Source of the DNA: a virus
Lineage: Duplodnaviria; Heunggongvirae; Uroviricota; Caudoviricetes
Length of the DNA: 32,043 nucleotides
IMG/VR virus record: IMGVR_UViG_2713896773_000025
Reading direction: 5' to 3' (one strand)
This document shows, piece after piece, positions 1 to 32,043 of this stretch. Both the position numbers and the translations under genes were made by a program. The notes beneath the pieces were generated by a model. It was not told the origin of the DNA. It worked only from the letters and a program-made list of their open reading frames with translations, and searched no databases. Positions within the stretch are counted from its first letter, which is position 1; each line of letters opens with the position of its first letter.

Positions 1-228
1 ATGGAAAGAAATGAAGTACAGCGTGACTGGCATCGCATTGATATTGTCGCCGAGCTGCACAAGCGTGGCGTCACTATGCGCGGCCTTTCCGCCAGCGCGG
101 GACTAAAACCCGACACGCTGAAAAATGCGCTGGCACGCTCTTATCCAAAAGGAGAGCGCATTATTGCAAATGCTCTCAATTTAGAACCCGCCAGTATCTG
201 GCCAAGCCGTTACAACAAGGACCTGTGA
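1..228 (+). CDS. ner: Ner-like DNA-binding early regulator (75 aa)
   Basis: 75-aa product with RDWHR...L...GLS...A...G.....L.NAL.R.WPKGE.IIA.AL...P..IWPSRY pattern recalled from Mu Ner; sits immediately upstream of the transposase gene as in Mu. Confidence 0.8.
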   Translation: MERNEVQRDWHRIDIVAELHKRGVTMRGLSASAGLKPDTLKNALARSYPKGERIIANALNLEPASIWPSRYNKDL

Positions 229-229
229 C

Positions 230-2287
230 ATGTTCGTGACTGTTAACGAATTAGTTGGCGTCCCTGGACTGCCAACAACACAACAAGGACTGCGATACAG
301 CCTTAAAAAAAGTGCAGGCAACTCCCCTGAACTGGTTCGCAAACGTGCTGGCAGCAAAGCATTCGAGTACCACATCGACTGCCTGCCTGAACAGGCGCGT
401 GAAATAGTCAAAGCCCGGCATTATCGCGAGGTGCTGAAACAGTCTGATTGTTCATCAGCGCCGACTGCACCAAAGCGGGAAGTCACCACGACTCGCGATG
501 AACTGACGTTATTGCGGCAGTGCCCGGTATTGCTGGAGCGTGAGGTCTCTGACCTTACCGAACGCCAGAAACAGATCGCCGACGCCCGCGCATTATTAGC
601 CGCAGAGGTTGAGCGTCTTCGGGATATCGGTATGTCACGCGCATCGGCGGTTGAGTTCATCGCCAAAGAGTCACGCAAGGGCACGTTGCCGGAAAACATC
701 CAGGCTGCGGCTGATATTGCCAATGCGCGTAAAGGTTCCAGCCGTCGTGGCGTGGGCGAAAGAACACTTCAGGAATGGCTGTCTGTTTACCTTTCTACAC
801 GTCCAGGTATCGAACGCCTGGCTTTGCTGGCACCAGGCCATCTTAAAGCGCGTAAGCCTGAGCAGATTAAGTGGCTCCCTGATTTTCTCGCCCACTGGCG
901 GAAACTATCAGGCCCTTCTCTGGTGGATGCGTGGCGCTCATTCAAGACTGAATGGCAGGCTATTTATGCGGGACAGCCAGCGATGCTCGCCGTCTGTCCG
1001 TCTTATGATGCCGTGCGTCGGGCGATGGAAAAGCTACCAAAACGTGAACGCGCTCGCGGCCGTATCAGCGGTTCAGCGGCTCTGGCTTATGAGGTTTATC
1101 AGAAGCGTGACTGGTCACAAATGCCAGTAAATGGTTGCTGGATTGCGGATGGTAAATCGCTGGATATGAAAGTTGCTCATCCGGTCCATGGTCGTCCATT
1201 CACACCTGAACTGACGCTGGTTATCGATGGCCGCACCCGCTACCTGGTGGGCTGGAGCCTGGCGCTCTCAGAGAACGTCATCGCCGTAGCGGATGCCTAT
1301 CGCTACGCCATGAAATTCCACGGAAAACCTCTTTTTGTCTATTCGGATAACGGTGGCGGTGAAACCAATAAAACGCTGGATGCTGATATCACCGGTATTT
1401 TCACCCGCATGGGTATTGATCACCCGACCAGTATTCCGGGTCGACCGCAGTCACGCGGGATTATCGAACGACTGAACGCCGTAATACCGAGAGCGATTGC
1501 CAATAAATTTGATACTTACAATGGATTCGGGGCCGACCGTGAGCATGTGCGGATGACCGGTCGCGCTATCCAGTCAGCGATTAAGGCTCAGGAGAATGGG
1601 CGCGAACTCACGAGCGTACAGCGTAACGCGCTGCGTAAATTGCCGTCGTGGCAGATGCTGCTGGATACCATTGCTGAGGAAGTCGACAAATACAACAACC
1701 TGCATGAGCACAGCGAGCTACCAAAACGTAATGGTGTGCATATGACGCCAGCACAGTACCGCCGCGAGGTTCTGGCCACTGAGGGTGACGATATTGAATA
1801 TCTGACGGATATCGAGCTTCGTGAAGCCTTCATGCCGGAAATGTGCCGCACCGCCCAGCGGGGCTGGATTGACCTGATGAATAACCAGTATTTCAGCGCT
1901 GACCTGATACAGGTCGACGGTGAGGAAGTCCGGGTCGCCTATGACATTCACGACCCTGCTGCCGTCATCGTTCGTCGCATGGACGGTACTTATGTCTGCA
2001 CCGCCATCTGGAACGGCAATAAGCGTGCCGCGCTGCCAACCAGCATGATGGATATCGCCGTTGAGAAACGCCGCCAGCGTCGTCTGAAGCGCATCGACGA
2101 ACAACGGGAAGAGATTGAAGCAGAGGCAAGAGGTCTGCTTCCTGAAAGCGATATGTACCCTGATTTCGGCGCATTAATACCATCGGACGCAGAGCGTATT
2201 AATGATGCTCGGGAACATGTGTTCCTGTTCGAATCAGAGCGTGAAGAATGGCTGAAAAGTCAGGGCAATAAAAAAGCGGCCTTCTGA
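230..2287 (+). CDS. A: MuA-family DDE transposase (685 aa)
   Basis: Long ORF directly after ner; N-terminal region resembles the Mu A DNA-binding domain; size and position fit MuA. Confidence 0.9.
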   Translation: MFVTVNELVGVPGLPTTQQGLRYSLKKSAGNSPELVRKRAGSKAFEYHIDCLPEQAREIVKARHYREVLKQSDCSSAPTAPKREVTTTRDELTLLRQCPVLLEREVSDLTERQKQIADARALLAAEVERLRDIGMSRASAVEFIAKESRKGTLPENIQAAADIANARKGSSRRGVGERTLQEWLSVYLSTRPGIERLALLAPGHLKARKPEQIKWLPDFLAHWRKLSGPSLVDAWRSFKTEWQAIYAGQPAMLAVCPSYDAVRRAMEKLPKRERARGRISGSAALAYEVYQKRDWSQMPVNGCWIADGKSLDMKVAHPVHGRPFTPELTLVIDGRTRYLVGWSLALSENVIAVADAYRYAMKFHGKPLFVYSDNGGGETNKTLDADITGIFTRMGIDHPTSIPGRPQSRGIIERLNAVIPRAIANKFDTYNGFGADREHVRMTGRAIQSAIKAQENGRELTSVQRNALRKLPSWQMLLDTIAEEVDKYNNLHEHSELPKRNGVHMTPAQYRREVLATEGDDIEYLTDIELREAFMPEMCRTAQRGWIDLMNNQYFSADLIQVDGEEVRVAYDIHDPAAVIVRRMDGTYVCTAIWNGNKRAALPTSMMDIAVEKRRQRRLKRIDEQREEIEAEARGLLPESDMYPDFGALIPSDAERINDAREHVFLFESEREEWLKSQGNKKAAF

Positions 2288-2332
2288 CTGGACATCACAG
2301 GCCGCTGATTTACTAAAACAGAGGAAGTAATT

Positions 2333-3226
2333 ATGTCAGCTAAAAATGAACTTGTCGAACTGATGAAAGCAAAAGGTCTTAACCAGACACAGGTCGCCCG
2401 CGCCATTGGTAAGAGCTCGGCCGTAATCAGCCAGTATCTGAATAATAAATACGACGGCGATATTGTATCGCTGGAAAACGATATTCGTAGCTTTATCGAT
2501 CGTCAGCATGAAAAAGAACGTTCGGCACGTATCAGCGTCAAATTTGTTGATACCCCAACAACGCGCAAAGCCGTTGATGTTATACGCATGGCACACGTCG
2601 AAGGTGATATCAACGTGCTCTACGGCGAAGCCGGTCTGGGCAAGACGATGATTTGCAAAGCCTACGTCTCCAAATACCGGGATGCGTTGCTGATTGAGGC
2701 AGACCCTGGCTACACCGCACGGGTAGTCCTGGAAGAGCTCTGTAACCTGCTGGGGCTCAGTACGCGCGGCAATATGCACGAACTCAGCGAGGCCTGCATC
2801 AACAAGCTGCGCGACTCCGGACGCGTGCTGATTATTGATGAAGCCGAGAACCTCCCTCTGCGTGCGCTGGAATCTATCCGCCGCATCCATGACAAAACGG
2901 GGATCGGCATCGTCCTGGTTGGTATGCCTCGCCTGATTCTGAACCTCAAGGGCAAACGCGGTGAGCTCGTACAGCTCTATAGCCGTGTCGGTTTCGCCCT
3001 CAACCTCGGGCATAGCCTGCCGGGTGCTGATATTGACGTCATCGCCAGCAGCGTTCTCCCGGATGGCCTGAATGAAGACCTGAGCAAAGCGCTGTTCAAT
3101 GCGTCAAAAGGTAACGCCCGCCGATTGTTCAAGCTGCTGCGCGGTGCGGTCCGCACCAGCGCGATGAATGATGTTCCGGTCAGCGGTCATATCGTCAACC
3201 AGATAGCTGAAATGCTGATCCATTAA
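2333..3226 (+). CDS. B: MuB-like AAA+ ATPase, transposition target DNA activator (297 aa)
   Basis: Walker A GEAGLGKT and Walker B-like LIIDEAE; N-terminal HTH-like segment; GAGGAAG RBS 7 nt upstream; position immediately after A. Confidence 0.88.
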   Translation: MSAKNELVELMKAKGLNQTQVARAIGKSSAVISQYLNNKYDGDIVSLENDIRSFIDRQHEKERSARISVKFVDTPTTRKAVDVIRMAHVEGDINVLYGEAGLGKTMICKAYVSKYRDALLIEADPGYTARVVLEELCNLLGLSTRGNMHELSEACINKLRDSGRVLIIDEAENLPLRALESIRRIHDKTGIGIVLVGMPRLILNLKGKRGELVQLYSRVGFALNLGHSLPGADIDVIASSVLPDGLNEDLSKALFNASKGNARRLFKLLRGAVRTSAMNDVPVSGHIVNQIAEMLIH

Positions 3227-3246
3227 TCCGGATTTAAGGAGGTTTT

Positions 3247-3525
3247 ATGCTGACTTTAACATCAGATAACTCGCTGGTTTCAGCGCTGTATCGTACCGAA
3301 GCTGTCGTCGTTTCCCTCCAGGCCCGTGGCGTGGAAGTGAAAGGTATCGTGGTTCGGGAAGGTCAGCCGGTCATTCGTATTCAGCGCCATGACATGTGTG
3401 ATTACCTGCTCACCAGCGGTAAAGCCAGCTACATCGAATATGGCCAGGGGAAATCGGGGAAATACCGCCAGGGCCTTTTCATCCAGGACGGCTGTCGTGT
3501 CGTATGGTCAGAATCTATTCATTGA
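3247..3525 (+). CDS. hypothetical early protein (92 aa)
   Basis: Strong RBS AAGGAGG before ATG; first gene of the semi-essential early region; no family recognised. Confidence 0.55.
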   Translation: MLTLTSDNSLVSALYRTEAVVVSLQARGVEVKGIVVREGQPVIRIQRHDMCDYLLTSGKASYIEYGQGKSGKYRQGLFIQDGCRVVWSESIH

Positions 3526-3537
3526 AGGAGAAAATAA

Positions 3538-3729
3538 GTGGCAAAAGTCGTAATCAGCATAACCGATGCACCGCGCGGTATCCGTGTGGAGTGCCAGGTT
3601 GTTCCGGATGACAAAGACAGTGAACTGACTCAGAAAGTCGCAGCCACTGTGGGATATGGCCTGGCTGGCCATGTTAACGAAAAAATCCGTCATGCAATTC
3701 AGAAAAAGGGGAAGTCCAATGTCCACTGA
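3538..3729 (+). CDS. hypothetical small early protein (63 aa, GTG start)
   Basis: AGGAG RBS before GTG; overlaps the next gene by 11 nt, consistent with coupling. Confidence 0.45.
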   Translation: MAKVVISITDAPRGIRVECQVVPDDKDSELTQKVAATVGYGLAGHVNEKIRHAIQKKGKSNVH

Positions 3730-4369
3730 AAACACCATCAAACAATACACTACCACCCAGGCACCAGAGGGATACTGGACTGATGCTCGCGGCGTTCTGA
3801 CGCCTGTCAGTCTGATTAAAGAAATCGACCGCGACCGCGACCAGCTCGTTGGCGAACTCGTTACGCAGGCGATTATCGTTTCCTCTGCCCTGAGTGAGCT
3901 GAAATCACGCGCCTTTGCTGATATTCAGGCATTTATCGACCTTTCAGCGGAGAAATACGGGGCCATCAAAGGCGGTAAAAAAGGTAATGTCACGCTCTAC
4001 AGCTTTGATGGCCGTTTCAAAATCCAGCGAGCCATGCAGGACCGAATCGCCCTGGACGAGCGGATTCAGACTGCAAAGGCGCTTATTGATACCTGCCTCG
4101 CTGACTGGACAGAAGGTGCCCGTCCTGAGCTGAAGGCGCTGGTCAATGAGGCGTTTGATACTGACAAAGAAGGCAATATCAATACCGGGCGTGTCCTGGC
4201 ACTCCGTCGTCTGGAAATTGATGATGATCGCTGGCAGCAAGCCATGCAGGCCATCGGTGAGGCTGTGCAGGTCGTCGGTAGCCGTTCTTATATCCGCGTG
4301 TATGAGCGTGTTGGTGATTCGGATGAATATCGTCCGATTGCCCTCGATATTGCAGGTGCAGGGGTGTGA
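3719..4369 (+). CDS. Mu-family early protein, DUF3164-like (216 aa)
   Basis: ATG at 3719 preceded by GGGGA RBS (track ORF begins earlier at 3656); sequence type recalled from Mu-like prophage early regions; assignment unverified. Confidence 0.5.
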   Translation: MSTENTIKQYTTTQAPEGYWTDARGVLTPVSLIKEIDRDRDQLVGELVTQAIIVSSALSELKSRAFADIQAFIDLSAEKYGAIKGGKKGNVTLYSFDGRFKIQRAMQDRIALDERIQTAKALIDTCLADWTEGARPELKALVNEAFDTDKEGNINTGRVLALRRLEIDDDRWQQAMQAIGEAVQVVGSRSYIRVYERVGDSDEYRPIALDIAGAGV

Positions 4370-4370
4370 T

Positions 4371-4595
4371 ATGTCTGGAAAAATTAAAGAAAATTCAGCT
4401 CGCAACAACTACGGATGCTATGCCACCGGCGCGATTCGTGCCGAACGTAATGGCGAATATTCCAGGGCTGCTGAATTATGGGGTAAAGCGTTGATGTTTG
4501 CTCGTGGCACTTCCGGTCGATTCTGGGCCACTCGTCGACTGGAGTTCTGCGCGAACGCGGCTACTCGCGGCTGGGGGATTTCGGATGAAAGCTAA
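4371..4595 (+). CDS. small regulator-like protein, possibly ANR/PerC-like (74 aa)
   Basis: Internal ATG at 4371 two nt after the upstream stop; GEYSRAAELWGKAL...ARRLEFC motif reminiscent of ANR-family small regulators; family call is tentative. Confidence 0.4.
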   Translation: MSGKIKENSARNNYGCYATGAIRAERNGEYSRAAELWGKALMFARGTSGRFWATRRLEFCANAATRGWGISDES

Positions 4596-4776
4596 AGAGT
4601 TCAACCAAAAATATCCGGTTGGTAGCGTCTTTATTTATCAGCCGAATCCGGTTTTACGTGGTGGTAAGGTCGTCAGCACCGTTGATCTGGCTCGCGACTG
4701 CCGCGATGTATCGGTAGTTGAAATAAATCAGGAACCTTATTTCGCCAATATTAAATCGCTGATACCTGCTGGCTGA
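4585..4776 (+). CDS. small protein, paralog copy 1 (63 aa)
   Basis: N-terminal AKEFNQKYPVGSVFIY matches AKTFNQRFPVGSQFHY of the ORF at 7365..7574; internal ATG at 4585. Confidence 0.5.
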   Translation: MKAKEFNQKYPVGSVFIYQPNPVLRGGKVVSTVDLARDCRDVSVVEINQEPYFANIKSLIPAG

Positions 4777-4856
4777 AATAACTTTTAATTAAACCTGTTT
4801 TAAATATGGCGTAAACCTGCCGGGGGTGGCTTACGCCTGAATTAAGGAGTTCTGTA

Positions 4857-5576
4857 ATGGAAAATAAAGAGAAATATATCCAGAGAATTAAAAAGCTGCT
4901 CGCGATGGCGCGTAATAACTCCAGCGCCGAAGAAGCCGCACTTGCCCTTAGCCGCGCTCAGCGCCTGATGGAAACCCACAAACTGACTGAGGCTGATGCT
5001 GATTTGATGGATATCAATGAAGCTTCTACCCAGAAGGCCCCCTCTCATGCTGAGAAGATGCCGGAATATATGGCAATACTGGCAGAGATGGTCGCGCGCG
5101 TTTTTGGCGTGAAGTTTTACACCAGCCATGGCGCTGAGCAGTGGGGCAAGCCAGCAAAACGCACCATACACTATTACGGCCCCGACGAACGCCCTCAGAT
5201 AGCGGCATATTCATTCGAAGTTCTGGGTAAGCAACTGGCGAAAGCCCGCCGTGATTACCTCTCCACATTACGCAAGAACATCAAACAGGCCACAAAAGTT
5301 GCCCGCGCCGATACCTTCTGTTCCGCCTGGGTCAACGGTGCTTATGCCGTTGTCAGTGATTTCGCTGTTACGGAGGCGGAGACAACGCTGATGGAGTGTT
5401 ACCGCAGCAGGAAATTAAGCGAAGGCATGAAAAAGCTGGAACCGCGCAAACCCGGCAAAGCCAGGGGAACGGATAAGGCGGAAAACGAGGGATATCTGGC
5501 TGGCCGCAATGCGCAGCTGCATCACGCGGTAAGCAGTTCAGCTAATAAATGCGAACAGATTGGAGTGACAAAATGA
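4857..5576 (+). CDS. DUF2786-like phage protein (239 aa)
   Basis: AAGGAG RBS; N-terminal KYIQRIKKLLAMARNNSSAEEAALALSRAQRLM resembles the DUF2786 signature recalled from phage early regions. Confidence 0.6.
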   Translation: MENKEKYIQRIKKLLAMARNNSSAEEAALALSRAQRLMETHKLTEADADLMDINEASTQKAPSHAEKMPEYMAILAEMVARVFGVKFYTSHGAEQWGKPAKRTIHYYGPDERPQIAAYSFEVLGKQLAKARRDYLSTLRKNIKQATKVARADTFCSAWVNGAYAVVSDFAVTEAETTLMECYRSRKLSEGMKKLEPRKPGKARGTDKAENEGYLAGRNAQLHHAVSSSANKCEQIGVTK

Positions 5577-5926
5577 AAATCTCGCCTCAACTGGAAACTA
5601 CGCCAGTCAAAGAACTCGTAGCAGCCGGGCATGCGCTGGCGAAAGAACTACATTGCGCTGAGTGTGCCGCGCTGGTTCGCAATCTGGCAACAGCGCTTGA
5701 TGTCCAGTTTGCTCGTGCCAACGCGCTAACGGTTGTTGATGTTAGTGACCCTAATGTGCTGGCGCAGCTGGATGAGCTGGAAGCTGTGAACGAGCTGTTT
5801 TTACGTGCAAAGCAGCTGATGTATCAATCAGGAGGGGCACCAATCGAAAACTCATTGAATCCGATTGATGCATGGCTGTATGACGCAGAACGCGCTGCCG
5901 CTGCCGCTGCCGGTAAAGGAGAGTGA
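5573..5926 (+). CDS. hypothetical protein (117 aa)
   Basis: ATGA start/stop overlap with upstream gene; Ala-rich C-terminus; no family recognised. Confidence 0.5.
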   Translation: MKISPQLETTPVKELVAAGHALAKELHCAECAALVRNLATALDVQFARANALTVVDVSDPNVLAQLDELEAVNELFLRAKQLMYQSGGAPIENSLNPIDAWLYDAERAAAAAAGKGE

Positions 5927-5927
5927 T

Positions 5928-6173
5928 ATGGCTACCAACGAAATTCTCATAGTTAACAAAATTGGGCGCGCTGATGGTGATTACGGATGCTACTGCCCTC
6001 ACTGCGGAGAGCCGATGTTTTTCAGCGATGATGAACTGGAAGACATCCGAGGCTCTCAATACCAGCATTCTCGGGTGATAAATCTCAGAACCGGTGAACG
6101 GTGTGATGGATGGCTGGAAGTATCTCCCAATGCGGGTTACTCGCGAATCTTGTTCGACCAGGGAGATGAATAG
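5928..6173 (+). CDS. small Cys-containing protein, putative zinc ribbon (81 aa)
   Basis: CYCPHCGE followed by a downstream RCDGW segment suggests a Cys-based metal-binding knuckle; starts 2 nt after upstream stop. Confidence 0.45.
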   Translation: MATNEILIVNKIGRADGDYGCYCPHCGEPMFFSDDELEDIRGSQYQHSRVINLRTGERCDGWLEVSPNAGYSRILFDQGDE

Positions 6174-6178
6174 AGAAA

Positions 6179-6438
6179 TGACCATCACCGAAATTTTGAA
6201 TACCGGACTCGCCTTCATGGGTTGGCTATTCATCATGGTCCAGGCCGGTAAGTGGTTTACATCTGTTGTCCTGAAATCGTGGGATAAACACCGCAAGGCA
6301 TCACGTCGCCAGAAGGCTGTTGATGAGTTGTACGACGCTTTCGATCTGCAGAGCATTGAGCCCGGAACAACCGTTCGTCTTGCCACAAAGGGCGCTCTGA
6401 CAATCATGATGTTTCGCTCTGAGGCGGATGCCAAATGA
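6179..6438 (+). CDS. small membrane protein (86 aa)
   Basis: Hydrophobic segment LAFMGWLFIMVQAGKWF near the N-terminus, then a basic stretch. Confidence 0.45.
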
Positions 6439-6605
6439 CAAACCGCAAAGTAAGAAGACTGCTGCGCATGCCTTTCAAATTCAGTAACCGTAAAGCGATG
6501 ACAGGCTGGCCATCAACGATACCCCGGCCTGGCAACGAGTGGTGCGACAAGAAGAAACGCAGCGCTGCACAGAACCGCTGGAAAAATCATGTGAGGTTTC
6601 TCTGA
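6435..6605 (+). CDS. small basic ORF (56 aa), below the ORF-track length cutoff
   Basis: ATG at 6435 overlaps upstream stop (ATGA) and its TGA at 6603..6605 overlaps the next ATG (TGATG); coupling pattern suggests a real gene. Translation MTNRKVRRLLRMPFKFSNRKAMTGWPSTIPRPGNEWCDKKKRSAAQNRWKNHVRFL. Confidence 0.3.
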   Translation: MTNRKVRRLLRMPFKFSNRKAMTGWPSTIPRPGNEWCDKKKRSAAQNRWKNHVRFL

Positions 6606-6979
6606 TGAATATAAATAAACATTCTGAGCGTAAGCCAGTGGTTTTCATTGCCGGTCCAATGACCGGGTATCACAACTTTAACCGCGATGAATTCAACGCT
6701 GAGGCTCGCATCCTGGAAGAGCGCGGCTTCACCGTTCTCAACCCGGCCATTCTTCCAGACGGCCTGCAGCATGAGCAGTACCTGCAAATTACATTGTCCA
6801 TGCTTGAGCAGGCTGATGCGGTATTCCTGCTGAACGGGTGGGAAAAGAGCACCGGCGCTACCAGGGAGTTTGATCGCGCCTGTGAGCTAGGGCTGCTGTT
6901 CCTTTACCAGGACTGGGAAAGCGTGTCGATTGCGATCCACCGTAAGCGTCACCCATTAACGGAGGTGAGTTATGCATAG
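6605..6979 (+). CDS. DUF4406 / nucleoside 2-deoxyribosyltransferase-like protein (124 aa)
   Basis: VVFIAGPMTG near the N-terminus and overall pattern recalled from the DUF4406 family; ATG at 6605 chosen over the GTG at 6539 because of stop-start coupling. Confidence 0.55.
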   Translation: MNINKHSERKPVVFIAGPMTGYHNFNRDEFNAEARILEERGFTVLNPAILPDGLQHEQYLQITLSMLEQADAVFLLNGWEKSTGATREFDRACELGLLFLYQDWESVSIAIHRKRHPLTEVSYA

Positions 6980-7187
6980 CGTAACGGGCTGCCAGTTCCA
7001 GGATAACGGTAACCGCCGAATCTGGTTCTTCCGCGATAACAGCCAGGTTGTCGAGTTGCTGGCGGTGCCACTTAAGCTGCGGTTCAACTATTACGACGCC
7101 AGTAACCGTAAGGTACGCAATAAGGGGACTCAGGCTGATATGAAGAAGGCGATTGAATCTTTCAAGAAACTTCGGGGGATAAAGTGA
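6972..7187 (+). CDS. hypothetical small protein (71 aa)
   Basis: Overlaps upstream gene by 8 nt; no family recognised. Confidence 0.4.
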   Translation: MHSVTGCQFQDNGNRRIWFFRDNSQVVELLAVPLKLRFNYYDASNRKVRNKGTQADMKKAIESFKKLRGIK

Positions 7188-7405
7188 TGGATATAGCTTT
7201 CATTATCATATTGCTGGCGATGTATTTAACACTTGGCTGGTGTTGGGCATGCATCCTTGTCCGATTAGTGGGATTAGCTAATTTATCCCGACAGAATTGC
7301 TGGTTTGCCTTTCTCTTATGGCCTTTGAGCATTATCGCGACCGATGCGAATCTGGAGGAAAACGATGGGACATCTCCTGAGAAATCTGACAGCAAAGACC
7401 TTTAA
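7184..7405 (+). CDS. small membrane protein (about 72 aa)
   Basis: Two hydrophobic segments (IAFIIILLAMYLTLGWCWACILV and CWFAFLLWPLSIIA); GTG at 7184 or ATG at 7187. Confidence 0.4.
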   Translation: MMDIAFIIILLAMYLTLGWCWACILVRLVGLANLSRQNCWFAFLLWPLSIIATDANLEENDGTSPEKSDSKDL

Positions 7406-7574
7406 CCAGCGCTTCCCCGTTGGCTCACAGTTCCATTATTACCTGACACCTGGTGTATCGGAGCGGGAAACTGTAATAACCCGCCCGGCAGCCAGGCATA
7501 TGCGCAATGGTCGTCTGGTTGTCAGGGGCGAAGGGAAAATCGGTGGTATATCAGTCAGCAAAATGAAACCTTGA
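7365..7574 (+). CDS. small protein, paralog copy 2 (69 aa)
   Basis: GGAGG RBS before ATG at 7365; N-terminal motif shared with the ORF at 4585..4776. Confidence 0.5.
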   Translation: MGHLLRNLTAKTFNQRFPVGSQFHYYLTPGVSERETVITRPAARHMRNGRLVVRGEGKIGGISVSKMKP

Positions 7575-7580
7575 AAGTAA

Positions 7581-7622
7581 GTCATTACAGCAGGCACTTC
7601 ATAAAGTGCCTGCTGTAATGAC
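7581..7622. repeat. perfect 19-bp inverted repeat with 4-nt loop
   Basis: GTCATTACAGCAGGCACTT cata AAGTGCCTGCTGTAATGAC read directly from sequence; lies between the last early accessory ORF and the gemA RBS. Confidence 0.85.
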
Positions 7623-7641
7623 AACCAACAGGAGAAATATT

Positions 7642-8118
7642 ATGTCCACGCCAGCAAAACGAGGCCTTATAGGTGCAATTAAAGCCGGTCAGGCATATCT
7701 GGGGTGGGATGAGGTAACCTACCGTAGTGTTCTGTCTCGCTTATGCAACGGTAAAACATCATCCACTAAATGCACCCTCGACGAGCTGCAGGCTGTCAGG
7801 GAATATATGCATGACAAGGGTTTTCCTCGCTACTCAGCAAAACACGGTCGACGCCCAAAGGTTGCCAATACGCGCGAGTCAATTCTTTCTAAAATTAACG
7901 CATTACTTGCAGATGCAAAACGTCCGTGGAATTATGCCGAGAAAATGTGCGATCATATGTTTCACGTCAAATACATCGAGTGGTTGACGACTGAACAGTT
8001 AACCAAACTCATGCAGGCTCTCAGCATTGATGCGAGTCGGCGAAAAAAGCGGGAGCGTAATAATGAATCTGGAACAGGTAACGGAGCTGCTGCCATCAGC
8101 AGTGATTCAAATAGCTGA
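7642..8118 (+). CDS. gemA: GemA-like regulatory protein (158 aa)
   Basis: ATG at 7642 with AGGAG RBS; KRGLIGAIKAGQAYLGWDE...YRSVL pattern recalled from the Mu GemA/DUF1018 family; sits immediately before the Mor-like gene. Confidence 0.7.
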   Translation: MSTPAKRGLIGAIKAGQAYLGWDEVTYRSVLSRLCNGKTSSTKCTLDELQAVREYMHDKGFPRYSAKHGRRPKVANTRESILSKINALLADAKRPWNYAEKMCDHMFHVKYIEWLTTEQLTKLMQALSIDASRRKKRERNNESGTGNGAAAISSDSNS

Positions 8119-8497
8119 CCTGATAGGCTTCCCGGCGACCGAGCAGCTTCTTTCTGCTTTTGGTGGCACCACGTTCCCGATAGGTAAAGGCCTCCGCGCT
8201 ATGGGGGCCAGCCGCGCAGCCCTCCTGCGCAATACTATCGGCGATGATAAAACCCAATTACTCATCAAGAATTTCGGCGGAGAAGTTCTCTATTTACCGC
8301 GCTGTGATCGTGCCCTTCGTGAATTACGCAACCGCCGCTTTCTCGCCGAGTTCGCCGAAGTGCGTGAACAAGGTTCATCCTCTCTTATGGCCATGACCTT
8401 TCTTTGCCCTAAGTATGGATTCAGCGATCGTTTTGGATGGCAGTTACTAAGCCAGCACAGACAAAACACATCAATCAATCAACAAGAACTTTTTTAA
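8063..8497 (+). CDS. mor: Mor/C-family transcriptional activator (144 aa)
   Basis: GGEVLYLPR...LRELRNRRFLAEF...YGFSDR resembles the Mor/C core GG.VYIPR...L..DL.I...F.G.N..EL...YG; overlaps the gemA 3' end. Confidence 0.75.
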   Translation: MNLEQVTELLPSAVIQIADLIGFPATEQLLSAFGGTTFPIGKGLRAMGASRAALLRNTIGDDKTQLLIKNFGGEVLYLPRCDRALRELRNRRFLAEFAEVREQGSSSLMAMTFLCPKYGFSDRFGWQLLSQHRQNTSINQQELF

Positions 8498-8510
8498 AAA
8501 GGTAATATAC

Positions 8511-9011
8511 ATGGAGTTTTTAATTGCTTTAATTATATTCGGTGCTTCTGTTGCTGTTTACAAAGATGCTATCACCAATAACATTGCAAGACCTGCCCGT
8601 TGGGGGATTGGTTCAGCATTCATATTCTTCATTGTCATTCCATTGTATCTATTTAAAAGAAAAAAATTAATCGGAAGTGCATTATCAGACTCGGATGATG
8701 CCAGTAGTGTCCAGGGCGGAAAAAATGTTAGCCCCTTATCAGTTTATGTCCTGATGTTCATTTTAGCATTTATTGCCCCAGTGATTAATTTTTACAAAGG
8801 TGATTTACCTGGCTGTGATTCATCCGATGTCCATTCTGTTCTTACAGAGTTGCTGAATGGAGAAAAATTCTCTGAGCCCGCGCAAATGAGTTATGACCGG
8901 GTTAATGCAGTGAGACACTGTAACTTGACTGTTTCTGATAGAGTGTTTTCATATACAGTGAAATGGTACAGTGAAGAGAAAGATCAGTTTGTTGTACAGT
9001 TTGACAACTAA
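8511..9011 (+). CDS. AT-rich membrane protein, candidate moron (166 aa)
   Basis: Three hydrophobic helices plus a roughly 70-aa C-terminal soluble domain; gene is markedly more AT-rich than its neighbours. Confidence 0.6.
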   Translation: MEFLIALIIFGASVAVYKDAITNNIARPARWGIGSAFIFFIVIPLYLFKRKKLIGSALSDSDDASSVQGGKNVSPLSVYVLMFILAFIAPVINFYKGDLPGCDSSDVHSVLTELLNGEKFSEPAQMSYDRVNAVRHCNLTVSDRVFSYTVKWYSEEKDQFVVQFDN

Positions 9012-9013
9012 TT

Positions 9014-9091
9014 CCACTGAACCTCTTCACCTGATTATTCACCTAACCCGATGAAATACTGACGCCATCCCTTTTTAACCGGATGGCGTTA
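9014..9091 (+). promoter_or_regulatory. late-promoter-like element, copy 1: conserved motif CCACTGAACCTCTTCACC (9014..9031) plus hairpin 9060..9091 burying the endolysin start codon
   Basis: Motif is one of three near-identical copies; hairpin arms TGACGCCATCC / GGATGGCGTTA (one G-U pair) with a 10-nt loop; ATG at 9091. Confidence 0.55.
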
Positions 9092-9735
9092 TGCTTTTAA
9101 CACTCCCACAATTTCAGCGTGCAGCAGCTCTTTCGCCAGTGATGGCGCAACGATGGTTTGAACCATTCGGTAAAGCCACCGCTGAATTCGAAATTAATAC
9201 ACCCGCCAGACTTGCCGCCTTTATTGCTCAAACCGGCCATGAAAGCGCGGGTTTCAGTCGGCTCAGTGAAAATCTCTATTACTCTGATGCTGAGCGCGTG
9301 GCGCGTATTTTCCGCAGCGACTTCGATCTCAATAAGAATCGTATTATCGAGCCCTGCGAGATTGAATTTGCCCGACGCTATACCCGTAACCCTGAAAAAA
9401 TGGCGAATTATGTTTACGCAAATCAGGGGGGTAACGGTAATGAAGCATCAGGCGATGGCTGGCGCTTTCGCGGACGTGGCCTGATTCAGATTACCCTGCG
9501 CAATAATTACCGCCTTTGCGGTAAGGCGCTGGGCCTCGATCTCATCGCGAATCCCGATTTGTTACTGGAGTATCTCAACGCAGCCCGCAGCGCTGCCTGG
9601 TACTGGAAGGCAAATGGCTGCAACGAGCTGGCTGACAAAGGCAATTTTCTGGCCGTAACCCGGCGTATCAACCCTCCGGCTGAAGGTCAGGCTGACCGCG
9701 TGGCGCGGCTGAATGTCGCTAAGGCGGCGCTATGA
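9091..9735 (+). CDS. endolysin, glycoside hydrolase family 19 (chitinase-like) type (214 aa)
   Basis: AAFIAQTGHESAGF catalytic-region motif typical of GH19-type phage endolysins; first gene after the late-promoter-like element. Confidence 0.78.
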   Translation: MLLTLPQFQRAAALSPVMAQRWFEPFGKATAEFEINTPARLAAFIAQTGHESAGFSRLSENLYYSDAERVARIFRSDFDLNKNRIIEPCEIEFARRYTRNPEKMANYVYANQGGNGNEASGDGWRFRGRGLIQITLRNNYRLCGKALGLDLIANPDLLLEYLNAARSAAWYWKANGCNELADKGNFLAVTRRINPPAEGQADRVARLNVAKAAL

Positions 9736-9995
9736 AAATATCTCTGCGCGATCTGGTGACGAACCCGGCCACCGGTCGTCTCTCTACGTCAGACACCATC
9801 GTTTTTCTGGCCTTCCTGGTCAGTTCCTTCGTACTGGTCTGGCTCACCGTTACCCGCCCCGAAACTCCTGGTGAGCTGTATCTCACCTATCTGGGCGCGT
9901 GGGTGGCTCAGAGTCAGGCATCAAAACATATGTCCATCAAACGAGCCAGAGAGGTGCGCGATGTGGGAAGCAGCCCAGAAAATCCTGAGGGTTAG
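9732..9995 (+). CDS. single-TM lysis-associated protein, holin-like (87 aa)
   Basis: One hydrophobic helix IVFLAFLVSSFVLVWLTV; located between endolysin and spanin genes; role inferred from position only. Confidence 0.4.
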   Translation: MKISLRDLVTNPATGRLSTSDTIVFLAFLVSSFVLVWLTVTRPETPGELYLTYLGAWVAQSQASKHMSIKRAREVRDVGSSPENPEG

Positions 9996-10593
9996 CTGGA
10001 AACCGCTGCTCGTCGTCGTGGTTCTGGCAGGCTGCGGGATATGGTTCGGCACCTTCCTCACAGGCAACAAGCTGGACGCTCAGGCGCTGGCCTTCAGCCA
10101 GGAGAAGCAACGCCTGACTGATGGTTTCAGTGAAAAAGAACGGCAGTGGGATCAGGAGAGGCTCAGCGCTGCAAATCAGTATGCAGCTGACCTGAAGGCT
10201 GCACTTGATAAGCAGAACGCCTGGCAGCAGAAAGCGGATGCGCTGACCCGCGAGCTGGCTGAAAAGCAAAAGGCACATGACGAGACTGTTCGCGATCTTA
10301 AAAAGAGGCTTAAAGATGCACTTGATAAAGATGGTCCTGGTTATACCGGCATTGGCCCTGGCGGCCTGCAGCTCTTCCGTGAAGCCTTTGGCTACTCAGG
10401 ATCCGAAAGCCACCCCGCTGGTCAGCATCTGCCAGCCACCGCCAGCGGCGCTCCTGGTCATACCGGCCAGACCACAGGCACCGGTGGCGGACTCTCCCCC
10501 ACTGGAATAGTGTCGTTTTCAGCGGAATACGGCGCATGGTGCCAGCTCATTGAGGGCAGGCTGCAGGCAATAAATGAGTATTACAGGAAGTGA
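9961..10593 (+). CDS. i-spanin, Rz-like (210 aa)
   Basis: ATG at 9961 gives a short cytoplasmic N-terminus, a TM helix (PLLVVVVLAGCGIWFGTFL) and a long charged coiled-coil-like periplasmic region; contains an embedded lipoprotein ORF. Confidence 0.7.
   Translation: MWEAAQKILRVSWKPLLVVVVLAGCGIWFGTFLTGNKLDAQALAFSQEKQRLTDGFSEKERQWDQERLSAANQYAADLKAALDKQNAWQQKADALTRELAEKQKAHDETVRDLKKRLKDALDKDGPGYTGIGPGGLQLFREAFGYSGSESHPAGQHLPATASGAPGHTGQTTGTGGGLSPTGIVSFSAEYGAWCQLIEGRLQAINEYYRK
10316..10510 (+). CDS. o-spanin, Rz1-like lipoprotein embedded in +1 frame of the i-spanin (64 aa)
   Basis: MHLIKMVLVIPALALAAC with a lipobox-like LAAC, Pro-rich mature part and a C-terminal-proximal Cys; entirely inside 9961..10593 in another frame. 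Confidence 0.65.
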   Translation: MHLIKMVLVIPALALAACSSSVKPLATQDPKATPLVSICQPPPAALLVIPARPQAPVADSPPLE

Positions 10594-10844
10594 ACAACAT
10601 CATGACTCTTGATATGGCCTTTCAGATTGCGCTGGCGCTGGCTGCAACCTTCGGCACCATCTGGATACGCCGTCTGCAAAAAGACATTACCGACCTGGAA
10701 AAGGCGGTTGATCGCATCCGGGATGAATACCAGCGCCGTGAGGATGCGAAAAGTAACTACACCGCAATGATGGATGCGATGAGGGAGCTGCGAGCGGCTA
10801 TCGAGCGCATTGATAACAAACTGGACAGGAAACAGGACAAATGA
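10590..10844 (+). CDS. small membrane/coiled-coil protein, Mu-family (84 aa)
   Basis: N-terminal hydrophobic helix then charged helical region; ATGA-type overlap with the i-spanin stop. Confidence 0.5.
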   Translation: MNNIMTLDMAFQIALALAATFGTIWIRRLQKDITDLEKAVDRIRDEYQRREDAKSNYTAMMDAMRELRAAIERIDNKLDRKQDK

Positions 10845-11125
10845 AAGCCAGACATAAGCGCAGAACCCGCCGCGCGACAATCAGCCAGAGCGAGCAGGAA
10901 ACGCTGAGCCGGATTTCCGCTCAGCTCGAACGCCTGCAGGCCCCCGTCAGCCCGGACATTCTGGGCGGGATTAATGACAAGCTGAGCCGGATTGATGTTC
11001 GCCTCACGACCATCAGCGACGATGCGGCTCGCCGTGGTGCGTCTGCCGGTGCGATTACGGGTGGAATTGCAGGCGGTGTCATCACGGTGGCGATTCTGCT
11101 CATTCGCGCAAAACTGGAGCTGTGA
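10841..11125 (+). CDS. small protein with C-terminal TM helix (94 aa)
   Basis: Basic N-terminus, Gly/Ala-rich C-terminal hydrophobic segment AGAITGGIAGGVITVAILLI; start overlaps upstream stop. Confidence 0.5.
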   Translation: MKARHKRRTRRATISQSEQETLSRISAQLERLQAPVSPDILGGINDKLSRIDVRLTTISDDAARRGASAGAITGGIAGGVITVAILLIRAKLEL

Positions 11126-11126
11126 T

Positions 11127-11627
11127 ATGGCGCATCCGCAGGAAACACGGGAAAAACTGCGACGATCTTATATCTTCGGCCAGATGTCGCTTGAAATCGC
11201 ATCCGCTCAGGCTGGCGTGGCATTTGCGACAGCTCGCCGCTGGAAGAAGGAAGCCCAGGACGCAGGCGATGACTGGGATAAGTTACGCGCCGCACACCTT
11301 ATGGCCGGGAATGGGCTTGAAGAGATTGGCCGCGCCATTCTCACCGGGTTAATGACCCAGTATCAGACCACGCTGGAACTGCTCACAACCGAGTCTCAGC
11401 TCCCTCCGGGAGAGCGCGTCGAGCTTCTGGCAAGCCTTGCCGATGCATTTAACAAAGCCGTCGCAGCCAACAAGAAAATACTGCCGGAGGTGAGTCAGCT
11501 GGCGGTAGCGTTGGATGTTATCCAGAAGCTCAGCGCGTTTGTTGCAGAGCACTATCCGAAGCACCTGGCGGCATTCGTTGAGATCCTTGAACCATTCGGC
11601 AAGGAAATGGAACAACACTATGGCTGA
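11127..11627 (+). CDS. Mu gp27-like protein (DUF1804-like), putative small terminase component (166 aa)
   Basis: ATG at 11127 two nt after upstream stop; HTH-like N-terminus; position immediately upstream of the large terminase. Confidence 0.55.
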   Translation: MAHPQETREKLRRSYIFGQMSLEIASAQAGVAFATARRWKKEAQDAGDDWDKLRAAHLMAGNGLEEIGRAILTGLMTQYQTTLELLTTESQLPPGERVELLASLADAFNKAVAANKKILPEVSQLAVALDVIQKLSAFVAEHYPKHLAAFVEILEPFGKEMEQHYG

Positions 11628-11826
11628 CCAGTTAATCCGGGTTAACAGTGAAATTTTTGTGATGGCCAGTGACGTGCTGGGGATCCGGTTCGCGGGCGGT
11701 AGAAACGTAACCGTCGCGACGTCGACAGGCTGCTACAGCCTCGACGTTGAACGAGATAAAACCGGCATCGAGTCGATGAACCGCTTTATCAGCGAGGTTA
11801 ATAAAGCCCTCCGTAATCACCATTAA
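11620..11826 (+). CDS. hypothetical small protein (68 aa)
   Basis: ATG at 11620 overlapping upstream gene; no family recognised. Confidence 0.4.
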   Translation: MADQLIRVNSEIFVMASDVLGIRFAGGRNVTVATSTGCYSLDVERDKTGIESMNRFISEVNKALRNHH

Positions 11827-11850
11827 CAGGCTGTTAAGGGCAAATTAATC

Positions 11851-13500
11851 ATGGCCAGAACTAAGTTATCCAGCAAAGATTTTCTTGCCGAACTGGCGGA
11901 ACTTTCCGCCAGTCTTCGTCGCACCATTGAAGCGGAAGATGTGGGCTTTGACCCCTCTGCTGCTGCTGTCGCTGCGCGTCGTGGCCTTGTCGCTGACCCT
12001 GTAACGGGGTTTGAGTACTTTGTGCAGCATTATTTTCCGCACTATGTCCGCCATGCTGCCCGCAGCGAACTGCATAACTATCTCTACAAGCGCCTGCCTG
12101 AAATCATCCAGGCCACGGGGAGCCAGAACGATGCAATAGCGGCTCCCCGTGGTGAAGCCAAATCCACCATCGTGAGTCAGCTTTTTGTCATCTGGTGCAT
12201 TGTGCTGGCGCTCAAGCATTACCCGGTCATCATTATGGACTCCATCGACCAGGCCTATCCGATGCTGGAGGCGATAAAGGCGGAACTGCAGTTTAACCCC
12301 CGTCTGCTGATGGACTTTCCTGAAGCGACGGGCGGTGGCCGCGTCTGGCAGGCCGGGACAATTCTCACCCGCAACGACATTAAGGTGCAGGTCGCCGGTA
12401 GTGGAAAAAAGCTGCGTGGCCTGCGCCATGGCCCGTATCGTCCTGACCTGGCTGTGCTCGATGATATCGAGAACGACGAGCTGGTGCGTAACCCTGAGCA
12501 GCGTGACAAGCTCGATAACTGGCTCAAAAAAACCGTCCTGCCGCTCGGTGGTGCGGGGGCCAAGTTCGATGTGGTGTATATCGGGACAATCCTGCACTAC
12601 GATTCCGTGCTTTCCCGCACCCTTAAAAATCCGCTATGGACGCGGGCCCGGTTCAAAGCGCTCATCAGCTGGCCGCACAATATGTCGCTGTGGGATAAAT
12701 GGGAAGAGATCCTGCGCAACAACGATGAAGATGGTCAGGTTCTGGCGCAGGCATATTACCGTGAGCATCAGGCTGAGATGGATGAAGGAGCTGTTGTTTC
12801 ATGGGCTGCGCGTCCGCTTTATGCATTGATGCTCATCCGCGCCCGTGATGGCCACAGTACCTTTGATGCGGAATATCAGAACGATCCCGTCAGCGGCGAA
12901 GATGCGCCATTTACCGGCTGCATTAACTTCTGGGTCAACCGCCTTAACGAGTGGCGCTTCTATGGCGCATGTGACCCCAGCCTGGGTAAACACGGTAACA
13001 GCCGCGACCCTTCCGCATTACTGGTCGGTGGCTTCAACCGCTTCACCGGCATTCTGGATGTGGTCGAAGCGCGTATCCGTAAGCGTGTGCCGGACAAAAT
13101 TATCTCTGACGTTATCGAGCTGCAGCGGGAATATAACTGTCTGGTCTGGGCGGTCGAGTCCGTCCAGTTCCAGGAGTTCCTGCGCACCGAACTGGTGAAG
13201 CGCTCCGCTGCGATGGGTATCCCCGTTCCTGCCAGGGCCGTCACGCCTTCGGTTGATAAGCTCCTGCGCATTGAGTCACTGCAGCCACATATGGCCAACG
13301 GCCTGATACGACTGCACCCTTCCCAGACAACACTTATCGACCAGCTCCGGCATTTCCCCAAAGCTGACCATGATGACGGGCCAGATGCCCTGCATATGCT
13401 CTGGATGCTGGCCGTTTCCGGCGCTGGTAATTTTGAATTTAAAGCTGTTCCCCGTCGTGGCCATAGCGGAGACAGGTTCGGTCCTTCAGGAGGATTTTGA
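11851..13500 (+). CDS. terminase large subunit, Mu gp28-like (549 aa)
   Basis: Size, position before the portal and a Walker B-like LAVLDDIEND segment followed by a nuclease-like C-terminal half. Confidence 0.88.
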   Translation: MARTKLSSKDFLAELAELSASLRRTIEAEDVGFDPSAAAVAARRGLVADPVTGFEYFVQHYFPHYVRHAARSELHNYLYKRLPEIIQATGSQNDAIAAPRGEAKSTIVSQLFVIWCIVLALKHYPVIIMDSIDQAYPMLEAIKAELQFNPRLLMDFPEATGGGRVWQAGTILTRNDIKVQVAGSGKKLRGLRHGPYRPDLAVLDDIENDELVRNPEQRDKLDNWLKKTVLPLGGAGAKFDVVYIGTILHYDSVLSRTLKNPLWTRARFKALISWPHNMSLWDKWEEILRNNDEDGQVLAQAYYREHQAEMDEGAVVSWAARPLYALMLIRARDGHSTFDAEYQNDPVSGEDAPFTGCINFWVNRLNEWRFYGACDPSLGKHGNSRDPSALLVGGFNRFTGILDVVEARIRKRVPDKIISDVIELQREYNCLVWAVESVQFQEFLRTELVKRSAAMGIPVPARAVTPSVDKLLRIESLQPHMANGLIRLHPSQTTLIDQLRHFPKADHDDGPDALHMLWMLAVSGAGNFEFKAVPRRGHSGDRFGPSGGF

Positions 13501-13502
13501 TA

Positions 13503-15071
13503 ATGGTTCAGATTCTTGACCAGTATGGTCGCCCGCTTAATAAAGAGGTGCTTAAAGCCCCCCAGACCTCCCGCACGTTCGAGCTTCAGCGCGACTGGCC
13601 AACTCACCCCTCGCGGGGTATGACCATTGCCCGTCTTCCTCGTTTGCTTGAAGCGGCTGAGCGCGGCGATCTGGCGGCTCAGGCTGACCTCTTCGAAGAT
13701 ATGGTTGAGCGGGACGGGCATATTTTTTCCGAAATGGCCAAGCGCAAGAATGCGCTGCTTACTCTGGACTGGAGCATCGAGCCACCGCCGAACGCGACGG
13801 CGGAAGAAAAGCAGATCGCCGCGATGGTGGCCAGCTGGTTCGCTGACCTTCAGGAAATGGAAGATATTACCCTGAACGCGGCGGAAGCTATCGGGCATGG
13901 TTTTTCTGCTCAGGAGATTGAAAAGTGGGAACTTGACGGCAATCTGTGGTTGCCCGTCAAAATCAAACTGCGTCCGCATCGCTGGTTCTGTACCACGCCG
14001 GAAGCCGGGGACGAGGTGCGTCTTAACACCGGCACGCTGGGTGGAGAAGAGCTCTGGCCGTTTGGCTGGCTGGTGCATACGCACAACGCCAAGTCAGGTT
14101 ATATCGCGCAGTCAGGGTTATACCGCGTGCTGGTCTGGCCGTATCTGTTTAAAAACTACAGCGTTCGAGATCTCGCTGAGTTCCTTGAAATCTACGGACT
14201 GCCGCCGCGTATCGGGTCGTATATGTCCGGGGCCAGCCAGGATGAGCAGGATAAACTCATGGAAGCGCTGGTCAGTATCGGTCATAACGCATCGGGGATT
14301 ATTCCTGACAACACCAAAATCGAATTTAAGGATGCCGCCGAGGGGCAGTCTGATCCTTTCATGGCGATGATTAACTGGTGCGAGCGTACCGAATCAAAGG
14401 TCATTCTCGGCGGCACGCTGACGTCACAGGCGGACGGTAAGTCCTCAACAAACGCCCTTGGTAATGTGCATAACGAAGTCCGTCACGATCTCCTGACCGC
14501 TGATGCCCGACAGCTGGAAGGGTTTTATCGAGGTTTCATTCGTATGTTACTGGCCATTAATGGTTATAACGTCAGCCCGCGCCGTCAGCCGCGTCTGGTA
14601 TTTGATACCCGCGAGCTGGAGAGCATTGAAACCTTCGCCAATGGTGTTTCCGCACTGGTACGCGCCGGGATGGACACTATCCCGACCTCATGGATACACA
14701 AAAAGGTCGGGATTCCGGTACCAAAAGATAACGAAGCTGTGCTGACGCCGCCTGCTGCACCCTCTCCGGTGGGGCTGAGCACCACGCCGGTATTCCGCCA
14801 TTTCACGGCACTCAGCACCACGGGTGAGGTTATTGACCCTGCGCAGGATGCGCTGGACAGCGCCACATCGCCAGGGGAGAGCATCGCGGTGGCCATGGAT
14901 AAGCTGATTGCGCCGCTGGTCTCGGCTCTGAGCAAGGGGCAAAGCCCTGATGAGGCACTGGATATCATTGCTGCGAGTTATCCTCAGCTGGATGATGCGC
15001 AGCTGCAACAGCTGATAAAGCAGGCGCTGTTTGTCAGCGAGGTCTGGGGGCGACTCAATGCCGAAAGCTGA
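13503..15071 (+). CDS. portal protein, Mu H/gp29-like (DUF935 family) (522 aa)
   Basis: ATG at 13503 just after the terminase stop (track uses a TTG at 13497); size and position match the Mu portal. Confidence 0.85.
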   Translation: MVQILDQYGRPLNKEVLKAPQTSRTFELQRDWPTHPSRGMTIARLPRLLEAAERGDLAAQADLFEDMVERDGHIFSEMAKRKNALLTLDWSIEPPPNATAEEKQIAAMVASWFADLQEMEDITLNAAEAIGHGFSAQEIEKWELDGNLWLPVKIKLRPHRWFCTTPEAGDEVRLNTGTLGGEELWPFGWLVHTHNAKSGYIAQSGLYRVLVWPYLFKNYSVRDLAEFLEIYGLPPRIGSYMSGASQDEQDKLMEALVSIGHNASGIIPDNTKIEFKDAAEGQSDPFMAMINWCERTESKVILGGTLTSQADGKSSTNALGNVHNEVRHDLLTADARQLEGFYRGFIRMLLAINGYNVSPRRQPRLVFDTRELESIETFANGVSALVRAGMDTIPTSWIHKKVGIPVPKDNEAVLTPPAAPSPVGLSTTPVFRHFTALSTTGEVIDPAQDALDSATSPGESIAVAMDKLIAPLVSALSKGQSPDEALDIIAASYPQLDDAQLQQLIKQALFVSEVWGRLNAES

Positions 15072-16317
15072 TGTTGATCTGGGGTACGCCATCGGGTTAA
15101 AGCCCGAAGAAGCGATAGCCTACTTTGAGTCGAAGGGCTACACCACCGGCTTTAACTGGCACGATGTTGAAGCCCGCGCCCACGCCACCAGTTTCACCGT
15201 GGCGGGCGTCCTTAAACAGGATGTGCTTGAGGATATTCATCAATCGCTGCGCGAGCATATTGTTAACGGCGGCACGCTCCGGGACTTCGAACGGCAGATT
15301 ACCCCAACGTTGATCCGTAAGGGCTGGCTTGCCGACCGTGCCAGGCTGGTCGCCGATGAAGATGGTGTACTGGAGGGTAAACAACTTACGCCACGCCGTC
15401 TGCGCACCATCTTTGAAACCAATATGCAGGCGGCGTATGGTGCCGGTCGCTATGCGGAGCAGATGGCCAACGCGGAGTTTCGCCCCATATGGGAACGCGT
15501 GGCCGTCATGGATATGCACACCCGGCCACTCCACGCCAGGCTCAATGGTTTCACTGCCCGCTATGACGATCCTGTGTGGCAGTTCATGTACCCGCCTGAC
15601 GGATACCACTGCCGGTGCCGCATTCGCGCCAGAACCCAGGCGGATGCTGACCGCATGGGGATTGAGGTCAAATCGTGGGAGCAGGACATTGTCACGGTAC
15701 AACAGGCATGGGGACCAAAAGAAACCCGTGACGTTAAGGCGTTACGCTTCAACGGCGAGCTTTACACGCCTGATGCCGGATTCGGGCACAATCCGGGTCA
15801 GGGCTGGCTCTCTTCTCTCGGACAGCGCCTTATGAATAAATCTGCAACCACCACGCCCCGGATTGCCTCTCAGGCCATCCATGAAACACTGTCTGAACCT
15901 GCAGTGCTGGATGCCGTCAGTGATGATGTGCGTCGCTGGGTCGACACCGTCAGCGTGCGGCAGAAGACCCGTGGCGACCTGAGGCGCGTTGGCGGTATCC
16001 AGCCTGAGCTGCTGAATCGCCTCGAAGAGCGTGGTGTTAACGGTGCGATCACATTAAGCATTCACGAAGAGGATGTCCGGCTGGCTCCAGGCCCGATGTG
16101 GTCAGAGCTTCCCGTTCTGCTACGTCAGCCAGCGGGTGTCTGGCTTGATGATGATGCTCTGGTGTGGCTCCTCTCCGGGCAGAACGGTATCCGCGCGGTG
16201 CGTGGTGTGCAGTCTGACAATGGCTGGCGTCTGTCGCTGATGAACGCCGGTGCCACCGTCACTCCTGGTGATGTGTTATCTGAACGCGCGACGCAGCTGC
16301 TGGAGCTGAAATCATGA
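15058..16317 (+). CDS. Mu F-like head morphogenesis / minor head protein (419 aa)
   Basis: Follows the portal with overlapping start (ATG at 15058); size fits the Mu F family. Confidence 0.78.
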   Translation: MPKADVDLGYAIGLKPEEAIAYFESKGYTTGFNWHDVEARAHATSFTVAGVLKQDVLEDIHQSLREHIVNGGTLRDFERQITPTLIRKGWLADRARLVADEDGVLEGKQLTPRRLRTIFETNMQAAYGAGRYAEQMANAEFRPIWERVAVMDMHTRPLHARLNGFTARYDDPVWQFMYPPDGYHCRCRIRARTQADADRMGIEVKSWEQDIVTVQQAWGPKETRDVKALRFNGELYTPDAGFGHNPGQGWLSSLGQRLMNKSATTTPRIASQAIHETLSEPAVLDAVSDDVRRWVDTVSVRQKTRGDLRRVGGIQPELLNRLEERGVNGAITLSIHEEDVRLAPGPMWSELPVLLRQPAGVWLDDDALVWLLSGQNGIRAVRGVQSDNGWRLSLMNAGATVTPGDVLSERATQLLELKS

Positions 16318-16856
16318 GTTACGCCATCAGGTATGACATTGGTGACTTTGAGCGTTCACTCGGTGAACTCATTAAAAAGCTGGAAAACCGCGCCCCCCTG
16401 ATGCGCGAGATGGCCGCTGCCATGGGCGATGCCGTCGAAGAAAACTTCGCGCAACAGGGGCGCCCCGCATGGATGGGCTGGAGCCCGGCATACGCCCGTC
16501 AGCGCCGGGGCGGTAAAATTCTCCAGAAGAGCGGTCGACTGGCGGCAAGTATCACCCAGTACAGCACGAATGATGAAGCGACGGTCGGGACCAATGTGAA
16601 ATACGCCCGCATCCACCAGGAAGGCGGGGAAATCAGCATTCCGGCCCGCAGTCAGAAAGCCTGGTACCGCCAGAAAAAGGATGGTTCAGTGGGTAACCGG
16701 TTCGTTAAAAAATCCCGCTCCAACTTTGAGCAGTGGAACACTATCGGGGCGTATAAAATTAGGATGCCCGCGCGTCCTTTCCTGCATCTCACCGAAGATG
16801 ACGTGGAGAAGATGGAGAATACGGCTGAGCAGTATCTGAAACGTATTTTAGACTGA
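16314..16856 (+). CDS. Mu G-like virion morphogenesis protein (180 aa)
   Basis: ATGA overlap with F-like gene; size and position match Mu G. Confidence 0.72.
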   Translation: MSYAIRYDIGDFERSLGELIKKLENRAPLMREMAAAMGDAVEENFAQQGRPAWMGWSPAYARQRRGGKILQKSGRLAASITQYSTNDEATVGTNVKYARIHQEGGEISIPARSQKAWYRQKKDGSVGNRFVKKSRSNFEQWNTIGAYKIRMPARPFLHLTEDDVEKMENTAEQYLKRILD

Positions 16857-16972
16857 GGGCAAATTCGTCCTGTAACGCGCTGTGACGCGTTCAGCCTGAT
16901 TGTGCTAGAGTGATTCGCCAAAGAGGTGTTCAGACGTTTTTAAAAGCGGTTTAAAAAGGCCTGGGCTCATAA

Positions 16973-17191
16973 ATGCATTACGGGAGCGGGCAACTGTACA
17001 CATTCAAAGCTTTCCTTGATTATTTCACCCCGCAGCAGTGGGTTTTCATTGGCATCTTAGGGGGGCTGGTTATAAAAGTTGCTGAGTGGTTCACTGACCG
17101 ATACTTTGCCCGCAGGCGTCAGTCTGCTAAACCCGATAAGCCGACAACCAAAGCGATCCTCAGCGATAATCCACTGAACCTCTTCATCTGA
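16973..17191 (+). CDS. doubtful 72-aa ORF in the G-I intergenic region
   Basis: Weak RBS; one hydrophobic helix; its 3' end overlaps the conserved late-promoter motif, so it may be spurious. Confidence 0.25.
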   Translation: MHYGSGQLYTFKAFLDYFTPQQWVFIGILGGLVIKVAEWFTDRYFARRRQSAKPDKPTTKAILSDNPLNLFI

Positions 17192-17227
17192 ACCTCCCCG
17201 CAGTGGTGCCGTATCGTCGGCACCATG
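17171..17227 (+). promoter_or_regulatory. late-promoter-like element, copy 2: motif CCACTGAACCTCTTCATC (17171..17188) plus hairpin 17204..17225 ending in the I-gene start codon
   Basis: Stem GGTGCCG / CGGCACC (17205..17211 / 17218..17224) extendable by a T-A pair that uses the A of the ATG at 17225; loop TATCGT. Confidence 0.55.
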
Positions 17228-18340
17228 AAAAAGACACTCATCGCTTCACTCACCCAGGAAATTAACACCGCTACTCCCGGTGTCATTCAGCTCTTTCCGG
17301 CTGGTGAATTCCGCGCCCGTGATGGTCGCCCGACCGAATGCGCCGCCTGGCTGATGACGCGGGAAATTGCAGAGCGCCTTATTGCCGCTGCTGATGCCCG
17401 CGCCACCCCCTATGTCCTTGACTACGAACACCAGACCCTTCGGGCCGCTAAAAACGGTTTGCCTGCGCCTGCAGCTGCATTCTTCAAAAAGCTGGAGTGG
17501 CGGGATGGCGAGGGTTTGTTCGCCATCGATGTCGAGTGGACAGCCGCTGCGGCTGCAATGGTCGAGGCGAAAGAGTATCGCTTTATTTCCCCCGTATTTT
17601 CTTACGACAAAACCGGTCAGGTGCTGGAGTTGCTTAACGCCGCGCTGACCAATACACCAGCGGTGGACGGGATGGAGGAAGTGTTACTTGCTGCCGCCTC
17701 CCTGATGGCCGCGCATTTAACCACAGAGGGTCAGACCGAAATGGATGAAGAATTTCTCAATGAGCTACTGAGCAACCTGCGCTGGATGCTCAATCTGCCA
17801 ACCGCCTCAACGAAAGAAGAGATTATGGCTGAGCTGCAAAAAATCATCACCATGATTTCCAATGGCCAGGGGACTGCAGCGGCGTCGGTCAGTCTGCTGG
17901 ATATCCTGAACCAGAACGCGCAGAGCATCGCCGACCTGTCAGCGAAACTCGACACGCCTGACCCGGCTAAGTGGGTTTCGGTGGAGGTCATGCATTCAGC
18001 CGTTCAGCAGGCAACAGAGCGTGCAGGTGCGGGTAATACCGCCGCACTCGCCACGCAACAGGCTGAAGCGTTGATTACGGTTGCCCTCGGCGACGGTCGT
18101 CTGCTTCCGGCACAGCAGGCATGGGCTGCGTCACTGGCGAAATCCGATCCGGCCAGTCTTACCGCCTTTATCGAAAAAGCGCCAAAGATTGCCGCACTGA
18201 CGACCAGTCAGACTCAGGGGCAACCGCCTGCAGGCCTTCCGTCACACCCGTCACAGGGTGCTGAAGATGATGCGATTGACCCGGCCATCTGCTCCATGAT
18301 GGGCAATGACCCGGAAAGCGTCGCGAAATACCTCAAATAA
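17225..18340 (+). CDS. Mu I-like head protease/scaffold protein (371 aa)
   Basis: Position between G-like and major capsid genes; Ala-rich scaffold-like C-terminal half. Confidence 0.78.
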   Translation: MKKTLIASLTQEINTATPGVIQLFPAGEFRARDGRPTECAAWLMTREIAERLIAAADARATPYVLDYEHQTLRAAKNGLPAPAAAFFKKLEWRDGEGLFAIDVEWTAAAAAMVEAKEYRFISPVFSYDKTGQVLELLNAALTNTPAVDGMEEVLLAAASLMAAHLTTEGQTEMDEEFLNELLSNLRWMLNLPTASTKEEIMAELQKIITMISNGQGTAAASVSLLDILNQNAQSIADLSAKLDTPDPAKWVSVEVMHSAVQQATERAGAGNTAALATQQAEALITVALGDGRLLPAQQAWAASLAKSDPASLTAFIEKAPKIAALTTSQTQGQPPAGLPSHPSQGAEDDAIDPAICSMMGNDPESVAKYLK

Positions 18341-18351
18341 AGGAGAGCGAA

Positions 18352-18744
18352 ATGGATCGTCATACCCCTTATCGCGACGGCCAGCTGTTTGCCGTCCCGG
18401 TTGCGGCAGCCACTGAACTCTTTGGCGGCCACATTATTGCGGCCAACGCAGCGGGCTTTGCTGTACCAGGCAGCGCCACTGCAGCCAATACCACCCTCGG
18501 CATCTGTGATGGCTGGGTGGATAACTCTGCAGGTGCAGCCGGTGATGCGAGCGTGCTGGTTCGTCGTGGTAAAGCCTGGTTCCTGGCCAACAGCACTGCT
18601 GACGCGGTCACGCAGACGCAGATTGGCAAAGATTGCTACGTGGTGGACAGCCAGACAGTGGCTAAAACCAGTGATACCAACGCCCGCCCGGTCGCCGGAA
18701 AGGTGCTGGGTCTTGAGAATGATGGCGTCTGGGTTCTGATTTAA
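18352..18744 (+). CDS. putative head decoration/cement protein, DUF2190-like (130 aa)
   Basis: AGGAG RBS; Gly/Ala-rich beta-type sequence resembling DUF2190 proteins; sits just upstream of the major capsid gene. Confidence 0.5.
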   Translation: MDRHTPYRDGQLFAVPVAAATELFGGHIIAANAAGFAVPGSATAANTTLGICDGWVDNSAGAAGDASVLVRRGKAWFLANSTADAVTQTQIGKDCYVVDSQTVAKTSDTNARPVAGKVLGLENDGVWVLI

Positions 18745-18757
18745 TAAGGAGAGAACC

Positions 18758-19666
18758 GTGTTAATTAACGTAAAAAATGTGCGTCAGATTTTCATTAATC
18801 TGAAAGCGACCTTCCAGAACGCCTTTGATCAGACGCCGTCCGACTGGCAGAAGATTGCGATGGTGGTACCGTCGACCGGGAAAGAGAACGACTACAGCTG
18901 GCTGAGCCGTTTCCCGAAAATGCGTGAGTGGATTGGCGACAAGGTTATTAAAGCGTTCGCCGCGTTCAACTACACCATTCGCAATAAAGACTGGGAAGCG
19001 ACGGTTGAAGTTGAGCGTAACGATATCGAAGACGATCAGATTATGGGCTATGCCCTGCAGGCTAAAGGTGCGGGCCAGTCCGCTGCCGAACTGCCAGCCG
19101 ATATCGTCTTTGCACTCCTGAACAACGGCTTCACCAACCTTTGCTACGATGGTCAGCCCTTCTTTGATACCGACCACCTTTCCGGTGGCAAGTCGGTCTC
19201 TAACAAAGGCACGAAAAAGCTTGCCGTCACCTCGCTTGCCGCAGCAAAAGCAAGTTACGGCGCTGCACGAACCGCCATGCGCAGCCTGAAGGATGATGAA
19301 GGCGCATCCCTGAAAATTCGCCCGACCATCCTGGTTGTGCCTCCGGCTCTTGAAGATGATGCCAACTACCTGATGACGGCTGACCGCTTCCCGGACAATA
19401 CGCCAAACCCTTACAAGGGGACGGCTGAGGTTATGGTTGTCCCTGAGCTGACGTCTGATACCGCCTGGTTCCTTCTGGATAACACCAAGCCCGTGAAGCC
19501 CCTGATTTACCAGGAGCGTAAGAAACCAGTCTTTGTTGAGCAGACCGACTACAACTCTGACAACGTGATGATGCGTAAGAAGTTTCTCTTCGGTGCTGAA
19601 GCACGTGCAAACGGTGGCTACGGCTTCTGGCAGATGGCGTATGGCTCTACCGGGGAGGACGCATAA
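18758..19666 (+). CDS. major capsid protein, Mu T-like (302 aa, GTG start)
   Basis: AAGGAGAG RBS before GTG; size and position match the Mu major head subunit T. Confidence 0.85.
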   Translation: MLINVKNVRQIFINLKATFQNAFDQTPSDWQKIAMVVPSTGKENDYSWLSRFPKMREWIGDKVIKAFAAFNYTIRNKDWEATVEVERNDIEDDQIMGYALQAKGAGQSAAELPADIVFALLNNGFTNLCYDGQPFFDTDHLSGGKSVSNKGTKKLAVTSLAAAKASYGAARTAMRSLKDDEGASLKIRPTILVVPPALEDDANYLMTADRFPDNTPNPYKGTAEVMVVPELTSDTAWFLLDNTKPVKPLIYQERKKPVFVEQTDYNSDNVMMRKKFLFGAEARANGGYGFWQMAYGSTGEDA

Positions 19667-20073
19667 TGCCGATTCAAATCACTGCCCGCCGTAACGGTTT
19701 TCGCCGTCTCGGCATCGCCCACAGCGCGAATACTGTCACCTGGCCGGATGACCAGTTCAGCGACAGCGAACTCCAGATTCTGGAAAACGATCCCAATCTG
19801 ATTGTGGTCCGCCTGCAGGATGTGCCTGAAATCTCAGGGGGTGATGATGCTGTTTCCGCCCTGATCGCTGAGCGTGACGGCCTTAAGGTACGCATCAGCG
19901 AACTGGAGGCGACGGTTCTGCAGCTCAATCAGGATGGTGATGCACTTAAGCAGCAGCTAACCAGTGCAAACAGCACCATCGCAGAACTGGAAACTGAACG
20001 CAATGCACTGCGTCAGGAGCTGGATTCGCTGAAGGCCGGTTCGCAAACCCCGGACAAAAAGGCGAAGGGGTAA
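19666..20073 (+). CDS. Mu gp35-like head-associated protein (135 aa)
   Basis: Follows the major capsid gene with overlapping start; coiled-coil C-terminal half. Confidence 0.5.
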   Translation: MPIQITARRNGFRRLGIAHSANTVTWPDDQFSDSELQILENDPNLIVVRLQDVPEISGGDDAVSALIAERDGLKVRISELEATVLQLNQDGDALKQQLTSANSTIAELETERNALRQELDSLKAGSQTPDKKAKG

Positions 20074-20076
20074 GCC

Positions 20077-20505
20077 ATGTACGCGAACCGTGAGGACATG
20101 GTCAGGGCGTTTGGTGAGCGTGAGTGCGTGTCGCTCACCGACCGCAGCTATACCGGGCAGATTGACGATGATGTGCTGAACGGCGCACTCATTCAGGCCA
20201 GCGCTGAAATCGACGGTTATCTCTGCGGTCGCTATCCGGTGCCCTGGGCTGATGAGCCCCGTGTTCTCGTCGGTCGCTGCTGCAACATCGCCCGCTACCT
20301 TCTGTGCGGCTCTGAGACCCAGATGACAGATGAAATCCGCGAGCGGTATGAAGACACCGTTCGTTACCTGGAAAAAGTTGCATCCGGGCGAATCAATCTG
20401 GGCCGCACGACGACGGGGGAAGTGGTGAAAAGCGGAACCGGTGCGCGGATGGTGTCTGGTGGTCGCGTCTTCGGGCGTGACCAGACTGGTGGAGGAAGTT
20501 TCTGA
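20077..20505 (+). CDS. Mu gp36-like protein (DUF1320-like) (142 aa)
   Basis: Position and size in the head-tail joining block. Confidence 0.55.
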   Translation: MYANREDMVRAFGERECVSLTDRSYTGQIDDDVLNGALIQASAEIDGYLCGRYPVPWADEPRVLVGRCCNIARYLLCGSETQMTDEIRERYEDTVRYLEKVASGRINLGRTTTGEVVKSGTGARMVSGGRVFGRDQTGGGSF

Positions 20506-21164
20506 TGGTGATTACGGATATCGAAAAAGCCATCGTGGAGCGCCTTCGTAAAGGTATGGGGCGTATGGTGAAGAACGTGCGCTCCTACGGCGGCGAGCTG
20601 GACGGCGAACCTGCGGAGGTGCTGCGCCAGCTCCCTGCGGTCTGGGTGACCTTCGGCGGGGTACAAAAAACCGAGCCGTACAGCACAGCACGGCAACGGT
20701 TTGTCACCCACGGTCGCTTTGTCGTGGTGGTTGGCGAGCGCAGCCTGCGCAGTGAAGAAGCGGCCCGAATGGGGGGGCCGCATGTGCAGGAGGTGGGGAC
20801 GTATATTCTGGTCGCCGCCGTTCGTCGTCTGCTGTCGGGTCAGGATATGGCCGATACGGGTATCAAAATCGACCCGCTCAGCCCTGGTCGCGTGCGCACG
20901 CTCTTCAACACCCAGATAGAATCTCAGGCATTTTCCGTTTTTGCCTGTGAGTTCGACACAAAGTGGATTGAGTCGGCGCTGGAGAACGGGCGTTACCCGC
21001 TCACGGCTGCGCCGGAAGACCATGCTGACCATATGTTCCGGATTTATGGCGGTGCCACTACCGACGATGACCCGGCATGGCTGAGAACCCGACTCAGTTA
21101 CGATCTTAAGCAGCCTGATAAAGACAATGCAGCAGAGGACATTATCAGTCATGAGCAAAATTAA
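20505..21164 (+). CDS. Mu gp37-like protein (DUF1834-like) (219 aa)
   Basis: Position and size; start overlaps upstream stop. Confidence 0.6.
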   Translation: MVITDIEKAIVERLRKGMGRMVKNVRSYGGELDGEPAEVLRQLPAVWVTFGGVQKTEPYSTARQRFVTHGRFVVVVGERSLRSEEAARMGGPHVQEVGTYILVAAVRRLLSGQDMADTGIKIDPLSPGRVRTLFNTQIESQAFSVFACEFDTKWIESALENGRYPLTAAPEDHADHMFRIYGGATTDDDPAWLRTRLSYDLKQPDKDNAAEDIISHEQN

Positions 21165-21372
21165 AGTAAAAGCCGCCAGAGGGTTGAGCGTGCCGCGCGA
21201 AGATAATGCGCGCCGCTACATTACTGATGCGGAACCCCTTGAGGTGGAGAACACCGCTTATTACCAGCGTCAGGTAATGGCCGGTGATCTGATTATTGTC
21301 ACCAGCAGTGACAAGAACACCAAAAGCAAAAGCAGCGAGCCCAGCGCGGAGGTGAACGGTGAGCAGTCCTAA
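21151..21372 (+). CDS. Mu gp38-like small protein (DUF2635-like) (73 aa)
   Basis: Internal ATG at 21151 (MSKIKVK) overlapping the upstream gene end; precedes the sheath gene as in Mu. Confidence 0.5.
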   Translation: MSKIKVKAARGLSVPREDNARRYITDAEPLEVENTAYYQRQVMAGDLIIVTSSDKNTKSKSSEPSAEVNGEQS

Positions 21373-22777
21373 TATCAGCTTTGACACTATCGGTACGAAC
21401 CGCAAGCCGGGTCAGTATATTGAGTTCAACACCCGCCTGGCCGTTCGTACCCTGCCAGGTAACACCCAGAAGGTGCTGATGATTGCGCCAATGCTGGCCT
21501 CCGGTTTGTCTGCACCGCTTGTCATTCAGTCTGTTTTCTCTGATGAAGAAGCTGCGACGTACTTTGGCCGTGGCTCGCTGGCGCATCTGATGGCCACAGC
21601 GGCCATCGGTGCCTACCCCTATCTGCAGCTGCAGATCGTCGGGGTCAGCGATGCGGCCACTGCAACAGCCGCGACGGGCAAAATCGCCCTGACCGGCACA
21701 GCATCTTCCGGCGGGAAGCTGAGCGTGACCATTAATGGTACCCGTATTGATGTCGGTATTTCGGCAGCAGATACGGCGGAGACCATTGCGGCAGCGCTGA
21801 CGGAACTGATTACCCAGAAAGACGGGTTGCCAGTGACGGCAACGGCAAACGCGGGGGAAGTGACCCTGACCTGCCGCCATAAAGGGGCTGTTGGTAACGA
21901 CATTATTGTCTCTTCCGGCGTGACGGCAGCGGGTATCACAGCGGCGACCACCACGCTGGCAGGCGGCAATGTTGATCCGGATATTACGCCAGCGCTGGCA
22001 GCAGCGTTCTCAGCAGGTCATAACATTGTTGTTTGTCCGTTCTCCACCCAGGAGGCGATGACGGCGCTGCGTAACCATCTGACAAACGTCAGCAATGCGA
22101 TGGAACAGCGCGGCGCAATTGGTGTGGGTGGGTGGCGCAAGTCGCTTTCCACCGGCATTGCACTGGCAGCCTCACTTAATGACGGACGTATCACGCTGGG
22201 CTGGCATAGCGGTTCGGTAAAAACACCGGCGCAGATTGCCGCTGCCTATGCTGCTGTTATCGCCAGTGAAGAGGACCCGGCACGCCCGCTGAACACCCTT
22301 GCGATGAGCACGCTGGACGTGACTGCAGTAGAGAGTCAGCCTGGGCGAACTGAGCAGGAGAACGCCCTGCTGAATGGTCTTACGCCGTTTGAGATTGGCC
22401 CCGGTGACAAAGTGCAAATCGTTCGCGCGATCAGCACCTACACCAAAAACGCCCAGGGCGTGGATGATGTGGCGCTGCTGGATATCACCACCATCCGAAC
22501 GCTGGACTATGTGCGCAAGGCCTGCCGTGAACGCATCGCTCTGCGATTCCCGCGCGACAAGCTCAGCTCAAGAACACCTCCGAAGGTACGCAGTGAACTG
22601 CTTGATGTGCTTTACAAGCTGGAGGAGCTGGAGATTGTCGAGGAGGTGGATGCCAACAAAGACGGTCTTATTGTAGAGCGCGATCTGCAGGATGTTAACC
22701 AGCTGAACGGTCGCATCCCTGCGGATGTTGTGAATGGCCTGCACGTCTTTGCCGGTCGAATTGATTTGCTGCTCTGA
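21359..22777 (+). CDS. contractile tail sheath protein, Mu L-like (472 aa, GTG start)
   Basis: Size, Gly/Ala/Thr-rich middle region, and position directly before the tube and chaperone genes. Confidence 0.87.
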   Translation: MSSPNISFDTIGTNRKPGQYIEFNTRLAVRTLPGNTQKVLMIAPMLASGLSAPLVIQSVFSDEEAATYFGRGSLAHLMATAAIGAYPYLQLQIVGVSDAATATAATGKIALTGTASSGGKLSVTINGTRIDVGISAADTAETIAAALTELITQKDGLPVTATANAGEVTLTCRHKGAVGNDIIVSSGVTAAGITAATTTLAGGNVDPDITPALAAAFSAGHNIVVCPFSTQEAMTALRNHLTNVSNAMEQRGAIGVGGWRKSLSTGIALAASLNDGRITLGWHSGSVKTPAQIAAAYAAVIASEEDPARPLNTLAMSTLDVTAVESQPGRTEQENALLNGLTPFEIGPGDKVQIVRAISTYTKNAQGVDDVALLDITTIRTLDYVRKACRERIALRFPRDKLSSRTPPKVRSELLDVLYKLEELEIVEEVDANKDGLIVERDLQDVNQLNGRIPADVVNGLHVFAGRIDLLL

Positions 22778-22790
22778 GGAGTAAACCATA

Positions 22791-23165
22791 ATGGCTCTTG
22801 AAGAATATGTTGGCGCGATCGTCATGGAAGTCGACGGCCAGGAAATTGAAGTGACTGACCTCAAGGAAGATGTGACCACTGGACGCAAGCTGGTTAAGAC
22901 GATGAACAAAACGGGACGTGCCAAAGGTTTTTCCCGTGGCATTGAAGAGATCCAGCTGACCGTTACGGTAGTTATCCCGGAATCCGGCGACCTGAACTGG
23001 GGCGGTATTGAAGGTGCGAAAATCACCCAGTATCCACTTAACAGCAGCGGTAAACGTGTTTCTTACCTGGACTGTTTCAGCACTCAGGTCGGGGCTCAGT
23101 ATACCGTCGACAACGAAGCGAAGCGCGATATCACCATGAATGCGCTTCGTCGGGTGGAGGAATAA
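22791..23165 (+). CDS. tail tube protein, Mu M-like (124 aa)
   Basis: Immediately follows the sheath gene; size typical of tube proteins. Confidence 0.75.
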   Translation: MALEEYVGAIVMEVDGQEIEVTDLKEDVTTGRKLVKTMNKTGRAKGFSRGIEEIQLTVTVVIPESGDLNWGGIEGAKITQYPLNSSGKRVSYLDCFSTQVGAQYTVDNEAKRDITMNALRRVEE

Positions 23166-23549
23166 ATGGAAAAGCAGCAACTTTTATATGGCGTTAAATG
23201 CGGTGATAAAGTCCATTTTGACTTTGCCGTCAGGCTGCCTGTGGTGAGCGATACCATTGAAGCGCTGCGGGCAACCGATGAAGCCTGCGGCACTACCGAA
23301 GGTGCAGCCGCAAACATGTATTACCGCGTTGCGGTGATGGCGTGTGCAATTACTTCCCTCGGAGACCTGCAGAAGGAAGAAATCACGGCAGAGCTGTTAC
23401 TTAACGAACTGAATGATGATGATTTCGATCTCATCGATGCTCAGATTGAAGCCATTAAAAAAAAGCGGATGGATTTGAACAAAAGCTCACCGGGTACCGA
23501 ACCCTCGTCCTTGCCCTCGGGCGATACGGGATCAGTGAACAACAAATAG
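23166..23549 (+). CDS. tail assembly chaperone, short (in-frame) form (127 aa)
   Basis: Acidic small protein between tube and tape measure; contains A_AAA_AAG slippery heptamer near its 3' end. Confidence 0.7.
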   Translation: MEKQQLLYGVKCGDKVHFDFAVRLPVVSDTIEALRATDEACGTTEGAAANMYYRVAVMACAITSLGDLQKEEITAELLLNELNDDDFDLIDAQIEAIKKKRMDLNKSSPGTEPSSLPSGDTGSVNNK

Positions 23550-23689
23550 GAAGCATGACCCGAACGGAACTCGACGGCTACACCGAAGCGCTTGCCCGGT
23601 TACATGGAAAGAAAACCGGGCAAACCACCACCCGTACAACCCGCACTGTCAAATCGCAACGCCGGAAGAAAGTCGGCAAACGGAGATAA
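23166..23689 (+). CDS. tail assembly chaperone, -1 frameshift-extended form (about 175 aa)
   Basis: Fusion of frame-0 codons up to 23465 with the -1 frame 23465..23689; extension is basic (KKTGQTTTRTTRTVKSQRRKKVGKRR); matches the conserved G/GT-type arrangement upstream of tape-measure genes. Confidence 0.6.
23459..23465 (+). promoter_or_regulatory. -1 programmed ribosomal frameshift slippery heptamer A_AAA_AAG
   Basis: Heptamer is in the correct register of the chaperone frame; the -1 frame is open from here to a TAA at 23687..23689, four nt before the tape-measure ATG. Confidence 0.65.
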
Positions 23690-23692
23690 TCC

Positions 23693-25861
23693 ATGGCGCG
23701 TAACTTACAACTGGCGCTGCAGCTGCTTGCCCGTGATACCGGCTCTAAAGTGCTTAAGCAGGCACTGCAGGGCATCAGCCGTGATACCAAAGCGGCGCAA
23801 AAGACCGATGACGAGCTGGCGAAATCCCGCCAGCAGAACTCAACCACAGCGATTCGTGCCTCCCGTTCTCTGATTGAGGAATACCGTCGCGCCAGCTCGG
23901 CGCGATCTACCCTTGGTATTCGTTCTGAGCGCGATATTCAGCGTGAAATACAGCAGACCATGGCGGCCTACAACCGCCTTACCCGCACAGGCATGCTGTC
24001 CGCGAATGAGCAGAATCGGGCTTTCAGGGCCATGACTGACAGGGTCAAAACGCTGCGGACTGAACTTGGTGGCGTGAATGACTCAATGACGCGCATGCAG
24101 CGCTTTCGTGCTGCTGGTTCCAGCGTTGCTGCAGTTGCTGGCGGGATTGCTGCTGCAGGGGCCGTATTATCAACACCAGTATCTAAACAGATGGACTATC
24201 GCCAGCGACTTGCAATGATGGCCAATACTGCTTATGCCGATGAAGGGCTGCAAGGTCGCAGAAAAGGAATGGTGGAGATGGATTCGATGGTTCGCCAGGC
24301 TGTTCGTGCTGGCGGCGGAACAAAAGAATCAGCAGCTGATACCCTTGATACAATGCTGGCTTCAGGGGCTGTTGATATGCCGTCAGCAAAGGTGATGCTA
24401 CCTTTAATTCAAAAATATTCCACAGCCACTGGCGCAGCTCCAGAAGATTTGGCAAATATTGCCATAAAATTAAAACAATCGTTTGGCATAAAAGACGGTG
24501 AGCTTGAGTCTGCACTTAATATGGCAATTAGCGCTGGGCAAAGTGGCTCTTTTGAATTGAAAGATATGGCTAAGTGGCTTCCTAAGCAGCTTGCCAGTGC
24601 TGGCAATGTCGGTATGAAAGGTCTTGATGATTTTGCCGTCTTGCTTGGCTGGAACCAGGCGTCAGCTATTACATCAGGTTCACCGGACGAGGCCGGTAAT
24701 AACCTTAATAATTTATTGCTAAAGCTGAATAGTCAGGATGCTGCTAACGCTGCAGCACGGATTAAACTACCCAGCGGTAAAGGAATTGACCTCTCTGGAA
24801 GTCTTGCAAAAGCTGTTGGTAACGGTATAAATCCTCTAGAAGCTTTTAACACGATTGTTGATAAAATTGTGGCTTCAAATCCAGCATATAAAAAACTTGA
24901 AGATAAACTCAAAACAGCACCGGAAAGTGAACGTAAAAATATAATTAGTTCGCAAGCAAGGATTCTTGAAGGTTCTGGTATAGGTAAAATTATTGCTGAC
25001 CAGCAGGCGCTATTAGCTCTATTAGGGTATAGAGGGAATAAAAAATACACCCAAGACGTAATTTCAGGGGCGAATTCACAACGTAATTTACCAGTTGGTA
25101 ATACTGCCGGTAACATCAACTTTGCTTTAATGTCAGAACAGCCGGGATATAAAACTGGGCAGTTAAAAAACGAACAGGACTTTGCTGCAATGGATTCCAT
25201 TGCCCCTTTATCTGATGCACTGGGTGACATTTCAGAAAAATTAACCAAATATGCTGGTGAGTATCCGGGGCTAACCACTGCGATTGCAGGTGCCACCACT
25301 GGCATTAAAGCCATGACAGCAGCGGCTGTAGCTTTTGCCGGGCTCAATTTCCTGACGGGGGGCGGAATAAAAATGCCTGGTTCTCCTGCAGGGGGAGTTC
25401 CGTCTGCTGGCGGTACTGCTCTGGGGCGCACCTGGTCCGCTATCCGGGGTGGTGCAGGTAAAGTTCTGGGGCGCGTTGCTGCTCCGCTGGCACTCTACCA
25501 GGGCATGAAGGATGCGCCGCTCGTTCATGTTGAGCGAGGCGATGCTGATGCGCGTGCGAGACTCAAGGTCGACAATTATTCCAGTGAGTCAGCACGCATG
25601 CTGGATGCAGTAAAAGCCCGCCCCGGATTGCTGGATGCCGTGGATGAGATCAAATCATGGTGGAGTTCACCGGCCACTATGGGTCAAAACACACCAGCAA
25701 CCACAGGCGTACCGTCTTATCTGCTGCCCCAGCAGCAACAAAAATCACAACCAATTAACCTCACCACAAAGCTGGTATTAGACGGACGTGAAATTGCATC
25801 AGCTGTTAATGAATACAACGGCGAACAATCCGTTCGCGGCTCAACAGGAGGCCCGCAGTGA
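23693..25861 (+). CDS. tail tape measure protein (722 aa)
   Basis: Long Ala/Gly-rich helical protein after the chaperone pair; central portion is AT-rich relative to flanks. Confidence 0.88.
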   Translation: MARNLQLALQLLARDTGSKVLKQALQGISRDTKAAQKTDDELAKSRQQNSTTAIRASRSLIEEYRRASSARSTLGIRSERDIQREIQQTMAAYNRLTRTGMLSANEQNRAFRAMTDRVKTLRTELGGVNDSMTRMQRFRAAGSSVAAVAGGIAAAGAVLSTPVSKQMDYRQRLAMMANTAYADEGLQGRRKGMVEMDSMVRQAVRAGGGTKESAADTLDTMLASGAVDMPSAKVMLPLIQKYSTATGAAPEDLANIAIKLKQSFGIKDGELESALNMAISAGQSGSFELKDMAKWLPKQLASAGNVGMKGLDDFAVLLGWNQASAITSGSPDEAGNNLNNLLLKLNSQDAANAAARIKLPSGKGIDLSGSLAKAVGNGINPLEAFNTIVDKIVASNPAYKKLEDKLKTAPESERKNIISSQARILEGSGIGKIIADQQALLALLGYRGNKKYTQDVISGANSQRNLPVGNTAGNINFALMSEQPGYKTGQLKNEQDFAAMDSIAPLSDALGDISEKLTKYAGEYPGLTTAIAGATTGIKAMTAAAVAFAGLNFLTGGGIKMPGSPAGGVPSAGGTALGRTWSAIRGGAGKVLGRVAAPLALYQGMKDAPLVHVERGDADARARLKVDNYSSESARMLDAVKARPGLLDAVDEIKSWWSSPATMGQNTPATTGVPSYLLPQQQQKSQPINLTTKLVLDGREIASAVNEYNGEQSVRGSTGGPQ

Positions 25862-27189
25862 GCTGGGAAGATTCATTACAGGATGCCTCATTCAGGGGCG
25901 TCCGCTTTGATGTGGTTAATACCCGTGACAGCGCCAGTCGCGACATTGCGACGTATGAGTATCCCTATGTCGACGGTGGTGATGTTGATGATCTTGGCCG
26001 CAAGCCTCGTAACCTGCGGATGACAGTCCTTTTCTGGGGTGATGATTATGATGTGCGGCTGCAGGCGTTTCTGGCCGCACTGGATACTCGCGGTAGCGCA
26101 GAATTAATTCATCCCGTTTTCGGCTCCATGACGGGCATGCAGTGCATTGAGTATCAGGCATCGCATGAAGCGGAGAACGTTGATTACTGCGTTGTCGAAG
26201 TGGTCTTTATCCAGGGGGGACTTAATCTGCCTTTCTTTGGCAGCGATTTCCCGCTGTCGAAAGCTGATATCGTTTTCAACCAGGCGCAATCCGCTCTGGA
26301 GAAAGCCCAGACGGCCATCGACAATATTCTCTCGCCTCTGCGTACAGCGAAAAAGTGGATGAAAAAAGCGAAATCGCTGGCAACCACGACGCTGAATATG
26401 GTGACCGTGCTTAAGGGGGAACTGACGGGATTTGTCAGTACCACCTCGGATTTTGTTAATTACCCAAAATCGTTCATGAATGACCTGCAGAGTGCGCTGA
26501 GTCTGACGTCGTTTCAGTCCAAATCAAGTGTCAGTAATAATCCAGGAAGCTATTCACAGTCCTCAGACGTTTCCGGCACAGCAGGCATCGTGATGGCCGA
26601 CTGGAAGAATGGCCGTAACAATCTGCAGGATGTGGCCGCATTACCTCAGCAGATAGTGACCGGGAAAAAAACGGTTGCTGTTGCCGTTCCGGCAGGCTCA
26701 TCAACCTCGGATATTACCGAGCTGGTAACGGCGGTAAAAACTCAGGTTGCAATCCAGCTGGCACTTGATGCTTCCGACATACTCAGTGACAGCAGCATCA
26801 GCGATATTCTGTCTCCCGTTGATATTGAGCAGATCACCAACGACACCAGGACGGCCATTCAGGAGGCAATCGACCAGACGCGGGACACCTTTGCTGCTGA
26901 TACGCAAAACCTGAGTGCCGGTGAAACACCTGGTGGCGTGACCTGGCAACCCGTGGTTGAAGGTCTCAAGGATATCGCCCTGACCGTTCAGGAGCTGGGC
27001 TCAGCGGTTATTACCAGCAGACCACCACTGACTACGCGAGTGGTATTGTCCGACACAAACCTGCATTTGCTGGCCCACCTGTGGTATGAGGACTACACGC
27101 GCGCCGCCGAGTTGCTGCGTCTCAATCCGACACTACGTAATCCTAACAATATCAAAGCCGGTGACGTTCTGAATGCCTACTCAAGATAA
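25858..27189 (+). CDS. Mu N-like DNA circularisation protein (443 aa, GTG start)
   Basis: N-terminal ASFRGVRFDV...YEYPYVDGGDVDDLG resembles the DNA-circularisation N-terminal domain; follows the tape measure as in Mu. Confidence 0.72.
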   Translation: MSWEDSLQDASFRGVRFDVVNTRDSASRDIATYEYPYVDGGDVDDLGRKPRNLRMTVLFWGDDYDVRLQAFLAALDTRGSAELIHPVFGSMTGMQCIEYQASHEAENVDYCVVEVVFIQGGLNLPFFGSDFPLSKADIVFNQAQSALEKAQTAIDNILSPLRTAKKWMKKAKSLATTTLNMVTVLKGELTGFVSTTSDFVNYPKSFMNDLQSALSLTSFQSKSSVSNNPGSYSQSSDVSGTAGIVMADWKNGRNNLQDVAALPQQIVTGKKTVAVAVPAGSSTSDITELVTAVKTQVAIQLALDASDILSDSSISDILSPVDIEQITNDTRTAIQEAIDQTRDTFAADTQNLSAGETPGGVTWQPVVEGLKDIALTVQELGSAVITSRPPLTTRVVLSDTNLHLLAHLWYEDYTRAAELLRLNPTLRNPNNIKAGDVLNAYSR

Positions 27190-28390
27190 AGATTCGCAGA
27201 ATACAGTGAGCCTGGTTATTGATGGCAAAATCCATAGTGCATGGAGCCGCTATCAGATTGACTCCGATTTTCTGATCCCCTCCGATGCATGGAGCGTAAC
27301 GCTTGGGCTGCCTGATGGTATTTTCCCTCCGGCCATTAAACGTGGTGTGCCGGTGCTGGTCAGGGTGGGTAATGATGTTGTCATGTCCGGTCGGGTGGAT
27401 GTGGTTCAGCGCCGGGTATCCCGTCAGCAGGTTTCTTTATCTCTTTCCGGTCGCGATGGTGCAGCCGTGCTTGTTGACTGCGCTTCACCCGTTTTTACCT
27501 CCCGCCAGCTCAGTCTTGAAGAGGTGATCGCCCAGGTTGTCAGACCGCTGGGGATAACGAACATCCGCATCGAGGCTGAGTCATCCCTGCGTAATGACAA
27601 GGTCAGCGTGGAGCCCGGAGAACGTGCGTGGGATACCCTTGAGCGTGCAGCTGCTGCACGCGGGTTATGGCCATGGTTTGAGCCAGATGGCACGCTGGTA
27701 ATTGGAGGGCCGGATTACACAAAAGACCCTGTAGCCACGCTTGTTCTGAATCGTGACGGTCGGGGAAATAATGTCCTCGATCTCAGTGACCGGTCATCCA
27801 TTACCGGTGCGTTCTCTGAACTGACAATGCTGGCACAGGGACACGGCCAGGGGAAAAAGTCAGGAAGACTGGAAGTTATTGACGTTGATGATCAGAGCGC
27901 TGAGGCTGAAGACGATGATGATGCCGACGCAATTTATGACAGCACCGGCTCTGCAGAGAATGGCTTTCATGGCTTACGTAGTACCGTTCGCGACAGTACC
28001 GTACCTTTCTATCGTCCGCAGATTATGGTTGCTGGTGATGCTGATAATCAGGCGCAGGTTGATTATCGCGCGAGAAAGGCCATGGCTGACGCCCGTCTGA
28101 ACGGGTTTGATCTGACAGTAATTGTTAAAGGCCATCGCATGGAGAACGGTCAGTTATGGCAACCGGGCCAGCGTATTCGTGTCCGAAGCGAGCCACATGG
28201 CATTGATGACATTTACTTCCTCATGGGAAGAGAGTTTTCAGGTGGTCGTCCAGACAACACCATTACCACCCTGCGGCTCAAAGAGGATGGAATATGGATA
28301 CCGGATGCTTATCCGAAAAAACGCAAATCACGTAAGCGTCGCGCCAAAGTAAATAAAGAGCTGGAGATTATCGATGTGGAACAAAATTGA
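27173..28390 (+). CDS. baseplate hub / Mu P-like tail protein, gpD-like (405 aa)
   Basis: Position and size in the baseplate block. Confidence 0.7.
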   Translation: MPTQDKDSQNTVSLVIDGKIHSAWSRYQIDSDFLIPSDAWSVTLGLPDGIFPPAIKRGVPVLVRVGNDVVMSGRVDVVQRRVSRQQVSLSLSGRDGAAVLVDCASPVFTSRQLSLEEVIAQVVRPLGITNIRIEAESSLRNDKVSVEPGERAWDTLERAAAARGLWPWFEPDGTLVIGGPDYTKDPVATLVLNRDGRGNNVLDLSDRSSITGAFSELTMLAQGHGQGKKSGRLEVIDVDDQSAEAEDDDDADAIYDSTGSAENGFHGLRSTVRDSTVPFYRPQIMVAGDADNQAQVDYRARKAMADARLNGFDLTVIVKGHRMENGQLWQPGQRIRVRSEPHGIDDIYFLMGREFSGGRPDNTITTLRLKEDGIWIPDAYPKKRKSRKRRAKVNKELEIIDVEQN

Positions 28391-28979
28391 CTCTCGTATT
28401 AACACGGCGTTAAACCGTATAAGAAAGGCCTTCAGGGGCGTTTTAATAAGGGTTAACAGCGGTGGTGATATTCAGACCATTCAGGGTAAAGGTCTGGCCA
28501 CTGAGTCTTTGCAGGATGTGGAGATGTTTCAGCAGTACGGTTTTACATCCAACCCGCCCAGGGGGACTAAAGCCATTGTGCTCCCGCTTAACGGGCGCAC
28601 CAGTCATAGCGTGGTGATTGCCACGGAACACGCTGCATACAGGCTAAAGAGCCTGAAAAGTGGTGAGCTTGCCATTTATTCGGATGAAGGAAGCAACATT
28701 ATTCTGAAGCGCGGAAAAATAATTGAAGTAAACTGCGATGAATATATCGTTAATACTAAAAAGCACACGGTGAATACCGAACAACATATTGTTAATACCA
28801 AAACGTATAAAACCACAGCCTCAGAGCGGGCAGATTTTGATACACCATTGCTGAAAGGCAGTAATGAAGTCGCTGACGGCAAGTCTACGCTGAACACCAT
28901 GCGTGAGACTTATGACGGTCACGACCACGACCACGGCGGTGATGCAGGCACAACGCAGAAACCTAATCAGCAAATGTAA
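28374..28979 (+). CDS. baseplate spike protein, gpV-like (201 aa)
   Basis: Repeated YIVNTKKHTVNTEQHIVNTKTYK beta-helix-like repeats and C-terminal HDHDHGG metal-binding-like tip typical of spike proteins. Confidence 0.75.
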   Translation: MWNKIDSRINTALNRIRKAFRGVLIRVNSGGDIQTIQGKGLATESLQDVEMFQQYGFTSNPPRGTKAIVLPLNGRTSHSVVIATEHAAYRLKSLKSGELAIYSDEGSNIILKRGKIIEVNCDEYIVNTKKHTVNTEQHIVNTKTYKTTASERADFDTPLLKGSNEVADGKSTLNTMRETYDGHDHDHGGDAGTTQKPNQQM

Positions 28980-29015
28980 TTTGTGGTAACGTAAGTTCTC
29001 CTTCAAAAGCAATAC

Positions 29016-29077
29016 CCACTGAACCCCTTCACCGATAATTTAAATTTCCATGCCGGTAGTATTACGGCATGGAAATG
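29016..29077 (+). promoter_or_regulatory. late-promoter-like element, copy 3: motif CCACTGAACCCCTTCACC (29016..29033) plus 12-bp hairpin 29044..29076 covering both candidate start codons
   Basis: Stem ATTTCCATGCCG / CGGCATGGAAAT with loop GTAGTATTA; ATGs at 29069 and 29075 are inside the 3' arm. Confidence 0.55.
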
Positions 29078-29419
29078 TTGATTGATCCAACGACCGGCGA
29101 TTATACCGGCGACAGCTCAGACTCTTTAGCGAATGCCGTCTACTTACGGCTGATGACGCCCCTTGGCTCATGGTGGGCTGATCCAACTCTGGGCTCTCTT
29201 TTGCATACACTCCGCCGCGAAAAGGATGTGTCTCGCGTTCAACAACTCGCGGTGCAGTATTCGCGGCAGGCCCTGCAACCGATTATTGACGACGGTCGCG
29301 CCCAGTCCATTTCCGTTACTGCAGAGCACTGGCAAAAAGGCTGGATGCTGCTTCATATCACCGTCACGTCTGCGAGCGGAACGCCGCAGACCTGGAAATA
29401 TCCGGTTAAGGTCAGCTGA
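29069..29419 (+). CDS. baseplate protein, Mu gp46 / GP46-family (116 aa)
   Basis: Size and position before the baseplate J-like gene. Confidence 0.68.
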   Translation: MEMLIDPTTGDYTGDSSDSLANAVYLRLMTPLGSWWADPTLGSLLHTLRREKDVSRVQQLAVQYSRQALQPIIDDGRAQSISVTAEHWQKGWMLLHITVTSASGTPQTWKYPVKVS

Positions 29420-30486
29420 TGCCATTCATTACCAAAAATGCCGCGCAAATACGCACTGACATTCTGCGGGATATCAAAAATCTCCTGCAGTTGTCAGATG
29501 ATACGCTGGGCCCGGACAGCGACTGGTACATCCGGGCATCGAGTGTAGCCAGTGTTGCCGAGGGGCTTTATCAGCATCAGGGATGGATAGTCCGTCAGAT
29601 CTTTCCGGATACTGCTGATTCGGAATTCCTCTATCTGCACGCCCGTTTACGTGGTTTAAGCAAAAAAGCAGCCAACAGCGCCTCCGGGCCTGCCACGTTT
29701 ACCGGCGAACCAGGAGCGGTGGCCGCTGCCGGTCTTGTGTTCAAACGCGACAGTGTTTCGTGGACAACAACCGAAGATATTATTGTCGGGTCAGATGGAA
29801 AATCATCGGTAAACGCAGTGTCTTCTCTGGCCGGAACCACTGGTAACACCACTTCCGTCACATCGGCCACACTGACCACAACACCTGATGGGTTTGACAG
29901 CACAGTGACAGTAGGCCTGATGACTGGCGGAACAGATGAGGAAACGGATGCAGAGCTGCTTGCTCGTCTGCTTGAAATCATCCGCCGACCTCCTGCAGGC
30001 GGCAATAAATATGATTACAAACGCTGGGCGCTTGAGGTATCAGGCGTATCCGCCGCATATGTTTACCCTTTGCGGCGGGGGCCGGGTACCGTTGATGTTG
30101 TGATCACGTCTGCAGGTGGGCTGCCATCTCAGGATGTGATCGACAGGGTGCAGGCTCACATTGACGATGTCCGGCCTGTTACAGCAAAAAACACGCTGGT
30201 GCTCATACCTGTCATCCGTACATTTGACGTCCTCGTGAAGGTATCACTGGAGGGCATCACCCTCGCAGCAGCCAAACAGGCTGTCGCCGGAACGCTGGAG
30301 GACGATGACTCGCGCCGAGAGCCTGGAGTGGCTTTTATTCGCAGCCAGGCGGGGACATTGATTTCTCTAATTCCGGGTATTACCGACTATGACATCGTTA
30401 CACCATCGGCAAATATTCAACCGATAATCGATGCCACGAAAGTCGAATGGCTCAAATTAGGAAACGTTGAGGTAGAGCTGCTATGA
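29419..30486 (+). CDS. baseplate J-like protein, Mu gp47-like (355 aa)
   Basis: Size and position; start overlaps upstream stop. Confidence 0.78.
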   Translation: MPFITKNAAQIRTDILRDIKNLLQLSDDTLGPDSDWYIRASSVASVAEGLYQHQGWIVRQIFPDTADSEFLYLHARLRGLSKKAANSASGPATFTGEPGAVAAAGLVFKRDSVSWTTTEDIIVGSDGKSSVNAVSSLAGTTGNTTSVTSATLTTTPDGFDSTVTVGLMTGGTDEETDAELLARLLEIIRRPPAGGNKYDYKRWALEVSGVSAAYVYPLRRGPGTVDVVITSAGGLPSQDVIDRVQAHIDDVRPVTAKNTLVLIPVIRTFDVLVKVSLEGITLAAAKQAVAGTLEDDDSRREPGVAFIRSQAGTLISLIPGITDYDIVTPSANIQPIIDATKVEWLKLGNVEVELL

Positions 30487-31055
30487 GCTACTTCACGCTG
30501 TTAAATCGTCTGCTGCCACTTGTTTCGTACAGCCCGGGCCAGCCTCTGCTTGATGCATCATTGCGATCTGAATCAGGTGTTTTTGAGACTCTCGATGCGT
30601 CTGCAGGGCTTGTTGAAGGTGGAGTTACTCCATTTTATGCACGCAGCCTTTTGTATGACTGGGAACGCGTCCTGGACCTTACTCCTGCTGAAGGTGCGAC
30701 ATACCAGCAACGCCAGCAGCGTGTACTGGCTAAACTGGCTGAAGTCGGTGGTCTCAGTATTCCGTACTTTACTCAGTTGGCAAGCAACCTTGGCTACATC
30801 ATCACAATTGATGAACCGCAACCTTTCAGGGCGGGAGTTGGCCGCGCCGGTGATCGCCTCTGGGTTGAAGACATTATCTGGGTCTGGCGCGTCAATATTC
30901 AGAACTCAGGAACTCAATCCTATCGCTTTCGCTCAGGCAGTTCAGCTGCAGGTGAGCGCCTGACAACGTTTGGTGATCCGATTATTGAAGACGTCTTCCG
31001 TGATCTCAAACCAGCCCATACATTTTGCTACTTCGCATATCAGGAGAATGAATAA
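30483..31055 (+). CDS. tail protein, Mu gp48-like (DUF2313-like) (190 aa)
   Basis: Position between baseplate J-like gene and tail fibre; ATGA overlap. Confidence 0.68.
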
Positions 31056-31804
31056 TGCGGCCCTTAATGCCACCGGTGCAGACGCCGGATAATCTTTTCC
31101 ATGATGGTAATCCGCTCACAGGTGAGCTGGGGACCATTGTTGATGCTGAGCATCTGAATAACGTGCAGGGGGCTGTCAGAGATGCGCAGTCGGAGCTTAT
31201 TACTGTCCTGAACGCTGCCGGTATTAATGTTGATCCTTCTAAACAAAACCAGTTATTAACAGCACTAAAAGCGCTGTTACTGAGTCGCTCAAATCCGTTT
31301 GGCGATATCAAATCGGATGGCACCGTGAAAACGGCTCTCGAAAATCTTGGTTTGGGAGAAGGCTCAGCGTTACCCGTTGGTGTACCTGTTCCGTGGCCTT
31401 CAGCCACTCCGCCAACAGGCTGGCTGAAATGCAATGGTGCGCCTTTTTCTGCCGAAGAGTATCCGGAACTGGCAAAAGTTTATCCGACAAATGAATTGCC
31501 AGATTTACGTGGTGAGTTTATTCGTGGCTGGGATGATGGGCGAGGAGTTGATACGGGGCGCAGAATTCTGTCTGCTCAGGGGGATGCTATTAGAAATATT
31601 ACAGGCTGGTTTGGTGCGCACGCCACAGTGGTGGCTAAACCTCCGTTTGTTAAATTTTCTGCGCCGGAAATAGCAGAAAATGTCGGGGTTGGAGGGGGGA
31701 GTACGCGAGACGCTGTCAAACTTGATTTATCGTTATCGGTCCCCACGGCAAGCGAAAACCGCCCACGCAGTATCGCATTTAACTATATCGTGAGGGCTGC
31801 ATAA
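31055..31804 (+). CDS. short tail fibre protein with phage tail-collar-type domain (249 aa)
   Basis: [31 protein letters not shown]...[19 protein letters not shown] pattern characteristic of the tail-collar fibre domain. Confidence 0.75.
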
Positions 31805-32043
31805 TGACACAGGCAAAATTAAACAGTGAATTTATTGCCACAGTAGCGGGTGATATTACCGTCTATAACTATGACAACACGACACGGGAATACATTTCAT
31901 CATCAACAGAATATCTTGCCGTTGGCGTCGGTATCCCGGCATGTTCTTGTTTAGATGCACCAGTTACACATAAAGCTGGTTATGCAATCTGCCGTTCTGC
32001 AGATTTTAACTCATGGGAATATGTGCCAGACCATCGCGGTGAA
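31804..32043 (+). CDS. tail fibre assembly protein, Tfa-like, truncated by window end
   Basis: N-terminus VYNYDNTTREYI...GIPA...DAP...AGYAICRSADFNSWEYVPDHRG follows the pattern of lambdoid/Mu-type tail fibre assembly proteins; no stop codon before the window ends. Confidence 0.7.
   Translation, partial: MTQAKLNSEFIATVAGDITVYNYDNTTREYISSSTEYLAVGVGIPACSCLDAPVTHKAGYAICRSADFNSWEYVPDHRGE

What the first reader, a model, noticed from the sequence alone, without database searches (positions are those of the whole stretch)
3247..7574. Semi-essential early region is a chain of about 14 translationally coupled small ORFs without recognisable Gam or Kil
Between B and gemA nearly every gene starts within a few nt of the upstream stop (ATGA / TGATG overlaps) and most have good RBSs, so they are probably real. 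I could not recognise the Mu Gam host-nuclease inhibitor or other named early functions apart from tentative DUF3164, DUF2786, DUF4406 and ANR-like assignments. This region is where Mu-family phages keep host-manipulation and anti-defence genes, so it is the most likely place in the window for undescribed functions.
Basis: partly seen in the sequence, partly recalled or inferred. Interest (0 to 1): 0.5.

Follow-up and report, generated by a model that had tools for sequence, protein, structure and literature searches.

The report
Mu-like prophage early accessory operon
This stretch is the ordinary early accessory operon of a Mu-type transposable prophage: 14 real, tightly packed small genes, one of them a diverged Kil, and an uncharacterised protein (DUF3164) sitting exactly where related phages carry the nuclease inhibitor Gam.

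Summary
Between B (2333-3226) and gemA (7642-8118) lie 14 same-strand genes covering 98% of the DNA. Eleven of 13 junctions are overlaps or gaps of at most 4 nt, and most genes are under purifying selection.

- Gam is absent by sequence, profile and fold.
- Kil is not absent. g1, the first gene after B, is a remote Kil homologue (profile-profile 87-99%).
- The DUF3164, DUF2786(+DUF7168), DUF4406 and ANR calls are confirmed. g9 is DUF4752 (P22 EaF-like).
- g7-g10 is a cassette shared with lambdoid and P22-like phages.
- Thirteen of the 14 products match a catalogued family (g13 only weakly); g2 has only prophage relatives. Eleven have no assigned function. No anti-defence or defence function was detected.

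The main new lead is that DUF3164 and Gam occupy the same slot and never co-occur:
- 0 of 160 loci chosen for holding one of them hold the other.
- Within one lineage: 40 Gam, 38 DUF3164, 0 both, 1 neither.
- JBD30 (Gam) and LPB1 (DUF3164) have 95-99% identical flanks.

DUF3164 is not homologous to Gam and its model matches no solved fold. That it substitutes for Gam is an inference (about 0.4).

Overall this is an ordinary new member of a known kind.

The parts
3247..3525 (+). g1, 92 aa: diverged Kil-family protein, first gene after B
   Evidence: AGGAGG Shine-Dalgarno. phrog_2041 at 1.4e-16. dN/dS 0.12-0.30. 59 representative clusters in 1.8 billion proteins. hhalign of the family profile against Mu Kil alone: 68.9%. 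Against the Kil family with intermediates: 98.7%, E 2e-16, full length. Against non-overlapping Kil profiles: 87-88%; reversed control 0.2%. jackhmmer from Mu Kil reaches it at iteration 4. The same gene sits between B and Gam or DUF3164 in 78 of 79 BcepMu-like loci.
3538..3729 (+). g2, 63 aa, GTG start: small basic protein conserved in relatives
   Evidence: AGGAG Shine-Dalgarno. Syntenic homologues at 39-67% identity in L001-L005. dN/dS 0.24-0.37. No PHROG or Pfam family. The N-terminal 15 residues resemble Mu gp7/E6 (hhalign 74.7%).
3719..4369 (+). g3, 216 aa, acidic (pI 4.9): DUF3164, in the slot that holds Gam in related phages
4371..4595 (+). g4, 74 aa: ANR-family (AraC negative regulator) small protein
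   Evidence: NCBIfam NF033650 at 64.7 bits, cut-off 32. Weak PerC hit. All seven ANR signature residues are present, read against the signature published in PMC4983702. Syntenic in L001-L005.
4585..4776 (+). g5, 63 aa: small basic protein, paralogue of g14
   Evidence: phrog_5591 at 4.8e-28. BLASTP against g14 3e-9. In 54 of 79 DUF3164 loci. dN/dS 0.11-0.16.
4857..5576 (+). g6, 239 aa: DUF2786 + DUF7168 protein
5573..5926 (+). g7, 117 aa, acidic: first gene of the variable cassette g7-g10
   Evidence: ATGA overlap with g6. Absent from L002-L005; in L001 only a partial match to its first 52 residues. 43% identity to phage Omnitron and 85% over the C-terminal part to phage Flotzy. DNA patches shared with ES18 gp41, annotated Ead/Ea22-like.
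5928..6173 (+). g8, 81 aa: four-cysteine zinc-ribbon-like protein
   Evidence: phrog_21581 at 1.2e-25. Weak Zn_ribbon hit. DNA 71.5% identical to Salmonella phage SEN22. The exact protein is indexed in 461 blocks of the assembly collection.
6178..6438 (+). g9, 86 aa (90 aa if it starts at 6166): DUF4752 / P22 EaF-like protein
   Evidence: Pfam DUF4752 7e-37; the profile starts at the second Met. phrog_667. 70-74% DNA identity to P22-like and Klebsiella phages, annotated EaF or DUF4752. Independent gene call at 6178.
6435..6605 (+). g10, 56 aa, very basic (pI 12): least certain gene
   Evidence: ATGA and TGATG overlaps. Full-length 41-43% tblastn matches to hypothetical genes of phiV10-like and Stx-converting phages, E 2e-4. 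Called independently in L008. No Pfam family.
6605..6979 (+). g11, 124 aa: DUF4406, nucleoside 2-deoxyribosyltransferase-like
   Evidence: Pfam DUF4406 2e-27 and a weak Nuc_deoxyri_tr2 hit. phrog_355, annotated 'nucleoside 2-deoxyribosyltransferase', 3.8e-35. dN/dS 0.03-0.12. Invariant G17-P18 and the motif S82-x-G84-A85-x-x-E88.
6972..7187 (+). g12, 71 aa, basic: conserved early protein of unknown function
   Evidence: phrog_9400 at 2.2e-19. In all five relatives and 40 of 79 DUF3164 loci. dN/dS 0.04-0.14.
7187..7405 (+). g13, 72 aa: small membrane protein with an acidic tail
   Evidence: Hydrophobic N-terminal segment, residues 1-31. Weak phrog_6436 hit. Positional homologues at 36-92% identity in L001, L003, L004 and L005. 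dN/dS 0.5-0.8.
7365..7574 (+). g14, 69 aa, basic: paralogue of g5; overlaps g13 by 41 nt
   Evidence: GGAGG Shine-Dalgarno. phrog_19503 at 7e-28. Homologues in L001 and L002.
7581..7622 (.). Perfect 19-bp hairpin in the 67-nt gap before gemA; marks the end of the chain
   Evidence: RNA fold -35.7 kcal/mol, z -8.3. Related hairpins lie at the same place in L001 and L002, and different hairpins in L003, L005 and Mu. A terminator and promoter (Pgem, or the semi-early promoter) are annotated at this position in LPB1 and Mu.

Best explanation
The region is the semi-essential early (SEE) accessory operon of a Mu-family transposable prophage of Enterobacteriaceae.

**Expression (inferred).** The genes are probably read as part of the long early transcript that starts upstream of ner. 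No convincing internal promoter or terminator was found. Stop-start overlaps would let ribosomes pass from one small gene to the next.

**Content, as shown by homology**
- g1: a diverged Kil. In Mu, Kil is a host-killing, septation-blocking protein.
- g3: DUF3164.
- g4: an ANR-family small regulator. Characterised members bind AraC-type activators and H-NS.
- g5 and g14: two paralogous small basic proteins.
- g6: a DUF2786/DUF7168 protein.
- g11: a DUF4406 nucleoside-deoxyribosyltransferase-like protein.
- g13: a small membrane protein.
- g7-g10: a four-gene cassette whose relatives lie in lambdoid and P22-like phages (EaF/DUF4752, Ead/Ea22-like patches).

**Gam (inferred).** Gam is missing. 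DUF3164 sits in the Gam slot and most likely supplies the same kind of service: keeping host RecBCD-type nucleases off linear phage DNA. It would do so through an unrelated, acidic protein, so more likely by binding the nuclease than by capping DNA ends like Ku.
For: **Operon and gene reality**
- Junctions, tiling, Shine-Dalgarno motifs.
- Purifying selection.
- Identical independent gene calls.
- Promoter-like and terminator-like sites not above the shuffled expectation.
- Mu-type flanks.

**Kil**
- Position directly after B.
- Profile-profile 87-99%, with a reversed control at 0.2%.
- Iterative search from Mu Kil reaches g1.

**Family assignments:**; ANR signature residues checked against PMC4983702.

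**Cassette mosaicism:**

**Gam slot**
- 80 DUF3164 loci hold no Gam and 80 Gam loci hold no DUF3164.
- Among 79 loci of one lineage (B at least 81% identical): 40 Gam, 38 DUF3164, 0 both, 1 neither. Both genes start about 290-300 nt after B.
- Swaps between homologous flanks: KP12/PhiKM, L028/L152, L051/L150, L022/L147, L077/L162, and JBD30/LPB1 with 95-99% identical flanks.
- JBD30 Gam is reported to be an end-binding RecBCD antagonist (PMC12407980).
- A DUF3164 protein was detected in virion proteomes of two roseophages (PMC5488378).
Against: - Transcription as one unit and translational coupling are inferred from layout only.
- g1 does not reach the PHROG Kil families directly. With strictly non-overlapping profiles only the N-terminal 38 columns align. 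Mu Kil lacks the family's conserved Cys51.
- DUF3164 shows no homology to Gam (hhalign 0.16%).
- DUF3164 has no Ku-like or any other recognisable fold, and it is acidic.
- Sharing a slot can also mean unrelated cargo at a recombination hot spot.
- The counts are not phylogenetically independent.
- No experiment on any DUF3164 protein was found.
Confidence: 0.7

Rival explanations
1. DUF3164 and Gam are functionally unrelated cargo. The position after the Kil-family gene is simply a hot spot where early-operon cassettes are exchanged, and phages without Gam do without end protection.
For: - No sequence or fold relation.
- The early region is clearly mosaic: the g7-g10 cassette, and patchy presence of g1, g4, g5, g6 and g12 in both Gam and DUF3164 loci.
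- In JBD30/LPB1 the swap also involves a second small gene.
- PMC12407980 reports phages that appear not to exclude RecBCD.
Against: - Strict either-or occupancy with almost no empty slots (1 of 79) inside one lineage.
- The same alternation recurs in at least five further pairs from Enterobacteriaceae and Pseudomonas.
- DUF3164 is one of the most widely kept early genes of transposable phages: 209 phage records and 2733 homologues.
Confidence: 0.4
2. One reading: the region is mainly an island of undescribed host-takeover or anti-defence genes.
For: - Eleven of 14 products have no known function.
- Neither of the two largest products has a solved or recognisable fold.
- In Pseudomonas Mu-like phages the early region is known to hold host-manipulation genes (general knowledge).
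- The NDT-like g11 could in principle act on nucleotides.
Against: - No hit to any known defence or anti-defence family.
- The core genes (g1-g6, g11, g12) are syntenic and conserved across genera at low dN/dS. That fits phage-cycle accessory functions better than fast-turnover counter-defence genes.
- Only g7-g10 behave like exchangeable cargo.
Confidence: 0.25
3. Some of the 14 ORFs (g10, g13, perhaps g7) are not real genes but chance ORFs between real ones.
For: - g10 is 56 aa with only weak homologues.
- g13 has dN/dS of 0.5-0.8 and only a weak PHROG hit.
- g7 has only partial homologues.
Against: - All three fill otherwise non-coding space exactly, with overlapping stops and starts.
- All three are called by an independent gene finder.
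- g10 has full-length matches in about 16 phage records.
- g13 has positional homologues in four relatives.
Confidence: 0.12

Closest known systems
Phage Mu semi-essential early region (Mup05 kil to Mup15, between B and gemA)
   Same: Same place, orientation and style: a run of small abutting genes between B and gemA-mor. Homologous Ner, A, B, GemA and Mor. A Kil-family gene comes first after B. g2 shares an N-terminal motif with Mu gp7.
   Different: No Gam. None of Mu gp6, gp8, gp9 or gp11-gp14 has a homologue here, nor the reverse, by iterative search. A and B are only 23-28% identical to Mu's. The late genes resemble siphoviral D3112/DMS3-type phages.
Early regions of BcepMu, B3-like (JBD18) and some D3112-like (LPB1) transposable phages
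   Same: DUF3164 is present (BcepMu gp05 is 68% identical), often with a DUF2786/DUF7168 gene next to it or nearby, followed by GemA and Mor.
   Different: Different transposase and B types in BcepMu and B3. No ANR, DUF4406 or g7-g10 cassette was seen in those records. Different hosts.
Mu Gam (PF07352, Ku-like DNA-end binder; JBD30 gp13)
   Same: DUF3164 occupies the same slot in the operon and never co-occurs with Gam.
   Different: No sequence homology. No Ku-like fold. 216 aa and acidic. Function untested.
ANR family (Aar of enteroaggregative E. coli)
   Same: g4 scores twice the NCBIfam cut-off, is under 10 kDa, and has all seven signature residues.
   Different: It sits as a conserved early gene of a transposable prophage rather than beside an AraC-type virulence activator. 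The loop before the third helix is 2 residues shorter. Binding partners are unknown.
'ea' accessory genes of P22-like and lambdoid phages (EaF/DUF4752, Ead/Ea22-like)
   Same: g9 is a full-length DUF4752 protein. g7, g8 and g10 have their only relatives in such phages.
   Different: Here they are inserted as one cassette into a Mu-type early operon, between the DUF2786 and DUF4406 genes. Closely related prophages lack the cassette.

Membership tests
Mu Kil family (g1) | Small protein (about 70-110 aa) encoded by the first gene downstream of B | tested here: met
   g1 is 92 aa and starts 20 nt after the B stop. Mu kil starts 18 nt after B.
Mu Kil family (g1) | Detectable sequence homology to Mu Kil | tested here: met
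   Profile-profile 98.7% (E 2e-16, full length) with intermediates. 87-88% with non-overlapping profiles; reversed control 0.2%. jackhmmer from Mu Kil reaches g1 at iteration 4.
Mu Kil family (g1) | Direct match to the PHROG families annotated Kil (2743, 6381, 2679) | tested here: not met
   g1 hits only phrog_2041, of unknown function, at E<=0.01. Mu Kil hits the three Kil PHROGs.
Mu Kil family (g1) | Expression kills the host or blocks septation | not testable with these tools
   Needs an expression experiment.
Mu Gam (PF07352), any product of the window | Match to the Gam profile or to Gam sequences | tested here: not met
   No Pfam or PHROG Gam hit for the 14 products. tblastn with Mu and PhiKM Gam finds nothing in the window at E<=10. 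A Gam HMM finds nothing in the 80 DUF3164 loci fetched from IMG/VR, one of which (L011) is identical to this window, even at E<=50.
Mu Gam (PF07352), g3 as a disguised Gam | Ku-like fold | tested here: not met
DUF3164 (PF11363), g3 | Pfam score above the gathering threshold over the full domain | tested here: met
   275.4 bits against 23.7; profile positions 1-193 of 194.
ANR family (g4) | NCBIfam NF033650 above cut-off; size below 10 kDa | tested here: met
   64.7 bits against 32; 74 aa.
ANR family (g4) | Seven conserved signature residues (A10, E14, A22, W26, A29, W43, R47 of the published signature) | tested here: met
   A21, E25, A33, W37, A40, W52 and R56 of g4 line up with the signature quoted in PMC4983702, given a loop 2 residues shorter. 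Aligned by eye.
ANR family (g4) | Binds an AraC/XylS-family activator (or H-NS) and lowers its activity | not testable with these tools
   Needs two-hybrid or pull-down experiments.
DUF2786 + DUF7168 (g6) | Both Pfam domains above threshold, in that order | tested here: met
   42.9 bits (cut-off 23.9) at residues 6-44 and 95.8 bits (cut-off 25.5) at residues 52-198.
DUF4406 / nucleoside 2-deoxyribosyltransferase-like (g11) | Pfam DUF4406 above threshold | tested here: met
   95.8 bits against 22. phrog_355 at 3.8e-35.
DUF4406 / nucleoside 2-deoxyribosyltransferase-like (g11) | Membership of the true NDT families (PF05014, PF15891) | tested here: not met
   19.4 and 14.3 bits, below the cut-offs of 30 and 28.8. 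No solved relative by sequence or profile. A conserved Glu (E88) is present, but whether it is catalytic is an inference.
DUF4752 / EaF (g9) | Pfam DUF4752 above threshold, full length | tested here: met
   125.8 bits against 27; profile positions 1-83 of 84.
Mu-type SEE operon (the whole region) | Lies between B and gemA-mor, same strand, small abutting genes | tested here: met
   Same layout in Mu and in L001-L005.
Mu-type SEE operon (the whole region) | Transcribed from the early promoter and dispensable for growth | not testable with these tools
   Needs transcript mapping and deletions.

The most novel reading that the evidence does not exclude
DUF3164 is a new, non-Ku class of phage protein that replaces Mu Gam in countering host RecBCD-type nucleases. 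The repeated Gam-to-DUF3164 swaps between near-identical phages may be driven by host defences that sense Gam-type end binding, such as Gabija, which JBD30 Gam licenses.
Probability: 0.35. Interest if true: 0.6.

Novelty: new member of a known kind. Interest (0 to 1): 0.35.

Why it matters
The region itself is a routine Mu-family early operon and changes nothing about how such phages are understood.

Two results are useful for annotation:
- The gene right after B in this and many BcepMu-like prophages can be labelled a Kil-family gene.
- DUF3164, present in thousands of prophages and about 200 isolated transposable phages, is the alternative occupant of the gam slot.

If DUF3164 proves to be a nuclease or end-protection factor, it would fill the 'missing Gam' in many transposable phages. 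It would add a new family of RecBCD antagonists. It would also offer a natural test pair (JBD30 and LPB1) for asking how defences such as Gabija read phage end-protection proteins.

Tried and rejected
- **Gam elsewhere in the window.** None found.
- **g1 zinc site (H48, C51, C83, H92).** It looked invariant among close relatives. In the wider family H48 is kept in only 26% and H92 in 51%, so I dropped it.
- **g1 against Mu Kil, first attempt.** The narrow profile gave only 7.6%. The link became clear only with broader profiles.
- **Sequence searches of PDB for g3, g4, g9, g11, g12 and the g1 family.** Nothing significant.
- **PADLOC on 10 products.** Nothing.
- **Rfam on the whole window.** Nothing.
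- **Other Mu early proteins.** Iterative searches from each of them, and from g2 and g4-g14, gave no further link between Mu and this operon.
- **g10 and the ribosome-associated protein Sra.** 22 bits, below the cut-off. Treated as chance.
- **Literature.** Searches for DUF3164, PF11363, DUF2786 and DUF4406 found no functional study.
- **Long minus-strand ORFs (5751-6434, 3944-4408).** Treated as shadows of the plus-strand genes. Not analysed further.

Full report
**1. What is there**

The window opens with a Ner-type gene (1-228, Pfam HTH_35). A Mu-type transposase follows (230-2287), then an AAA_22 B protein (2333-3226). After the region come GemA (7642-8118) and Mor (8063-8497). Further on lie a GH19 endolysin and Mu-type head genes. 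The late genes are nearest to siphoviral Pseudomonas transposable phages of the D3112/DMS3 type, at about 71% identity in terminase.

The window appears to be IMG/VR contig UViG_2778261231_000009, because the DUF3164 gene sits at identical coordinates there. A prophage with identical layout occurs in NCBI assembly GCA_041137685.1. The exact g8 protein is indexed in 461 blocks of the assembly collection. The 100%-identical DUF3164 cluster carries Salmonella enterica and Enterobacteriaceae names. No isolated phage and only one complete E. coli genome match the region at the DNA level.

**2. The observation**

Choosing starts by Shine-Dalgarno motif and by upstream stop gives 14 plus-strand genes, g1-g14. 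An independent gene caller on the identical prophage gives the same 14. The only differences are that g6 is split by a frameshift there and g9 starts at the second Met (6178), which is also where the Pfam profile begins.

Junction gaps are +12, -11, +1, -11, +80, -4, +1, +4, -4, -1, -8, -1 and -41. Plus-strand ORFs cover 98.2% of the region. In 1000 shuffles the mean was 38% and the maximum 69.8%.

Five diverged relatives carry syntenic homologues of g1-g6 and g11-g13:
- L001, E. coli FDAARGOS_1303
- L002, Phytobacter
- L003, Trabulsiella
- L004, Pantoea stewartii
- L005, Citrobacter murliniae

Amino-acid identity is 34-99%. dN/dS is 0.03-0.40, the same range as B and gemA. Only g13 is higher, at 0.5-0.8.

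Promoter-like and terminator-like sites inside the region are not above the shuffled expectation, and Rfam finds nothing. The chain of tightly packed genes is therefore real. Transcription as one unit and translational coupling are reasonable inferences from the layout, not shown facts.

**3. Gene by gene**

- **g1:** phrog_2041, no assigned function. See section 4.
- **g2:** no family, but conserved in all five relatives. Its first 15 residues resemble Mu gp7.
- **g3:** DUF3164, 3e-82.
- **g4:** ANR family, 64.7 bits against a cut-off of 32. It has all seven signature residues published for ANR proteins (PMC4983702). There is also a weak PerC hit.
- **g5 and g14:** paralogues. In the fetched loci the family has 93 members in 68 loci.
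- **g6:** DUF2786 plus DUF7168.
- **g7:** only partial relatives, in phages Omnitron, Flotzy and TL-2011b.
- **g8:** a four-cysteine protein in phrog_21581.
- **g9:** DUF4752, annotated EaF in a P22-like phage.
- **g10:** very basic, 56 aa, with 41-43% full-length matches to hypothetical genes of phiV10-like and Stx-converting phages.
- **g11:** DUF4406, distantly like nucleoside 2-deoxyribosyltransferases.
- **g12:** phrog_9400.
- **g13:** a small membrane protein.

PADLOC finds nothing among the 10 products scanned.

g7-g10 are missing from the five relatives (only the first 52 residues of g7 match L001), while the flanking DUF2786 and DUF4406 genes are present. So g7-g10 is an inserted cassette whose relatives lie in lambdoid and P22-like phages.

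**4. Kil**

A direct comparison of Mu early proteins with the 14 products gave one weak positional signal: Kil against g1, E 0.064. A narrow g1 profile against Mu Kil scored only 7.6%.

A full-library profile search then gave 59 representative g1-family clusters. With that wider profile the results were:

| Comparison | hhalign probability | Extent |
|---|---|---|
| g1 family vs Mu Kil alone | 68.9% | almost full length |
| vs Kil family gathered by jackhmmer, including intermediates | 98.7%, E 2e-16 | 72 columns |
| vs Kil profiles sharing no sequence with the g1 set | 87-88%, E 3-4e-6 | N-terminal 38 columns |
| vs reversed Kil profile (control) | 0.2% | - |

jackhmmer started from Mu Kil reaches the window's g1 at iteration 4. 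The shared motifs are L-x-A-x-G near the start, R-P-x-I-x-I in the middle and G-C-x-V/I-x-W at the end.

The gene is always the first after B. In BcepMu-like enterobacterial prophages it is present in 78 of 79 loci. I conclude that g1 is a remote Kil-family member, with confidence about 0.8. Its activity is untested.

**5. Gam and DUF3164**

No Gam is detectable in the window.

Its position is nevertheless telling.

- In Klebsiella phage KP12 the order is transposase, B-like, g1-like, DUF3164. In Escherichia phage PhiKM it is transposase, B-like, g1-like, Gam. Their transposase and B are 93-94% identical.
- Among 80 IMG/VR loci fetched by DUF3164, none has Gam within 10 kb. Among 80 fetched by Gam, none has DUF3164. 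There is no weak Gam hit even at E<=50.
- 80 loci were fetched by the PhiKM B-like protein (at least 81% identity), which is neutral with respect to the two genes. The 79 with enough downstream DNA hold 40 Gam, 38 DUF3164, 0 both and 1 neither. Both genes start about 290-300 nt after B.
- Homologous flanks on both sides of the swap are also seen in L028/L152, L051/L150, L022/L147 and L077/L162.
- In Pseudomonas, JBD30 has Gam (gp13) plus a 67-aa gene. LPB1 has DUF3164 at the same point, between flanking genes that are 95-99% identical.

DUF3164 is present in 209 phage records, including BcepMu gp05, B3-like phages, and Ralstonia, Vibrio and Rhodovulum transposable phages. The neighbours I tested in JBD18, BcepMu and LPB1 contain no Pfam Gam.

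A 2025 preprint reports that JBD30 Gam acts as an end-binding RecBCD antagonist, and that this makes the phage visible to Gabija (PMC12407980). A roseophage study detected a DUF3164 protein in virion proteomes (PMC5488378).

What is shown is either-or occupancy of one slot, repeated in several lineages. What is inferred is that DUF3164 does a Gam-like job. Its acidity (pI 4.9) and unrelated fold suggest that, if so, it works differently from a Ku-like end cap. I put this at about 0.4. The main rival is unrelated cargo at a recombination hot spot. I found no paper that assigns DUF3164 a function or notes the alternation. The library does not hold all journals.

**6. The other large protein**

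**7. Comparison with what is known**

The architecture is that of the Mu SEE region. The content overlaps Mu only in Kil, perhaps gp7, and the flanking genes. It is closer to the early regions of BcepMu, B3 and some D3112-type phages through DUF3164 and DUF2786.

The families, however, are catalogued and widespread, and nothing here is a new kind of system.

**8. Verdict**

- Observation: confirmed.
- Interpretation: partly supported. Gam is absent, Kil is present as a remote homologue, the family guesses are right, and there is no evidence for anti-defence.
- Novelty: a new member of a known kind.
- Interest: modest (0.35), carried by the DUF3164/Gam slot alternation, which is directly testable.

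Noticed in passing
window 7581-7622: A perfect 19-bp inverted repeat (RNA fold -35.7 kcal/mol, z -8.3) fills most of the 67-nt gap between g14 and gemA, with no T-run after it on the plus strand. Related hairpins sit at the same place in L001 and L002, and different hairpins in L003, L005 and Mu. LPB1 and Mu are annotated with a terminator and promoter there. Its role (terminator, processing site or operator) is open.
   Followed up: partly
window 8511-9011: A 166-aa ORF between mor and the GH19 endolysin has three hydrophobic segments and lies in the lowest-GC kilobase of the window (44% against 52-57%). It has no Pfam, PHROG or NCBIfam hit, and homologues in only 6 of 79 related loci. It may be a holin-like protein or a moron.
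   Followed up: partly
L253 7600-8321 and L172 6575-7192: Pseudomonas phages JBD30 and LPB1 are 95-99% identical in the flanking early genes, but JBD30 carries Gam plus a 67-aa gene where LPB1 carries DUF3164. This is a ready-made natural pair for testing what DUF3164 does.
   Followed up: yes
L008 4931-5649: In the otherwise identical prophage of GCA_041137685.1 the DUF2786/DUF7168 gene is called as two pieces (84 + 168 aa). This means either a frameshift that inactivates g6 or a sequencing error.
   Followed up: no
window 4585-4776 and 7365-7574: g5 and g14 are paralogues (40% identity over 45 aa) placed 2.6 kb apart. Across the fetched loci the family has 93 members in 68 loci, so many transposable prophages carry two copies.
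   Followed up: partly
window 8063-8118: gemA and mor overlap by 56 nt in different frames, if mor starts at the ATG with the best Shine-Dalgarno motif. PGAP calls the same overlap in L001.
   Followed up: no
window 4777-4856: The only sizeable internal gap (80 nt, between g5 and g6) is AT-rich at its start and holds a small 7-bp stem-loop. Its folding energy is not different from shuffled sequence (z -0.65).
   Followed up: yes
window 5751-6434 (minus strand): A 227-aa TTG-initiated ORF runs antisense to g7-g9. I treated it as a shadow ORF. No evidence for or against it was collected.
   Followed up: no
L005 4470-5361: In the Citrobacter murliniae relative the B gene matches in two overlapping pieces (99% over residues 1-243, 67% over residues 209-297). 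This suggests a recombination junction inside B, where a window-like left part meets a different lineage.
   Followed up: no

What the first reader, a model, noticed from the sequence alone, without database searches (positions are those of the whole stretch)
4777..4856. Largest intergenic gap in the early accessory operon carries an imperfect GC-rich hairpin
GGCGTAAACC tgccgggggt GGCTTACGCC (4808..4837) forms a stem with one mismatch, preceded by an AT-rich stretch and followed by a strong AAGGAG RBS. There is no U-tract, so it is more likely a processing or attenuation element or internal promoter boundary than a classic terminator.
Basis: seen in the sequence. Interest (0 to 1): 0.28.

Follow-up and report, generated by a model that had tools for sequence, protein, structure and literature searches.

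The report
Conserved hairpin linker in Mu-like prophages
The small hairpin is real and is the core of a roughly 52-base non-coding module kept almost letter for letter in many Mu-like prophages of enteric bacteria, sitting exactly where a conserved early gene meets a slot holding at least 26 unrelated accessory genes; what it does is not yet proven.

Summary
In detail: GGCGTAAACC-N10-GGCTTACGCC (4808-4837) lies in the 80-nt gap between a 63-aa gene (4585-4776) and a DUF2786/DUF7168 gene (4857-5576) in the early operon of a Mu-like prophage. Its folding energy alone is unremarkable (-14.8 kcal/mol, z -1.4).

The comparative evidence is strong:
- The same arms occur exactly in 84 viral contigs and, in similar form, in 67 E. 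coli genomes.
- The hairpin follows the 63-aa gene in nearly all relatives sampled.
- It precedes at least 26 unrelated gene families.
- It is duplicated around inserted genes.
- It shows compensatory base changes (8 of 13 pairs; 0 of 500 shuffles reach the observed score).

The conserved unit is TTTAAAWAT, then the hairpin, then WRAATY, then the Shine-Dalgarno sequence (SD). There is no plus-strand U-tract, no sigma-70 promoter signal, no conserved alternative pairing and no Rfam match.

My best reading (about 0.45) is a sense-strand mRNA stem-loop that acts as a stability or processing border and a portable ribosome-binding platform, and also serves as the crossover point for accessory-gene shuffling. 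Rival readings are a minus-strand terminator, a sequence-specific protein site, and a pure recombination linker.

The strand assignment is not settled. The near-invariant stem sequence and the conserved A·C mismatch remain unexplained.

The parts
4585..4776 (+). 63-aa gene (PHROG 5591, no Pfam family). It is the conserved left-hand partner of the hairpin, and its start overlaps the ANR/PerC-like gene at 4413-4595.
   Evidence: It is the upstream gene in 216 of 230 hairpin occurrences. The AF2 model is a small SH3/Tudor/KOW-like beta-barrel.
4777..4807 (+). AT-rich untranslated leader (13% G+C). Its last 9 nt (4799-4807, TTTAAATAT) match the family consensus TTTAAAWAT.
   Evidence: position counts on 64 non-redundant contexts.
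4808..4837 (+). Imperfect hairpin. The lower stem has 7 bp (GGCGTAA/TTACGCC). An A·C mismatch follows, then CC/GG, then a variable G+C-rich apical stem-loop.
4838..4849 (+). Conserved 3' flank TGAATT (consensus WRAATY) and the Shine-Dalgarno AAGGAG (4844-4849). Homology between phages with different downstream genes ends just after the SD.
4857..5576 (+). DUF2786/DUF7168 gene. It is the occupant of the variable slot in this phage.
   Evidence: It is one of at least 26 unrelated families found downstream of the hairpin.

Best explanation
The hairpin is the core of a conserved non-coding module of about 52 nt: TTTAAAWAT, a 30-nt imperfect hairpin, WRAATY, then the SD. The module forms the right-hand border of the conserved early-gene block (transposase A, B, DUF3164, ANR/PerC-like gene, 63-aa gene) in a large family of enterobacterial Mu-like prophages.

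Most likely it acts in the sense early mRNA as a stem-loop with three linked effects:
(i) It stops 3'-to-5' decay or defines processed ends. This would make the stability of the core early message independent of whichever accessory gene lies downstream.
(ii) It presents a standard SD just 3' of a locally closed structure to whatever gene is placed after it.
(iii) Because it is nearly identical between phages, it is the homologous crossover point at which accessory genes are exchanged and inserted.

Shown here: the existence of the hairpin, its conservation, its position, covariation, the lack of a promoter, the lack of a plus-strand terminator tail, duplication around inserted genes, and homology ending at the SD.

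Inferred: that the active form is the sense RNA, and that the effect is on mRNA stability, processing or translation.
For: Context: the window is a Mu-like prophage early operon with all genes on the plus strand.

Conservation:
- The exact arms occur in 84 viral contigs.
- A hairpin follows the 63-aa gene in all 69 distinct viral contexts and in 42 of 44 metagenome contexts.
- In E. coli there are 97 places in 67 of 5426 genomes. The four loci inspected all lie in Mu-like prophages at the same position.

Boundary role:
- The upstream gene is one family in 216 of 230 occurrences. The downstream genes fall into 26 unrelated families.
- Similarity between phages ends right after GGAG.
- Two-copy loci have a unit of about 75 nt repeated on both sides of an inserted gene.

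Structure is selected:
- 8 of 13 pairs show double-sided changes, in 22 cells.
- 0 of 500 shuffles reach the observed covariation score.
- Slid controls give 20-43% of cells paired against 85% for the real structure.

Sense strand:
- In the 11 regularly paired positions, G·U on the plus strand occurs in 16 cells at 7 pairs. A·C occurs in 3 cells at 2 pairs.
- Divergent clades (L197, L198) form a 13-bp plus-strand stem with 3-4 G·U pairs (-21.9 kcal/mol) but are weak on the minus strand (-12.6 to -14.8) and lack a minus-strand T-tract.

Other roles excluded or weakened: no promoter, no plus-strand U-tract, no conserved alternative fold.

Established background (from my own knowledge, not tested here): intercistronic stem-loops without U-tracts, such as REP in malE-malF, the puf operon hairpins and the 3' hairpins left at T7 RNase III sites, protect upstream mRNA from 3' exonucleases.
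Against: No transcript data were available, so nothing shows that RNA ends or differential stability exist here.

The plus-strand hairpin is only moderately stable (mean -14.4 kcal/mol). In 28 of 36 variants the minus-strand hairpin is the more stable one.

The A·C mismatch at 8/23 is kept in 24 of 36 variants and would be a G·U pair on the minus strand.

A simple stability hairpin does not explain why the lower stem GGCGTA/TACGCC is almost invariant while the neighbouring protein has diverged to about 40-50% identity. That pattern points to a sequence-specific partner.

It also does not explain the conserved TTTAAAWAT directly 5' of the stem.
Confidence: 0.45

Rival explanations
1. It is a minus-strand intrinsic terminator. 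The reverse-complement RNA folds better and is followed by AUWUUUAAA, so leftward (antisense) transcripts entering from the accessory region would stop before reaching the core early genes and the repressor end.
For: In the window the minus strand gives -18.6 kcal/mol, z -2.99. The common type with flanks gives -25.4 kcal/mol, z -5.2. The minus strand is more stable in 28 of 36 variants, and position 8/23 is G·U on that strand. The conserved TTTAAAWAT gives 4-5 T in the first 8 nt of the minus-strand tail in 48 of 64 contexts.
Against: Every hairpin context listed is followed on the right by a plus-strand SD and start codon, apart from one minus-strand ORF annotated in E2348/69 that overlaps a plus-strand ORF. 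No minus-strand promoter is conserved, since the downstream DNA is unrelated between phages.

Only 21 of 64 contexts reach 5 T in 8. The window itself has ATATTTAA (4 T) and was not called by the terminator scan.

Several clades keep the hairpin with plus-strand G·U pairs that break the minus-strand stem (-7.5 to -14.8 kcal/mol) and have no T-tract.
Confidence: 0.15
2. It is the recognition site of a sequence-specific protein, on the RNA hairpin or on the DNA inverted repeat. The protein could be phage-encoded (for example the adjacent 63-aa beta-barrel protein or the ANR/PerC-like protein) or a host factor. The site would control expression of the accessory region.
For: The lower stem is nearly invariant, with G1-G4 and G28/C30 fixed in 36 diverse variants, while the linked protein has diverged to 41-71% identity. 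Mismatch positions 8/23 and 11/20 are conserved. Linkage to the 63-aa gene is strict. In P2/186-like phages, which are not seen to carry that gene, the copy is eroded with a broken stem. The 63-aa protein has an SH3/Tudor/KOW-like fold, a class that includes nucleic-acid binders.
Confidence: 0.2
3. It is only a recombination linker. On this view the conserved stretch persists because it is the shared homology at which mosaic Mu-like phages exchange modules, and it has no regulatory role of its own.
For: It sits at a conserved-to-variable junction with 26 downstream families. Duplicated units flank inserted genes. Homology ends at the SD. Degenerate copies occur at an equivalent early-operon junction in P2/186-like phages. 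PeSL elements of T4-type phages provide a precedent for shuffling at conserved intergenic motifs (PMC2839356, PMC4122927).
Against: Homology for recombination does not require a hairpin. Yet the pairing is maintained by compensatory changes, and the hairpin is kept in divergent clades whose primary sequence differs. PeSLs themselves are functional promoter-terminator units.
Confidence: 0.12

Closest known systems
PeSL (promoter-early stem-loop) cassettes of T4-type phages (Arbiol et al. 2010, PMC2839356; Comeau et al. 2014, PMC4122927)
   Same: It is a short conserved intergenic motif containing a stem-loop. It lies in the early, non-essential, hyper-variable part of a phage genome. It flanks unrelated small genes and marks the points where genes are swapped or inserted.
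   Different: PeSLs combine a strong sigma-70 promoter with an effective terminator and occur many times per genome. Here no promoter signal is found and there is no plus-strand U-tract. There are one or two copies per phage. The unit carries the SD for the next gene inside one operon.
REP/BIME-type intercistronic stem-loops and other mRNA 3' stabilisers (malE-malF REP, puf operon hairpins)
   Same: It is an imperfect G+C-rich palindrome of about 30 nt in a transcribed intercistronic gap. It has no U-tract, has conserved mismatches, and lies between a gene block and downstream genes.
   Different: It is not a host repeat. It is found in only 67 of 5426 E. coli genomes, and the four loci inspected are inside Mu-like prophages. 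The sequence is unrelated to the REP consensus, apart from a chance GGCGTAAAC, as far as I recall that consensus. The stabilising effect is untested.
RNase III processing sites between early genes of phage T7
   Same: These are conserved irregular hairpins with internal mismatches in the gaps of a phage early polycistronic mRNA. Processing there leaves protective 3' hairpins and can alter downstream translation.
   Different: The helix here has only 13 bp with two mismatches. The flanking extension is weak and not conserved. Typical sites span about two helical turns. Cleavage cannot be judged in silico.
Lambda nut sites (boxA + boxB)
   Same: A hairpin in an early operon is preceded by a pyrimidine-rich TTTAA-type motif. 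Some relatives read TCTTTAA as in rrn boxA.
   Different: A boxA-like C at -10 is present in only 11 of 64 contexts. The stem has 13 bp rather than a 5-bp boxB with a pentaloop. No N-like protein was identified.

Membership tests
Intrinsic (Rho-independent) terminator, plus strand | G+C-rich stem-loop | tested here: met
   -14.8 kcal/mol; 7+2+3 bp stem.
Intrinsic (Rho-independent) terminator, plus strand | U-tract (at least about 5 U in 8 nt) directly after the stem | tested here: not met
   The window has TGAATTAA (3 T). Of 64 relatives, 59 have 3 T or fewer. The site was not called in the scan.
Intrinsic (Rho-independent) terminator, minus strand | Stem-loop followed by a U-tract | tested here: inconclusive
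   The stem gives -18.6 kcal/mol. The tail ATATTTAA has 4 T in the window. 21 of 64 relatives reach 5 T, and divergent clades have none.
Intrinsic (Rho-independent) terminator, minus strand | A transcription unit on that strand that ends there | tested here: not met
   All neighbouring genes are on the plus strand in the window and in the relatives listed. No conserved minus-strand promoter is possible because the downstream DNA is unrelated between phages.
PeSL regulatory cassette | Strong sigma-70-like early promoter in the motif | tested here: not met
   The best match averages 7.0 of 12 against 7.44 in shuffles.
PeSL regulatory cassette | Repeated copies flanking variable ORFs, with exchange at the motif | tested here: inconclusive
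   There is one copy in the window. Two copies flank inserted genes in L041, L049, L090, L195 and L196. Recombination is inferred, not observed.
REP/BIME host repeat | Hundreds of copies dispersed in host intergenic regions | tested here: not met
   There are 97 places in 67 of 5426 E. coli genomes. The four loci inspected are in Mu-like prophages.
Lambda-type nut site | Conserved boxA (CGCTCTT(T)A) 5' of a short boxB hairpin | tested here: not met
   The flank consensus is TTTAAAWAT. The C at -10 needed for CUCUUUA occurs in 11 of 64 contexts. The stem has 13 bp.
RNase III site (T7 early type) | About 20-bp irregular duplex cleaved by RNase III | not testable with these tools
   Only 13 bp are conserved. 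The extension into the flanks is weak. Cleavage needs an experiment.
Transcription attenuator / riboswitch-like leader | Conserved mutually exclusive structures or a leader peptide | tested here: not met
   RNAalifold finds only the hairpin. SD pairing with the upstream U-rich tract is 0.56 against 0.46 in shuffles, p 0.02, which is mostly a composition effect.
Any Rfam family | Match to a curated covariance model | tested here: not met
   There are no hits at the gathering threshold in the window. The only hit in the relaxed search of 4740-4900 has E 5.8 and is noise.
Integron attC recombination site | RYYYAAC / GTTRRRY core sites at the base of the hairpin, and an integron integrase | tested here: not met
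   The arms GGCGTAAACC/GGCTTACGCC do not fit the core sites (read directly from the sequence). In the loci whose annotation I read, the only recombinase listed is the DDE transposase.

The most novel reading that the evidence does not exclude
The hairpin, with its invariant lower stem and fixed A·C and C·U mismatches, is the specific recognition site of a dedicated factor. The most obvious candidate is the always-adjacent 63-aa SH3-like protein. Together they would form a previously undescribed post-transcriptional switch in transposable phages, acting by antitermination, by processing or by translational gating. This switch would decide whether the hyper-variable accessory genes are expressed. 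It would also define a cassette-like 'expression slot' into which foreign genes are recombined.
Probability: 0.2. Interest if true: 0.75.

Novelty: new variant of a known kind. Interest (0 to 1): 0.5.

Why it matters
Mu-like prophages are common in E. coli, Citrobacter, Enterobacter, Salmonella, Yersinia and their relatives. Their early 'semi-essential' region is a reservoir of unknown accessory genes.

A conserved, structured, unannotated module that marks the exact junction where these genes are exchanged would be useful in three ways:
- as a handle for finding and delimiting accessory-gene slots in prophages;
- as a candidate regulatory RNA for a phage family in which no such element came up in my searches (no Rfam match, no literature hit);
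- as a second example, outside T4-type phages, of a conserved intergenic motif that organises modular shuffling.

If the stem turns out to be a protein recognition site, it would reveal a new layer of early-gene control in transposable phages.

Tried and rejected
- Internal sigma-70 promoter: rejected. Scores are below shuffles and there is no call in the window scan.
- SD sequestration by the upstream U-rich tract. The L001-type sequence folds this way. However, it is not a conserved pairing and is only marginally above composition controls.
- Rfam, at both gathering and relaxed thresholds: nothing.
- boxA/nut similarity: some relatives read TCTTTAA, but it is not conserved.
- attC-like and CRISPR-repeat-like readings: the arm sequences do not fit, compared by eye from memory of the consensus sequences.
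- Mini-ORF ATG-GCG-TAA overlapping the 5' arm. It is present where -2/-1 are A/T, which holds in most contexts (A in 53 and T in 59 of 64). It is absent in the widespread ...ACAGGCG and ...ATTGGCG types and has no SD, so I treat it as incidental.
- Host repeat (REP-like): rejected.
- Extra copies in the window: none.
- Fold of the 63-aa protein: generic small beta-barrel, not decisive.
- Megablast of 4300-5600 against isolated phages: no match. The distant search hit only Pseudomonas phage VW-6B.
- Literature searches for the sequence and for Mu-like early-region hairpins: nothing.
- One alignment (A6) was too divergent to seed a metagenome scan.

Full report
**What is there**

The window is a Mu-like (transposable) prophage. 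A 685-aa Mu-type transposase gene lies at 230-2287 and a B-like AAA ATPase gene at 2333-3226. A run of small plus-strand early genes follows, then GemA, Mor, an endolysin and the structural genes. An annotated E. coli relative has the same order.

The finding lies in the 80-nt gap 4777-4856. To its left is a 63-aa gene (4585-4776; PHROG 5591, no Pfam family). To its right is a DUF2786/DUF7168 gene (4857-5576).

- 5' arm: GGCGTAAACC, 4808-4817
- loop: tgccgggggt, 4818-4827
- 3' arm: GGCTTACGCC, 4828-4837
- one A x C mismatch
- a 13% G+C leader upstream
- AAGGAG at 4844-4849 and ATG at 4857

The gap is the largest in the early operon, but only just (80 nt against 79 and 67 nt).

**Is it more than chance?**

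By energy alone it is not convincing.
- The isolated plus-strand hairpin folds at -14.8 kcal/mol (z -1.39).
- The whole gap has z -0.12.
- The reverse complement is better, at -18.6 kcal/mol and z -2.99, because the A x C mismatch becomes G·U.

The case rests on comparison with other sequences.
- The arm pattern is expected 0.01 times in the window.
- It occurs exactly in 84 IMG/VR contigs.
- Similar copies occur in 67 of 5426 complete E. coli genomes.
- Four E. coli loci were inspected. In each, the copy sits in a Mu-like prophage right after the homologous 63-aa gene.

I then anchored searches on the 63-aa protein rather than on the hairpin.
- All 69 distinct viral contexts carry a hairpin at this place.
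- 42 of 44 metagenome contexts carry one too.
- One exception is a contig whose sequence diverges a few bases downstream of the gene. The other (L228) escaped my search pattern but does carry a hairpin variant.

**Anatomy of the conserved unit**

On 64 non-redundant contexts the consensus is TTTAAAWAT, then the hairpin, then WRAATY, then a purine-rich SD. Composition becomes random from about +12. The window matches this consensus throughout (4799-4849).

A covariance model built from 36 diverse copies finds one copy in the window, at 4798-4849 on the plus strand with 68.5 bits. It finds nothing else.

The hairpin has these parts:
- a nearly invariant 7-bp lower stem (GGCGTAA/TTACGCC)
- a mismatch at 8/23, which is A·C in 24 of 36 variants
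- two C-G pairs
- a second irregular position at 11/20
- a short variable G+C-rich apical stem with a tetraloop

**The structure is under selection**

On 36 diverse variants, 8 of 13 pairs show changes on both sides (22 cells).
- Examples are A-U to G-C at 6/25, U-A to C-G at 5/26, C-G to U-A at 9/22 with a U·G intermediate, and C-G to U-G to U-A at 13/18.
- None of 500 shuffles reaches the observed covariation score.
- Sliding the 3' partner drops pairing from 85% to 20-43%.

These counts are of sequences, not of independent events. Some of them reflect register shifts between sub-families. They show that pairing is maintained but are not a formal probability.

**Which strand?**

This is not settled.

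For the minus strand:
- It is the more stable strand in 28 of 36 variants (mean -16.7 against -14.4 kcal/mol).
- Position 8/23 is G·U there.
- The conserved TTTAAAWAT gives a T-rich tail on that strand.

For the plus strand:
- At the 11 regularly paired positions, wobble pairs are G·U on the plus strand in 16 cells at 7 pairs. A·C occurs in only 3 cells at 2 pairs.
- Divergent clades (L197, L198, L233, L242 and an L016-like type) keep a good plus-strand hairpin with several G·U pairs. Their minus-strand hairpins drop to between -7.5 and -14.8 kcal/mol and have no T-tract.
- In every context listed, the right-hand neighbour starts with a plus-strand SD and start codon. No minus-strand promoter can be conserved, because the DNA to the right is unrelated between phages.

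I therefore favour the sense strand, with moderate confidence.

**What it is next to**

The element is a border.
- The gene on its left belongs to one family in 216 of 230 occurrences.
- The gene on its right falls into 26 unrelated families.
- Phages that share the left side but differ on the right lose similarity immediately after GGAG.
- Some relatives carry two copies. These bracket an inserted gene, and the repeated unit spans about 20 nt of AT-rich leader, the hairpin and the SD, roughly 75 nt in all.
- Degenerate copies with a broken stem lie at an analogous junction of the early operon of P2/186-like phages (PSP3, Fels-2, Klebsiella 4LV2017), just upstream of the orf79 homologue. They keep the 5' half and AAATTCAGGAG and score 21-31 bits.

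**What it is not**

- It is not a plus-strand intrinsic terminator, because it has no U-tract.
- It is not a sigma-70 promoter.
- It is not a classical attenuator, because no conserved alternative pairing exists. Pairing of the SD with the upstream U-rich tract is barely above composition controls.
- It is not a host repeat.
- It is not in Rfam.
- boxA-, attC- and CRISPR-repeat-like readings do not hold.

**Most likely mechanism**

I rate this at about 0.45. A sense-strand stem-loop in the polycistronic early mRNA forms the 3' border of the conserved early block.

By analogy with intercistronic stabiliser hairpins, it would block 3'-to-5' exonucleolytic decay or define processed ends. Examples of such hairpins are REP in malE-malF, the puf hairpins and the hairpins left at T7 RNase III sites. 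This analogy is established knowledge and was not tested here.

It would also hand a standard SD to whichever gene follows. Its near-identity between phages makes it the crossover site for accessory-gene exchange, as PeSL motifs do in T4-type phages (PMC2839356, PMC4122927).

The conservation, position, covariation and junction behaviour are shown. The RNA-level effect is inferred.

**What remains unexplained**

A plain stability hairpin does not account for three things:
- the almost invariant stem sequence, kept while the adjacent protein has diverged to about 40-70% identity
- the specific A·C at 8/23
- the conserved TTTAAAWAT

**Novelty and verdict**

I found no description of this element. 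There is no hit for the sequence in full-text search. Searches on Mu-like early regions returned nothing relevant, and the Pseudomonas Mu-like phage paper I checked does not mention hairpins.

It is best filed as a new variant of a known kind: a conserved intergenic stem-loop or junction module.

Its function is still unproven.

Noticed in passing
window 7581-7622: A perfect 19-bp inverted repeat with a 4-nt loop (GTCATTACAGCAGGCACTT cata AAGTGCCTGCTGTAATGAC). It fills most of the 67-nt gap before the GemA-like gene (7642-8118). It is far stronger than the hairpin under study. The scan flagged it as terminator-like on the minus strand. It was not found in any fetched locus, although most loci do not reach this region.
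   Followed up: partly
L191 2494-2544 (phage PSP3), L192 2494-2544 (Fels-2), L247/L248 1494-1544: P2/186-like phages carry an eroded copy of the module (GGCGTAAACCCGCCGGG...GCC-AAATTCAGGAG, 21-31 bits, stem broken). It lies just upstream of the orf79/DUF2732 homologue in their early lytic operon. This suggests exchange of this junction between Mu-like and P2-like phages.
   Followed up: partly
window 4806-4814: The bases ATG-GCG-TAA form a two-codon mini-ORF overlapping the 5' arm. The A at -2 and the T at -1 are each present in most relatives (53 and 59 of 64). The only changes seen at arm positions 6 and 7 (TAA to TGA or TAG) keep a stop codon. There is no SD, and the ATG is absent in the ...ACAGGCG and ...ATTGGCG types.
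   Followed up: partly
window 4413-4595 and 4585-4776: An ANR/PerC-like small regulator gene (weak Pfam PerC hit, E 0.0015; PHROG 2227) overlaps the start of the 63-aa gene by 11 nt. In the annotated E. coli relatives the two genes are adjacent.
   Followed up: no
window 2269-2312: An inverted repeat (TAAAAAAGCGGCCT ... AGGCCGCTGATTTA) spans the end of the transposase gene (stop at 2285-2287) and the 45-nt gap before the B-like gene. It could modulate the A/B expression ratio.
   Followed up: no
L193 (Pseudomonas phage VW-6B, MF975721) 2500-2551: A phage deposited as infecting Pseudomonas fluorescens carries the same 63-aa gene and a full-scoring hairpin (68.9 bits) typical of enterobacterial prophages. 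The 38-aa ORF after it is annotated 'putative holin'. Both the host assignment and this annotation may deserve a check.
   Followed up: no
L194 3119-3337 (E. coli E2348/69, E2348C_RS14150): RefSeq annotates a minus-strand ORF just right of the hairpin. Close relatives (L195) annotate a plus-strand 60-aa ORF (MNIAKQKKFAREI...) that has its own SD at the same place. One of the two calls is probably wrong.
   Followed up: no
window 4777-4807 and relatives: The AT-rich leader holds up to three TTTAAA/TAATTTAA-like motifs spaced about 11-13 nt apart (alignment columns about 20-26, 33-39 and 44-50). No explanation was tested.
   Followed up: no

Follow-up and report, generated by a model that had tools for sequence, protein, structure and literature searches.

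A conserved 56-codon early gene of a Mu-like prophage whose predicted product resembles the N-terminus of the 30S-associated protein Sra

Sra (RpsV, 'S22', protein D; E. coli b1480), a basic protein of 45 aa, is a tight binder of the 30S ribosomal subunit (PMC10502375; 30S binding is also reported in PMC9959377). It is abundant in stationary-phase E. coli, its expression is linked to RpoS and ppGpp, and neither its binding site nor its role has been worked out (PMC10502375). A recent preprint describes Sra as a hibernation factor specific to the Enterobacteriaceae and likely born de novo, without mention of phages (10.1101/2025.11.04.686544). No paper was found in the literature on phage homologues of Sra, on DUF4752, or on the family of small phage proteins described below. 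Among better-known phage systems, ribosomal and ribosome-associated proteins encoded by phages, such as bS21, are clear orthologues of core ribosomal proteins, and lambda N is an arginine-rich-motif RNA-binding peptide.

The window analyzed here, the whole stretch of 32,043 nucleotides of IMG/VR record IMGVR_UViG_2713896773_000025, is a Mu-like prophage with its major ORFs all on the + strand. Two ORFs at the left end, of 685 aa and 297 aa, match in position and size the genes for the Mu transposase and the AAA ATPase in related prophages. Next come DUF2786/DUF7168, small accessory genes, GemA, Mor, and then the lysis and structural genes. ORF56 (6435..6605, + strand; 56 codons plus TGA), delimited from the ORF list, the sequence and comparative data, lies in the early accessory stretch, with GemA and Mor shortly downstream. 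Its upstream neighbor is a coupled DUF4752-family gene of 90 aa (6166..6438, + strand; Pfam PF15944, E 7e-37), and downstream is a coupled gene of 124 aa that is DUF4406 or nucleoside 2-deoxyribosyltransferase-like (6605..6979, + strand; Pfam PF14359, E 2e-27; phrog_355).

The ATG of ORF56 (6435-6437) and the TGA of the DUF4752 gene (6436-6438) overlap as ATGA, and the TGA of ORF56 (6603-6605) has one base in common with the ATG of the DUF4406 gene (6605-6607). A sequence-only reading of this DNA had described a basic 56-aa ORF wedged between two coupled genes, and it was found exactly there, overlapping its neighbors at both ends. That reading had also taken the coupling pattern of the region as an argument for translation. 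Junctions among the neighboring early genes are indeed equally tight (+1, -8, -4, -1, -8 and -4 nt), and we infer translation itself from evolution. An SD-like GAGG (6421..6424, + strand) lies 10 nt 5' of the ORF56 ATG, within the 3' end of the DUF4752 gene, as located from the upstream regions of eight homologues and a table of junctions; in most of these relatives the site is GAGGAGG or GGAGG. A second GAGG (6593..6596, + strand), within the last codons of ORF56 and 8 nt 5' of the DUF4406 ATG, is likely the SD for the coupled downstream gene, and relatives also carry GTGAGGT at this place. A scan for promoters and terminators gave fewer sites than shuffled sequences, and none was attributable to ORF56.

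Taken alone, a run of 56 open codons does not exceed chance, given that 49 ORFs of 30 aa or longer overlap positions 4500-8500. What is beyond chance, judging from the comparisons that follow, is the conservation of ORF56. Homologues in the protein database were 57-94% identical to it. When seven divergent copies were aligned by codon, synonymous sites were near saturation (pS 0.59-0.94) as against a pN of 0.09-0.37, and dN/dS was 0.08-0.21 in the divergent pairs for which it was measurable. Conservation of the frame in relatives had been named beforehand as one point on which the ORF should be judged, and it held up: the ORF56 frame was the only stop-free frame in 11 of the 11 homologues checked, under purifying selection, and one variant carried a clean in-frame deletion of four codons. 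A GAGG-type SD preceded the homologues in most of the contexts examined. That the sequence might be a chance open frame, or an untranslated non-coding RNA element, is extremely improbable. The region is rich in ORFs of such length, as just noted, but the conservation is specific to one frame, and an Rfam scan and RNA folding of positions 6400-6640 gave no Rfam match and no excess of structure (z = -0.05).

The neighborhood of the gene varied. The ORF56 gene and its DUF4752 and DUF4406 neighbors were found together in 14 fetched loci on Mu-like prophage contigs; the DUF4752 gene adjoins the ORF56 homologue in these 14 loci and not in five others (L009-L012 and L023). Homologues also occurred among unrelated genes, in two other Mu-like contexts, in a lambdoid nin region, where the copy lies between O/P-type replication genes and NinE/Q, and in a RecT/YqaJ/Dam region. 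Beside these unrelated neighbors the start and stop overlaps were usually present again. Conversely, the ORF56 position is occupied by another cassette in a related E. coli prophage. The slot thus does not require the ORF56 sequence, because the E. coli prophage has an unrelated small ORF there.

These observations also bear on whether ORF56 is only a translational-coupling bridge, which would link the DUF4752 gene to the DUF4406 gene by passing on ribosomes and an SD, while encoding a functionless peptide. The overlaps at both ends and the GAGG for the DUF4406 gene in the last codons are what such a bridge would show. We nevertheless consider it very improbable, since the amino acids are conserved while synonymous sites are saturated (a dN/dS near 1 was checked for and is not the case), and since the sequence is kept beside entirely different neighbors. 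Taken together, the homologues, codon statistics, single open frame and mobility exclude, for practical purposes, an origin by chance as well as a role as no more than a coupling spacer. The frame conservation, purifying selection, SD and unrelated neighbors strongly support translation of ORF56 on evolutionary grounds, and by this comparative evidence ORF56 is a genuine conserved protein-coding gene. Although called unlisted earlier, it is listed in public annotation: the exact protein is present in NCBI as a 'hypothetical protein' of Citrobacter freundii and E. coli (270 contigs), close variants are found in Enterobacter and Cronobacter, and gene callers call the gene in relatives.

The predicted translation, MTNRKVRRLLRMPFKFSNRKAMTGWPSTIPRPGNEWCDKKKRSAAQNRWKNHVRFL, is 56 aa and 6.8 kDa, with 16 K+R against 2 D+E (net charge +14) and a pI of 12.0. 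The earlier description of the product as highly basic therefore stands. Its single Cys (C37) is also real but is not conserved, being V in the homologues P0003 and P0006, and is probably irrelevant; metal binding or disulfide chemistry is unlikely because the Cys is variable. The description of the C-terminus as Trp-rich was a slight overstatement, as the three Trp are W25, W36 and W49, of which W49 is the conserved one.

Profile searches (E ≤ 0.01) placed at least 218 protein clusters in the ORF56 family. Every cluster with a source name was from the Enterobacterales (E. coli, Citrobacter, Enterobacter, Klebsiella, Salmonella, Phytobacter, Serratia and Cronobacter), and the clusters were named 'hypothetical' or 'prophage protein', with the sole exception of one 'ead/Ea22-like family protein'. 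In viral contigs the family was found at 61 loci. A HMMER search of 1.84 billion representatives returned only nine matches; one of these (P0008, 1173 aa) was a translated tandem repeat and was set aside as spurious. Two pattern scans of genome contigs gave matches with no locus confirmed, and so no distribution by species, and Pfam gave no family match to ORF56.

The closest described phage grouping is PHROG 1380. The phrog_1380 profile matched ORF56 at E 2e-5 (25.7 bits) over residues 39-55 only, which is the C-terminal motif, while an intermediate member of the family, P0012, matched it over its full length (7.5e-9). By tblastn, proteins of phiV10 and Ro157c2YLVW were 41-43% identical over 96% of the ORF56 query, and relatives of about 41% identity were found in phiV10, TL-2011b/c, Stx-converting, P1-like and 9NA-like phages, hypothetical wherever annotated. 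The PHROG 1380 relatives (phiV10p50/p51, 'VT2-Sa p08-like') and ORF56 have M-x-NRKA(K/R) at the N-terminus, (V/I/F)SNR(K/R) in mid-protein and K(R/K)SAAQNRWKNH towards the C-terminus in common, and are alike in size, charge and early accessory location. They differ in that identity is only about 40% and in that the PHROG 1380 type has a 9-residue insertion between the N-terminal motifs and another linker. Across the family, a basic protein of 55-70 aa with three motifs (NRKA[KR], SNR[KR] and [KR]SAAQNRWKNH) was recovered in alignments A3 and A4 and at the 61 viral loci, and ORF56 fits this description. The C-terminal basic motif (codons 41-52, KRSAAQNRWKNH; 6555..6590, + strand), placed by the phrog_1380 match to residues 39-55, was kept in all subtypes at the 61 viral loci; it defines the phage family and is absent from Sra. 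Members are encoded in the early accessory parts of temperate phages of enterobacteria (Mu-like early, lambdoid nin, recombination and phiV10 early regions). By these profile matches, ORF56 is a member of an uncharacterised, PHROG-1380-related phage family.

Several members of the family have features of their own. phiV10 (L002 2322-2692) and TL-2011b (L077 2328-2692) carry two tandem family paralogues (phiV10p50 and p51 in the former). The second paralogue of TL-2011b, at about 2501-2692, is unannotated, and the annotated upstream GTG start of phiV10p51 is probably too early. A subfamily from Serratia prophages (P0010, P0097-P0120) combines a Sra-like N-terminus, MAKRKSNRAARRLLCMPVWLSNRKQMSGWPSTI, with a C-terminal extension of 30-45 residues, which in P0010 ends in a Cys-rich tail (CTGCGK...CYGSDRCCP). 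Most members of this subfamily have precomputed weak PF08136 matches.

The N-terminal module of ORF56 (codons 2-22, TNRKVRRLLRMPFKFSNRKAM; 6438..6500, + strand) resembles Sra, as delimited by the NCBIfam match, a profile-profile alignment and the invariant columns. The NCBIfam model of Sra, NF007473, matched ORF56 at residues 2-21 with E 1.4e-4. The curated Sra cut-offs are 35 bits for NCBIfam (NF007473) and 25 bits for Pfam (PF08136, SRA_like); with 22.3 bits in NCBIfam and no Pfam match, ORF56 falls below both as a whole protein. The lambdoid member P0006 scored 35.0 bits with NF007473 (E 1.5e-8), exactly at the cut-off, and only 18.4 bits with Pfam. When NF007473 was run against an alignment of 31 family members, 29 matched at E ≤ 0.01 (best E 5e-10), and the two that were missed are N-terminally truncated. 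The relatives of the PHROG-1380 type, which have the insertion in the motif, gave no Sra match. Sra itself failed to reach E 0.001 in the search of 1.84 billion representatives, which at that database size was too stringent to recover it.

Comparison of the family profile with 13 Sra orthologues by hhalign gave a probability of 89.8% and E 1.8e-6 over 22 columns. N3 and R4, nearly invariant in the family, and S17 and N18, invariant in it, correspond to the invariant N4, R5, S18 and N19 of Sra, with a spacing of 14 residues in both. When the Sra core (MKSNRQARHxLG...KISNQxK) was set against ORF56 over the 22 columns, N, R, R, L, K, S, N and K fell at equal spacing, while Q6, H9 and G12 were not kept. 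Two controls were made with an Sra HMM of our own. ORF56 scored 9.8 bits, and the maximum among 5000 shuffles was 6.0 bits. In six-frame translations of 404 kb of fetched DNA (7,843 ORFs), the 19 best matches after Sra were all family members of the ORF56 type; ORF56 itself scored 9.7 bits against 8.6 bits for the best decoy, which is a thin margin.

Beyond this module the two proteins part. In a global hhalign profile alignment no score was gained past residue 22 and the C-terminal halves did not align: where Sra has TGRKRPAEK, ORF56 has the unrelated family motif, and an Sra-type C-terminal half (...TGRKR...) is lacking. Sra has no Trp and ORF56 has three. The two are both small (45 and 56 aa) and both very basic (pI 11.0 and 12.0), and their N-terminal 22 residues can be aligned, but Sra is encoded at the chromosomal bdm-sra locus and ORF56 in the early operon of a Mu-like prophage. 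No homologue of Bdm, the operon partner of Sra, was found near any member of the ORF56 family, and nothing therefore indicates a phage origin for the bdm-sra operon as a whole. ORF56 does not belong to the Sra family, because its score is sub-threshold, its C-terminus is unrelated, its locus is another and its regulation is presumably another. Homology of the N-terminal module to Sra is nevertheless probable on these alignments, and on present evidence Sra is the described protein that ORF56 would work most like. The similarity was already visible in databases, since several family members carry precomputed weak PF08136 flags, though no discussion of it was found. The new point about ORF56 is this N-terminal likeness, the protein itself having already been deposited.

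Structure prediction gave little that is specific. An AlphaFold2 model from a seven-sequence alignment had a pLDDT of 62.6 and a pTM of 0.21, with no globular fold, and was too poor for a fold search; low-confidence short helices were placed at residues 4-10, 17-24 and 44-55. Such a model is as expected for a basic peptide that would order on a nucleic-acid partner. Sequence searches of PDB chains with ORF56, the family profile and Sra found no significant resemblance. The best PDB match, the cell-division activator CedA (2bn8_A / 8ftd_Z), had E 0.23 and was rejected as chance; its likeness to the family profile A3 is weak and in two segments, KKPLRQQNRQIISYVPRTEP and QRWANQIRQEGE.

These properties leave room for a generic nucleic-acid-binding peptide whose target is not the ribosome, such as an ARM peptide acting on phage or host mRNA or on an antiterminator-type RNA, or a small DNA or nucleoid binder. 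In that case ORF56 and Sra would look alike through convergence or through a common RNA-binding motif, without having the same target. The extreme charge (+14 net, pI 12.0) and the prediction of short helices with no stable fold would suit such a peptide. So would the facts that the best-conserved part of the protein family-wide is the C-terminal motif, which has no counterpart in Sra, and that members of the PHROG-1380 type have no Sra match. Lambda N offers a likeness of this kind, a short basic helix with a Trp after a Gln-rich stretch (AQWK, compared with AAQNRWK in ORF56), which is a lead only, not evidence. On the other side, the Sra match is family-wide, is position-specific in the spacing of N-R and S-N, and is not reached by shuffles, and no DNA-binding or other domain model matches ORF56. 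We regard a generic binder as somewhat unlikely.

The genomic distribution suggests a further alternative, a small host-takeover, toxic or anti-defence effector directed at a protein target, in which the basic charge would be incidental. The gene is always in delayed-early accessory regions, as are the Mu semi-essential genes or the lambdoid exo-xis/nin accessory genes, and it is mobile as an independent single-gene module. Against this, ORF56 had no match in any functional family, and PADLOC gave no defence-system match for ORF56 or for five neighbors. The ORF56 sequence contains no pointer to a protein target, and the reading is itself compatible with ribosome binding. An effector of this kind seems distinctly unlikely.

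The reading we put first, at a little short of an even chance, is that ORF56 is a Mu-like early gene whose product, made by coupled translation, would bind RNA, most probably the 30S subunit at or near the Sra site, during early lytic development. The protein would be made early, by coupled translation within the long Mu-like early operon; it consists of two conserved basic modules with a variable linker between them and has no predicted stable fold. The first, x-N-R-K-A/V-R-R-L-L ... K-F-S-N-R-K, would be the module homologous to the Sra core, and the second, K-R-S-A-A-Q-N-R-W-K-N-H, is specific to the temperate-phage family related to PHROG 1380. RNA would be bound through both. The 30S subunit is proposed as the most likely target because the N-terminal module corresponds to the core conserved in a tight 30S binder, and on that subunit ORF56 might mimic, replace or compete with Sra, with possible effects on translation or hibernation. 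The sequence-only reading had suggested a nucleic-acid-binding peptide; the present evidence is consistent with this, and the Sra-core-like N-terminus sharpens it, with binding still a matter of inference. Even true homology to Sra predicts little of a mechanism, because neither the site nor the function of Sra has been established and no structure of Sra has been solved.

In concept ORF56 would be like phage bS21, a case of a phage bringing its own form of a small basic host protein associated with the 30S subunit, but ORF56 has only a 22-residue module in common with Sra, which is an accessory, non-essential factor. As a rather unlikely speculation, Sra may share ancestry with early genes of temperate phages, and perhaps have been domesticated from them, and ORF56-type proteins may imitate Sra by docking on the 30S subunit, so as to override or exploit hibernation when a prophage goes lytic in a resting host. 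If this were true, a phage family with the invariant N-terminal core of Sra would provide an alternative origin for Sra, and the N, R, S and N residues would be the functional core of Sra to mutate. Enterobacterial temperate phages would also be tampering with ribosome hibernation, a route of takeover that was not found described for the ORF56 family in the literature. If only a basic motif is shared, ORF56 would be an ordinary small phage gene with no function assigned, already annotated as hypothetical.

Some further features were noted in the window and in one related locus. In the Mu-like prophage of E. coli FDAARGOS_1303 (NZ_CP070045.1; L001 4532-4666), an unannotated hydrophobic ORF of 44 aa, VKYLFYALALVLAIYFMATGDDIRSDIYTAAVFVMSYIELREAA, lies just upstream of the DUF4406 gene. 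Its start codon, GTG, forms GTGA with the upstream stop, and its TGA forms ATGA with the ATG of the DUF4406 gene; it is wedged with the same coupling geometry as ORF56, and its product is unrelated. In the window, the 125-aa ORF at 5549-5926 more likely starts at ATG 5573 than at ATG 5549, and ATG 5573 overlaps the TGA of the DUF2786 gene as ATGA, as in the E. coli relative. For the 102-aa ORF at 5865 the most likely start is ATG 5928, and its PHROG match begins at residue 22. A perfect hairpin with a 19-bp stem, GTCATTACAGCAGGCACTT-CATA-AAGTGCCTGCTGTAATGAC, is found at 7581-7622 and takes up most of the 67-nt gap between the orf76 stop at 7574 and GemA, for which the likely start is ATG 7642 with AGGAG in front. 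With no T-run behind it on the + strand, the hairpin does not qualify as a classic terminator; lying where the early genes give way to gemA-mor, it could serve in RNA processing or stability or as a palindrome bound by a protein.

What the first reader, a model, noticed from the sequence alone, without database searches (positions are those of the whole stretch)
6605..6979. Nucleoside 2-deoxyribosyltransferase-like (DUF4406-type) gene among the early accessory genes
The product has the Rossmann-like VVFIAGPMTG start and overall pattern of the deoxyribosyltransferase-like superfamily, whose characterised members act on nucleosides or nucleotides. In a phage early operon such an enzyme could remodel nucleotide pools or act on nucleotide-based defence signals. 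The function is unknown and the family call is from memory.
Basis: inference. Interest (0 to 1): 0.4.

Follow-up and report, generated by a model that had tools for sequence, protein, structure and literature searches.

The report
DUF4406 deoxyribosyltransferase-fold gene in Mu-like prophage
The gene is real and is a DUF4406 protein, a small and still uncharacterised branch of the enzyme fold that cuts bases off nucleotides, sitting among the early accessory genes of a Mu-like prophage; it is a common, already catalogued phage gene whose function is still unknown.

Summary
Observation and family call are confirmed. Window 6605-6979 (+) encodes a 124-aa protein. It matches Pfam DUF4406 (E=2e-27) and phrog_355 (E=3.8e-35). 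It is under purifying selection (dN/dS 0.03-0.21). It lies in the variable early region of a Mu-like prophage, between MuA/MuB and GemA/Mor.

An AlphaFold model (pLDDT 87) matches nucleoside deoxyribosyltransferases, DNPH1 and MilB, but as a minimal four-strand version. By alignment:
- Glu88 takes the place of the nucleophile (99% conserved).
- Ser82 takes the place of the 5'-phosphate ligand of DNPH1/MilB; true transferases have Asp there.
- The triad Tyr is Phe14, as in ribo-specific MilB.
- The triad Asp is Thr63.

Most likely it is a nucleotide (5'-phosphate) N-glycosidase, not a nucleoside transferase. This is inferred, not shown.

New context: its 71-aa downstream neighbour (phrog_9400) lies next to either DUF4406 or a T5-Dmp-like dNMP phosphatase in Mu-like phages, never both (23/24/19/0 of 66 loci). 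This hints at analogous dNMP-depleting roles.

No DUF4406 member has a solved structure or a published activity. The exact protein is already in public databases. It is an ordinary but unresolved gene, of modest interest.

The parts
6605..6979 (+). DUF4406 gene (124 aa, stop codon included)
   Evidence: ORF. Pfam PF14359 E=2e-27. phrog_355 E=3.8e-35. AF2 model pLDDT 87 with an NDT/DNPH1/MilB-like fold. dN/dS 0.03-0.21.
6593..6596 (+). GAGG Shine-Dalgarno, 8 nt upstream of ATG 6605; the ATG overlaps the upstream TGA stop (6603-6605)
   Evidence: Read directly from the sequence.
6638..6667 (+). Codons for residues 12-21, VVFIAGPMTG: strand beta1 plus the Gly-rich loop. Phe14 occupies the triad-Tyr position; G17/P18/M19/T20/G21 are 92-100% conserved (T20 is 75% Thr plus 19% Ser)
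   Evidence: Alignments to T. brucei NDT and human DNPH1; conservation over 225 homologues.
6791..6793 (+). Codon for Thr63, the position aligned with the triad Asp/Asn of NDT/DNPH1
   Evidence: Helix-register alignment. Family usage is C 49%, T 28%, D 10%, and the position covaries with residue 14 (Y/C 96 sequences, F/T 56). The equivalence is inferred, not superposed.
6839..6868 (+). Codons for residues 79-88, WEKSTGATRE: Ser82 (putative 5'-phosphate ligand) and Glu88 (putative nucleophile)
   Evidence: S82 aligns to DNPH1 Ser98 and E88 to Glu104. E88 aligns to the TbNDT catalytic Glu. S82, G84 and E88 are 99-100% conserved.
6972..7187 (+). 71-aa ORF (phrog_9400), overlapping the DUF4406 stop by 8 nt; a conserved neighbour and possible partner
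   Evidence: phrog_9400 E=2.2e-19. It is adjacent to DUF4406 in all 14 DUF4406-bearing Mu-like loci examined. It is adjacent to a Dmp-like phosphatase in other Mu-like phages.
6435..6605 (+). 56-aa basic ORF directly upstream, its stop overlapping the DUF4406 start; coding status uncertain
   Evidence: ORF list. Called as a gene in only one of three identical-context assemblies. Only a weak PHROG hit covering 17 residues.

Best explanation
The gene encodes a stand-alone DUF4406 protein, a minimal four-strand version of the nucleoside-deoxyribosyltransferase/DNPH1/MilB fold. It is carried as accessory cargo in the variable early region of a Mu-like prophage of Enterobacteriaceae and is expressed within the early operon. 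The most likely mechanism is inferred by homology. It would act as an N-glycosidase on a 5'-phosphorylated nucleotide. Ser82 and the GPMTG loop would hold the phosphate. Met19 and Tyr59 would sandwich the base. Glu88 would attack C1' to form a covalent (deoxy)ribosyl-5-phosphate-enzyme intermediate, which water then resolves. The products would be free base plus (deoxy)ribose 5-phosphate. Phe14 in place of the triad Tyr, as in CMP-specific MilB, predicts that the Mu-like clade tolerates or prefers a 2'-OH, whereas the Tyr-bearing majority of the family should prefer 2'-deoxy substrates. The likely biological role is early depletion or sanitising of (d)NMPs, analogous to the T5-Dmp-type dNMP phosphatase that occupies the neighbouring slot in other Mu-like phages. 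What is shown: gene, family, fold, conservation and genomic context. What is inferred: substrate class, chemistry and role.
Against: No DUF4406 member has a published activity or a solved structure. The general-acid Asp/Asn of the triad is missing (Thr63; Cys or Thr in 77% of the family), and in this clade the Tyr is missing too. The fold also lacks strand beta5 and the C-terminal segment that completes the neighbouring active site in NDT and DNPH1. Catalysis may therefore differ or be weak. Phe14 argues for ribo substrates, which fits poorly with a strict dNMP-phosphatase analogy. DUF4406 usually lies upstream of phrog_9400 and Dmp downstream, so they do not share exactly the same slot. The mutual exclusivity is not corrected for phylogeny. 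No nucleotide-related domain fusion was found in 57 longer homologues whose domains were scanned, nor in the precomputed Pfam listings of 120 more homologues. Lambdoid contexts show no conserved nucleotide-enzyme partner.
Confidence: 0.5

Rival explanations
1. It is a genuine nucleoside 2'-deoxyribosyltransferase, as many phage records and phrog_355 name it. It would swap bases between free deoxynucleosides to reshape the nucleoside pool.
For: Same fold and the same nucleophile position. The invariant Pro47 after strand beta2 recalls the water-excluding Pro of transferases (PMC12884076; conservation). Some phage NDTs of family PF05014 are active transferases (bioRxiv 10.1101/2025.10.22.683976).
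Against: PF05014 and PF15891 score below their curated cut-offs (14.3 vs 28.8 bits; 19.4 vs 30 bits). The Asp that binds the 5'-OH in NDTs is an invariant Ser here. The triad Asp/Asn and, in this clade, the Tyr are absent. The C-terminal residues supplied by the partner subunit are absent. The record names are unreliable: the same single-domain protein is also labelled dCMP deaminase, MazG or hydrolase.
Confidence: 0.08
2. It is an anti-defence protein aimed at NAD-derived or other nucleotide immune signals. It would either cleave a ribosyl-base bond in them (TIR- or retron-NDT-like NADase chemistry) or bind them as a sponge.
Against: The best structural matches are NDT, DNPH1 and MilB, not TIR. 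Ser82 matches a 5'-monophosphate ligand. There is no PADLOC hit and no literature support. The gene is common in replication and nucleotide modules of lytic actinophages, which suits metabolism better than a host-specific counter-defence.
Confidence: 0.12
3. It is a non-catalytic nucleotide-binding or regulatory protein that works with the 71-aa phrog_9400 protein, for example as a two-gene module sensing or titrating a nucleotide or a host factor.
For: There is tight, order-flexible linkage with phrog_9400 in all Mu-like loci examined. Two of the three canonical triad residues are missing. The fold is minimal.
Against: Conservation of 99% at Glu88, Ser82 and Gly84 across a very large and diverse family (24,116 cluster representatives) is typical of a catalytic centre. 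Most family members (lambdoid, N15-like and actinophage) lack phrog_9400 (one search finds it in only 2 phage records).
Confidence: 0.1

Closest known systems
DNPH1 / Rcl (2'-deoxynucleoside 5'-phosphate N-hydrolase)
   Same: Same alpha/beta fold (Foldseek E 3e-4). Glu nucleophile at the start of the helix after beta3 (E88 to E104). Ser six residues before it that binds the 5'-phosphate (S82 to S98). Gly-rich loop after beta1.
   Different: The general-acid Asp80 is replaced by Thr63 and Tyr24 by Phe14. There is no beta5 and no helical extension supplying Ser128' to the partner site. The protein is 124 aa against 174 aa. Sequence similarity is not significant on its own.
MilB / BcmB / BlsM CMP N-glycosidases
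   Different: MilB uses Arg23 for the phosphate; the aligned residue here is Thr20. MilB enzymes belong to antibiotic-biosynthesis clusters, not phages, and are 150-160 aa with the full five-strand fold.
Nucleoside 2'-deoxyribosyltransferases (PF05014; L. leichmannii, T. brucei, C. thermalis)
   Same: Top Foldseek hits (2a0k, 8pq*) and the only significant PDB profile hit (2a0k, E=3.5e-4). Same nucleophile position and the same YIAGP-type first strand.
   Different: Below the Pfam threshold. Asp for the 5'-OH is replaced by Ser. The triad Asp/Asn is absent. The C-terminal partner-site residues are absent.
DmtZ of Z-genome phages Ghobes and Wayne (dAMP N-glycosidase / phosphodeoxyribosyl transferase; PMC12884076)
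   Same: A phage-encoded NDT-fold enzyme acting on a dNMP, coupled to a dNTP pyrophosphohydrolase. It shows that this chemistry is used by phages.
   Different: It is a separate family with no Pfam model. The Ghobes 161-aa protein, which is probably DmtZ, matches the model only weakly (E=3.9e-4, 16% identity). It keeps the Tyr6/Asn77/Glu103 triad and is tied to PurZ0/DutZ, which are absent here.
T5 Dmp / YfdR-type HD dNMP phosphatase (phrog_318)
   Same: It occupies the slot beside the same conserved 71-aa gene in other Mu-like phages and is never present together with DUF4406. It is an early gene that destroys dNMPs and is an anti-Kongming factor.
   Different: The fold (HD domain) and the chemistry (phosphate removal) are unrelated. 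It sits downstream of phrog_9400, whereas DUF4406 usually sits upstream.
DUF1937 (PDB 1t1j, structural-genomics protein)
   Different: Only 15% identity, and its function is also unknown, so it gives no mechanistic information.

Membership tests
Pfam DUF4406 (PF14359) | HMM score above the curated gathering threshold (22 bits) over the whole domain | tested here: met
   95.8 bits, E=2e-27, profile positions 2-89 of 91.
Pfam DUF4406 (PF14359) | Family signature [YF]I[AS]GPM[TS]G ... LNPA.LP.GL ... Y[ML].I ... L.GW..S.GA..E | tested here: met
   All motif residues are present. Conservation was measured over 225 homologues.
NDT/DNPH1 superfamily (N-(deoxy)ribosyltransferase-like fold) | Flavodoxin-like parallel beta-sheet fold matching solved members | tested here: met
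NDT/DNPH1 superfamily (N-(deoxy)ribosyltransferase-like fold) | Catalytic Glu nucleophile at the N-terminus of the helix after beta3 | tested here: met
   E88 aligns with the TbNDT catalytic Glu and DNPH1 E104 and is 99% conserved. Its role as a nucleophile was not tested.
NDT/DNPH1 superfamily (N-(deoxy)ribosyltransferase-like fold) | Triad Tyr on beta1, hydrogen-bonded to the Glu | tested here: not met
   Phe14 here and in all 10 Mu-like homologues. Tyr is found in 62% of the family. MilB likewise has Phe.
NDT/DNPH1 superfamily (N-(deoxy)ribosyltransferase-like fold) | Triad Asp/Asn general acid in the helix before beta3 | tested here: not met
   The aligned residue is Thr63. Family usage is Cys 49%, Thr 28%, Asp 10%. 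The equivalence comes from alignment only; there was no superposition.
Nucleoside 2'-deoxyribosyltransferase proper (PF05014, EC 2.4.2.6) | Pfam score above 28.8 bits | tested here: not met
   14.3 bits, E=0.047.
Nucleoside 2'-deoxyribosyltransferase proper (PF05014, EC 2.4.2.6) | Asp/Asn that binds the free 5'-OH of the nucleoside, six residues before the Glu | tested here: not met
   Ser82, 99% conserved. The rule is taken from PMC12884076.
Nucleoside 2'-deoxyribosyltransferase proper (PF05014, EC 2.4.2.6) | Base-exchange activity on deoxynucleosides | not testable with these tools
   Needs an enzyme assay.
DNPH1/MilB-type nucleotide N-glycosidases | Ser phosphate ligand six residues before the nucleophile | tested here: met
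   S82 aligns to DNPH1 S98 / MilB S97.
DNPH1/MilB-type nucleotide N-glycosidases | Second phosphate ligand (Ser128' from the partner subunit, or Arg23 of MilB) | tested here: inconclusive
   No helical extension is present. The residue aligned to Arg30/Arg23 is Thr20. A conserved Asn26-Arg27 pair (95% and 84%) could substitute, but its position could not be checked without coordinates.
DNPH1/MilB-type nucleotide N-glycosidases | Hydrolysis of (d)NMP to base plus (deoxy)ribose 5-phosphate | not testable with these tools
   Needs an enzyme assay.
Known anti-phage defence or anti-defence families | Match to a PADLOC model or to a described anti-defence protein | tested here: not met
   No PADLOC hit for this protein or for four of its neighbours. 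No paper links DUF4406 to defence.

The most novel reading that the evidence does not exclude
DUF4406 proteins would be a very widespread class of phage (d)NMP N-glycosidases that do the same job as T5-Dmp-type dNMP phosphatases. Expressed early, they would destroy nucleoside monophosphates released from host nucleic acids. This would starve nucleotide-derived immune signalling (for example the dAMP-to-dITP route of Kongming) or block salvage of unwanted nucleotides. The Phe/Thr clade of Mu-like phages would be tuned to ribo substrates and the Tyr/Cys clade to deoxy substrates.
Probability: 0.15. Interest if true: 0.65.

Novelty: new member of a known kind. Interest (0 to 1): 0.3.

Why it matters
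DUF4406 is large: 24,116 cluster representatives at 50% identity, and hits in 451 of 50,697 phage records. It recurs in the early regions of Mu-like, lambdoid, N15-like, P1/D6-like and actinobacterial phages, yet it has no assigned activity. The residue pattern gives a sharp, cheap hypothesis to test: an N-glycosidase acting on 5'-phosphorylated nucleotides, with a Phe/Tyr switch for ribo versus deoxy substrates. The alternation with a Dmp-type dNMP phosphatase beside the same small gene suggests that early destruction of nucleoside monophosphates is a selected trait in transposable phages. That in turn connects to the recently described dAMP-dependent Kongming immunity. If the enzyme proves inactive or ordinary, the gene is simply another accessory nucleotide-metabolism gene.

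Tried and rejected
- **Solved structures.** A sequence search of the PDB with the protein found nothing relevant. The family profile found only T. brucei NDT at E=3.5e-4. No DUF4406 structure exists to read a ligand from.
- **Literature.** DUF4406 appears in three incidental genome papers, and PF14359 in none. No paper was found that links this family to phage defence, and searches for Mu-like prophages with deoxyribosyltransferases gave nothing.
- **Domain fusions.** I scanned 57 longer homologues, and a further 120 homologues carry precomputed Pfam listings. These showed only DUF4406 plus sub-threshold hits to the related families DUF1937, DUF7768 and NDT, with one DUF551, one ClpX zinc finger and one leucine-zipper (HALZ) hit. 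Phage features labelled 'deoxycytidylate deaminase' or 'MazG-like' over the hits turned out to be mis-named single-domain DUF4406 genes, not fusions.
- **Conserved partners in lambdoid prophages.** Clustering the neighbours in 80 IMG/VR loci gave only replication and nin-region genes by inspection, and no nucleotide enzyme.
- **PADLOC.** No hit.
- **HD hydrolase of the Klebsiella phage.** It has no Pfam hit, but it does match phrog_318 and PDB 2gz4.
- **Model coordinates.** They are not exposed. I could not superpose the model on DNPH1 or measure distances, so residue equivalences are alignment-based.
- **Alternative start.** GTG 6539 was rejected on homologue lengths.
- **Opposite strand.** The ORFs at 6587-6787 and 6670-6852 have no support.
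- **Regulatory signals.** No internal promoter or terminator near the gene rises above shuffled expectation.

Full report
**1.

Window 6605-6979 (+) is an ORF of 124 codons plus a TAG stop.
- A GAGG Shine-Dalgarno sequence lies 8 nt upstream of the ATG.
- The ATG shares its A with the TGA stop of a 56-aa upstream ORF.
- The next ORF starts 8 nt before this gene's stop. The gene is therefore embedded in a tightly packed operon.
- The longer GTG-6539 reading is not supported, because close homologues are 121-124 aa.
- The gene is under purifying selection: dN/dS is 0.03-0.21 against homologues of 98-56% identity.
- Its GC content matches the neighbouring genes.

**2. The family call is correct**

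Pfam DUF4406 (PF14359) matches at 95.8 bits against a cut-off of 22, E=2e-27. The canonical deoxyribosyltransferase models PF05014 and PF15891 give only sub-threshold hits. PHROGs gives phrog_355, which is named 'nucleoside 2-deoxyribosyltransferase', at E=3.8e-35. NCBIfam has no model for it.

The protein is 99% identical to an NCBI cluster already named 'DUF4406 domain-containing protein [Escherichia coli]'. The exact sequence is on record in 618 blocks of public assemblies.

**3. Setting**

The window is a Mu-like prophage. It carries:
- MuA (230-2287) and MuB (2333-3226);
- DUF3164, DUF2786/DUF7168 and DUF4752 genes;
- then the DUF4406 gene and three small ORFs;
- GemA and Mor;
- a GH19 endolysin and Mu-type head genes.

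The gene thus lies in the variable, 'semi-essential' early segment between the transposition genes and gemA/mor. No promoter-like or terminator-like site around it exceeds shuffled expectation.

**4. Fold**

An AlphaFold2 model built on 43 homologues has mean pLDDT 87 and pTM 0.81. Its secondary-structure order is beta1-alpha-beta2-alpha-beta3-alpha-beta4-alpha.
- Foldseek against the PDB returns nucleoside 2'-deoxyribosyltransferases (T. brucei 2a0k, C. thermalis, L. mexicana), human DNPH1 and MilB as the top hits, all with probability 1.0.
- The model has four strands, not the five of NDT and DNPH1. Many family members are only 93-98 aa and end right after beta4. DUF4406 is therefore a minimal version of the fold and lacks the C-terminal elements that complete the partner subunit's active site in NDT and DNPH1.
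- No DUF4406 protein has a solved structure.

**5. Catalytic residues**

The equivalences below rest on the HMMER profile alignment to T. brucei NDT, on an hhalign alignment to human DNPH1, and on the matching order of secondary-structure elements.

| Residue here | Aligned position | Conservation in 225 homologues |
|---|---|---|
| Glu88 | catalytic nucleophile (DNPH1 E104) | 99% |
| Ser82 | DNPH1 Ser98 / MilB Ser97, phosphate ligand | 99% |
| Phe14 | triad Tyr (DNPH1 Y24) | Tyr 62%, Phe 37% |
| Thr63 | triad Asp/Asn (DNPH1 D80) | Cys 49%, Thr 28%, Asp 10% |
| Met19, Tyr59 | DNPH1 I29 and I76, which sandwich the base | 96% and 97% |

- Ser98 and Ser97 coordinate the 5'-phosphate (PMC10603095). 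Transferases that act on nucleosides have Asp/Asn there to hold the free 5'-OH (PMC12884076).
- All 10 Mu-like homologues have Phe at position 14. MilB has Phe17 at this position to accommodate ribose, and its F17Y mutant switches preference to deoxyribose. The same Tyr-versus-Phe logic is described for TIR domains (PMC11204291).
- Positions 14 and 63 covary: Tyr/Cys in 96 sequences and Phe/Thr in 56. This supports the idea that they belong to one functional site.
- Gly84 is invariant, and the GPMTG loop is 92-100% conserved apart from Thr20, which is 75% Thr and 19% Ser.

In short, the nucleophile and a phosphate-type pocket are retained, but the other two triad residues are non-canonical.

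**6. What it most likely does**

Putting these together, the best-supported reading is a nucleotide (5'-phosphate) N-glycosidase of the DNPH1/MilB type rather than a nucleoside transferase. It would use a covalent Glu88 intermediate. In the Mu-like clade, Phe14 predicts tolerance of, or preference for, ribonucleotides. This is inference by homology; nothing here shows activity.

The missing general acid and the missing partner-site elements are real reasons for caution. Candidate substitutes are Tyr59, Glu80 (63% Glu, 13% Gln) and the Asn26-Arg27 pair, but I could not place them in space.

**7. Distribution and context elsewhere**

A profile search of 1.84 billion cluster representatives finds 24,116 members at E<=1e-3. 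tblastn finds the domain in 451 of 50,697 phage records. These include N15 gp57, D6, Rac-SA53, many Vibrio phages, and Arthrobacter, Gordonia and Mycobacterium phages.
- Record names vary widely for the same ~120-aa single-domain protein: deoxyribosyltransferase, hydrolase, CMP N-glycosidase, dCMP deaminase, MazG. They are not evidence of function.
- In the contexts sampled, the gene always sits in early, replication, recombination or nucleotide modules.
- In a Vibrio phage it lies between a Dam methylase and an NTP pyrophosphohydrolase.
- In mycobacteriophage Optimus it is two genes from a MazG-like gene.
- In Gordonia phage Chop it is next to a methyltransferase.
- In Tsukamurella phage TIN4 it is next to DNA polymerase subunits, with a pyrophosphatase four genes downstream.
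- In a Vibrio lambdoid prophage, and in about 70 enterobacterial lambdoid contigs, it lies in the nin-like region with no conserved nucleotide partner.
- Domain fusions are rare and uninformative among the 57 longer homologues I scanned; the precomputed Pfam listings of 120 more homologues show DUF4406 (with DUF1937 in a few) only.
- BFVD does list two viral proteins with a structurally similar domain (28-31% identity to this protein) that UniProt names 'dATP/dGTP diphosphohydrolase N-terminal domain-containing'. I could not inspect their sequences.

**8. A new contextual lead**

The 71-aa ORF that overlaps the gene's stop (6972-7187) belongs to phrog_9400. It is adjacent to DUF4406 in all 14 DUF4406-bearing Mu-like loci I examined. 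It lies downstream in 12 and upstream in 2, and its own identity falls as low as 33%.

In two Mu-like phages that lack DUF4406, Klebsiella ST405-OXA48phi1.1 and Pseudomonas VW-6B, the phrog_9400 gene is followed, with a 4-nt overlap, by a different enzyme gene. That gene matches phrog_318, 'deoxyribonucleoside 5' monophosphate phosphatase', at E=4e-86 and 4e-96. This is the T5 Dmp / YfdR type of HD-domain enzyme.

Among 66 IMG/VR loci encoding a phrog_9400 homologue:

| Neighbour of phrog_9400 | Loci | Unique phrog_9400 sequences |
|---|---|---|
| DUF4406 | 23 | 17 |
| Dmp-like gene | 24 | 17 |
| Neither | 19 | 13 |
| Both | 0 | 0 |

- A naive Fisher test gives p=1.3e-6.
- In the 'neither' loci, phrog_9400 is most often followed directly by the homologue of the window's 76-aa ORF; the rest carry other small ORFs.
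- The window and the 14 DUF4406-bearing Mu-like loci contain no Dmp homologue.
- Caveats: the test ignores shared ancestry, and the two enzymes usually sit on opposite sides of phrog_9400.
- Even so, two unrelated enzymes, one known and one predicted to destroy (d)NMPs, alternate beside the same small gene. This supports a (d)NMP-directed role.
- It also ties in with the finding that T5 Dmp, an early dNMP phosphatase, defeats the Kongming system by depleting dAMP (bioRxiv 10.1101/2024.12.20.629578).
- The nearest characterised phage enzyme of this fold is DmtZ, a dAMP N-glycosidase and phosphodeoxyribosyl transferase of Z-genome phages (PMC12884076). It is a separate family. A 161-aa Ghobes protein that is probably DmtZ matches the model only weakly (E=3.9e-4, 16% identity).

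**9. Rivals**

- A true nucleoside transferase is unlikely. The Pfam hit is sub-threshold, Ser replaces the 5'-OH-binding Asp, and the partner-site residues are missing.
- An anti-defence role against NAD-derived or cyclic signals is not excluded. Points in favour are the early accessory position, Phe as in NADase TIR domains, and remote TIR/SLOG similarity. It has no direct support: there is no PADLOC hit and no paper held links this family to defence. The gene is also common in replication modules of lytic actinophages.
- A non-catalytic binder working with the 71-aa protein is possible, but it is hard to reconcile with 99% conservation of Glu88, Ser82 and Gly84. In addition, phrog_9400 is absent from most phages that carry DUF4406.

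**10. Verdict**

The finding is correct as stated. The gene is a catalogued, widespread, uncharacterised family member and not a new kind of element. Its interest lies in an open functional question, which the residue pattern and the DUF4406/Dmp alternation make directly testable.

Noticed in passing
window 7581-7622: A perfect 19-bp-stem hairpin (loop CATA) lies in the gap between the 76-aa ORF (ends 7574) and gemA. RNA MFE is -35.7 kcal/mol, z=-8.5. No T-tract follows on the + strand. Relatives L006 and L001 keep the hairpin with 2-3 mismatches in the stem.
   Followed up: partly
window 7606-8118: The listed GemA ORF starts at GTG 7606, inside the hairpin. Homologues are 158 aa, and an AGGAG at 7630-7634 precedes ATG 7642, so the real start is probably 7642. 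The GemA and Mor ORFs overlap by about 56-90 nt, as in related prophages.
   Followed up: partly
window 8511-9011: A 166-aa ORF with a hydrophobic N-terminus has GC 0.36-0.39, against about 0.50 around it. It looks like a moron-type insertion between mor and the GH19 endolysin. It has no PHROG hit; Pfam was not run on it.
   Followed up: partly
window 6972-7187; L099 3647-3871; L100 2486-2710: The 71-74-aa phrog_9400 protein (invariant V4, G13, R16, P33, M57, A60, K65) is a conserved small gene of Mu-like early regions. It is always translationally coupled to whichever cargo enzyme is present (DUF4406 or a Dmp-like phosphatase). Its own function is unknown.
   Followed up: partly
window 6094-6438 (DUF4752): DUF4752 homologues also turn up within 0-2 kb of DUF4406 in nine lambdoid IMG/VR loci (L061, L063, L065, L072, L073, L078, L082, L085, L089). 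The two accessory genes therefore co-travel outside Mu-like phages.
   Followed up: no
L002 2486-2857; L003 2480-2860; L004 2654-2782: Public phage records label single-domain DUF4406 genes as 'deoxycytidylate deaminase' (Arthrobacter phage PhluffyCoco gp54) or 'MazG-like pyrophosphatase' (Mycobacterium phage Optimus gp161, Pseudomonas phage Orisa02). These appear to be annotation errors.
   Followed up: partly
L008-L012, about 7850-8300 (- strand): Vibrio anguillarum lambdoid prophages that carry DUF4406 also encode an AcrIF11-like ADP-ribosyltransferase (PF26151). It lies about 1.5 kb downstream on the opposite strand.
   Followed up: no
BFVD entries A0A6J5S4N9 (462 aa) and A0A6J5LQ71 (216 aa): Two viral proteins with a domain structurally similar to this protein (28-31% identity) are named by UniProt as containing a dATP/dGTP diphosphohydrolase N-terminal domain. 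If they are real fusions, they would be Rosetta-stone evidence for a dNTP to dNMP to base pathway. Their sequences could not be retrieved here.
   Followed up: no
proteins P0231-P0277: A 198-214-aa DUF4406 variant with a C-terminal extension of unknown type is common on roughly 85-95-kb E. coli and Salmonella contigs. These are probably P1/D6/SSU5-like plasmid prophages. One source names the protein 'gp58'.
   Followed up: no
L100 2063-2485: In Pseudomonas Mu-like phage VW-6B, the gene just upstream of phrog_9400 matches phrog_4790, 'host RecBCD nuclease inhibitor' (E=2e-56). Host-takeover functions therefore cluster around this slot.
   Followed up: no

What the first reader, a model, noticed from the sequence alone, without database searches (positions are those of the whole stretch)
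7581..7622. Perfect 19-bp palindrome between the early accessory operon and gemA
GTCATTACAGCAGGCACTT cata AAGTGCCTGCTGTAATGAC forms a 19-bp perfect stem with a 4-nt loop, far beyond chance for 32 kb. It is not followed by a U-tract on the plus strand, so it is not a classic intrinsic terminator. A stem this long could be an RNase III processing site separating upstream early mRNA from the gemA-mor message, a stability element, or an operator for a dimeric regulator setting gemA-mor timing.
Basis: seen in the sequence. Interest (0 to 1): 0.5.

Follow-up and report, generated by a model that had tools for sequence, protein, structure and literature searches.

The report
Conserved mRNA hairpin preceding gemA–mor
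The palindrome is real, but it is a freshly "perfected" copy of an interrupted RNA stem-loop that sits just upstream of the gemA–mor regulatory genes in a clade of Mu-like prophages of enteric bacteria; it is most likely an ordinary mRNA processing or stability signal.

Summary
Observation confirmed: 7581-7599 and 7604-7622 form a perfect 19-bp inverted repeat with a 4-nt loop. It lies between a small accessory ORF and gemA (Pfam GemA), which is followed by mor.

The perfection is private to this window. All 57 other hairpin+gemA haplotypes carry a 2x2 or 3x3 internal mismatch at stem positions 7-9. A metagenome contig identical over 3474 bp differs only at 7614-7615 (GA>TG), the two bases that close the mismatch. 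That fits one quasipalindrome template-switch mutation, or an assembly artefact.

The conserved element is a 6-7 bp lower stem, an internal loop, a 10-bp upper stem and a free loop.
- Stems are about 7x more conserved than synonymous sites; the loop is hypervariable.
- Three pairs show compensatory changes.
- Every wobble is G·U on the sense strand (35 cells against 0 on the antisense strand; 5 events against 0).
- One variant has a longer loop.
- Homology starts at the hairpin in lineages with unrelated upstream genes.

This supports a sense-strand RNA hairpin belonging to the gemA–mor module. It argues against a DNA operator and against a terminator on either strand. RNase III processing is the best mechanistic guess but is untested. 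Interest is modest: a new member of a known kind.

The parts
7581..7622 (+). The stem-loop as a whole (42 nt): perfect 19-bp stem and 4-nt loop in this window. It is single-copy and lies on the sense strand of the early operon.
7581..7587 (+). Lower stem, 5' arm (GTCATTA). It pairs with 7616-7622 (TAATGAC). It is A/U-rich and conserved. Pair 2/41 is U-A or U·G, and pair 3/40 shows a C-G to U-A compensatory change in the Kosakonia lineage.
7588..7589 (+). 5' side of the position that is an internal loop in every relative (C8, A9). In this window only, it is paired with 7614-7615.
   Evidence: pair 8/35 is unpaired in 18 of 25 variants, pair 9/34 in 24 of 25.
7590..7599 (+). Upper stem, 5' arm (GCAGGCACTT). 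It pairs with 7604-7613 (AAGTGCCTGC). This 10 bp is nearly invariant. Pair 15/28 runs C-G > U·G > U-A, and pair 19/24 runs U-A > U·G > C-G.
7600..7603 (+). Loop (CATA). It is hypervariable among relatives, with at least 15 different tetranucleotides and one 5-nt version. Mean pairwise difference is 0.56.
7614..7615 (+). The dinucleotide TG that makes the palindrome perfect. All relatives have GA, CG or AA here. These are the only two differences from contig SKEG01000615.1 (L139) over 3474 bp. In relatives, GA completes TGCGATAAT, an extended -10-like string.
7623..7641 (+). Unstructured A/C-rich spacer with the gemA Shine-Dalgarno (AGGAG, 7630-7634). The hairpin does not sequester it.
7642..8118 (+). 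gemA (158 aa). The hairpin travels with this gene.
   Evidence: Pfam PF06252, 1.6e-19..
8063..8497 (+). mor (144 aa), activator of the next transcription stage. It overlaps the end of gemA.
   Evidence: Pfam PF08765, 1.6e-08. Annotated 'Mor transcription activator family protein' in the E. coli relative.
7344..7574 (+). Last accessory ORF of the early region (71-76 aa, no Pfam family). It is replaced by unrelated genes in L114/L117 and L115, while the hairpin stays.

Best explanation
The element is a cis-acting stem-loop in the sense-strand early mRNA. It forms the 5' edge of the gemA-mor module in one clade of Mu-like prophages of Enterobacteriaceae. Its selected form is a lower stem of 6-7 bp, an internal loop of 2x2 or 3x3 nt, a 10-bp G/C-rich upper stem and a loop of any sequence. 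It lies 8-20 nt upstream of the gemA ribosome-binding site. I infer that it acts post-transcriptionally as a processing or stability signal. The most likely mechanism is RNase III binding and cutting at or near the internal loop, about 11 positions below the loop. That would separate the gemA-mor message from the variable accessory genes upstream and leave a hairpin that protects an RNA end. This would set the amount or timing of Mor independently of whatever lies upstream. The window's perfect 19-bp form arose by a single 2-nt templated (quasipalindrome template-switch) mutation. What is shown: conservation, strand polarity, linkage to gemA, and the derived origin of the perfect form. What is inferred: transcription through the site, RNase III as the enzyme, and the effect on Mor.
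For: The hairpin is present at the same place in 58 distinct hairpin+gemA haplotypes from E. coli, Klebsiella, Kosakonia, Phytobacter, IMG/VR and metagenomes. Mean pairwise difference is 0.06-0.07 in the stems, 0.45-0.50 at third codon positions of both flanking genes, and 0.56 in the loop. Three pairs show double-sided changes (3/40, 15/28, 19/24), with G·U intermediates. Outside positions 7-9, the + strand has 361 Watson-Crick, 35 G·U and 4 mismatched cells; the - strand has 0 G·U and 39 mismatched cells. On a gemA tree there are 5 WC>G·U events, 7 G·U>WC events, 1 WC>WC event and 0 WC>A·C events. The + strand RNA is more stable in 19 of 25 variants, and stays at -20 to -27.5 kcal/mol where the - strand drops to -14 to -16. 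Loop length varies between 4 and 5 nt. In L114/L117 and L115 the upstream gene and the spacer to the SD are unrelated, and homology begins at the first base of the hairpin. Three points of geometry agree with published RNase III rules. Substrates typically span about two helical turns. Internal loops restrict cleavage to one strand and leave a protective 3' hairpin. An 11-bp helix between cut and loop is the minimum, and loop sequence is irrelevant (PMC1540722; about 22 bp in PMC6212723). Derived state of the perfect form: L139 differs from the window only at 7614-7615 over 3474 bp. The mechanism is described in PMC7202029.
Against: There is no RNA-end or expression data, so transcription through the site and any cleavage are inferred. 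The covariation statistics are weak: the covariation score is reached by 336 of 500 shuffles, because 11 of 19 pairs never vary. The strand-polarity argument rests on about 5 informative events, and a coding-strand C>T / A>G mutation bias would push the same way. The helix (17-19 bp) is shorter than the roughly 22 bp typical of RNase III double-cleavage sites. The upper stem is 10 bp, not 11. If the cut were at the internal loop, proximal-box positions 2-3 would be C-G and G-C, and C-G/G-C at position 2 is reported to inhibit RNase III binding (PMC1540722). The near-invariance of the upper-stem sequence could also mean sequence-specific recognition by something else. More distant gemA clades (Serratia type, Mu, others) lack this hairpin.
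Confidence: 0.4

Rival explanations
1. A structure-only RNA element that no endonuclease recognises. It would act as a barrier to 3'-5' exonucleases or to 5'-end-dependent decay. Alternatively it would act as a local 'insulator' that keeps the gemA ribosome-binding site free of pairing with whichever accessory gene recombination places upstream.
For: It shares all the RNA-level evidence of the best explanation. The hairpin stays with gemA while upstream genes are swapped. The SD lies in an unpaired A/C-rich stretch just 3' of the stem. The sequence at predicted RNase III proximal-box positions is unfavourable (PMC1540722).
Against: A pure barrier or insulator does not explain why the interruption stays at the same stem position in all lineages, although neutral drift of unpaired positions could (pi 0.38). 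There is no direct evidence on RNA decay or translation.
Confidence: 0.25
2. A sigma-70 extended -10 promoter lies inside the right arm. It would be the counterpart of the promoter annotated just upstream of gemA in Mu, giving gemA-mor expression independent of the early promoter. The palindrome would then be incidental or modulatory.
For: Most lineages read TGCGATAAT at 7611-7619, which is TGn plus 5/6 of TATAAT with A-11 and T-7. L149 reads TGCAATAAT. Mu's record annotates a 'semi-early promoter' at 8151-8217, directly upstream of gemA at 8233. [quoted passage not shown]
Against: The window (TGCTGTAAT) and the whole Klebsiella-type clade (TGCCGTAAT) lack A at -11. There is no acceptable -35, and the promoter scan finds nothing here. 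A promoter does not explain conservation of the left arm, the compensatory changes or the G·U polarity. A transcript starting 3' of the -10 would not contain the hairpin.
Confidence: 0.1
3. A double-stranded DNA operator bound by a dimeric regulator (for example Mor, Ner or the repressor) that sets gemA-mor transcription.
For: The site is palindromic, its central 4-6 bp are free to vary, and the half-site sequence GCAGGCACT is highly conserved. Symmetric changes in both arms (L115: GCAGGTACT in both) would also fit co-evolution with a protein.
Against: Half-site spacing differs by 1 bp in L067/L104/L163/L177. Every asymmetric state is a G·U-type pair on the + strand and never the A·C type. Positions 7-9 are asymmetric and fast-evolving inside the presumed site. 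There is no second site. Half-site matches elsewhere in the window number 17 against 10±3 expected, all isolated, and the covariance model finds one copy per phage segment. No promoter was detected for it to control.
Confidence: 0.07
4. An intrinsic terminator for leftward (- strand) transcription, protecting the early operon from antisense read-in.
For: The scan lists it as terminator-like on the - strand, with a 19-bp stem and the tail TTACTTTCAA.
Against: The T-rich tail is confined to the window's subclade. Other lineages have TCACTGAATG, TCACGCTATG, CGCGAAACTA or AACTGATAAA. The - strand hairpin degrades in diverged variants. All neighbouring ORFs are on the + strand.
Confidence: 0.03
5. 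No function: a neutral or mutationally maintained palindrome, or (for the perfect form only) an assembly or polishing artefact.
For: Template switching can create and homogenise inverted repeats without selection (PMC7202029). The perfect form is seen in one sequence only.
Against: Stem diversity is about 7-fold below synonymous diversity across 58 haplotypes and several genera. Repeated homogenisation would erase the internal mismatch and the G·U pairs, but they persist in every lineage except this window.
Confidence: 0.05

Closest known systems
Phage T7 early-mRNA RNase III processing signals (R1.1 type)
   Same: Both are intercistronic hairpins in a phage early polycistronic mRNA. Both have an upper stem of about 10-11 bp, an internal loop and a lower stem, and the loop sequence is irrelevant. 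In T7 the internal loop limits cleavage to one strand and leaves a protective 3' hairpin (PMC1540722). A fully Watson-Crick version (R1.1[WC]) is cut on both strands, which parallels the window's perfected form.
   Different: Here there is a single site per genome rather than a series. The helix is shorter (17-19 bp). The internal loop is a small symmetric 2x2/3x3 loop. The G/C pairs next to the loop are unfavourable by the published proximal-box rules. Cleavage is not demonstrated.
Hairpin upstream of gemA in phage Mu itself, next to the annotated semi-early promoter
   Same: The position is the same: a stem-loop immediately 5' of the gemA Shine-Dalgarno, at the end of the accessory early region (GGCGGTG-ttgcag-CACCGCC).
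   Different: The sequence is unrelated, with a 7-bp G/C stem followed by CCCTTTCC. It lies in a 105-nt intergenic region that holds an annotated promoter. The covariance model of the present hairpin does not match Mu. Its function is unknown to me.
Intercistronic stabiliser hairpins of bacterial operons (REP-type 3' barriers; 5' stem-loops such as that of ompA). This comparison rests on my general knowledge.
   Same: A stable stem-loop between cistrons can give the two sides of a polycistronic mRNA different stabilities.
   Different: It is not a repeated element. It is single-copy, with no REP/ERIC similarity and no Rfam match.
Quasipalindrome-associated template-switch mutations (E. coli thyA/lacZ reporters)
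   Same: An imperfect inverted repeat was converted towards perfection by a multi-base change templated by the other arm. GA>TG at 7614-7615 is the only difference in 3474 bp. The mechanism is described in PMC7202029.
   Different: This is a natural occurrence in a prophage regulatory hairpin, not a reporter. An assembly artefact cannot be excluded.

Membership tests
E. coli RNase III processing signal | Double helix of about two turns (about 20-22 bp, coaxial stacking allowed) | tested here: inconclusive
   The window has 19 contiguous bp. Relatives have 16-17 bp plus a 2x2 or 3x3 loop. This is slightly shorter than the typical length given in PMC1540722 and PMC6212723.
E. coli RNase III processing signal | At least 11 bp between the scissile bond and the hairpin loop, with loop sequence irrelevant | tested here: inconclusive
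   The upper stem is 10 bp and the internal loop starts at the 11th position. The loop is hypervariable. The rule comes from PMC1540722.
E. coli RNase III processing signal | Internal loop or bulge that restricts cleavage to one strand (T7-type sites) | tested here: met
   This is met in all 57 other haplotypes, as a 2x2 or 3x3 loop at stem positions 7-9. It is not met in the window itself, which is fully paired.
E. coli RNase III processing signal | Favourable proximal/distal box base pairs and absence of antideterminants | tested here: inconclusive
   The U-A and U·G (or U-A) pairs next to the loop resemble the canonical distal box UA/UG, but the orientation could not be checked. For a cut at the internal loop, proximal-box positions 2-3 would be C-G and G-C, and C-G/G-C at position 2 is reported as inhibitory (PMC1540722). 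The in vivo scoring matrix of PMC6212723 is not held.
E. coli RNase III processing signal | rnc-dependent cleavage in vivo or in vitro | not testable with these tools
   No RNA-end data were available, and no paper linking Mu-like early mRNA to RNase III was found.
Intrinsic (Rho-independent) terminator | G/C-rich stem directly followed by a U-tract on the transcribed strand | tested here: not met
   The + strand tail is AACCAACAGGAG in all lineages, or AATAAAAATCGC in L114. The - strand tail is T-rich only in the window's subclade.
Palindromic operator of a dimeric DNA-binding regulator | Two symmetric half-sites at fixed spacing, usually with further copies at regulated promoters | tested here: not met
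   The spacing is +1 bp in L067-type variants. Arm asymmetries are all G·U-type. The site is single-copy.
Sigma-70 extended -10 promoter (analogue of Mu's promoter upstream of gemA) | TGn followed by a TATAAT-like hexamer with A at -11 and T at -7 | tested here: not met
   The window reads TGCTGTAAT, with G at -11, and the scan finds no promoter. Most relatives do read TGCGATAAT, and the Klebsiella type reads TGCCGTAAT.
Any curated Rfam family | Score at or above the family gathering threshold | tested here: not met
   There are 0 hits at gathering thresholds over the whole window. At a permissive E-value there are only generic miRNA-hairpin matches far below threshold.
Quasipalindrome template-switch mutation | A clustered multi-base change that increases complementarity of an imperfect inverted repeat and is exactly templated by the other arm | tested here: met
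   GA>TG at 7614-7615 pairs with C8 and A9. These are the only 2 differences from L139 in 3474 bp, and all other relatives keep the mismatch.

The most novel reading that the evidence does not exclude
The palindrome works at the DNA level as a supercoiling sensor. The right arm carries the -10 of a gemA-mor promoter (TGCGATAAT in most relatives), and hairpin or cruciform extrusion under high negative supercoiling would occlude it. Since GemA has been linked to host gyrase and supercoiling, this would close a feedback loop. The window's perfected palindrome would then be a natural mutant with altered extrusion and a dead -10. A second, less exotic novel reading is a sequence-specific RNA operator for an unidentified phage or host protein that times Mor.
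Probability: 0.04. Interest if true: 0.7.

Novelty: new member of a known kind. Interest (0 to 1): 0.3.

Why it matters
Mor switches Mu-like phages from early to middle and late transcription, and it is encoded at the far end of a long early transcript. A conserved cis element that travels with gemA–mor, whatever lies upstream, is a plausible control point for how much Mor is made and when. The element is not described in Rfam or in any record or paper I could reach. It also offers a clean natural pair of alleles, interrupted and perfected, that differ by two bases. These could be used to test RNase III single-strand against double-strand cleavage, or hairpin function generally. It also gives a natural example of a quasipalindrome template-switch mutation. 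None of this would overturn current understanding.

Tried and rejected
- **Rfam:** no hits at gathering thresholds over the whole window, and only generic miRNA-like hairpin hits around the site at a permissive E-value.
- **Promoter/terminator scan:** no promoter at the site. A - strand terminator-like call was rejected because its T-tail is not conserved.
- **Repeated operator:** half-site and whole-arm searches in the window, and a covariance model over 205 kb of related and unrelated Mu-like loci, found one copy per phage. Nothing was found in Mu, the Serratia-type loci or other gemA clades.
- **Mobile or repeat element:** rejected, because the element is single-copy and always in the same context. 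The one out-of-context hit (L029) shares only the 10-bp upper stem.
- **Covariation significance by column shuffling:** not significant, because variation is low. I therefore relied on strand asymmetry, event counts and diversity ratios.
- **In vivo RNase III matrix of PMC6212723:** its supplement is not held.
- **The paper behind Mu's 'semi-early promoter' (PMID 9454718):** not held.
- **Literature search linking Mu-like early mRNA to RNase III:** found nothing.
- **In-frame GTG at 7606 as an N-terminal extension of gemA:** rejected, because spacer length differs among lineages.

Full report
**1. Observation**

Positions 7581-7599 (GTCATTACAGCAGGCACTT) and 7604-7622 (AAGTGCCTGCTGTAATGAC) are perfectly complementary, with CATA between them.
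- No other perfect long inverted repeat exists in the 32-kb window.
- The arm has no further copy with up to 3 mismatches, against 0 expected.
- By simple arithmetic, such a repeat is expected about 1e-6 times in 32 kb.
- As RNA, the 131-nt context folds at -44.5 kcal/mol with z = -6.3. The 42-mer alone folds at -32.6 kcal/mol.
- The + strand tail is AACCAACAGGAG, so there is no U-tract.

- The ORF at 7642-8118 is GemA (PF06252, 1.6e-19) and 8063-8497 is Mor (PF08765, 1.6e-08).
- Upstream are small accessory ORFs, including a DUF4406 protein.
- Close relatives in an E. coli chromosome and in a Klebsiella phage have the gene order of a Mu-like transposable prophage.

**2. The perfect palindrome is private to this window**

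I collected relatives in several ways:
- a pattern for the 10-bp core;
- GemA protein searches in species genomes, viral contigs and metagenomes;
- BLAST against phage and E. coli collections.

Wherever GemA is about 72-100% identical, a hairpin sits at the same place. There are 58 distinct hairpin+gemA haplotypes and 26 distinct hairpin sequences. They come from E. coli, Klebsiella, Kosakonia, Phytobacter and uncultured material.

Only the window is perfect.
- The E. coli-type relatives read ...GCGATAATGRC. This leaves C8·A and A9·G as a 2x2 internal loop.
- The Klebsiella type has CTT opposite CGT, a 3x3 loop with a possible U·G in the middle.
- These include relatives whose GemA is 99-100% identical to the window's.

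Contig SKEG01000615.1 (L139) is identical to the window over 3474 bp except at 7614 (G>T) and 7615 (A>G). These are the two adjacent bases that convert the tandem mismatch into Watson-Crick pairs. Two adjacent substitutions that are both templated by the opposite arm, on an otherwise identical background, are the signature of a quasipalindrome template-switch mutation (mechanism: PMC7202029). An assembly or polishing artefact would look the same and cannot be excluded.

The thing under selection is an interrupted hairpin: a lower stem of 6-7 bp, an internal loop, a 10-bp upper stem and a loop.

**3. The interrupted hairpin is under strong selection, apparently as sense-strand RNA**

*Conservation.* Mean pairwise difference by region:

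| Region | Mean pairwise difference |
|---|---|
| Stems, excluding positions 7-9 | 0.06-0.07 |
| Third codon positions of gemA and the upstream ORF | 0.45-0.50 |
| Internal-loop positions | 0.38 |
| Loop | 0.56 |

*Compensatory changes.* Three pairs show changes on both sides:
- 3/40: C-G to U-A (Kosakonia lineage);
- 15/28: C-G to U·G to U-A;
- 19/24: U-A to U·G to C-G.

*Strand polarity.*
- Outside positions 7-9, the 25 variants give 361 Watson-Crick, 35 G·U and 4 mismatched cells on the + strand. On the - strand they give 0 G·U and 39 mismatches.
- On a neighbour-joining tree of gemA, parsimony infers 5 WC>G·U events, 7 G·U>WC, 1 WC>WC, 3 changes to or between mismatches and 0 WC>A·C. The mismatch events occur only at the terminal pairs 2/41 and 19/24.
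- The + strand RNA is more stable than the - strand in 19 of 25 variants. In diverged variants the + strand stays at -20 to -23 kcal/mol while the - strand falls to -14 to -16.

*Loop length.* One lineage (L067/L104/L163/L177) has a 5-nt loop, which changes arm spacing by one base.

*Caveats.*
- Column-shuffle controls are not significant, because most pairs never vary.
- The polarity argument rests on about five informative events.
- A coding-strand transition bias would act in the same direction.

**4. The hairpin belongs to gemA-mor**

In L114/L117 the upstream gene is an unrelated 121-aa ORF, and in L115 it is an unrelated 261-aa ORF. In all three the spacer to the Shine-Dalgarno also differs. 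Sequence similarity to the window begins at the first base of the hairpin. In most lineages the stop codon of the upstream ORF abuts the hairpin.

The hairpin never overlaps the SD, which lies 8-20 nt downstream in an unpaired stretch. The element is single-copy per phage segment. It is absent from Mu, from the Serratia-type relatives (GemA 69-70% identical) and from other gemA clades.

Mu has an unrelated 7-bp hairpin in the equivalent position. It lies downstream of a promoter annotated in its GenBank record.

**5. Mechanism**

The evidence supports a cis-acting stem-loop in the early polycistronic mRNA. It does not identify what reads that stem-loop.

RNase III is the best candidate on geometry (PMC1540722; PMC6212723):
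- E. coli substrates typically span two helical turns;
- internal loops restrict cutting to one strand and leave a protective 3' hairpin;
- 11 bp between cut and loop is the minimum;
- loop sequence does not matter.

Here the internal loop begins at the 11th position below the loop. The loop is free to vary. The setting, between cistrons of a phage early operon, is the classical one.

Three points count against it:
- the helix is short;
- the upper stem is 10 bp rather than 11;
- the pairs that would occupy proximal-box positions 2-3 are C-G and G-C, and position 2 is reported as inhibitory when it is C-G or G-C.

I therefore give about 0.4 to the processing/stability reading with RNase III as the preferred enzyme. 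I give about 0.25 to a structure-only stabiliser or insulator.

The protective hairpin would then be lost.

**6. Rivals**

- **Extended -10 promoter.** TGCGATAAT lies in the right arm of most relatives. This is intriguing given Mu's annotated promoter upstream of gemA and reports of constitutive gem expression. But A-11 is missing in the window and in the whole Klebsiella-type clade. No -35 exists. A promoter would not explain the left arm or the pairing pattern.
- **dsDNA operator.** It is disfavoured by the spacing change, by the one-sided wobble pattern, by the fast-evolving asymmetric centre of each arm and by the lack of any second site.
- **A - strand terminator.** It is listed by the scan and rejected because the T-rich tail is not conserved.
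- **No function.** This is contradicted by the seven-fold deficit of stem substitutions.

**7. Comparison, novelty, verdict**

The element works like a T7-type intercistronic processing or stability hairpin. Membership in the RNase III substrate class is unproven, and the feature tests are mixed. It matches no Rfam family, and I found no description of it in the records or papers available.

I rate it a new member of a known kind, with interest of about 0.3. Its practical value is threefold. It gives a defined control point upstream of the Mor switch. It provides a natural two-base allele pair for experiments. It is also a natural example of template-switch palindrome perfection.

Noticed in passing
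L078 1694-1713 (phage Mu AF083977, about 8193-8212): Mu itself has an unrelated hairpin, GGCGGTG-ttgcag-CACCGCC followed by CCCTTTCC, immediately before the gemA Shine-Dalgarno. It lies inside or just after the region annotated as 'semi-early promoter' (PMID 9454718). It is a positional analogue of the window's hairpin.
   Followed up: partly
window 7611-7619 and the same place in relatives: The right arm of most relatives reads TGCGATAAT, an extended -10-like string. The window (TGCTGTAAT) and the Klebsiella-type clade (TGCCGTAAT) lack A at -11. The perfecting mutation would therefore destroy this putative -10.
   Followed up: partly
L119 about 1940-1960; L120/L121 about 1950-1970: A more distant gemA clade (60-63% identity) has a 12-bp loopless perfect palindrome, GTGACCGGTCAC, about 35 nt upstream of the gemA start. 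It looks more like a protein-binding site than a hairpin.
   Followed up: no
L123 1870-1931 (and L122-L138): Another gemA clade has a long stem, ACAGGAACGC...GCGTTCCTGT, upstream of gemA, with G·U-type variation on the sense strand. It lies inside the 104-aa ORF that overlaps the gemA start.
   Followed up: partly
window 7569-7580: The last accessory ORF stops two codons earlier in the window and its closest relatives (CCT TGA) than in the L001-type relatives (CCT TTA AAG TAA). In the L001 type the stop codon abuts the hairpin.
   Followed up: no
window 8435-9014: The ORF at 8511-9011 (166 aa, no Pfam family), just after mor, is replaced by unrelated sequence in close relatives L041/L009/L023. 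BLAST similarity breaks at 8435 and resumes at 9014, which marks a mosaic cassette boundary.
   Followed up: no
window 5893-5898: There is a 6-bp indel (GCTGCT-type, within an alanine run of ORF 5549-5926) relative to L043, which is otherwise 99.5% identical.
   Followed up: no
L029 5088-5111: An unrelated viral contig carries the same 10-bp upper stem (GGCAGGCACTC-GCAA-GAGTGCCTGCC) in a different context. This is probably chance or an unrelated terminator-like hairpin.
   Followed up: partly
window 29037-29083 and 21392-21451: There are two other imperfect inverted repeats in the late region: 19 nt at 84% complementarity with a 9-nt spacer, and 21 nt at 86% with an 18-nt spacer.
   Followed up: no
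L114 1915-1990: In L114 the sequence flanking the hairpin (TTTCGCG ... CGCGGAG) can pair and extend the stem so that the gemA SD is sequestered. This is not seen in the window's lineage.
   Followed up: no

What the first reader, a model, noticed from the sequence alone, without database searches (positions are those of the whole stretch)
8063..8497. Only one Mor/C-family activator is visible
Mu has two paralogous activators, Mor then C, with C encoded just after mor. Here the gene after the Mor-like ORF is an unrelated membrane protein and the late-promoter motif follows directly. This suggests one activator drives the late promoters, or that a different small protein serves as the second activator.
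Basis: inference. Interest (0 to 1): 0.4.

Follow-up and report, generated by a model that had tools for sequence, protein, structure and literature searches.

The report
One Mor activator in Mu-like prophage
This Mu-like prophage really does carry only one Mor/C-type transcription activator, which most likely switches on its three late promoters directly; that is the usual arrangement among relatives of phage Mu, so the finding is correct but ordinary.

Summary
ORF 8063-8497 is a 144-aa Mor/C-family protein (Pfam Mor above its cut-off; hhalign to Mu Mor+C 92.8%). Pfam and custom-profile scans of all six frames found no second homologue. None was found either in prophages that share identical proteins with the window and reach host DNA on both sides, or in a complete 94.6%-identical E. 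coli prophage.

Next comes an unrelated 3-TM ORF. An 18-nt motif (CCACTGAACCNCTTCAYC) starts 3 bp after its stop codon. The motif has exactly three copies, in front of the endolysin, protease I and gp46 genes. Each lies 23 nt before a -10-like hexamer, which would centre its TGAA-N4-TTCA dyad at -43.5, as for Mor and C in Mu.

The same arrangement is conserved in relatives from Enterobacterales to Pseudomonas. Three Morganellaceae prophages have two paralogues of this subfamily and two motif variants. The window carries only the "first-paralogue" type, at all three promoters.

The best reading is a two-tier cascade: early operon, then Mor, then late promoters.

It is not new. Among sequenced phages, only Mu and its near-identical kin showed two copies, and the lack of C in Mu-like phages has been published (Niu 2015). 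No experiment supports any step.

The parts
7581..7622 (+). Perfect 19-bp-stem hairpin in the 67-bp gap upstream of gemA. It may be an attenuator or processing site that delays gemA-mor expression (inference).
   Evidence: stem of 19 pairs, loop of 4; gap sequence.
7642..8118 (+). GemA (gp16) homologue, the last early gene before mor. It overlaps mor by 56 nt.
   Evidence: Pfam PF06252 at E 1.9e-19.
8063..8497 (+). The only Mor/C-family activator (144 aa). It has a GGxxxYxP linker motif, a C-terminal HTH and a C-terminal QQELF.
   Evidence: Pfam Mor at E 1.6e-8, above the cut-off. PHROG 836 at E 1.8e-39. hhalign to Mu Mor+C gives 92.8% probability, E 4e-7.
8511..9011 (+). Cargo ORF of 166 aa with three predicted TM segments. 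It is unrelated to Mor/C and sits in a variable slot between mor and the first late promoter.
   Evidence: No Pfam or PHROG family. Hydropathy analysis, and unrelated proteins at the same place in L008 and L001. A lipoprotein occupies the slot in Morganellaceae relatives.
9014..9067 (+). Late promoter 1 (lysis genes). Motif at 9014-9031 with dyad TGAA 9018-9021 / TTCA 9026-9029. TGn plus -10 AATACT at 9052-9060. Predicted +1 at about 9067, which puts the dyad centre at -43.5.
   Evidence: The motif-to-hexamer spacing of 23 nt is fixed in relatives while the spacer sequence varies.
9062..9089 (+). 9-bp-stem hairpin (ACGCCATCC / GGATGGCGT) that ends 1 nt before the endolysin ATG and overlaps the predicted +1.
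   Evidence: Present with compensating changes in L012, L013, L016 and L017.
9091..9735 (+). GH19 endolysin, the first late gene.
   Evidence: Pfam PF00182 at E 2e-13.
16973..17191 (+). Small holin-like ORF of 72 aa. Its last codons contain motif copy 2.
   Evidence: PHROG 9876 'holin' at E 2.2e-6. It is not called as a gene in the RefSeq relative.
17171..17224 (+). Late promoter 2 (head protease/scaffold gene I). Motif at 17171-17188, -10 TATCGT at 17212-17217. An inverted repeat, GGTGCCG / CGGCACC, flanks the -10. The ATG follows the -10 after 7 nt.
17225..18340 (+). Mu-like protease I gene, probably expressed from a leaderless or near-leaderless transcript.
   Evidence: Pfam Mu-like_Pro at E 7.6e-93 among the window ORFs. 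Geometry.
29016..29068 (+). Late promoter 3 (baseplate/tail-fibre genes). Motif at 29016-29033, -10 TAGTAT at 29057-29062, lying in the loop of the hairpin CATGCCG / CGGCATG. The ATG follows the -10 after 6 nt.
29069..29419 (+). gp46-like baseplate gene, the first gene after promoter 3.
   Evidence: PF07409 GP46 on the identical gene in L003.

Best explanation
The prophage runs a two-tier lytic cascade with a single Mor/C-family activator.

1. The early operon (ner, A, B ... gemA) also transcribes the Mor-like gene 8063-8497 and the cargo membrane ORF behind it.
2. The Mor-like protein binds, as an oligomer, the dyad TGAA-N4-TTCA inside the conserved 18-nt motif CCACTGAACCNCTTCAYC.
3. That dyad would be centred at -43.5 in three promoters that have a -10 hexamer but no -35. 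These lie in front of the lysis genes (9014), the head protease I gene (17171) and the baseplate gene gp46 (29016).
4. By analogy with Mu Mor and C, the protein recruits sigma-70 RNA polymerase there.
5. No C-like second activator and no middle promoter exist.

Shown here: there is one homologue, the motif has three copies, and its position, spacing and conservation are as described. Inferred: binding, activation, the start sites and the oligomeric state.
For: Single homologue:
- Pfam and custom-HMM scans of all frames found one.
- The flanks in identical or near-identical prophages have none.

Family membership:
- Pfam match above the cut-off.
- hhalign to Mu Mor+C: 92.8%, E 4e-7.
- Four of the five invariant linker residues (G72, G73, Y77, P79; PMC2582627).
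- A C-terminal Q-x-x-L-F that is nearly invariant in the subfamily. It resembles the MuC clamp-binding motif QPDLF (PMC12867686).

Promoter architecture:
- Three exact or 1-mismatch copies of the 18-nt motif against 0.04 expected.
- Each copy is followed after exactly 23 nt by a -10-like hexamer: TGnAATACT, TATCGT, TAGTAT.
- With +1 placed 7 nt after the hexamer, the dyad centre falls at -43.5. This is the position published for Mor at Pm and for C at the late promoters (PMC4287176; PMC2582627).
- The three positions parallel Mu's Plys and PI. The third lies before gp46 rather than at Mu's PP, which sits inside gene N upstream of P (gp44).

Conservation:
- An unbiased search for 14-mers shared between the region just after mor and the region 6.5-10 kb further on recovers the same motif in relatives from Enterobacterales, Pseudomonas and Neptunomonas.
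- The motif-to-hexamer spacing stays fixed while the spacer sequence diverges.

Natural control:
- Morganella, Photorhabdus and Xenorhabdus prophages carry two paralogues (Mor1, a lipoprotein gene, Mor2, then the lysis genes).
- They have two motif variants. CCACTGAACCCCTTCAAC occurs only upstream of Mor2. yTGCTGAACCCyCTCAAC occurs at the lysis and protease promoters.
- The window's protein groups with the Mor1 proteins (44-45% identity against 39-40% to Mor2).
- All three of its promoters carry the Mor1-type variant.
- The window's lysis promoter (motif, TGAAATACTGA, hairpin) is visibly homologous to the promoter upstream of Mor2 in those phages.

Generality:
- 135 phage records hold this subfamily, each exactly once.
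- Of 54 records matching Mu C, the two-copy records listed are all Mu or near-identical to it.
Against: - No transcription, binding or start-site data exist for this phage or any close relative. Every functional step is by analogy.
- Sequence similarity to Mu Mor and C is low (20-25% identity). BLASTP gives E 0.002 and 0.017. A family-only profile does not reach them in the PDB.
- The dyad is short, with 4-bp half-sites.
- At promoters 2 and 3 the -10 lies inside an inverted repeat and only 6-7 nt before the ATG. If these promoters are real, the transcripts would be leaderless, which is unusual in enterobacteria.
- The grouping with Mor1 has only moderate bootstrap support: 52% and 64% for the two clades in 200 NJ replicates.
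- The right end of the source prophage itself is not in the assembly.
Confidence: 0.8

Rival explanations
1. A second activator that is not homologous to Mor/C, encoded by one of the small ORFs, takes the place of C. The Mor-like protein would switch on that gene rather than the late promoters.
For: Many small ORFs have no known function. One early ORF (4371-4595) has a weak match to a PHROG 'transcriptional activator' (E 8.5e-4), and its counterpart in the E. coli relative is named an ANR-family regulator. DUF1804 (11127-11627) is labelled a DNA-binding protein.
Against: There is only one repeated promoter-like motif class, and it sits at all three late positions. There is no motif-bearing promoter in front of any small regulator gene. 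The gap after mor is 13 bp. In relatives that do have a three-tier cascade, the second activator is a Mor paralogue with its own motif variant. DUF1804 is the usual Mu gp27-like terminase-associated protein and lies downstream of late promoter 1.
Confidence: 0.07
2. A second Mor/C paralogue exists in the source prophage beyond the right end of the window, which coincides with the end of the contig.
For: The window stops inside the tail-fibre assembly gene at the contig end. About 2-3 kb of the source prophage is therefore unseen.
Against: Five prophages with an identical gp48, one of them on the same scaffold as an identical transposase and Mor, end with fibre, assembly protein, an inverted fibre segment and a Gin-like resolvase. 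Host genes follow, and no HMM hit was found there. The complete E. coli relative has the same layout. In Mu and in the two-paralogue relatives the second activator lies next to mor, not at the right end.
Confidence: 0.03
3. The prophage is a defective derivative that lost its C-like gene by deletion and can no longer express late genes properly.
For: The window's lysis promoter is homologous to the promoter that drives the second paralogue in Morganellaceae prophages. This is compatible with a deletion that fused that promoter to the lysis genes.
Against: All three late promoters carry the variant that fits the retained activator. A simple deletion would not produce that. The identical transposase is listed in 415 blocks of the collection, and the four loci examined are inserted at different chromosomal sites, which implies recent transposition. 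All late ORFs are intact. Single-copy phages of the same subfamily have been isolated as inducible phages, including SuMu and Mannheimia 3927AP2.
Confidence: 0.05
4. The three-copy motif is not an activator site. It could be the target of a host factor, a transposition or packaging signal, or part of an RNA-level element together with the hairpins that follow it.
For: Each copy is followed by an inverted repeat next to the start codon. At promoters 2 and 3 the proposed -10 lies within that repeat. No binding data exist.
Against: The fixed 23-nt distance to a TAnnnT-type hexamer is kept while the spacer diverges across hosts as distant as Pseudomonas and Neptunomonas. The -43.5 geometry equals that of Mor and C. 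The motif variant tracks the paralogue type in phages with two activators. The copies sit only at operon starts that correspond to, or lie near, Mu's late promoters.
Confidence: 0.05

Closest known systems
Phage Mu Mor and C (Mor/C family, Pfam PF08765; structures 1RR7, 9L0X, 9L0Y)
   Same: A small protein encoded right after gemA. It shares the GG..Y.P linker, the C-terminal HTH and a C-terminal Q..LF like MuC. Its target would be a short dyad centred at -43.5 in promoters that have a -10 but no -35. The targets sit before lysis and head genes and among the baseplate genes.
   Different: Only 20-25% identity to either protein. There is an extra 9-residue insert before the HTH and an extra GG-strand module in the N-terminal half. 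The site is TGAA-N4-TTCA, not Mu C's TTAT-N5-6-ATAA, and it is unlike Mu's Pm dyad. There is one gene instead of two and no middle operon promoter. The third late promoter sits before gp46 rather than inside N, and there is no com/mom promoter.
Single-Mor Mu-like phages: Haemophilus SuMu, Mannheimia vB_MhM_3927AP2 and phiMhaMu2, and the Pseudomonas D3112/B3/JBD/MP38 group
   Same: The same Mor subfamily (30-37% identity by tblastn), with one copy per genome. Late lysis genes lie downstream of mor and there is no C gene. Niu et al. 2015 state this explicitly for 3927AP2, phiMhaMu2 and SuMu.
   Different: In the Pasteurellaceae phages lys follows mor immediately. In the Pseudomonas and Neptunomonas prophage loci examined, the motif follows mor almost directly. 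The window has a 3-TM cargo gene in between. Hosts and structural modules also differ: the D3112-like phages are siphoviruses.
Klebsiella phage ST405-OXA48phi1.1 (MK388859), the closest sequenced phage
   Same: The same gene order (GemA, Mor, a 159-aa ORF, GH19 lysin). The Mor protein is 74% identical. A related motif, CCACTGAAGCCCCTCAAT, lies before the lysin gene and another before gene I.
   Different: The Mor ORF is not annotated in the GenBank record (gap 8395-8785). The ORF in the cargo slot is unrelated.
Two-paralogue prophages of Morganella morganii, Photorhabdus cinerea and Xenorhabdus ehlersii (L022, L023, L027)
   Same: The same subfamily. The first paralogue groups with the window protein, and its motif variant, -10 and hairpin match the window's lysis promoter.
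   Different: They keep a Mu-like three-tier layout with a second paralogue and a second motif variant at the late promoters.

Membership tests
[quoted passage not shown] | Significant match to the family profile | tested here: met
   Pfam Mor at 34.9 bits against a cut-off of 24.9, E 1.6e-8. hhalign of the subfamily alignment, built without Mu sequences, against Mu Mor+C gives 92.8% probability, E 4e-7, over 102 columns. PHROG 836 and 532, both 'late transcriptional activator'.
[quoted passage not shown] | Small protein (about 100-150 aa) with an acidic N-terminal half and a basic C-terminal half (PMC2582627) | tested here: inconclusive
   The size is met at 144 aa. The charge asymmetry is weak: the N-terminal half has 6 acidic and 6 basic residues (pI 6.1), the C-terminal half 8 acidic and 10 basic (pI 8.9).
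[quoted passage not shown] | Invariant linker residues G-G-x3-Y-x-P-x-G between the dimerisation and HTH domains (C residues G70, G71, Y75, P77, G79; PMC2582627) | tested here: met
   The sequence GGEVLYLPRCD has G72, G73, Y77 and P79. The fifth position is Cys81 instead of Gly, and this Cys is invariant in the subfamily. Four of five are met.
[quoted passage not shown] | C-terminal helix-turn-helix DNA-binding domain | tested here: met
[quoted passage not shown] | Overall fold like Mor (1RR7) or C (9L0X) | tested here: inconclusive
[quoted passage not shown] | Binds a dyad element centred at -43.5 of promoters that lack a -35, and activates sigma-70 RNA polymerase | not testable with these tools
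   The geometry is consistent. The dyad TGAA-N4-TTCA lies 23 nt upstream of a -10 hexamer at all three sites, which gives -43.5 if +1 is 7 nt after the hexamer (PMC4287176; PMC2582627). Binding and activation were not tested.
[quoted passage not shown] | Clamp-binding motif at the N- or C-terminus (Qx[DE][LM]F / QPDLF; PMC12867686) | tested here: met
   The C-terminus is QQELF, and Q140, L143 and F144 are nearly invariant or invariant in the subfamily. No N-terminal DLF is present. The function was not tested.
Mu-type three-tier cascade (Mor, then middle operon with C, then late promoters) | A second paralogous activator encoded downstream of mor | tested here: not met
   There is no second hit in any frame and none in the flanks of relatives.
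Mu-type three-tier cascade (Mor, then middle operon with C, then late promoters) | A Mor-dependent middle promoter between mor and the next gene, distinct from the late promoters | tested here: not met
   The gap is 13 bp (8498-8510), with no motif copy there or inside the 3' end of mor.
Single-activator Mu-like (transposable) phages | One Mor-family gene per genome, next to gemA, with lysis genes downstream and no C | tested here: met
   The window and its relatives fit this. 135 of 135 phage records with this subfamily have one copy. The layout is described for 3927AP2, phiMhaMu2 and SuMu (PMC4553209).

The most novel reading that the evidence does not exclude
Within one Mor subfamily, nature offers matched two-tier and three-tier versions of the same lytic cascade. 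Morganellaceae prophages use two paralogues with two operator variants. The window's lineage kept, or only ever had, the first-paralogue type, and all of its late promoters carry that paralogue's operator. A Buttiauxella prophage (L033) has only the second-paralogue type together with its operator variant. If the orthology is right, late regulons have been rewired wholesale from one paralogue's operator to the other's. In addition, the head and baseplate operons would start with conserved leaderless transcripts whose start codons are masked by hairpins in read-through RNA.
Probability: 0.4. Interest if true: 0.5.

Novelty: new member of a known kind. Interest (0 to 1): 0.25.

Why it matters
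On its own the finding matters little. A single Mor-type activator is the normal state of Mu-like phages, and Mu's Mor-plus-C pair is the exception. The window adds one more example, and the published literature already notes the lack of C in such phages.

Its use is practical:
- It gives a clean, testable regulon for a prophage that is widespread in Enterobacteriaceae: one activator, three promoters, a defined 18-nt operator and predicted start sites.
- The comparison with two-paralogue relatives gives a natural system for asking how activator-operator specificity diverges and how a regulatory tier is gained or lost.
- It is also a warning against using Mu as the template when annotating Mu-like prophages.

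Tried and rejected
- Single-sequence phmmer of Mu Mor, Mu C and the window protein against the six-frame translation. It was too insensitive even to link the window protein to Mu (E of about 2-3), so it says nothing about absence.
- A subfamily-only profile against PDB sequences gave no Mor or C hit at E up to 10. The earlier hit was circular, because that alignment contained Mu Mor and C.
- Megablast of the region against the phage collection found only a 76.6%-identical 750-bp stretch in one Klebsiella phage.
- Looked for a middle promoter after mor. The gap is 13 bp and has no motif.
- Looked for weaker motif copies. Eight further 2-mismatch matches to the 13-nt core exist, giving 11 in total against 2.4 expected. 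None has the CCA flank or a usable -10 at the 23-nt spacing, and all lie inside genes.
- The generic sigma-70 and terminator scan did not exceed its shuffled controls and missed the activator-dependent promoters, as expected.
- Compared the motif with Mu's Pm and Plys sequences and found no resemblance.
- A first pure-Python repeat search timed out and was redone with numpy.
- A literature search for FluMu gave nothing useful.
Full report
**What the window is.** The window is a Mu-like (transposable) prophage read from ner to the tail-fibre genes, with all genes on the plus strand. The order is Ner-like HTH, transposase A (230-2287), B (2333-3226), about twenty small early ORFs, GemA, a Mor-like ORF, a membrane ORF, a GH19 endolysin with spanins, terminase, portal, F, G, protease I, head and tail genes, and baseplate. 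The source contig (GCA_001309485.1, LDYI01000145.1) ends where the window ends. The nearest sequenced phage is Klebsiella phage ST405-OXA48phi1.1. A 94.6%-identical complete prophage splits ydbL in E. coli FDAARGOS_1303.

**Check of the observation: the ORF itself.** ORF 8063-8497 encodes 144 aa. It matches Pfam Mor (PF08765) at E 1.6e-8, 34.9 bits against a gathering score of 24.9. It matches PHROG 836, 'late transcriptional activator', at E 1.8e-39. Pairwise similarity to Mu Mor and Mu C is weak (BLASTP E 0.002 and 0.017; about 20-25% identity). By contrast, Mu Mor and C are 37% identical to each other. An alignment of 34 subfamily members that contains no Mu sequence aligns to Mu Mor+C by hhalign with 92.8% probability, E 4e-7, over 102 columns.

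The protein keeps four of the five invariant linker residues of the family (GGEVLYLPRC; PMC2582627) and the C-terminal HTH. It ends in QQELF. The Q..LF is nearly invariant in the subfamily and resembles the C-terminal clamp-binding motif QPDLF reported for MuC (PMC12867686). The ATG at 8063 is the start used by the 144-145-aa homologues. The gene overlaps gemA (7642-8118) by 56 nt, which is the position of mor in Mu.

**Check of the observation: no second copy in the window.** I scanned 142 plus-strand stop-to-stop segments of at least 44 aa against Pfam-A at E up to 1. I did the same for 149 minus-strand segments of at least 55 aa. Mor matched only the segment 8003-8494. Three HMMs were run without filters on every six-frame segment of at least 25 aa: the subfamily plus Mu Mor/C, the subfamily alone, and Mu Mor+C alone. 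In the window, the two profiles that include subfamily sequences hit only that segment, and the Mu-only profile gave no hit at all at E up to 1. The combined model recovered both Mor and C in Mu, used as a control.

**Check of the observation: outside the window.** Four prophages with an identical transposase, each inserted at a different chromosomal site, show on the left only a 189-aa leftward gene (presumably the repressor) and then host genes. Each has one Mor. Five prophages with an identical gp48 include one on the same scaffold as an identical transposase and Mor. They end on the right with tail fibre, assembly protein, an inverted alternative fibre segment and a Gin-like resolvase, then host DNA, with no HMM hit. 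The complete E. coli relative has one annotated Mor-family gene and the same right end, without com/mom. The one gap is that the right end of the source prophage itself is not assembled.

**The gene after mor and the motif.** ORF 8511-9011 (166 aa) has three hydrophobic segments and no family match. The same slot holds unrelated secreted proteins in the E. coli relative and in the Klebsiella phage. It holds a lipoprotein in Morganellaceae relatives. It is empty in Pseudomonas and Neptunomonas relatives, where the motif follows mor directly. It is therefore a variable cargo slot.

Three bp after its stop codon begins CCACTGAACCTCTTCACC. This 18-mer occurs exactly three times in the window, with at most one mismatch (9014, 17171, 29016; 0.04 expected). 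The copies lie in front of the endolysin gene, the protease I gene and gp46. Weaker matches lack both the flanks and a -10.

**Promoter anatomy.** Each copy is followed after exactly 23 nt by a -10-like hexamer. These are TGnAATACT (9052-9060), TATCGT (17212-17217) and TAGTAT (29057-29062). No -35 is present. The motif contains the dyad TGAA-N4-TTCA. With +1 placed 7 nt after the hexamer, the centre of the dyad is at -43.5. That is the position published for Mor at Pm and for C at Plys, PI, PP and Pmom (PMC4287176; PMC2582627). The start sites are assumed, not mapped.

**Comparative evidence.** A scan of one genome per species returned 32 loci that encode relatives of the protein. I searched without a template for 14-mers shared between the 1.6 kb after mor and the region 6.5-10 kb further on. 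This recovers the same motif class at the lysis-proximal and protease-proximal positions in most loci, from Enterobacterales to Pseudomonas and Neptunomonas. Across these loci the 23-nt spacer diverges freely, but its length and the hexamer ([AG]ATACT before lysis genes, TAnnnT before gene I) are kept. This is the footprint expected of an activator-dependent promoter.

**A natural control.** Three loci carry two paralogues of this subfamily: Morganella morganii, Photorhabdus cinerea and Xenorhabdus ehlersii. Their order is GemA, Mor1, a lipoprotein gene, Mor2, then the lysis genes. They also carry two motif variants. CCACTGAACCCCTTCAAC occurs only upstream of Mor2. yTGCTGAACCCyCTCAAC occurs at the lysis and protease promoters. 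This mirrors the Mor, C, late-promoter logic of Mu, although Mu's own pair clusters apart, as an outgroup, in a crude midpoint-rooted NJ tree.

In that tree the window protein falls with the Mor1 proteins (44-45% identity against 39-40% to Mor2). A Buttiauxella prophage with a single activator and the late-type variant falls with the Mor2 proteins. Bootstrap support is only moderate, at 52% and 64%. The window's three promoters all carry the Mor1-type variant. Its lysis promoter (motif, TGAAATACTGA, hairpin) is visibly homologous to the promoter upstream of Mor2.

**Most likely mechanism.** The cascade has two tiers. The early operon expresses Mor, and Mor directly activates the three late promoters. 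I put this at about 0.8. It rests on anatomy and conservation. Binding, activation and the start sites are inferred by analogy with Mu.

**Rivals.**
- A non-homologous second activator (0.07). There is no second motif class and no promoter in front of a small regulator gene.
- A paralogue in the unassembled right end (0.03). The relatives argue against it.
- A defective deletion derivative (0.05). The matched operators, the many insertion sites and the inducible single-copy relatives argue against it.
- A motif with some other role (0.05). The fixed spacing and the match between motif variant and paralogue type argue against it.

[quoted passage not shown] The system is not a member of the Mu-type three-tier cascade, because both the second paralogue and the middle promoter were tested for and not found. 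It belongs to the single-activator Mu-like phages.

That group is large. A tblastn search of the window protein against 50,697 phage records finds 135 records, each with one place. They include the Pseudomonas D3112/JBD/MP38-like phages, Ralstonia phages, SuMu, Mannheimia 3927AP2 and two Klebsiella phages. Mu C finds 54 records and 68 places. Every two-place record listed is Mu or a near-identical relative (D108, SfMu, the Yersinia vB_YpM phages, PhiR68_1, Mu_3F6). BcepMu, phiE255, and the Vibrio, Shewanella, Pasteurella and other phages have one.

Niu et al. 2015 state that in 3927AP2, phiMhaMu2 and SuMu the lys gene follows mor directly and C is lacking (PMC4553209). Cazares et al. 2014 assign a single Mor among the core genes of the Pseudomonas group (PMC4378225). 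RefSeq and PHROGs already name these proteins 'late transcriptional activator'.

**Verdict.** The arrangement is ordinary for Mu-like phages and has been noted in print, so this is a new member of a known kind, with an interest score of about 0.25. The more interesting by-products are the defined operator, the coexistence of two-tier and three-tier variants with matched operator variants in one subfamily, and the apparently leaderless head and baseplate operons. I did not find these described, but they rest on sequence comparison alone.

Noticed in passing
window 17205-17227 and 29049-29071; relatives L011, L013, L016, L017, L021-L023, L027, L029, L033, L034, L036, L038, L039: At the protease I and gp46 promoters the -10 hexamer ends only 6-7 nt before the ATG, and no Shine-Dalgarno sequence is present. 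This implies leaderless or near-leaderless late mRNAs. The -10 sits in the loop or between the arms of a 7-bp inverted repeat whose 3' arm abuts or includes the ATG. The hexamer-to-ATG spacing is conserved as far as Pseudomonas and Neptunomonas. Read-through transcripts could have the start codon masked, whereas promoter-initiated ones would not.
   Followed up: partly
L022 9995-11517; L023 about 9947-11522; L027 about 9567-11164: Prophages of Morganella morganii, Photorhabdus cinerea and Xenorhabdus ehlersii carry two tandem paralogues of this Mor subfamily, separated by a lipoprotein gene. They have two operator variants. This looks like a Mu-like three-tier cascade that may have arisen independently of Mu's Mor/C pair.
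   Followed up: partly
window 8105-8320 (protein residues 15-49 and 53-87): The N-terminal half of the Mor-like protein contains an internal repeat. IADLIGFPATEQLLSAFGGTTFPIGKG resembles LRNTIGDDKTQLLIKNFGGEVLYLPRC (BLASTP E 2e-4). This gives a second GG-strand module that Mu Mor and C lack; it appears as an insertion in the hhalign alignment. The AF2 model shows two short strands, at 37-39 and 75-77.
   Followed up: partly
window 8480-8494 (protein C-terminus QQELF): The C-terminal Q-x-x-L-F is conserved throughout the subfamily. It resembles the beta-clamp-binding motif QPDLF of MuC, whereas Mu Mor ends in QPSLL. The single activator may therefore couple late transcription to replication, as reported for MuC (PMC12867686).
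   Followed up: no
window 8511-9011; L008 21507-21986; L001 8785-9264: The slot between mor and the first late promoter holds unrelated genes in otherwise closely related prophages. The window has a 3-TM protein, while the E. coli and Klebsiella relatives have two different secreted 159-aa proteins. This is a moron-type cargo site that would be expressed with the early operon.
   Followed up: partly
window 7581-7622: A perfect 19-bp-stem hairpin with a 4-nt loop, and no T-run on the plus strand, lies in the gap just upstream of gemA. It could delay or process gemA-mor expression. In the Mu record a 'semi-early promoter' is annotated at the equivalent place.
   Followed up: no
window 9062-9089: A 9-bp-stem hairpin ends 1 nt before the endolysin ATG and begins 5 nt upstream of the predicted start of the late transcript. 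Only read-through RNA from the early operon could form it fully. The Morganellaceae counterpart is followed by a T-run, like an intrinsic terminator.
   Followed up: no
window 16973-17191: A 72-aa ORF between G and I matches a PHROG holin family (E 2.2e-6), and its last codons contain late-promoter motif 2. In the RefSeq relative a minus-strand hypothetical gene is annotated there instead.
   Followed up: no
L001 (MK388859.1) 8340-8771: The Mor gene of Klebsiella phage ST405-OXA48phi1.1 is not annotated in the GenBank record. There is a gap between the features that end at 8395 and start at 8785, although the ORF is intact and 74% identical to the window protein.
   Followed up: yes
window 31055-32043; L042-L046 10573-13554: The right end of this prophage type carries an invertible tail-fibre/assembly segment with a Gin-like resolvase. 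The fibre C-termini differ between otherwise identical prophages. There is no com/mom module.
   Followed up: partly
window 230-2287: The exact transposase protein is listed in 415 blocks of the assembly collection. In the four loci examined it is inserted at different chromosomal sites. This points to a recently active, widely spread prophage.
   Followed up: no
window 4371-4595 and 6605-6979: The early region encodes a small ANR-like protein with a weak 'transcriptional activator' match (named an ANR-family regulator in the relative). It also encodes a DUF4406, nucleoside 2-deoxyribosyltransferase-like protein (E 3.1e-27).
   Followed up: no

What the first reader, a model, noticed from the sequence alone, without database searches (positions are those of the whole stretch)
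8511..9011. AT-rich membrane-protein gene inserted between mor and the lysis operon: candidate moron (superinfection exclusion or abortive-infection type)
The gene is visibly more AT-rich than the surrounding GC-rich prophage, indicating separate acquisition. Its product has three predicted TM helices and a Cys-containing C-terminal domain. It occupies the slot where Mu carries the late activator C, which is not seen here. Membrane proteins at such junctions are typical lysogenic-conversion or phage-exclusion cargo. I recognise no family for it.
Basis: partly seen in the sequence, partly recalled or inferred. Interest (0 to 1): 0.55.

Follow-up and report, generated by a model that had tools for sequence, protein, structure and literature searches.

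The report
Swappable membrane-protein cassette in Mu-like prophage
The AT-rich gene is real and is one of at least five unrelated, interchangeable envelope-protein genes that occupy a single slot between the Mor activator gene and the late lysis promoter of enterobacterial Mu-like prophages; what it does is unproven, and blocking rival phages at the cell envelope is the best guess.

Summary
ORF 8511-9011 (+) encodes 166 aa and is the lowest-GC 501-bp stretch of the window (GC 0.379, GC3 0.34, window 0.532). The protein has three hydrophobic helices and a C-terminal alpha/beta domain with two invariant cysteines. It lies between mor and a GH19 endolysin, and the window has no second Mor/C paralogue.

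In 87 related Mu-like loci the interval between the mor stop and a conserved late-promoter motif always holds exactly one ORF. These ORFs fall into five main unrelated families, all AT-rich and nearly all with an export signal or hydrophobic helices. Backbones 94-98% identical to the window carry a different family. So the gene is swappable accessory cargo under strong purifying selection (dN/dS 0.04-0.19).

It is not a classical moron. It starts 13 nt after mor, ends 3 nt before the late-promoter motif, and has no detectable promoter or terminator, so it is probably co-transcribed with mor.

No Pfam, PHROG, NCBIfam, PADLOC or PDB relative was found. Remote homologues sit just upstream of the lysis genes in at least three other divergent Mu-like lineages, and others lie in non-phage contexts.

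Best guess: an envelope-level exclusion factor. The main rival is a lysis modulator. Function is untested.

The parts
8511..9011 (+). Gene X: 166-aa membrane protein, the AT-rich cassette gene (stop codon 9009-9011)
   Evidence: ORF. GC 0.379 and GC3 0.341. 16 close clusters at 47-98% identity. dN/dS 0.04-0.19. The exact protein is found on 201 contigs of Enterobacteriaceae, always annotated as hypothetical.
8514..8654 (+). N-terminal pair of hydrophobic helices (aa 2-22 and 28-48) with the conserved motif Y17-x-D19-A20 ... W31-G32-x-G34 ... P44-x-Y46 ... R50, followed by KRKK (aa 49-52)
   Evidence: Invariant columns. Helices in the AF2 model. The same module occurs alone or fused to zinc ribbons in many small proteins. 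PLDc_N (PF13396) matches only weakly, with E 0.023-0.13, below the cut-off.
8733..8798 (+). Third hydrophobic helix (aa 75-96)
   Evidence: Hydropathy maximum of 2.33. AF2 helix 75-96.
8799..9008 (+). C-terminal alpha/beta domain (aa 97-166) with invariant Cys102 (8814-8816) and Cys137 (8919-8921); probably periplasmic and disulfide-bonded
8063..8497 (+). mor: the only Mor/C-family activator gene in the window. Its stop is 13 nt before the X start. Its last ~55 nt fall inside the segment that differs from sibling phages.
   Evidence: Pfam Mor 1.8e-8 and phrog_836 1.7e-39. No paralogue. Breakpoint at about 8440.
9015..9031 (+). 17-nt motif CACTGAACCTCTTCACC, the right-hand boundary of the cassette slot; probable binding site of the Mor-family activator at the late lysis promoter
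   Evidence: There are three exact copies in the window (9015, 17172, 29017), against 0.01 expected. Each is intergenic and lies ahead of a late operon. The motif is conserved downstream of every cassette type in related loci.
9055..9060 (+). -10-like hexamer AATACT, at motif positions 41-46
   Evidence: The same spacing gives TATCGT and TAGTAT at the other two motif copies (counted from the sequences). ATACTG is invariant in 22 aligned loci. Promoter function is inferred.
9060..9091 (+). GC-rich hairpin whose 3' arm carries the Shine-Dalgarno-like GGATGG and the A of the endolysin ATG
   Evidence: dG -18.1 kcal/mol, z -5.96. It is present in all 34 distinct variants, with 17 different 5' arms.
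9091..9735 (+). GH19 endolysin, first gene of the late lysis cassette (context)
   Evidence: PF00182 2e-13 and phrog_181 3.9e-81.
9732..9995 (+). DUF2644 small membrane protein with a charged C-terminal tail: the likely holin candidate, which would make the lysis cassette complete without X (context)
   Evidence: PF10841 and phrog_1322. The holin role is inferred from its position and sequence.

Best explanation
Gene X is one allele of a single-gene, recombination-swapped accessory cassette. The cassette fills the interval between the mor stop codon and the late lysis promoter in a lineage of enterobacterial Mu-like (transposable) prophages.

Shown:
- The slot always holds one ORF.
- At least five unrelated, AT-rich families alternate there on near-identical backbones; nearly all have an export signal or hydrophobic helices.
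- X is under strong purifying selection.
- X has no detectable promoter or terminator of its own.

Inferred:
- X is transcribed as the last gene of the mor (early/middle) unit on infection or induction.
- It inserts in the inner membrane through its three helices. The KRKK linker faces the cytoplasm, and the 70-aa disulfide-bonded alpha/beta domain faces the periplasm.
- There it acts as an envelope-level exclusion factor. It would bind a component of an incoming phage's genome-delivery apparatus, or the host inner-membrane or periplasmic factor that apparatus needs. This resembles what P22 SieA and HK97 gp15 do.
- Cassette swapping would reflect an arms race over target specificity.

The cassette and architecture part is near certain. 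The exclusion mechanism is a best guess.
For: - Slot survey: 87 loci, slot length 298-593 nt, always one ORF. Five main families (n = 24, 23, 18, 16, 3), with mean GC 0.37-0.39. Nearly all have a signal peptide or hydrophobic helices.
- Replacement on 94-98% identical flanks, with breakpoints at about 8440 and 9014.
- No IS-like repeats flank the cassette, so exchange is by homologous recombination in the flanks.
- dN/dS is 0.04-0.19.
- No sigma-70-like promoter or terminator lies around X on the + strand. The gap to mor is 13 nt, and sister cassettes abut or overlap the mor stop.
- A late-promoter motif starts 3 nt after the X stop and recurs ahead of two other late operons.
- Topology: charge bias and two invariant Cys. 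In relatives a C-terminal zinc ribbon follows TM2, which places that side in the cytoplasm.
- The lysis cassette is complete without X. X coexists with a canonical Holin_2-3 gene in Pectobacterium. In siblings it is replaced by signal-peptide proteins.
- Family members also occur outside phages, one of them among GmrSD, WYL and SIR2 genes.
- In Mu the positionally equivalent membrane proteins gp19 and gp20 are middle genes that are dispensable for lysis and are not holins (PMC9239132).
Against: - There is no sequence or profile similarity to SieA (hhalign probability 1.1%), to Mu gp19 (0.4%), or to any PADLOC model.
- There is no significant structural match in PDB or BFVD.
- Without its own promoter X may be silent in the lysogen, which is where exclusion is classically exerted.
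- The family sits directly upstream of the lysis genes in at least four divergent Mu-like lineages. This could instead point to a lysis-linked role.
- Topology is not fully settled. Loop 1 is also net positive (+1.45), and some N-terminal zinc-ribbon relatives have an extra hydrophobic segment.
- There are no expression or phenotype data.
Confidence: 0.4

Rival explanations
1. X is a lysis modulator, such as an antiholin, a holin accessory or a lysis-timing sensor. Its periplasmic domain would regulate the holin or endolysin of the adjacent cassette, in the manner of T4 RI acting on holin T.
For: X-family genes lie immediately upstream of the lysis genes in at least four divergent Mu-like lineages with different endolysin types: GH19, Holin_2-3 + SLT, Peptidase_M15_4, and a muramidase/SLT-like protein. 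The protein combines a membrane anchor with a periplasmic domain. Natural 89-96 aa variants with only the three helices exist and resemble class I holins in size.
Against: - X is separated from the lysis genes by the late promoter motif, so it is not in the late lysis transcript.
- On near-identical backbones it is replaced by unrelated signal-peptide proteins.
- It coexists with a canonical holin.
- Homologues occur in non-phage contexts with no endolysin nearby.
- It has no charged cytoplasmic C-terminal tail.
- The Mu positional analogues gp19 and gp20 are not holins and are dispensable for lysis (PMC9239132).
Confidence: 0.17
2. This is the first reader's version: a classical moron expressed from the repressed prophage through its own promoter, giving lysogenic conversion or superinfection exclusion in the lysogen.
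For: The composition is atypical. The gene is accessory and replaceable. It encodes an envelope protein. AT-rich DNA can carry promoters that a consensus scan misses.
Against: No promoter-like site lies upstream of X on the + strand, and there is no terminator after it. The intergenic gap is 13 nt. Sister cassettes overlap the mor stop codon, which suggests translational coupling. The 100 nt upstream of the cassette show no shared promoter-like block by eye across 60 distinct variants; this was not scanned formally.
Confidence: 0.18
3. X is a single-protein abortive-infection or toxic membrane effector. The periplasmic domain would sense an incoming phage or envelope damage, and the three-helix module would depolarise the membrane.
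For: One distant homologue lies among defence genes (GmrSD, WYL, SIR2). The three-helix module is conserved and can occur without the C-terminal domain.
Against: No PADLOC match. No partner gene is conserved across contexts. Killing its own host cell would be costly for a gene that, by this analysis, is expressed during the phage's own lytic cycle.
Confidence: 0.08
4. X is a non-functional hitch-hiking ORF, or a mis-called ORF in AT-rich spacer DNA.
For: No known family matches, and every database entry is annotated as hypothetical.
Against: dN/dS is 0.04-0.19. There are 33 invariant columns across homologues at 47-98% identity. 218 representative clusters have E <= 1e-3. The co-evolution-based fold is confident (pLDDT 91).
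Confidence: 0.02

Closest known systems
P22 SieA (superinfection exclusion protein A)
   Same: It is about 162-164 aa with three predicted transmembrane helices. It is an inner-membrane accessory gene of a temperate enterobacterial phage. It exists as several mutually dissimilar sequence types, and it blocks DNA injection without other phage proteins (PMC10461980).
   Different: No detectable homology (hhalign 1.1%). The helix arrangement differs (one N-terminal helix, a soluble loop, then two C-terminal helices). sieA has an annotated promoter of its own and is expressed from the prophage. X has no detectable promoter, and it has a two-Cys C-terminal domain.
HK97 gp15 moron (Cumby et al. 2012; from my own knowledge, and cited within PMC10461980)
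   Same: It is a small inner-membrane protein encoded by an accessory element at a fixed slot in a temperate phage, and it blocks genome entry.
   Different: gp15 is a textbook moron with its own expression signals, located in the tail-gene region. It has a single TM helix. It was not compared by sequence here.
Mu gp19 / gp20 (middle-operon membrane proteins between mor and lys)
   Same: They occupy the same genomic interval (after mor, before the late Plys promoter and endolysin). They are membrane proteins expressed before the late genes. They are dispensable for lysis, are not holins, and have unknown function.
   Different: No homology (hhalign 0.4%). Mu has three genes plus the second activator C in the interval, and a Mor-dependent promoter Pm in front of them. 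Here there is one gene and no C.
Class I holins (e.g. lambda S105) and the T4 holin T / antiholin RI pair
   Same: They are small phage membrane proteins next to an endolysin gene. Class I holins have three TM helices. T4 T and RI have periplasmic domains (own knowledge).
   Different: X lies outside the late lysis transcript. It has no charged cytoplasmic tail. It is not conserved among sibling phages. It coexists with a Pfam-recognised holin in Pectobacterium.
Defence/accessory hotspots of P2- and P4-like phages, and 'variable islands' of phage genomes (Rousset et al. 2022; 10.1101/2024.10.15.618418)
   Same: A fixed locus between conserved core genes where unrelated cargo genes replace one another. 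The cargo is mostly unannotated.
   Different: The cargo here is a single small exported or membrane protein rather than a multi-gene defence system. It is embedded in the mor operon with no transcription signals of its own.

Membership tests
Moron (Juhala/Hendrix definition) | Present in some phages and absent or replaced in close relatives, between genes that are otherwise adjacent | tested here: met
   The gene is replaced by unrelated genes on flanks 94-98% identical to the window. There are five main families among 87 loci. No empty slot was seen, so this is replacement, not insertion.
Moron (Juhala/Hendrix definition) | Nucleotide composition differs from the surrounding genome | tested here: met
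   GC is 0.379 against 0.532, and GC3 is 0.341. This is the lowest 501-bp window. The same holds in homologous loci, where gene GC is 0.37-0.41 and locus GC 0.51-0.54.
Moron (Juhala/Hendrix definition) | Own promoter upstream and own terminator downstream (an autonomous transcription unit) | tested here: not met
   No + strand promoter-like site lies upstream and no terminator follows. The gap to mor is 13 nt, and sister cassettes overlap the mor stop. The consensus scan is crude, so a weak or atypical promoter is not excluded.
Moron (Juhala/Hendrix definition) | Expressed from the repressed prophage | not testable with these tools
   Needs RNA-seq or 5'-RACE of a lysogen.
Holin | Small protein with at least one TM helix, encoded next to the endolysin | tested here: met
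   Three hydrophobic helices. The gene ends 79 nt before the endolysin ATG.
Holin | Transcribed with the late lysis genes | tested here: not met
   The late-promoter motif (three copies in the window, each ahead of a late operon) lies between X and the endolysin. Promoter function itself is inferred.
Holin | Needed by, and so conserved among, sibling phages with the same cytoplasmic endolysin | tested here: not met
   Siblings with a 95-98% identical lysis cassette carry signal-peptide proteins with no TM helices in place of X.
Holin | Lethal membrane permeabilisation that can be triggered by depolarisation | not testable with these tools
   Needs an expression and DNP-triggering assay like the one done for Mu gp19, gp20 and gp25 (PMC9239132).
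SieA family | Sequence or profile homology to P22, HS1 or related SieA types | tested here: not met
   hhalign of the 55-sequence profile against P22 SieA gives probability 1.1%.
Superinfection exclusion protein (functional class) | Blocks adsorption or DNA entry of a superinfecting phage when expressed alone | not testable with these tools
   Needs a phage challenge experiment.
PLDc_N (PF13396) two-helix membrane module | Score above the Pfam gathering threshold (23.3 bits) | tested here: not met
   4 of 55 family members hit it, with best E 0.023. P0017 scores 12.7 bits over profile positions 1-41 of 42. The window protein gives no hit.
Known anti-phage defence proteins (PADLOC-DB v2) | Match to any of 5027 models | tested here: not met
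   No hit at E <= 1 for X, for three relatives, or for two alternative cassette proteins.
Mu gp19-like middle-operon membrane protein | Homology to Mu gp19 | tested here: not met
   hhalign probability 0.4%. The two share genomic position only.

The most novel reading that the evidence does not exclude
The mor-to-Plys interval may be a dedicated cargo bay for single-gene envelope effectors in transposable phages. In it, at least five unrelated exported proteins would be made early in the lytic cycle, co-transcribed with the late activator, to exclude competing phages or to disarm envelope-linked host defences.

X would be the founding member of a widespread, undescribed membrane-protein family. 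The family combines a WVYxDA two-helix module, a third helix and a two-Cys periplasmic domain that also occurs in 3-5 tandem repeats. It has been recruited to this slot repeatedly, or anciently, in Mu-like phages of hosts with GC from 0.43 to 0.66.
Probability: 0.3. Interest if true: 0.6.

Novelty: new member of a known kind. Interest (0 to 1): 0.4.

Why it matters
Variable slots in temperate phages (the P2/P4 hotspots, the HK97 and P22 morons) have been a rich source of exclusion and defence genes. This one has three useful properties. It is very compact (one gene). It is sharply bounded (mor stop on the left, a 17-nt late-promoter motif on the right). It is populated only by uncharacterised proteins, nearly all with export signals or membrane helices. 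That gives a ready-made panel of about five protein families to test for phage exclusion in Salmonella, E. coli, Enterobacter and Klebsiella.

The result also bears on an old loose end in Mu biology: what the non-essential membrane proteins between mor and lys (gp19, gp20) are for. In addition, it defines a domain family with no Pfam entry. If X turns out to be inert or merely a lysis-timing modifier, the finding is ordinary phage accessory cargo.

Tried and rejected
- Pfam, PHROGs, NCBIfam and PADLOC scans of X, its relatives and the alternative cassette proteins gave no informative family. The alternatives fall in PHROGs 5882, 29261 and 36303, all of unknown function.
- tblastn of X against 50,697 GenBank phage records gave no hit.
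- A first AF2 run with 15 close homologues was too poor to use (pLDDT 54). A second run with 55 sequences was good.
- Foldseek against BFVD gave nothing at E <= 0.001.
- The afdb50 library was unavailable.
- A profile search against PDB sequences gave nothing.
- Homology to Mu gp19 and to P22 SieA was rejected.
- The holin idea was rejected for the reasons given in the membership table.
It was replaced by per-sequence folding.
The sub-alignment A4 returned only 3 loci.
- Rfam found nothing in the window.
- No IS-like or att-like repeats flank the cassette.
- Topology could not be settled by the charge rule alone, because loop 1 and the post-TM2 segment are both positive.

Full report
**1. The observation**

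An AAGG-type ribosome-binding site lies about 9 nt upstream.

Its GC content is 0.379, against 0.532 for the window. GC3 is 0.341, whereas the neighbouring genes have GC3 of 0.44-0.66. The dip is therefore in codon usage and not just a by-product of a hydrophobic protein. Only 0.36% of all 501-bp windows are as AT-rich, and the window-wide minimum overlaps this gene.

Hydropathy shows three hydrophobic segments. An AlphaFold2 model built on 55 homologues is confident (pLDDT 91, pTM 0.75). It shows helices 2-22, 28-63 and 75-96, followed by a helix (105-114) packed on four beta strands. An earlier model built on 15 close homologues was unusable (pLDDT 54).

The gene is flanked by GemA and Mor upstream. 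Downstream lie a GH19 endolysin, a DUF2644 membrane protein, an Rz-like spanin and terL. The window as a whole is a Mu-like prophage that starts with the transposase genes. No second Mor/C paralogue exists among 293 stop-to-stop ORFs.

**2. The gene is real and constrained**

A word-indexed search found 16 close clusters (47-98% identity), all from Enterobacterales. The exact protein occurs on 201 contigs from Salmonella, E. coli, Enterobacter, Citrobacter and Cronobacter, and is always annotated as hypothetical.

Thirty-three columns are invariant. They include Y17, D19, A20, W31, G32, G34, P44, Y46, R50, C102, R135 and C137. Pairwise dN/dS is 0.04-0.19. This is a functional protein-coding gene, not decaying cargo.

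**3. The slot**

Every close homologue examined (Klebsiella, Pantoea, Pectobacterium, Salmonella) sits in a Mu-like prophage directly after mor and directly before the lysis genes. This holds whether the lysis genes are GH19 + DUF2644 or Holin_2-3 + SLT.

Two relatives of the window phage carry unrelated ~159-aa proteins with signal-peptide-like N-termini at the same place. They are E. coli FDAARGOS_1303 and Klebsiella phage ST405-OXA48phi1.1. Against the E. coli prophage and IMG/VR locus L025, the window is 94-98% identical up to about 8440 and again from exactly 9014. Nothing between these points can be aligned.

I then collected 84 further loci through their Mor protein. For each I extracted the interval between the mor stop and a conserved downstream motif. 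The interval is 298-593 nt and always contains one ORF; it is never empty.

Together with L001-L008, 87 slot proteins fall into eight clusters, five of them recurrent (n = 24, 23, 18, 16, 3). All five are AT-rich, with mean gene GC of 0.37-0.39. Three families have signal-peptide-like N-termini (by inspection of the sequences). The X family has three TM helices. A small fifth family has a zinc-ribbon-like motif plus a hydrophobic C-terminal stretch in its full-length members. None has a known function.

The X cluster also contains natural 89-96 aa versions that keep the three helices but lack the C-terminal domain. No IS-like or direct repeats flank the cassette. Exchange by homologous recombination in the conserved flanks is therefore the simplest mechanism.

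Where X is present in more distant backbones (L003, L008), it aligns at the DNA level about as well as its flanks, at about 70%. So X is also inherited vertically within lineages.

**4. Transcription context**

X starts 13 nt after the mor stop. In sister cassettes the start codon abuts or overlaps the mor stop. A consensus scan finds no + strand promoter upstream of X and no terminator after it.

Three nucleotides after the X stop begins a 17-nt motif, CACTGAACCYCTTCAYC. It occurs exactly three times in the window, at 9015, 17172 and 29017, against 0.01 copies expected by chance. Each copy is intergenic and on the + strand. The three copies lie ahead of the lysis cassette, of a 371-aa ORF at 17225, and of a 116-aa ORF at 29069.

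This layout mirrors the C-dependent late promoters of Mu (Plys, PI, PP; from established knowledge and the Mu annotation). A -10-like hexamer sits at motif positions 41-46 in all three copies (AATACT, TATCGT, TAGTAT). This would place the motif at about -52 to -36, where Mor and C bind in Mu (my own knowledge).

I therefore infer that X belongs to the mor transcription unit and not to the late lysis transcript. This is an inference from sequence; no transcript data were available.

**5. The protein family**

A full HMMER profile search over 1.84 billion representatives found 218 proteins at E <= 1e-3. They are of three kinds:
- Proteins of 150-206 aa with the same full architecture.
- Proteins with one anchor followed by 3-5 tandem copies of the C-terminal domain. 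Each copy carries the LPxCDS...R-x-C...W signature.
- Many small proteins that have only the N-terminal two-helix module (WVYxDA...W-x-x-G...P-x-Y-L-x-x-R). This module is often followed or preceded by a zinc ribbon.

No Pfam family covers the C-terminal domain. The N-terminal module gives only sub-threshold PLDc_N hits.

Across 47 full-length members the segment after helix 2 is the most positive (net +2.3). The segment after helix 3 is negative (-1.6). Every C-terminal domain has exactly two cysteines, both invariant. In relatives a C-terminal zinc ribbon follows helix 2. This argues for a cytoplasmic linker and a periplasmic, disulfide-bonded C-terminal domain. The orientation of helix 1 stays uncertain, because loop 1 is also net positive.

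**6. Distant relatives and their contexts**

P0167 is 23% identical to X. It lies right after Mor and before a DUF2730 (Mu gp25-like) gene in a GC-rich Mu-like element (L095 = L110).

P0059 (24% identical) lies after Mor plus a 67-aa ORF, and before a weak muramidase/SLT-like gene (L106).

An IMG/VR contig with GC 0.43 has a family member directly before a Peptidase_M15_4 endolysin. A Mu gp27 homologue lies 2.5 kb downstream (L111).

So the family recurs just upstream of the lysis genes in at least four divergent transposable-phage lineages.

Other members are in non-phage or unclear contexts. One lies among GmrSD, WYL, PP2C and SIR2 genes, which looks like a defence island (L096). Another is next to smpB. 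Two more are in unremarkable neighbourhoods. In GC-rich hosts the gene is only 3-8 points below its surroundings and has host-like GC3. The strong AT bias is therefore a property of the enterobacterial cassette pool and not of the family.

**7. Comparison with what is known**

In Mu itself the mor-lys interval contains gp18, gp19 (4 TM), gp20 (1 TM) and C. [quoted passage not shown] They can be inactivated without affecting lysis, and they do not behave as holins in DNP-triggering assays. Their function is unknown (PMC9239132). X is not homologous to gp19, but it is its positional counterpart.

P22 SieA is the closest functional analogue. It is 162-164 aa, has three TM helices, sits in the inner membrane and blocks DNA injection. 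It exists in three mutually dissimilar types (PMC10461980). There is no homology to X, and sieA has its own annotated promoter.

**8. Weighing the explanations**

Five features are what one expects of arms-race cargo such as exclusion factors:
- hypervariability on near-identical backbones;
- export or membrane insertion for nearly all the alternative families;
- purifying selection within each family;
- a foreign composition;
- family members outside phages.

A lysis role is suggested only by position, and that position is also simply the end of the early operon, the natural cargo site in this phage type. Four points argue against a lysis role. The late promoter lies between X and the lysis genes. 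Siblings carry non-membrane proteins in place of X. X coexists with a canonical holin. The precedent in Mu is that the equivalent genes are dispensable for lysis.

The main weakness of the exclusion idea is that X has no visible promoter of its own. If it acts, it may act during the lytic cycle rather than in the lysogen. T5 Llp and the early exclusion genes of Pseudomonas transposable phages are precedents for that (my own knowledge; compare PMC9936078).

I put exclusion at the envelope at about 0.4. The lysis-modulator rival gets about 0.17, a classical prophage-expressed moron about 0.18, and an abortive-infection-type effector about 0.08.

**9. Verdict**

The 'moron' label is partly supported: the gene is a swappable, compositionally foreign cassette, but it is not an autonomous transcription unit. 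The proposed function is plausible but untested.

This is a new member of a well-known kind of element, namely phage accessory cargo at a variable slot. It also defines an undescribed protein family and a neatly bounded hotspot that is worth an experimental screen. Interest is moderate.

Noticed in passing
window 9015-9031, 17172-17188, 29017-29033 (+): There are three exact copies of the 17-nt motif CACTGAACCYCTTCAYC, against 0.01 expected. Each is intergenic and lies ahead of a late operon: the lysis genes, a 371-aa ORF at 17225, and a 116-aa ORF at 29069. Each has a -10-like hexamer at motif positions 41-46. They look like the Mor/C-type late promoters of this phage, equivalent to Mu Plys, PI and PP.
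   Followed up: partly
window 9060-9091, 17203-17226, 29044-29076 (+); Plys regions of L001-L091: Each late-promoter motif is followed by a stable GC-rich hairpin (dG -16 to -20 kcal/mol, z -4 to -6). The 3' arm reaches or covers the start codon, and at Plys it also covers the Shine-Dalgarno sequence. At Plys the hairpin is kept in all 34 distinct variants, with 17 different 5' arms. The predicted late transcription start would fall inside or after the 5' arm. Only read-through transcripts from upstream could then form the hairpin. This might insulate the late genes from translation of early read-through RNA, or it might terminate the early operon. Neither idea was tested.
   Followed up: partly
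window 7581-7622: A perfect 19-bp inverted repeat with a 4-nt loop (GTCATTACAGCAGGCACTT-TATG-AAGTGCCTGCTGTAATGAC) overlaps the start of the gemA ORF. The scan flagged it as terminator-like on the minus strand, and it is conserved in L025. It could be an operator, a terminator or an RNA-processing site at the point where Mu has a semi-early promoter.
   Followed up: no
window about 24370-25390: This is the second low-GC patch of the window (501-bp GC below 0.43). It lies inside the 722-aa ORF 23693-25861, which is in the tape-measure-like position among the tail genes.
   Followed up: no
L001 3903-4382 and L002 4902-5381: Representatives of two otherwise unrelated alternative cassette families share the N-terminal MKY and the C-terminal IIDVT(E/Q) ending. 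This suggests either recombination joints inside the coding ends or a shared terminal signal.
   Followed up: no
P0044, P0045, P0053, P0054, P0062: The 70-aa two-Cys C-terminal domain of X occurs as 3-5 tandem repeats behind a membrane anchor in 380-490 aa proteins from metagenomes. No Pfam model covers it, so it is an undescribed repeat domain.
   Followed up: partly
L112 3459-4256: A viral-contig protein has the same three-helix N-terminal module as the X family but a different, Cys-free ~160-aa C-terminal domain. This indicates that domains are shuffled on a common membrane anchor.
   Followed up: no
window 6539-6979 (+): The early region carries a DUF4406 / nucleoside 2-deoxyribosyltransferase-like gene (PF14359 3e-27, phrog_355). 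It may be a nucleotide-metabolism or DNA-modification accessory gene.
   Followed up: no
window 10590-10844 (+): An 84-aa protein with an N-terminal TM helix and a coiled coil sits where Mu has the releasin gp25 (DUF2730). It matches phrog_462 but not Pfam DUF2730. This phage's endolysin shows no obvious hydrophobic SAR-like N-terminus, which bears on the open question of what DUF2730-like proteins do alongside cytoplasmic endolysins.
   Followed up: no
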